DNA from: an uncultured archaeon
GTDB taxonomy: Archaea; Iainarchaeota; Iainarchaeia; Iainarchaeales; 0-14-0-20-30-16
NCBI GenBank assembly: GCA_964565125.1
Contig: CAZMCX010000041.1
Span: 1 to 6,893, forward strand
Length of the DNA: 6,893 bases
Direction: 5' to 3'
The notes beneath the pieces are model-generated. The model made no database searches, was not told the DNA's origin, and worked only from the letters and a program-made list of their open reading frames with translations. Positions within the stretch are counted from its first letter, which is position 1; each line of letters opens with the position of its first letter. Of this stretch, positions 1-6,893 are shown one piece after another. A program made the position numbers and the translations under genes.

Positions 1-162
1 ATCAAATGTTGCTTTTGGTGGTTCTTCCGTTGGAATAGATTCTTTAGGTTTTACAAGTGGTTCCTCTGTTTTTGGAACTAAAGGCTCTTCTGGGATAGGG
101 GGAGATGTAGTCTCAGGAGGGATTCCCGGTTCTGGGGTTGTTGTTTCAGGAGTTACAGTTGA
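1..162 (-). other. Pro/Thr/Glu-rich extended linker (aa 2236-2289 and beyond). The ORF continues past the window.
   Basis: The translation is STVTPETTTPEPGIPPETTSPPIPEEPLVPKTEEPLVKPKESIPTEEPPKATFD, with 15 Pro in 54 aa by hand count. It contains an imperfect EEPLVPK / EEPLVKPK repeat. Confidence 0.8.
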
Positions 163-3100
163 TTTTGCCTTTCTCAAAGATAACAATACAGCTGCTAATC
201 CTTGTTCTTCTTTCTGATCCCAAACTCCTTCTTTTCCTGCTTCTACAAATGATTGTTCTTCTTTCATTTGTGCAATGTCATCTTCTATACTAGAATAATC
301 TTCTAATCCCAAAATTGTTCCCAAAATTGGTACTGATGCTATACCATCATGAACTGAATCTGTCCAATTCTTTTCAGATATTCCTGCTTTTGCATTCACT
401 CTGTGGGCTTGATAGTATTCTGTACCAACATTAATACCCATAAATATTCCACAGTCTAATGCTGCGCCAGCCCACCCAATTGGACCTAAAAATTTCAAAA
501 TCCATTTTTCTGTAACCAGACATGCAGTCATTCCTGCTGCTGTTGCTGCACCAAGTTTTGTTGGGTCTGTTGCATTACTAGTTAAAGCTGCAACAACACT
601 TTTTTGCTGTAATGGACAATCAGGATAATATATATTTGCATATTTCTTTGTTCCTTTAAAGTCTACATCAAATATACTTTTTTCACCTAGTTGTGGGCCT
701 TCTTTTACAAAGTTTGTAAAAAGTTCACAAGTATTCCTGCTCTCCACACCTTTTTCATAAATCAAAGCATATTCTTTGAAGTCTTTTTCATTTTTTCCAA
801 TATCAACCATTAATGCATTTACAAATGTTTGTGCGGTTATTCCACAGTCTGCATCAAATGCAATTCTTATTGGTTCTGTTTTAATTCCTTCTCTTTCCGC
901 ATAATAGAATAACCCAGAGCTATCACTGTTTGCTCCAGAGTTAACTTTGAATGCATCAGTTATTTCAACATTTATTTTTGCTTTTCCAACGCTTTTATTT
1001 CCTTCTTTAGTAAGCTCTATTGTTTTATTTGTCTGTCCTTTAGAATCAAAGTACGCTTCTAAGCCAGTATCTGCAGGGTAAATCAAAAATAAATCAACTC
1101 TTCCAAGAGATTGTGACTCTACAGTAATATCACAATGCCAAGTTCCTTTTCCTAATGGCAATTTACTACAAATACCGATTTTTATATCTCCTGCAGTAAT
1201 GTCTTTTTCACCGGGTTGCTTAGTTTTCCCGCTTAAACCACCGGTTCCAGATTTTACTTTTGCAGAATTTGGGACACCTTCGCCTGTGTTAACAATACAA
1301 CCATCAAAGTTTCCGTTTAAGAAACCAGTTATTGCTTTTACAACATCTTTTTGTATGGCTTCGTTTCCAATATCTAAATTTTTATTTATTTTTACAGTAA
1401 TTATTACATCGGTTCCATTTTGTTTTATACTAAATTCAACTAAGTTTCCTTCTGCAACAGAATCTCTTTTCAAAAACAAGGTGTTAGGTTTTGATTTCAA
1501 AAATCTATCTTGGTTAAATATTTGTTTCGAAACATCTTGTGCAATTGATTCTAAATCCATAGAATCATAATCCACATAACCTACACGCAATCCCAAAGGA
1601 TTATCTTTTTTTGTTTGTGCATCTTTTGGCAAATAATTCAATGCATTTTGAACTTTTAATTCACATTGGGATGTTTTTTCTTTTTTCAAAACTTGAACAT
1701 ACATATTGTAGCTGTCTTTTTGTATGATATCATTATTAATTACTTGCACCGCACCCGTGATTCTCAAACTATATTTTCCACAACCATCAAGTTGTTTATC
1801 TAAATACAATCTTTTTGTCCAGGTAGATGTTACTTCGGTTAACTCTATTCCATCTGTTATTGCGGTTTCTATTAAGCCCGTGTTAATTTTTTTCAAATCA
1901 TTATCCATCTGGGCTTGTGTTAATTTGTCATTTGTAAAATATACATTCAACTCTAATGCCTCTAAACCAAAGTCTTCAAATGAACAAGATGCAGATCCAA
2001 CTTCGCAATTTGTATTTTCTAATTTATTATTTATTGTTGTCAATTTTTTCTTATATACTTCCAAATAATATTTTATTTTTGCAATCAAAAATTTGGACAT
2101 TGATTCACTATCGCAATAGCCCATTGTAGAACAATCTGCAGTTGTGATTCTTGGGTAAAACACAGATAATTCATTTCCAGTAACACAATCTTTTATTTGT
2201 TTCTGATCTGTAACTGTTGCTTCGCCAGTCCCAGTCAATGCCCCGCCACCAAATCTCAAATTAACTAATAATGGAATATTAAACGGACCTTGGCTTACAC
2301 CCAAAACACCTTTAACAAATAAGGTATTATCTCTTGAAATTTCCTTACTTGCAGTTATTGTTAAAATAAATTCTTTTTCTTGCCCCAATTCAATTGTTGT
2401 CCCATTTGGCGCAGATAAAACTGTTTTGTTTCCAAATAATTCTGCTTCACTTACCCCTGTTATTGATACTGCTTCCGCACAATTATTTACTAAAGTAAAG
2501 GACCTTGCAATTTCTTTTCCAAAAGTTTCGCTTATGTAAGTCAATTTATTTTCTGGTTTTGTTCCCTTTTTTACAGTAATACATTTATCTGGAGAAACAT
2601 GTATTACAAGATATCCGTTCGCAGATATTTGTTGATTAATTCCTTGTATTGTTCCTCTTGCTTGTATCCCATAATATTGTTCTGTTTGCTTTGAGGTAGA
2701 TGGCATGTTAATATATCCTTGAAGCATTGTTGCCTGTCCCGGTGCCAAAACTTGAATTGTTGATGGCATAAAATTAATTGCACTTCCGCCAGAAGCATAA
2801 CTTCCATAAGCTGGGCTATTATAAATGCTTGAATGCGGATCAACATAATTTCCAGGATTTGCATATTGATCTTGTGTTAATCCCGATTGATAAGTAAAGG
2901 CATCAACACCCTTATTATTTACACTAGAATTATATCCTGGTTGATTATATCTGGAATTATTTAGCTGGCTATAACTATTCAAAAAATTCTGGCCAGTATT
3001 TGTGGCATAATTGTATGGCTGCATCTGGTATCTATTACTGGAAGCCATTACCTGGATATTATGTATTGGCATTCTTCCATTGTTCTGTATTATTACTGGA

Positions 3101-6100
3101 ACATATTGGCCTTGCATCTCTTTAAACGCAGACACAAATATATGCCCCGCAGTAAGTATAGATAAAGAACTTGCTGCATTCCAAATTGTAATATTTAAAG
3201 GTATATTTTTTGTAAAATAATCTGTTGCCAAATACAATGATAATACTTTTGTTTCATCAGCCATTATTACTGGAGTCAAATTCACCAATGTAAACTTTAT
3301 TGATTTTTCTTCTCCTTTTTTCAAATCAAATCCTTGCATGTTCAACTGCAAGCCATAATTTGACGCATCATCTGAAACCATTTGCGGTGTAACTTTCAAA
3401 TCATATTCACAATTATTTCTAAATAAAATACTATCTTCTATTTTTGCATTTTGTACAGCCGGCAAACTATAAATTAATGCTTCTTTACTTGCCCACAAAC
3501 AACTTGTGTTCTTTATTTCTTTATTATAATAAACAAATACTTTTGTTTTTATTTTTGTAATTTCATTTTTATTCTGAACCCCAACTATTTCTAATTCTAC
3601 AACCCCGTTTTCTCTTTCTTCGTCGCCGTTATAAGAGCCAGTTACTACTAACTCTGCAACACCATTTGCAGCAATAAATCCAGTAACCATTTTTGCACTT
3701 ATTAAAAAGTTAGAACTCAAATTAGAACTTACTATATTCACAGACATTGATTCAACTGGAAGCTTTGTTTTATTCTGAACAGATATTTTTACAGTTCCGT
3801 GTTTTGCATTTTTTGGAATTATTAAATCATTATCGCTTTTAACATACAACGCACCAACATTTCCAAGCAAAATTTCTAATTCTGTTGGCAAGTACCCTGG
3901 AACGCTTACAGAAACTAAATAAAACCCGCTTGTAAAACTATTCTTTATCAAATATCTACCATCTTTTCCAAAGTCTACTTTTCCTGTGCCTTCAACAAAC
4001 ACAACACTCTTTTTTGTTTTTTTATCTGAAATTGTAATCTTCGCATTTGTTAAATAATTTCCGCCTTTTTCTTTAACTATTATTGGAAAATCTTCTCCAA
4101 GAGGAATAAAATCACCATTTAAAATTACTTCCATTTCTTTTTTAGGGAAAATAGTTACCGAAATATTTTTCTCAATTACGCCCTTTGAGGTAATTGTTTT
4201 TACCGCAATATTTGTAAGTCCTTCTTTAAACGGATTAAAATAAAATCTTACTTTCTTTTTTTCCATTGATGCCATATCTACAAAAACATTTTGCTTTGTG
4301 TTCTTTTCATCTTTGGGGGAAAACTCTGTTGGGCTTTCCGCATAATTATTTAGATAAAGTTTAGGGGTATCTTCTGTCTGAACTGACAAAGAAATTTGTT
4401 GTTCAATAATAGAAGTTAATTCTAAATCCAATGCATAATAATAATCCAACACACCATTAAACTTCCCAACATCATATGTAAACTGGTCATCTAAGATTGT
4501 GTATGAAATACAAACATCATTCTGACAATTCAATGATCCAGCCATTAACTGAACTTCTTTTAAGTAAGTATCAGCATACAAACCATATTTTATTGGGATG
4601 TTTTCATTTGCGCCCAGCATAGAATCTACTGGATTTCTTATGAAATTTGTATCTTCTTGTGTCCAAGCCCTATATCTTATTTCCATCGCATTCAAATCTG
4701 TTGTTGCTTTTGATTTTACTCTTACTTTTAAATTACTGTTTCCCGCGGGATTTGTGAAATATAATTCAAGCCATTTGTTGAATTGGCCCGCAACACCAGT
4801 AGAATAATAATCTACAGAATAATCCCCTGGCATAGGCAGAGGGGAATAGCTAATTCCATATTTGAAATTATCTGCAACACCATCAAACCCAATAATGCCC
4901 ACATCTTGATTTGCAACATATTTTTCATTATCTGAACCCAATCTTATATGTAAGCCGCCAGAATACAAACCCTCTGGCCAAAACAAATTAAATACTAACA
5001 AATAAGTTTTTCCTTTTTGCATTGCGCTAACTTCTTTTCCGTCTACATCGGTTATCTTTGATAAAGAAACAAATAATTTATCTTTATTTTTATTATCAGC
5101 CAATTTTATTTGCATTTTATCTTTTGGATTTATTGTCTGTGAGTACGTGTTTCCATTTTCATCAGTAACAAACATATCTAATTCTTTGTTTCCTAATGAA
5201 TCTGCCTCAATTTTTCCCATCAAATCTGTGTATCCATCATAAACTAAATTTCCTTGCTTATCAAAAAGCATAACATGTGCGTTTGTCAATGGTTTTCCGT
5301 ATTTGTCGTATAAATACATTGTAAATTTACTGCCTGCGTTTTCCATCTTTATCTCAATTCTATTTCTTCCAGCTTTCAACAATAAGGATGCCTCACCATA
5401 TTCCTCATCAGTATTTGCAGATACAGATAAAGTAATATTTGGTTTTAAATTTAAAGTAAAATATCCAGTTATAGAAGTTATTGGATTGGGGCCTGTTATT
5501 GGATAAAATTCCCCATTTGCGTCATATTTAAATTCCAAAGTTGCATTCCCAACTGGTTTATTATCTTTATCAACAACAAACACATCAACTATTGCTGCTT
5601 TTGTAAGATCTACTTTTTCCATTTCAAATTTCATTTCTGAAGAACTGTCCAATAATTTTGTTTGTGGATAATATCCGTCTTTATACACAGAAATATATTT
5701 TAAAATTGTATAGTCCAACCCTGAAAAACTAGTTGTTCCGCCAATATCTGTATTTTCTGTCAACTGTTCAATAAGCATTGTAGTGTATAATGAAACTTTT
5801 GCCTCTTGGATTCCAACACCCAAAGAGTCAAGCACACTTACATTTAATTTTCCGCCACCAACAGACATAATAAAAGAAATTACTTCTTCGTCTGTCAATA
5901 AAGTTCTTAAAATTCCTTCAACATTAGAGTCAAATACAGCAAAGCCATCTTTTTGCGCAACAAATCTTACTGATGTTCCTTTTTTTACAGAAAATATCGC
6001 AATTCCATCTTCATTTGTGTTTGTGCTTCCAATTTTTGTATTGGACTTTATATTATAAACATCAATTTTCACATTATTCAAAGCGTTCTGTATTACATCT

Positions 6101-6867
6101 TTTACAACAAATTTAAAAGATCCATCCTCGCTCGGATCAAACTCTTTAGGACTAAGTTCAAAGATATAATTCTTGTTTTCAATTAACTCAACTGACTTTG
6201 TATACTGTTCATATCCATCTTTATCAATAGCTAAATTAACTTTCTTCAAAGGCAGCACAGCATCAAAACCACCATACTCATCTGTAGTTCCTTCAACTAG
6301 CAATTCATCGTCATCATAAATAGACAACTTTGCACTTCCCACAGTGGTTTGCGCTTTACCATTAATTACTTTAAAAGTTATTTTTCCAGTTTGTTCTTGT
6401 TTTTCAAAAATCAATGATACTTGCATTTCCTTTCCAGAAATTGGCAACTCTGAGGGGGCTGTGAAAATATACCCTTCCAAAGTAGAATTAAAAAATAATG
6501 AATCCCCAACTCCAATTCCTTTAATCTCTATTTGTGTTCCATTCTGCACTTGCTCAGACAACAATATCGTGCCATCTAATTTAGAAATGTTTAAAAAAAC
6601 TGAACTTGGAGTTATTCCATCATCGGTCATTATAGATAAATTCAAGGTTACGCTTGAGGCAAATACAATAGTTACTAGTAAAACAATTACAGCTATAATT
6701 AGGGCAATAATCAAAATTGTAAACCACATTGCAGGGATTCCTTTTTCTTCCAAAAAGTCAGAGTATTTTTGTGCAGGAATGCCTTTCTCATCCAAAAAAG
6801 CTACTAGGCTATCAAAACCAGCAGTCATTTTTTCGTTTATTTTCCCAAAAAATTCGCCTAAACCCAT
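1..6867 (-). CDS. Giant membrane-anchored surface/adhesin-like protein. The 5' end is complete and the 3' end is truncated by the window edge, giving at least 2,289 aa in the window.
   Basis: Splitting the plus strand into triplets from position 1, I found no tta, cta or tca triplet (minus-strand TAA/TAG/TGA) between 1 and 6885. The first in-frame stop upstream is tta at 6886-6888. The ATG is 'cat' at 6865-6867, preceded by AGGTG. The translation has coherent protein features: a TM helix, repeated beta-sandwich motifs and linkers. Positions 1-3 form a complete codon (GAT) and the frame stays open at the edge. Confidence 0.93.
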   Translation of the reverse strand, partial: MGLGEFFGKINEKMTAGFDSLVAFLDEKGIPAQKYSDFLEEKGIPAMWFTILIIALIIAVIVLLVTIVFASSVTLNLSIMTDDGITPSSVFLNISKLDGTILLSEQVQNGTQIEIKGIGVGDSLFFNSTLEGYIFTAPSELPISGKEMQVSLIFEKQEQTGKITFKVINGKAQTTVGSAKLSIYDDDELLVEGTTDEYGGFDAVLPLKKVNLAIDKDGYEQYTKSVELIENKNYIFELSPKEFDPSEDGSFKFVVKDVIQNALNNVKIDVYNIKSNTKIGSTNTNEDGIAIFSVKKGTSVRFVAQKDGFAVFDSNVEGILRTLLTDEEVISFIMSVGGGKLNVSVLDSLGVGIQEAKVSLYTTMLIEQLTENTDIGGTTSFSGLDYTILKYISVYKDGYYPQTKLLDSSSEMKFEMEKVDLTKAAIVDVFVVDKDNKPVGNATLEFKYDANGEFYPITGPNPITSITGYFTLNLKPNITLSVSANTDEEYGEASLLLKAGRNRIEIKMENAGSKFTMYLYDKYGKPLTNAHVMLFDKQGNLVYDGYTDLMGKIEADSLGNKELDMFVTDENGNTYSQTINPKDKMQIKLADNKNKDKLFVSLSKITDVDGKEVSAMQKGKTYLLVFNLFWPEGLYSGGLHIRLGSDNEKYVANQDVGIIGFDGVADNFKYGISYSPLPMPGDYSVDYYSTGVAGQFNKWLELYFTNPAGNSNLKVRVKSKATTDLNAMEIRYRAWTQEDTNFIRNPVDSMLGANENIPIKYGLYADTYLKEVQLMAGSLNCQNDVCISYTILDDQFTYDVGKFNGVLDYYYALDLELTSIIEQQISLSVQTEDTPKLYLNNYAESPTEFSPKDEKNTKQNVFVDMASMEKKKVRFYFNPFKEGLTNIAVKTITSKGVIEKNISVTIFPKKEMEVILNGDFIPLGEDFPIIVKEKGGNYLTNAKITISDKKTKKSVVFVEGTGKVDFGKDGRYLIKNSFTSGFYLVSVSVPGYLPTELEILLGNVGALYVKSDNDLIIPKNAKHGTVKISVQNKTKLPVESMSVNIVSSNLSSNFLISAKMVTGFIAANGVAELVVTGSYNGDEERENGVVELEIVGVQNKNEITKIKTKVFVYYNKEIKNTSCLWASKEALIYSLPAVQNAKIEDSILFRNNCEYDLKVTPQMVSDDASNYGLQLNMQGFDLKKGEEKSIKFTLVNLTPVIMADETKVLSLYLATDYFTKNIPLNITIWNAASSLSILTAGHIFVSAFKEMQGQYVPVIIQNNGRMPIHNIQVMASSNRYQMQPYNYATNTGQNFLNSYSQLNNSRYNQPGYNSSVNNKGVDAFTYQSGLTQDQYANPGNYVDPHSSIYNSPAYGSYASGGSAINFMPSTIQVLAPGQATMLQGYINMPSTSKQTEQYYGIQARGTIQGINQQISANGYLVIHVSPDKCITVKKGTKPENKLTYISETFGKEIARSFTLVNNCAEAVSITGVSEAELFGNKTVLSAPNGTTIELGQEKEFILTITASKEISRDNTLFVKGVLGVSQGPFNIPLLVNLRFGGGALTGTGEATVTDQKQIKDCVTGNELSVFYPRITTADCSTMGYCDSESMSKFLIAKIKYYLEVYKKKLTTINNKLENTNCEVGSASCSFEDFGLEALELNVYFTNDKLTQAQMDNDLKKINTGLIETAITDGIELTEVTSTWTKRLYLDKQLDGCGKYSLRITGAVQVINNDIIQKDSYNMYVQVLKKEKTSQCELKVQNALNYLPKDAQTKKDNPLGLRVGYVDYDSMDLESIAQDVSKQIFNQDRFLKSKPNTLFLKRDSVAEGNLVEFSIKQNGTDVIITVKINKNLDIGNEAIQKDVVKAITGFLNGNFDGCIVNTGEGVPNSAKVKSGTGGLSGKTKQPGEKDITAGDIKIGICSKLPLGKGTWHCDITVESQSLGRVDLFLIYPADTGLEAYFDSKGQTNKTIELTKEGNKSVGKAKINVEITDAFKVNSGANSDSSGLFYYAEREGIKTEPIRIAFDADCGITAQTFVNALMVDIGKNEKDFKEYALIYEKGVESRNTCELFTNFVKEGPQLGEKSIFDVDFKGTKKYANIYYPDCPLQQKSVVAALTSNATDPTKLGAATAAGMTACLVTEKWILKFLGPIGWAGAALDCGIFMGINVGTEYYQAHRVNAKAGISEKNWTDSVHDGIASVPILGTILGLEDYSSIEDDIAQMKEEQSFVEAGKEGVWDQKEEQGLAAVLLSLRKAKSTVTPETTTPEPGIPPETTSPPIPEEPLVPKTEEPLVKPKESIPTEEPPKATFD
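424..555 (-). other. Gly/Ala-rich hydrophobic segment with a GxxxGxxxG glycine-zipper (aa 2105-2148). It may be membrane-interacting.
   Basis: The translation is LGAATAAGMTACLVTEKWILKFLGPIGWAGAALDCGIFMGINVG. Two small-residue-rich hydrophobic stretches are separated by TEKWILK. GIFMGINVG is a GxxxGxxxG motif. Confidence 0.4.
451..2187 (-). other. Cysteine-rich distal ectodomain region of unknown fold (aa 1561-2139)
   Basis: In-frame aca/gca triplets (minus-strand TGT/TGC) number 15 in this region, 6 in aa 781-1560 and none in aa 1-780. The sequence includes DCVTGNELSVFYPRITTADCSTMGYCDSE, NTNCEVGSASCSFEDFG, LDGCGKYSLRITG, IGICSKLPLGKGTWHCDITV, FDADCGITAQTF and YYPDCPLQQK. I see no catalytic motif (no HExxH and no true P-loop). 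Confidence 0.5.
2251..3816 (-). other. About four Ig-like modules of the CARDB/NEW3/DUF11 style (aa ~1018-1539)
   Basis: Recurrent strand patterns are typical of these prokaryotic surface Ig-like domains: GTVKISVQNKTKLPVESMSVNIV...GVAELVVTG, IEDSILFRNNCEYDLKVTP...GEEKSIKFTLVN, QYVPVIIQNNGRMPIHNIQVMAS...IQVLAPGQATMLQGYINMP and IARSFTLVNNCAEAVSITGV...TIELGQEKEFILTITA. Approximate module bounds are 3526-3816, 3178-3501, 2587-3177 and 2251-2586. Confidence 0.4.
2629..3048 (-). repeat. N/Q/Y/S-rich low-complexity (prion-like composition) segment, aa 1274-1413, with its core at aa 1274-1363 (nt 2779-3048)
   Basis: The translation is MASSNRYQMQPYNYATNTGQNFLNSYSQLNNSRYNQPGYNSSVNNKGVDAFTYQSGLTQDQYANPGNYVDPHSSIYNSPAYGSYASGGSAINFMPSTIQVLAPGQATMLQGYINMPSTSKQTEQYYGIQARGTIQGINQQ. 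By hand count, 49 of the first 90 residues are N, Q, Y or S, with no Glu and only 3 basic residues. The rest of the protein is K/E/D-rich. Confidence 0.8.
3865..4134 (-). other. Seventh, isolated CarboxypepD_reg/PEGA-like beta-sandwich domain (aa 912-1001)
   Basis: The translation is MEVILNGDFIPLGEDFPIIVKEKGGNYLTNAKITISDKKTKKSVVFVEGTGKVDFGKDGRYLIKNSFTSGFYLVSVSVPGYLPTELEILL. The G-x-Y-x-[LV]-x-V-x-x-x-G-Y tail is the classic signature of this fold family. Confidence 0.6.
4135..5100 (-). other. Unassigned aromatic-rich, probably beta-rich globular region (aa 590-911). It contains a C-x4-C pair.
   Basis: The translation includes ...KGKTYLLVFNLFWPEGLYSGGLHIRLGSDNEKYVANQDVGIIGFDGVADNFKYGISYSPLPMPGDYSVDYYSTGVAGQFNKWLELYFTNPAGNSNLKVRVKS...LNCQNDVCISYTILDD.... 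I recognise no motif. The first cysteines of the protein occur here, at 4510-4527. Confidence 0.3.
5101..6657 (-). repeat. Six divergent tandem beta-sandwich repeats of about 80-90 aa, transthyretin-like (CarboxypepD_reg/PEGA-type), aa 71-589
   Basis: Approximate repeat starts are 6657, 6390, 6126, 5859, 5601 and 5334. A recurring pattern is G-x-[ILF]-x-[FV]-x-V-x-D...A-x-[VIL]-x-[LVI]-[YF]...T-[DN]-x-x-G-x-[FA]...K-D-G-[YF]. Examples are TDEYGGFDAV...DKDGYEQYTKSVEL, TNEDGIAIFSV...QKDGFAVFDS, YKDGYYPQTKLL and YDKYGKPLTNAHVMLFD...TDLMGKIE. Similarity exists at the protein-motif level only, with no obvious nucleotide repeat. Confidence 0.65.
6658..6729 (-). other. Single transmembrane helix (probable signal-anchor), aa 47-70
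   Basis: The translation MWFTILIIALIIAVIVLLVTIVFA is 24 consecutive uncharged, mostly aliphatic residues. It is preceded by a 46-aa charged tail, which is too long for a classical signal-peptide n-region. Confidence 0.8.
6730..6798 (-). repeat. Duplicated 9-aa motif FLDEKGIPA / FLEEKGIPA with a 14-aa (42-nt) period, in the N-terminal tail just before the TM helix
   Basis: Translation of aa 24-46 is FLDEKGIPAQKYSDFLEEKGIPA. Copy 1 is at 6798-6772 and copy 2 at 6756-6730. The second copy abuts the hydrophobic segment. Confidence 0.7.
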
Positions 6868-6874
6868 AAAATCA

Positions 6875-6880
6875 CACCTT
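6875..6880 (-). promoter_or_regulatory. Shine-Dalgarno ribosome-binding site (AAGGTG) for the giant ORF
   Basis: The minus strand reads ...ATATAAGGTGTGATTTTATGGGT. AGGTG lies 7 nt upstream of the ATG and is complementary to the conserved 3' end of 16S rRNA (CACCT). Confidence 0.6.
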
Positions 6881-6893
6881 ATATTTTATTGGG

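Follow-up and report, generated by a model that had tools for sequence, protein, structure and literature searches.

The 6,893-nucleotide stretch of archaeal DNA analysed here (the window) covers the 5' 6.87 kb, an estimated two thirds or more, of a single chromosomal gene, of which the 3' end is absent. We propose, with a probability of roughly 0.7, that this gene encodes a giant membrane-anchored surface protein with a predicted peptidoglycan-cutting tip, serving attachment to or feeding on bacteria. Strong purifying selection acts on the 2,289-codon open reading frame (ORF), which is a genuine gene. The role in host interaction is suggested by its relatives, as the window holds no enzymatic domain and ends before the region where the relatives bear a lytic transglycosylase (SLT) domain.

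A single open reading frame spans the window

In six-frame translation, the minus-strand frame matching the plus-strand triplets counted from base 1 has a single stop codon, TAA at 6888..6886; all 2,295 codons between this stop and base 1 are open. At position 6867 lies the first ATG of this frame, which leaves 2,289 codons (6,867 nt) that continue stop-free to the window edge (Table 1). The initial annotation had described an uninterrupted and incomplete minus-strand ORF with a start preceded by a Shine-Dalgarno sequence; re-translation of 6867..1 bore this out with zero in-frame stops, and the motif AGGTG is present 7 nt upstream of the ATG. The same start methionine is found in orthologs (MGLGEFFGKINEKM...). 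In the remaining five frames we counted 68-215 stops each, with a longest open run of 191 codons.

Chance, which the initial annotation had dismissed as an explanation, is ruled out by the base composition, which gives a probability of approximately 1e-90 for the absence of a stop in 2,295 codons, and by 500 base-composition shuffles, whose longest open runs, over all frames, had a mean of 104 and a maximum of 189 codons. Selection on the protein is evident from a dN/dS of 0.077 against an 88%-identical ortholog (L005, over 1,330 codons) and of 0.217 against a 63%-identical ortholog (L004, over 2,254 codons). The GC content of the window coding sequence is 21% at third codon positions vs 42% at first positions (GC3 and GC1).

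The ORF listing of the window contained only 7 ORFs, each of at most 123 aa. By specification, this listing leaves out ORFs that run off an end, and the large minus-strand ORF is missing from it for that reason, as had been suspected. As a practical lesson, ORF lists omitting edge-truncated ORFs give coding windows a non-coding look.

Table 1. Features of the coding sequence and the encoded protein (positions in window coordinates).
Feature	Residues	Position	Strand	Basis
In-frame upstream stop TAA, 5' bound of open frame		6886..6888	-	six-frame translation
Shine-Dalgarno-like AGGTG, 7 nt 5' of ATG		6875..6879	-	direct reading of sequence
Coding sequence, 2,289 codons, ATG 6867, open at window edge		1..6867	-	six-frame translation, dN/dS, shuffles
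Conserved N-terminal head, duplicated [D/E]-x-KGIP motif	1-45	6733..6867	-	family alignment
Sole strong transmembrane helix	47-69	6661..6729	-	Kyte-Doolittle 3.64 over aa 51-69
Six tandem ~85-aa CarboxypepD_reg / prealbumin-like Ig-fold repeats, first weak	74-596	5080..6648	-	Pfam + jackhmmer
Family-specific conserved module	600-925	4093..5070	-	family alignments
Seventh CarboxypepD_reg domain	926-1007	3847..4092	-	Pfam + jackhmmer
Conserved region without recognised fold, conserved N..C motifs	1008-1290	2998..3846	-	family alignments
Low-complexity S/N/G/Q/Y-rich linker, poorly conserved among orthologs	1291-1384	2716..2997	-	composition + ortholog alignment
Predicted beta-sandwich region	1385-1545	2233..2715	-	AlphaFold2 model, Foldseek
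Family-defining Cys-rich alpha/beta core	1554-1864	1276..2208	-	family profile, AlphaFold2 model
Further beta-sandwich + small alpha/beta module of conserved core	1865-2085	613..1275	-	AlphaFold2 model
Gly/Ala-rich helical segment	2089-2208	244..603	-	AlphaFold2 helices, low pLDDT
Pro/Thr/Glu-rich linker, window ends in it	2236-2289	1..162	-	composition

Domain architecture of the encoded protein

The N-terminal head, for which Pfam and NCBIfam gave no match, has the family consensus ..Y.K.EDKYY..LDFL..KGIPVY.Y.DFLE.KGIP.FP, with K28, G29, G43, I44, and P45 invariant. Beyond the transmembrane helix, CarboxypepD_reg (PF13620) was detected by Pfam in 3 stretches at 60.8 bits (gathering cut-off 32.3), and iterative searching with jackhmmer raised the total to seven repeats. 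The module that separates the sixth from the seventh repeat carries the motifs GGLHIRLGSD, KWLELYF, and RYRAW and the conserved residues Cys781 and Cys786; it is also present in a second giant paralog, and a PDB search identified no sequence relative for it.

The family-specific modules that follow the Ig-like domains, together approximately 1,300 aa, are without Pfam or PDB match. A Foldseek query of the whole model against PDB and BFVD returned only beta-sandwich folds of the ASH/PapD-like, MG, and BACON types, with TMq <= 0.15. The Cys-rich core is modeled at a pLDDT of 85-94 and contains the motifs DCxxGYCD, GCGxY, and ECxxxIxN; structural and sequence searches with this core gave no informative match. 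The modules are followed by the Gly/Ala-rich segment, with a glycine zipper (GIFMGINVG, PILGTILG), a conserved DCG motif, and a hydropathy of 1.35, under the transmembrane threshold of 1.6 used in the scan, and then by the Pro-rich linker. In the closest full-length relative (P0001, 3,457 aa, 63% identity) the equivalent linker comes before its helical region and its SLT and GDSL domains.

Relatives and their C-terminal enzymes

Judging by its relatives, the gene derives from an uncultivated member of the DPANN phylum Iainarchaeota. The nearest relative, 88% identical, belongs to 'Candidatus ainarchaeum sp.' STB_43 (a 'Candidatus Iainarchaeum' MAG), and the next, 63% identical, is located directly upstream of the archaeal rpoH-rpoB''-rpoB'-rpoA'-rpoA'' operon. 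Relatives were found in 35 GTDB species loci from Iainarchaeota and some Micrarchaeota, and most sampled Iainarchaeota species carry the family. Their setting is chromosomal, with the RNA polymerase operon and ribosomal protein genes as neighbors, and one lies in a complete 1.05-Mb chromosome (CP064981.1). An exhaustive profile search yielded 150 representatives (clusters at 50% identity), 124 of them with E<1e-30; nearly all are 2,400-3,400 aa long and hold the core around aa 1,330-2,150. One fragment of the N-terminal head was observed in a Pacearchaeota MAG (P0162).

A neighbor-joining tree groups the window protein with P0001, P0061, and P0084. At the C-terminus of P0001, SLT scores 47.9 bits (cut-off 21.3) and GDSL 49.2 bits (cut-off 32.9); both domains are present in P0061 and P0084 as well, and P0107 combines SLT with Amidase_2. 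The SLT domain of the 63% homolog has intact catalytic motifs (ES, GLGQ, and AYNxG). Since the closest full-length relatives, in the same clade, have both domains, the missing C-terminus of the window protein is predicted to carry an SLT lytic transglycosylase and a GDSL/SGNH esterase, forming a peptidoglycan-degrading tip. The missing part is estimated at 0.6-1.15 kaa, for a predicted full length of approximately 2,900-3,460 aa. Across the family the C-terminal tails vary: SLT is detectable by Pfam in only about 8 of 82 full-length members, and some 30 others have a divergent SLT-like domain in which the position of the catalytic Glu is mostly Lys. Residues 2783-2801 of P0001, ahead of its SLT domain, form a weakly hydrophobic stretch that, if a true transmembrane helix, would place the enzymes on the cytoplasmic side.

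Gene neighborhood

In distant family members the gene belongs to a conserved cluster that also comprises type-IV-pilus-like genes, the second giant paralog, and a gene of the archaeosortase family. The pilus-like genes encode a T2SSE (FlaI/TadA-like) ATPase, a T2SSF platform protein, small pilins with class III signals, and a modular pilin of 470-570 aa that starts with KG|F[TN][LM]F[TS]A. The archaeosortase-family gene adjoins the family gene in 18 of 28 loci. A hydrophobic C-terminus, as in the tripartite C-terminal sorting signal of exosortase/archaeosortase substrates, was found in none of the 82 full-length members. The giant protein is probably one component of a dedicated surface apparatus. 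No pilus-like cluster adjoins the gene in the nearest relatives, where it is found among housekeeping genes.

Proposed function and alternative explanations

The initial annotation had guessed at a surface or host-interaction protein, which fits well with the N-terminal membrane anchor, the tandem CarboxypepD_reg domains, and the peptidoglycan-hydrolase ends of the closest full-length relatives. We envisage that the N-terminal helix would anchor the protein in the membrane of the archaeon, and that the stalk of Ig domains and linkers would push the distal part out past the cell envelope. There, the SGNH esterase might first strip the O-acetyl groups that block lytic transglycosylases, after which the enzymatic tip could cut the glycan strands of bacterial peptidoglycan. 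In this way the archaeon would attach to a bacterial partner or prey, or reach its contents; the transglycosylase and esterase or amidase ends point to bacteria, not archaea, as the partners.

More tentatively, and on balance doubtful, the family may belong to an undescribed contact-dependent surface organelle of Iainarchaeota and Micrarchaeota. In it, the two giant paralogs with KGIP head and transmembrane helix would be sorted or assembled by a dedicated short archaeosortase-family enzyme and the pilus-like ATPase, platform protein, and pilins, and the window giant would deliver peptidoglycan-cleaving enzymes to bacteria. If so, the KGIP head would act as a novel N-terminal signal for sorting or assembly, and Iainarchaeota would be bacterial episymbionts or predators.

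A structural role in the envelope, as an S-layer or sheath component or a membrane stalk with an SLT-like tail that is a binding or vestigial module and not an attack enzyme, is unlikely. It would agree with a membrane anchor followed by a long Ig-like array, with the presence of the protein under strong purifying selection in most sampled Iainarchaeota species, with the housekeeping surroundings of the nearest relatives, and with the loss of the catalytic Glu from the degenerate SLT-like domain of most members. However, Pfam and NCBIfam detected no S-layer domain (e.g., PF05123) in the window protein, its N-glycosylation sequons are not enriched (22 observed vs 21.6 +/- 3.8 expected), and the characterised S-layer protein of Micrarchaeota differs, being a 101-kDa protein with a PF05123-like domain. 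Moreover, the clade of the window protein retains canonical catalytic motifs together with a second hydrolase, GDSL or amidase. Also improbable is an identity as a giant modular protein akin to type IV pilins, in which 'KG|IP + hydrophobic helix' would be an overlong class III signal cleaved by prepilin peptidase, with the protein placed in or at the tip of a pilus built by the neighboring ATPase and platform proteins and its distal domains held far from the cell. The conserved synteny with the pilus-like genes and the position of K42-G43 a few residues before the hydrophobic helix speak for this. Class III leaders are short, variable and basic, end in [KR]-G and run directly into a hydrophobic helix of ~20 aa, whereas the putative leader here has 43 residues, is acidic, and shows high conservation that includes a duplicated KGIP; in addition, the Pro at +2 is atypical, and the nearest relatives lack an adjacent pilus cluster.

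An artefactual origin of the open frame, as a chance ORF, assembly chimera, or pseudogene, is very improbable. A 1.1-kb contig from another assembly (L039), 99.4% identical, does have an in-frame stop at codon 73, but the artefact reading is contradicted by the stop-codon statistics and dN/dS given above, by collinear full-length homologs, which span 35 species and some 150 protein clusters, and by the absence from the window of tandem DNA repeats that could favor misassembly. A viral or mobile-element protein, such as a tail fibre or a tape-measure-like protein with a lytic domain, is hardly credible. The combination of SLT with a helical region and hydrophobic segments does resemble phage tape-measure and T4SS VirB1-type proteins, and tail proteins were among the Foldseek matches in BFVD. 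These matches had TMq <= 0.13, with the matched query region not reported, and appear to be generic Ig/BACON-type beta-sandwiches; the window protein matched no PHROG family, and its relatives reside in archaeal chromosomes.

A conserved, strongly selected surface protein of ~3,000 aa is a concrete candidate for a host- or prey-interaction factor. Its candidacy gains from the closest full-length versions, whose C-terminus combines a lytic transglycosylase with an esterase or amidase. As summarised in PMC10936187, how Iainarchaeota live and with which partners is not established, and a free-living existence has been put forward as a possibility for the phylum. Handles for experiments are provided by the many sequence clusters, the uncharacterised conserved modules, the conserved head, and the linkage to pilus-like and archaeosortase-family genes.

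Comparison with known giant proteins

Tandem prealbumin/Ig-like beta-sandwich stalks are shared with bacterial Ig-repeat adhesins and macroglobulin-like proteins (CarboxypepD_reg, bMG3, Big_1, SdrD_B). In contrast to these, the window protein is archaeal, has an N-terminal transmembrane helix and not an LPXTG motif or lipobox, and contains a large non-repeat Cys-rich core. With modular type IV pilins and other class III signal-peptide proteins it has in common a K-G followed by a hydrophobic helix, and distant family genes neighbor type-IV-pilus-like machinery, but the conserved 43-aa head before the helix, the Pro at +2, and its far larger size set it apart.

The SPEARE proteins of Nanohaloarchaeota, said to have been described by Hamm et al. 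in 2019, are reportedly membrane-associated proteins of >5,000 aa from a DPANN episymbiont, with a proposed role in host attachment and envelope breaching; they are said to contain serine protease, adhesion, and restriction-endonuclease-type domains and to act on archaeal hosts. Both they and the window protein are giant, membrane-associated DPANN surface proteins. However, Pfam searches for this domain set gave no matches in the window protein, P0001, P0003, or P0004, and the lytic domains of the relatives target peptidoglycan.

The initial annotation regarded a gene of this size as unusual for a prokaryote, and its rarity stands, but there are precedents in DPANN archaea. Extracellular DPANN proteins of large size that contain murein transglycosylase domains have been described before (PMC8204110; Vigneron et al., 2022, PMC9723730; PMC10936187). 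The giants of the PMC8204110 type are predicted extracellular proteins of up to ~3,000 aa; the window protein, with at least 2,289 aa and an N-terminal transmembrane helix followed by Ig-like domains, is likewise predicted to be extracellular and thousands of residues long. The SLT/GH23 domain recurs in its closest full-length relatives, and the proposed role, binding or degrading the bacterial cell wall, is the same. The window family differs in its occurrence in Iainarchaeota and Micrarchaeota (fam00969 was described from other lineages, and is compared here by description only), in the pairing of SLT with a GDSL/SGNH esterase or amidase, and in the make-up of the protein, most of which is a family-specific core that comes with a conserved KGIP head. 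The cluster of pilus-like and archaeosortase-family genes around its distant members is not noted in the consulted passages of these papers.

Giant cell-wall-degrading proteins have also been reported from predatory Omnitrophota bacteria (bioRxiv 10.1101/2023.11.21.568195). These are bacterial and an order of magnitude larger. The likeness is one of description: in both cases the genes are very long, come from uncultivated prokaryotes of ultrasmall size, have an implied part in breaking down the wall of another cell, and are hidden from gene callers by assembly fragmentation.

A Single Incomplete Gene Covers the Window

The initial annotation had described the whole window as one open minus-strand ORF of 2,289 codons that was absent from the ORF track, probably because it lacks a stop within the window. 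Six-frame translation gave just one stop, TAA at 6888..6886, in the minus-strand frame that is in phase with plus-strand triplets counted from base 1; this leaves 2,295 open codons down to base 1 and 2,289 codons from the first ATG at 6867. The other five frames contain 68–215 stops. In 500 shuffled sequences, the longest stretch without a stop in any frame had a mean of 104 codons (maximum 189), and base composition gives a probability of ~1e-90 for the absence of a stop. The longest entry in the ORF list of the window is 123 aa, because ORFs that run off the window edge are not listed; description and explanation of the omission are therefore both correct.

The small plus-strand ORFs are entirely antisense to the giant gene. 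Of the non-coding frames, the plus-strand one at offset 1 has the fewest stops (68, with an open run of 191 codons), against 124–215 in the rest. Strongly biased coding frames in AT-rich DNA usually cast such a shadow, which accounts for the plus-strand ORFs of 114–123 aa in the list. Tandem DNA repeats, tRNAs and Rfam families were not found in the window.

Domain Organization of the Giant Protein

The encoded protein has a membrane anchor followed by a stalk of Ig-like repeats and a series of family-specific modules (see the table). It has a single strong transmembrane helix; the second-best hydrophobic segment reaches a hydropathy of 1.35. The low-complexity linker (aa 1291–1384), already different between the 88% and 63% orthologs in both length and sequence, may be flexible or prion-like.

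Features of the giant gene, its product and the gene cluster of distant family members (aa numbering from the ATG at 6867; loci, out of 28)
Feature	Position in protein or relative to giant gene	Window coordinates	Loci	Remarks
AGGTG upstream of ATG		6879..6875, minus strand		read in the sequence
Head	aa 1–45			consensus ..Y.K.EDKYY..LDFL..KGIPVY.Y.DFLE.KGIP.FP, KGIP twice; conserved across family
Sole strong transmembrane helix	aa 47–69			hydropathy 3.64
Six tandem CarboxypepD_reg (prealbumin/Ig-like) repeats	aa 74–596
Seventh CarboxypepD_reg repeat	aa 926–1007
Conserved family-specific regions	aa 600–925 and 1008–1290			without PDB or Pfam relatives
Low-complexity linker	aa 1291–1384	2716–2997		rich in S/N/G/Q/Y
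Beta-sandwich region	start of aa 1385–2235, before core			AlphaFold2 model
Cys-rich alpha/beta core	aa 1554–1864			pLDDT 85–94 in AlphaFold2 model
Further beta and alpha/beta modules	after core			AlphaFold2 model
Gly/Ala-rich helical segment	aa 2089–2208	244–603		low model confidence
Pro/Thr/Glu-rich linker	aa 2236–2289	window ends here
Exosortase/archaeosortase-family protein, ~190 aa	mostly directly upstream, same strand		18/28
T2SSE ATPase (FlaI/TadA-like), ~765 aa	upstream, divergent		15/28
T2SSF-like membrane protein, ~775 aa	upstream, divergent		9/28
Small class-III-signal pilins	upstream, divergent		8/28	NQKGQAF...
Pilin, 470–570 aa	downstream		17/28	N-terminus KG|F[TN][LM]F[TS]A
Second giant protein	farther downstream		14/28

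Residues 1385–2235 were modeled with AlphaFold2 from a 28-sequence alignment (mean pLDDT 71); an alignment of 5 sequences gave a model too poor for use (pLDDT 48). The motifs DCxxGYCD, GCGxY and ECxxxIxN are invariant in the core. Within the helical segment at aa 2089–2208 are a glycine zipper of the GxxxGxxxG type (GIFMGINVG), the sequence PILGTILG and a DCG motif that is conserved. The segment is hydrophobic, yet under the transmembrane threshold used, and may be a membrane-inserting element. Foldseek comparison of the model with PDB and BFVD returned only generic Ig/ASH/MG/BACON sandwiches (TMq <= 0.15), and profile searches of PDB sequences with alignments of the core (A5) and the middle region (A10) yielded nothing except CarboxypepD_reg. 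In NCBIfam only a sub-threshold match to NikL was found (30 bits versus a cut-off of 100), which we take as generic beta-sandwich similarity.

The Missing C-Terminal End

C-terminal tails differ across the family. In the closest full-length homolog (P0001, 3,457 aa), the Pro-rich linker is followed by an Ala/Glu/Lys-rich, probably helical region of ~440 aa, a weakly hydrophobic segment, a lytic transglycosylase domain (SLT), a GDSL/SGNH esterase domain and a short C-terminal domain. The position of the weakly hydrophobic segment (aa 2783–2801), right before SLT, is topologically puzzling. The SLT domain of P0001 carries the signatures of family-1 lytic transglycosylases (...KSESGFN, GLGQ and AAYNMG), and the esterase domain carries GDSL. 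Two further members (P0061 and P0084) also combine SLT with GDSL, and another (P0107) has SLT with Amidase_2. The window protein clusters with P0001, P0061, P0084 and P0070 in a neighbor-joining tree built on the conserved core; phylogenetic bracketing thus suggests that its missing end would comprise 0.6–1.15 kaa and include SLT and an SGNH esterase. Lytic transglycosylases require a free C6-OH on MurNAc, which SGNH-family O-acetyl-peptidoglycan esterases (Ape-type enzymes) supply. The pairing of SLT with SGNH is biochemically sensible, since O-acetyl removal frees the MurNAc C6-OH for the lytic transglycosylase.

About 30 other members end in a domain of ~140 aa (alignment A8; e.g., aa 2638–2777 of member P0019), which hhalign matches to the SLT regions of the family with 84% probability (E 7e-6). 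The position of the catalytic Glu is mostly occupied by Lys ('VPEALLVtvaIWKs'); weak matches also link one member to the Glucosaminidase family and the profile to MltC. By sequence, this looks like a degenerate SLT/lysozyme-like domain, and it may be a glycan-binding pseudo-enzyme.

Family Extent and Genomic Context

A degenerate-pattern scan identified 35 loci in GTDB species genomes, mostly of Iainarchaeota and a few of Micrarchaeota, with complete genes encoding 2,400–4,538 aa. When 1.84 billion cluster representatives were searched exhaustively with an HMM of the core, 150 proteins were found (124 with E<1e-30), nearly all of 2,400–3,400 aa with the core at ~aa 1,330–2,150; a protein search with the N-terminal head returned short fragments only. 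The family is coherent, narrow in distribution and of one architecture. One member (L027, CAYMPQ010000114.1) lies on a short contig of 2.7 kb binned as 'uncultured Actinomycetota bacterium'. The label is most likely a binning error, and could also hint at an archaeon physically co-occurring with an actinobacterial population.

Neither an exact 42-mer scan nor a protein-pattern scan of JGI metagenome contigs picked up the window, which is also absent from the GTDB species representatives. The GTDB genome scan recovered relatives of the window protein at 88% identity or below only, the nearest in MAGs labeled Candidatus Iainarchaeum or 'archaeon'. Near-identical or related contigs occur in the ENA assembly series that includes ERZ27293414 and ERZ27248961. 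The gene for the 63% homolog is located on an archaeal chromosome directly upstream of rpoH-rpoB''-rpoB'-rpoA'-rpoA''-L7Ae-S12-S7 and is itself preceded by genes for S15, S3Ae and MgtE; the upstream genes of the 88% ortholog match these. Synteny with the RNAP operon was rejected as a family trait, as it is found in the nearest relative only.

In distant members the giant gene sits in a conserved cluster (L012 1394–25384; L016 2569–25867; L006 2717–25242; L041 2360–20330, the last an independent instance), together with genes for pilins, a T2SSF-like platform protein, a T2SSE ATPase, an archaeosortase-family protein, a modular pilin and a second giant paralog. Counts in the table derive from clustering of the genes around 28 loci. 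The second giant begins with the same N-terminal head and shares the Ig array and the aa 600–870 module with the window-type giant; the core is absent. The archaeosortase-family protein scores 35–45 bits on the TIGR04178 signature (cut-off 23). The nearest relatives of the window have another neighborhood, yet with an archaeosortase-like gene 8–10 kb upstream. A C-terminal archaeosortase sorting signal in the giant was rejected (0 of 82 full-length members). In L041, an intein interrupts the T2SSE ATPase (4778–7678; a PF14890 match between two T2SSE matches) and several toxin-antitoxin pairs (MazE/PIN, PemK) flank the cluster (1191–1779, 8415–9067, 18664–19214). In L012, an inserted TnpB/Cas12f1-like (OrfB_IS605) gene (3132–4373) separates the pilin genes from the platform gene.

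Interpretation and Alternatives

The best-supported reading is that of an N-terminally anchored surface protein with a distal end attacking bacterial peptidoglycan. The anchor would hold the giant at the archaeal surface, with a predicted extracellular topology, and the distal end would cleave the peptidoglycan of bacteria, possibly serving attachment or feeding. For some family members at least, the giant probably works alongside a pilus-like surface apparatus.

That the ORF is an artefact is very unlikely. A near-identical contig of 1.1 kb (L039; ENA ERZ27293414 k141_1291156, 1–1134; 99.4% identical to window 5800–6893) does have codon 73 changed from Ser to an in-frame stop; it extends the window by just 13 nt upstream and differs in the Shine-Dalgarno region (ATGTGATGTG versus TAAGGTGTG). 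Because of this stop its gene calls are split into products of 75 and 283 aa; it could reflect a sequencing error, the contig being short and of low coverage, or a strain variant with a pseudogenised copy. The giant ORF itself is a real gene: dN/dS is 0.077 over 1,330 codons against the 88% ortholog (L005, 'Candidatus ainarchaeum sp.' isolate STB_43; amino-acid identity) and 0.217 over 2,254 codons against the 63% ortholog (L004/P0001), GC by codon position is 42/35/21%, and orthologs share the start Met. A viral protein would be another, very unlikely explanation; the window protein has no match in PHROGs, and the 63% homolog is chromosomal.

Two other alternatives, less probable than the main reading, are partly compatible with the anchored, peptidoglycan-attacking protein that we favor. 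The giant could be an envelope or S-layer structural protein, but it matched none of the S-layer features checked. It could also be a modular pilin processed at KG|IP, within the motif repeated in its head.

Comparison With Known Proteins

Extracellular DPANN proteins of up to ~3,000 aa with murein-like lytic transglycosylase domains are described in Pacearchaeota and Woesearchaeota (PMC8204110, family fam00969), in Woesearchaeota MAGs, where they are read as a sign of predation on bacteria (PMC9723730), and in DPANN MAGs of oxygen-deficient zones (PMC10936187). This kind of protein is therefore already known. In open-access full-text literature we did not find the Iainarchaeota/Micrarchaeota giant family, its conserved KGIP head, its core rich in Cys, its combination of SLT with either an SGNH esterase or an amidase, or its association with genes of the archaeosortase family and of pilus-like type. 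The KGIP head, or the whole family, may reach the lineage in which giant SLT proteins were first described, since a gene truncated at a contig edge begins with this head in a MAG labeled Pacearchaeota (L040 10001–10288; JGI 3300014204 / NCBI).

Follow-up and report, generated by a model that had tools for sequence, protein, structure and literature searches.

A conserved cysteine-rich module, probably a disulfide-stapled hub, in a giant surface protein of the Iainarchaeota

The 6,893-nucleotide stretch of DNA analysed here (the window) is occupied by a single open frame, the product of which belongs to a family of giant surface proteins of the Iainarchaeota (Diapherotrites), tiny archaea of the DPANN group. 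Its cysteine-rich region is the common core of the family, and the positions of its cysteines are strongly conserved. We favour, as the probable explanation, that this region is a disulfide-stapled hub specific to the giant surface protein of this lineage, which would be borne on a stalk, have the tail of the protein pinned back onto it, and carry a hydrolase in a subset of family members.

The anchored protein and its cysteine-rich region

The frame is on the minus strand and starts at an ATG at 6865–6867, with an in-frame stop seven codons upstream of it. No stop is reached before position 1, and the C-terminus of the protein is thus missing from the window. Residue N corresponds to window positions 6868−3N to 6870−3N, which exactly reproduces the numbering of an earlier preliminary description of this DNA. 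Two plus-strand open reading frames within the cysteine-rich interval (1199–1570 and 1724–2068) are antisense to the conserved coding frame and are treated as spurious. The features referred to below are as follows.

1..6867, minus strand: partial open reading frame (2289 aa, truncated C-terminally where the window ends) for a giant Iainarchaeota/Diapherotrites surface protein with an N-terminal anchor
6733–6867, minus strand: aa 1–45, conserved tandem 'KGIP' motif preceding the transmembrane helix, predicted to be cytoplasmic
6634..6732, minus strand: aa 46–78, the only strong transmembrane helix (Kyte-Doolittle 19-aa maximum 3.64)
2479..4527, minus strand: three local stalk cysteine pairs (781/786, 1123/1153 and 1429/1463), conserved in 52–53 of 53 family members
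451..2187, minus strand: aa 1561–2139, the cysteine-rich interval of the preliminary description, 15 cysteines
1243..2220, minus strand: aa 1550–1875, domain A, alpha/beta, ~325 aa, mixed helix and strand in the AlphaFold2 model (pLDDT about 80–90)
1192..1242, minus strand: aa 1876–1892, Gly/Lys/Ser-rich insert (alignment A2 columns 370–395; pLDDT <50)
841..1191, minus strand: aa 1893–2009, domain B, predicted beta-sandwich with Cys1900/1912 and Cys2008 (all-beta in the AlphaFold2 model, model residues 354–470)
358..840, minus strand: aa 2010–2170, domain C, helical, low-confidence (AlphaFold2 pLDDT 35–55), containing the hydrophobic hairpin
412..582, minus strand: aa 2096–2152, Gly/Ala/Ser-rich hydrophobic helical hairpin, conserved in 69 sequences
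1..150, minus strand: aa 2240–2289, Pro/Glu/Thr-rich linker seen in the sequence, within which the window stops

The first 78 residues can be aligned with the N-termini of the family, which have the same tandem KGIP motif ahead of a single transmembrane helix, and the motif is also kept in a paralogous giant protein. In all other segments of the window protein the 19-aa Kyte-Doolittle value never exceeds 1.35. Pfam matches to CarboxypepD_reg, bMG3 and Big_1 lie within aa 170–1000, and it is from the single strong helix followed by adhesin-type Ig-like domains that we infer an extracellular location.

The cysteines are distributed as unevenly as the preliminary description had reported, with 0, 6 and 15 in its three bins compared with 7.2, 7.2 and 5.3 expected. 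The probability of finding none in the first 780 residues is 1.6e-4, and that of finding at least 15 of the 21 within 579 residues is 1.2e-5. The six stalk cysteines are at aa 781, 786, 1123, 1153, 1429 and 1463, and the fifteen of the interval are at aa 1561, 1579, 1585, 1621, 1628, 1696, 1735, 1857, 1900, 1912, 2008, 2047, 2084, 2116 and 2139. The closely spaced pairs singled out earlier (TADCSTMGYC, TNCEVGSASC and GICSKLPLGKGTWHC) are all present.

Within the family, conservation is highest in domain A, which has eight invariant cysteines (1561, 1579, 1585, 1621, 1628, 1696, 1735 and 1857) and the invariant motifs YCD, GCG-Y and LP-D. The Gly/Lys/Ser-rich insert that follows it is longer in the window protein than in the nine other sequences of alignment A2. 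Cys2047 and Cys2084 of domain C are restricted to the subgroup to which the window protein belongs; members of this subgroup have these two and Cys1900 instead of a cysteine at the '1970' position. The hairpin, which usually has Lys or Arg just before it, contains the pair Cys2116 and Cys2139, invariant in the family except for its joint absence from one member (see below).

Sequence and profile searches of the cysteine-rich region against Pfam, NCBIfam, PHROGs and PDB matched nothing, in agreement with the earlier statement that it contains no recognisable domain, and PDB profile searches with alignments A2 and A3 (the latter full-length) gave only Ig-like matches, all outside the region. An AlphaFold model built from a 10-sequence alignment has a pLDDT of about 80–90 over aa 1550–2009, and a single-sequence run reached only 36. 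Foldseek searches of the model gave no match in PDB at E≤1e-3, and those against PDB and BFVD gave only generic Ig-like partial matches (TM about 0.1); these matches are given without query ranges, and we attribute them to the modelled domain B. There is therefore no confident match to a known domain by either profile or structure. A class II viral or fusexin-type fusion fold was considered and rejected (Foldseek probability 0.1–0.4, TM about 0.1, nothing from PDB).

The family and the pairing of its cysteines

An exhaustive search with the cysteine-rich region identified 82 homologous clusters, mostly of 2600–2900 aa (best match E=2e-71), and all of the named members are Ca. Diapherotrites or Iainarchaeum. 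The family surfaced only in this search; two other homologue searches, with the region alone and with the 10-sequence alignment, gave no match, and a metagenome scan with the region found no relatives. The homology begins at aa ~1450–1660 in nearly all near-full-length members, and phmmer matches are centred on query residues 10–340 (domain A). One orthologue, from another assembly (L001), is 88% identical to the window protein over 978 aligned residues. The genes of the relatives appear to lie among chromosomal housekeeping genes, as judged from their neighbours: RNA polymerase subunit B genes are downstream of the L001 orthologue (read from open reading frame translations), and tRNA synthetase and Cpn60 genes surround that for P0001 in L003. 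A type IV pilus-like locus adjoins the gene in most relatives. A paralogous giant protein is encoded nearby in L002, and an hhalign comparison with the region profile (probability 0.4%) indicates that the cysteine-rich module is not common to it.

Across 53 homologues of only 20–33% identity, 18 of the 21 window cysteines are each present in 49 sequences or more. In a deeper alignment of 83 regional sequences, made with FFT-NS-i and unreliable at some columns in the variable C-terminal parts, the cysteine columns are conserved at between 68/75 and 82/82, with four or fewer sequences lacking the cysteine in most of them; the values for Cys1912 and Cys2008 are 74 of 78 and 68 of 75, respectively. 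The total number of ectodomain cysteines spans 18 to 46 and is even in 48 of the 53 full-length members (p=7e-10). There are also several instances where cysteines are lost jointly, including 1123 with 1153 in P0031, 1621 with 1628 in P0058 and P0047, 2116 with 2139 in P0003, and 1912 with the '1970' column in P0012, and additional lineage-specific cysteines are gained as nearby pairs. The even totals and pairwise losses argue for disulfides, and the cysteines of the interval probably form the disulfide framework of a conserved core. The disulfide-stabilised extracellular module proposed in the preliminary description fits these patterns well, and the comparison of homologues that it recommended showed that the cysteine positions are conserved. 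Many Iainarchaeota are from anoxic habitats, which counts against a disulfide hub.

The pairing appears to extend beyond the window. Of the 53 members, 33 have an odd number of cysteines as far as Cys2139, and 34 have an odd number in the C-terminal part. Beyond the hairpin, a single cysteine is present in each of three minimal members (P0058, P0061 and P0066), 13–20 aa before the end of the protein, and P0019 and P0027 lack both Cys2008 and the C-terminal cysteine (Fisher p=0.013, uncorrected for shared ancestry). A second association involves the '+7' cysteine in hairpin helix 1, which accompanies a cysteine in a third hydrophobic helix 350–1100 aa downstream (16/5/2/29, p=2e-7, also without correction for shared ancestry, and with third-helix detection that was partly wrong, at least two miscalls, P0042 and P0069, biasing against the association). 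Parity and co-occurrence together suggest that the tail is tied back to the cysteine-rich region by disulfides.

The C-terminal tail and its enzymes

The preliminary description had placed the cysteine-rich region at the far end of the stalk, but this is simply where the window stops. The L001 orthologue runs on for 994 aa past the window end, starting from the shared sequence PPKATFD, and contains in order a helical linker, the third hydrophobic helix, an SLT lytic transglycosylase domain and an SGNH hydrolase. The third helix, a small beta element and the conserved C-terminal cysteine are at composite aa ~2750–2824. The SLT domain (PF01464) scores 26.3 bits against a Pfam cut-off of 21.3, with none present in the truncated 2289 aa of the window, and Lipase_GDSL_2 scores 50.1 bits, with SGNH matches in PDB. 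The only PHROGs match to L001 lies in the SGNH part, is weak (E=6.6e-4) and has no assigned function; the part in the window gave none. Given the closeness of this orthologue, the window protein presumably has a similar C-terminal part. The description of the region as a head is partly right for the core of the family, three members of which end just past the last conserved cysteine that would be tied back, and is not supported for the true distal end.

The C-terminal enzymes vary across the family. SLT was found in five of 33 other members scanned, and the C-termini of others have Amidase_2, Amidase_3, Glucosaminidase, NlpC/P60 or DUF2272. A peptidoglycan hydrolase recognisable by Pfam is present in only 11–12 of the 33 scanned members, so its presentation cannot be the sole role of the cysteine-rich module. 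The earlier suggestion that the module might be an enzymatic effector is also not borne out, since the family alignments contain neither an invariant His nor any other catalytic signature in the region, and a catalytic Cys/His arrangement was rejected on the same alignments. The enzymatic effector, in the form of the SLT and GDSL/SGNH domains of the orthologue, is located elsewhere.

Proposed role, alternatives and related systems

In the arrangement that we favour, the hub would be extracellular, atop a stalk of ~1500 aa that is built from Ig-like and prealbumin-like domains and has an N-terminal membrane anchor. It would consist of the ~325-aa alpha/beta domain with four disulfides, the Ig-like beta-sandwich, and the Gly/Ala-rich hairpin clamped by a Cys2116–Cys2139 bond. 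From the hub the chain would then make a variable, helical, coiled-coil-like excursion, coming back as the third hydrophobic helix and small beta element, with a putative long-range disulfide, probably from Cys2008 to the conserved C-terminal cysteine, pinning the returning part on the hub; in many members a second predicted staple would join hairpin helix 1 to the third helix. A swappable peptidoglycan hydrolase would hang off the hub in a subset of members, represented here by the SLT lytic transglycosylase and SGNH esterase of the orthologue. We know of no identified host for Iainarchaeota/Diapherotrites, and we infer that the module is most likely a rigid stapled junction and contact domain, offering hydrolases, and perhaps also its own hydrophobic helices, to a bacterial envelope, that of a partner or prey cell.

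Alternative topologies and functions can be weighed against this hub. The hairpin (aa ~2100–2150), and perhaps the third helix, could be truly transmembrane, in which case aa 80–2100 would form a giant loop outside the cell, held at either end in the membrane of the archaeon itself, with the cysteine-rich domain near the cell surface and not distal. The hairpin is conserved, 45–55 aa long, rich in Gly, Ala, Ser, Val and Leu and often preceded by Lys or Arg, and among 69 sequences its maximum 19-aa hydropathy is above 1.6 in 40% and reaches 2.1. However, the family median is 1.56 and the window maxima are 1.35 and 1.14 compared with 3.64 for the N-terminal helix, both helices have invariant cysteines that are lost together, and helix 1 is apparently linked to the third helix, which would be unusual in a bilayer. 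Three spans would moreover place the peptidoglycan hydrolases in the cytoplasm and make it difficult to account for the even parity across the hairpin, and we regard this topology as unlikely. We give still less credence to the region being itself an enzymatic or toxic effector of novel fold, such as a cysteine-dependent hydrolase. Domain A does have invariant polar residues (Y1584, D1586, D1647, Y1699, D1749 and R1788), no known fold was matched, and the odd number of cysteines in the region could leave one free, but the conserved C-terminal cysteine restores even totals, neither a His nor a Ser or Glu is available as an invariant partner, no enzyme family was matched, and the recognisable enzymes are at the true C-terminus.

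The conserved cysteines could also be ligands of Zn or an Fe-S cluster, which invariance alone cannot separate from disulfides, and hairpin helix 1 of some members contains CxxxCxxC. We consider this highly improbable; the core spacing (C-17-C-5-C-35-C-6-C-67-C-38-C-121-C) is free of CxxC or CxxH knuckles and domain A has no conserved His, on which grounds a metal cluster was rejected, and the extracellular location, the even totals, which span 18 to 46, and the pairwise gains and losses fit disulfides and not sites with three or four ligands. A latent membrane-active device, either class II fusion-like or pore-forming, in which released hydrophobic helices insert into a host membrane, seems to us very unlikely. 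It would account for the conserved and apparently disulfide-locked hairpin and third helix and for the cell-wall hydrolases adjoining them on the same chain, but the hairpin is modelled with low confidence and the faint Foldseek matches to alphavirus E1 and bunyavirus glycoproteins, with E-values of 0.025 or worse, are not evidence of homology. An elaboration to which we attach only a small probability is a redox-latched envelope breacher, in which the staples hold a three-helix bundle and a wall hydrolase against a recognition domain of novel fold and, once the hydrolases have opened the peptidoglycan of a bacterial host upon contact, reduction of the staples or their rearrangement frees the helices into the host membrane. 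If so, the Iainarchaeote would gain physical access to the bacterium, and the adjoining type IV pilus-like locus could deploy the protein.

To our knowledge, the mechanism by which DPANN archaea attach to and exploit their partners is largely unknown. The conserved part of the Iainarchaeota protein is a ~600-aa cysteine-framed module with a predicted hydrophobic helical bundle, the enzyme being swappable or absent, and it offers a concrete target for studies of archaeon-bacterium contact, in which disulfide pairs are predicted and one element may be membrane-active, and a marker specific to the family. Even so, it is only another uncharacterised domain of a surface protein confined to one lineage, and would be a new kind of system only if the membrane-active reading were true.

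There are partial resemblances to several known systems. Thioester domains occur in alpha-2-macroglobulin (CGEQ) and in Gram-positive adhesins (TEDs); the family stalk likewise has bMG3, MG2 and SpaA-like domains, and the invariant GCG-Y (DGCGKYS in the window) superficially recalls GCGEQ. Gln is not found at +3 here, in contrast to these domains, and is invariant at no position of the region; a thioester was rejected on this basis and because Pfam gave no thioester or A2M match. An SLT domain occurs together with coiled coils and hydrophobic segments in phage tape-measure/ejection proteins and conjugative VirB1-like proteins. The orthologue, with hydrophobic helices, a long helical region, a hydrophobic helix and SLT in succession, resembles such envelope-crossing devices in this order. 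It differs from them in that PHROGs matched nothing in the window part and the genes of relatives appear to be among chromosomal housekeeping genes. Giant bacterial adhesins (RTX/BapA/SiiE-type) have an Ig-like stalk, distal ligand-binding modules and a type I secretion retention module. The family shares with these a long Ig-like and prealbumin-like stalk (CarboxypepD_reg, bMG3, Big_1, SpaA and SdrD_B) and non-repeat modules far from the anchor, whereas its anchor is an archaeal N-terminal transmembrane helix, its distal modules are a probably disulfide-rich domain of no known fold and peptidoglycan hydrolases, and the window has no RTX or Ca-binding repeats.

Two further groups of proteins are from small or predatory cells. 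The 'Archaeovorins' of predatory Omnitrophota have an SLT-type domain and are proposed to function in partner attachment and cell-wall degradation (West-Roberts et al. 2023, bioRxiv 10.1101/2023.11.21.568195). They too are very large multi-domain proteins from ultra-small or predatory cells, but are bacterial, exceed 10,000 aa and are full of glycosyltransferase, methylase and peptidase domains; they have no sequence relation to the cysteine-rich region, for which the exhaustive search gave the archaeal family only. The other group is the DPANN 'large murein transglycosylase' proteins of small-genome lineages, which are up to about 3000 aa long and predicted to be extracellular (2021, PMC8204110; PMC9723730; PMC10936187). 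These were described for Pacearchaeota and Woesearchaeota, with their bacterial-type SLT domain as the only domain discussed, and a role in binding the cell walls of bacteria or degrading them has been proposed for the proteins (PMC8204110). Compared by description, the named members of the family here differ in being all Diapherotrites/Iainarchaeum and in having an interchangeable or absent C-terminal enzyme. The orthologue of the window protein has an SLT domain in its C-terminal part, and the annotated name of one member of the family is 'transglycosylase SLT domain-containing protein [Ca. Diapherotrites archaeon]'.

The cysteine-rich module and the protein that carries it

One minus-strand open reading frame fills all 6893 bases of the window. 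It starts at an ATG at 6865–6867, upstream of which lie a stop codon in the same frame and a GGTG motif, and has no stop down to window position 1, so the giant protein is cut at its C-terminus and 2289 aa are visible (aa N corresponds exactly to 6868-3N to 6870-3N). Its 21 cysteines are split 0/6/15 over aa 1–780, 781–1560 and 1561–2139, and a concentration of 15 or more of the 21 in the last, 579-aa stretch has a chance probability of ~1e-5; the uneven distribution noted in the preliminary description is correct and a chance fluctuation is excluded. The G+C content is low (~32%), consistent with the assignment to Ca. Iainarchaeum. We note two plus-strand ORFs inside the cysteine-rich interval (1199–1570, 123 aa; 1724–2068, 114 aa) that are antisense to the conserved giant ORF and are most likely spurious products of AT-rich sequence.

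A word-indexed protein search returned no homologues for the region, either as a single sequence or as a 10-sequence alignment. An exhaustive phmmer scan of aa 1523–2239 against 1.84 billion representatives matched 82 clusters, of which 72 scored under 1e-10. Most homologues are 2600–2900 aa long with the matching stretch beginning at about residue 1450–1660, and all members bearing names are Candidatus Diapherotrites/Iainarchaeum. A genome scan also located a close orthologue (L001) in a Ca. Iainarchaeum MAG, with 88% identity across 978 aligned residues. The parts of the protein ahead of the region include:

aa 1–78 (window 6634–6867, minus strand): cytoplasmic N-terminus, with a tandem motif FL-D/E-x-KGIP ... 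FLE-x-KGIP directly ahead of the sole TM helix
aa ~600–780 (window 4528–5070, minus strand): unannotated, strongly conserved stalk domain with invariant His/Arg/Gly/Asp/Asn
aa 1285–1378 (window 2734–3015, minus strand): low-complexity insert rich in Asn/Gln/Ser/Tyr/Gly

The only strong hydrophobic helix is at aa 46–78 and this, together with CarboxypepD_reg, bMG3 and Big_1 matches within the N-terminal 1000 aa, indicates by sequence an N-terminally anchored protein in which everything beyond the anchor would be extracellular. The stalk domain contains GGLHIRLGSD ... YGISYSP-P-PGD ... FNKWLELYF, ends at an invariant CxxxxC (781/786), and had no Pfam or PDB match. The 100-aa bin that holds the low-complexity insert has the lowest identity to the orthologue (77%, versus 86–92% in other bins).

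The cysteine-rich region was described as lacking a recognizable domain, and none of Pfam (window and ten family members), NCBIfam, PHROGs or PDB (sequence and profile) recognizes it. AlphaFold with a ten-sequence alignment gave a usable model (mean pLDDT 71; 80–90 across aa 1550–2009) with the following parts:

aa 1550–1875: Domain A, mixed alpha/beta
between Domains A and B: short disordered insert
aa 1893–2009: Domain B, beta-sandwich
aa 2010–2170: Domain C, helical and poorly predicted

Foldseek searches with this model found nothing in PDB at E≤1e-3 and two matches in BFVD at that threshold; these and all weaker matches in both databases are partial and immunoglobulin-like (TM ~0.1), and are attributed to the predicted Domain B beta-sandwich, so that Domain A as modelled is without a detectable structural relative in PDB and BFVD. 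The cysteine-rich module has no known homologue or fold.

A probable disulfide framework

The cysteines are kept among homologues: when the window is aligned with 53 full-length homologues at 20–33% identity, 18 of the 21 fall at positions where 49 or more of the 53 sequences have Cys. In an 83-sequence regional alignment the Cys columns range from 68/75 to 82/82, most of them lacking Cys in four or fewer sequences, and Cys accounts for about one fifth of all invariant columns, though for less than 1% of residues. Outside the cytoplasmic N-terminus the Cys total varies from 18 to 46, yet 48 of 53 proteins have an even number (binomial p=7e-10). Losses are paired among individual homologues: P0031 lacks 1123 and 1153, P0058 and P0047 lack 1621 and 1628, P0003 lacks 2116 and 2139, and P0012 is without both 1912 and the '1970' Cys of the family. 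Gains are paired too, with lineage-specific extras appearing as neighbours (e.g. 191/201, 179/213, 1465/1474), and the window's subgroup has Cys1900 in place of the '1970' Cys and has gained 2047 and 2084. Conservation, parity, and paired loss and gain support the proposed disulfide-stabilized extracellular module, of which the region's cysteines almost certainly form the disulfide framework.

Other roles for the cysteines are disfavoured. In the alignments the conserved cysteines show no CxxC or CxxH spacing and Domain A has no invariant His, observations that count against metal sites and a Cys/His enzyme alike. Nor is the invariant GCG-Y motif the CGEQ of a thioester.

C-terminal tail, hydrophobic hairpin and a proposed hub

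Placement of the region at the far end of the stalk was not borne out, as the L001 chain runs on for 994 residues past the Pro/Glu/Thr linker at which the window stops. Its tail consists of:

first part: long Ala/Lys/Glu-rich stretch, helical or coiled-coil-like by reading of the sequence alone
second part: hydrophobic Gly/Ala-rich segment
third part: lytic transglycosylase domain of the SLT family (26.3 bits against a cut-off of 21.3)
fourth part: GDSL/SGNH hydrolase domain (50.1 bits), which solved SGNH hydrolases also match

Because MurNAc O-acetylation blocks lytic transglycosylases, an SGNH O-acetyl-esterase beside an SLT domain would be a coherent pair in terms of peptidoglycan biochemistry. 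The C-terminal enzyme differs across the family and can be SLT, Amidase_2, Amidase_3, Glucosaminidase, NlpC/P60, DUF2272 or GDSL. Pfam detected no C-terminal enzyme in 17 further members scanned as a second set, and three members end ahead of any such domain. These interchangeable C-termini resemble the swappable tips of polymorphic toxins. The survey includes L001 (98–5923, SLT plus SGNH), and the forms found after the conserved core also include an unrecognized Cys-containing domain with a 'PEALLV' motif. Some homologues (P0009, P0013 and P0020) have an acidic C-DG-DNDGD-x-(I/V)DEDCG motif just ahead of the conserved C-terminal beta element, resembling calcium-binding thrombospondin type 3-like repeats.

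Within Domain C is a hydrophobic helical pair:

aa 2096–2152: conserved hairpin, TSNATDPTKLGAATAAGMTACLVTEKWILKFLGPIGWAGAALDCGIFMGINVGTEYY, two Gly/Ala/Ser-rich helices with a G-P-x-G-W turn between them

Each helix carries an invariant Cys (2116 and 2139), and Lys/Arg usually lies ahead of the hairpin. In hydropathy it is at the margin of what a membrane span requires (window 1.35, family median 1.56, above 1.6 in 40% of members). A conventional transmembrane hairpin would bear a Cys pair that is lost jointly, and with the third hydrophobic helix downstream also spanning the membrane the wall hydrolases would be put in the cytoplasm; we therefore prefer, as the likelier reading, a bundle of helices that is buried or has latent membrane activity.

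Cysteine statistics bear on how such a bundle might be assembled. Between the membrane anchor and Cys2139 inclusive, 33 of 53 proteins have an odd number of cysteines, and after Cys2139 34 of 53 do; with an even total, the simplest explanation is one disulfide linking the parts before and after Cys2139. A Cys ~30–50 residues past a conserved 'TYK'-type strand is present in all 50 sequences aligned there, and the minimal members P0058, P0061 and P0066 have no other Cys past the hairpin, this one lying 13–20 residues from the end. By elimination, its unpaired partner within the region is most likely Cys2008. Four full-length proteins lack Cys2008, and in two of these (P0019 and P0027) the C-terminal Cys is missing as well (Fisher p=0.013, uncorrected for shared ancestry and so counting sequences rather than events). 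These two and many others have an extra Cys seven residues past the first hairpin Cys, which co-occurs with a third-helix Cys 350–1100 residues downstream (p=2e-7, again counting sequences, not events): 16 proteins have both, 29 have neither, 2 have the third-helix Cys alone and 5 the hairpin Cys alone, at least two of these five being detector errors. Taken together these patterns suggest a looped-out variable helical region, after which the returning chain packs the third helix on the hairpin and ties a small beta element to the surroundings of Cys2008; a cysteine-rich hub would then be the point from which both this loop and the optional enzyme domain leave. The odd count of 15 in the window's region fits this topology, and the presumed partner is composite aa 2824 in the orthologue, past the window edge.

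The earlier interpretation holds as to a conserved, almost certainly disulfide-framed extracellular module without known homologue or fold, and fails as to its position at the protein's end; the region itself is also probably not the enzyme. On balance we favour a role for it as a contact domain and disulfide-stapled hub in a giant surface protein specific to Iainarchaeota, one that bears exchangeable peptidoglycan hydrolases and a bundle of hydrophobic helices. Large SLT-bearing extracellular DPANN proteins have been noted before and bacterial-wall binding or degradation proposed, with discussion of the SLT domain alone and chiefly in Woesearchaeota and Pacearchaeota (PMC8204110, PMC9723730, PMC10936187). 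The Iainarchaeota protein would be grouped with those giant surface proteins that ultra-small symbionts direct at a partner's cell wall, and its significance would be sharply higher if the bundle were a redox-released membrane-insertion element.

Gene neighbourhoods in relatives

Four loci of more distant members (L002, L005, L006 and L008) share a divergent block ahead of the giant gene, with a T2SSE-family ATPase gene, a ~776-aa T2SSF-like membrane protein and about five small ORFs, three of which, translated in L002, begin with archaeal class III (prepilin-type) signal sequences. Directly upstream of the giant gene is a ~190-aa exosortase/EpsH-like ORF (Pfam match) in L005, L006 and L008, and its L002 counterpart is a polytopic membrane protein with no Pfam match. 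Downstream in all four is a 400–580-aa ORF (with a class III-like signal in L002) and then a second giant Ig-rich protein; that of L002 has only its first ~1000 residues in common with the family protein and does not contain the cysteine-rich module. The pilus-like arrangement is not present around the window's closest relatives (L001 and L003), and the window holds only 26 bases upstream of the giant gene.

The tandem KGIP motif is common to the family and to the paralogous second giant of L002. The type IV pilus-like genes beside the giant gene in relatives raise the possibility that the motif serves for targeting or processing; 'KG|IP' recalls class III signal cleavage sites, yet does not fit them. 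In L008, a Cas12f1-like_TNB (TnpB-type) ORF at 3147–4340 separates the T2SSF-like gene from the pilin-like genes, which suggests a transposon insertion.
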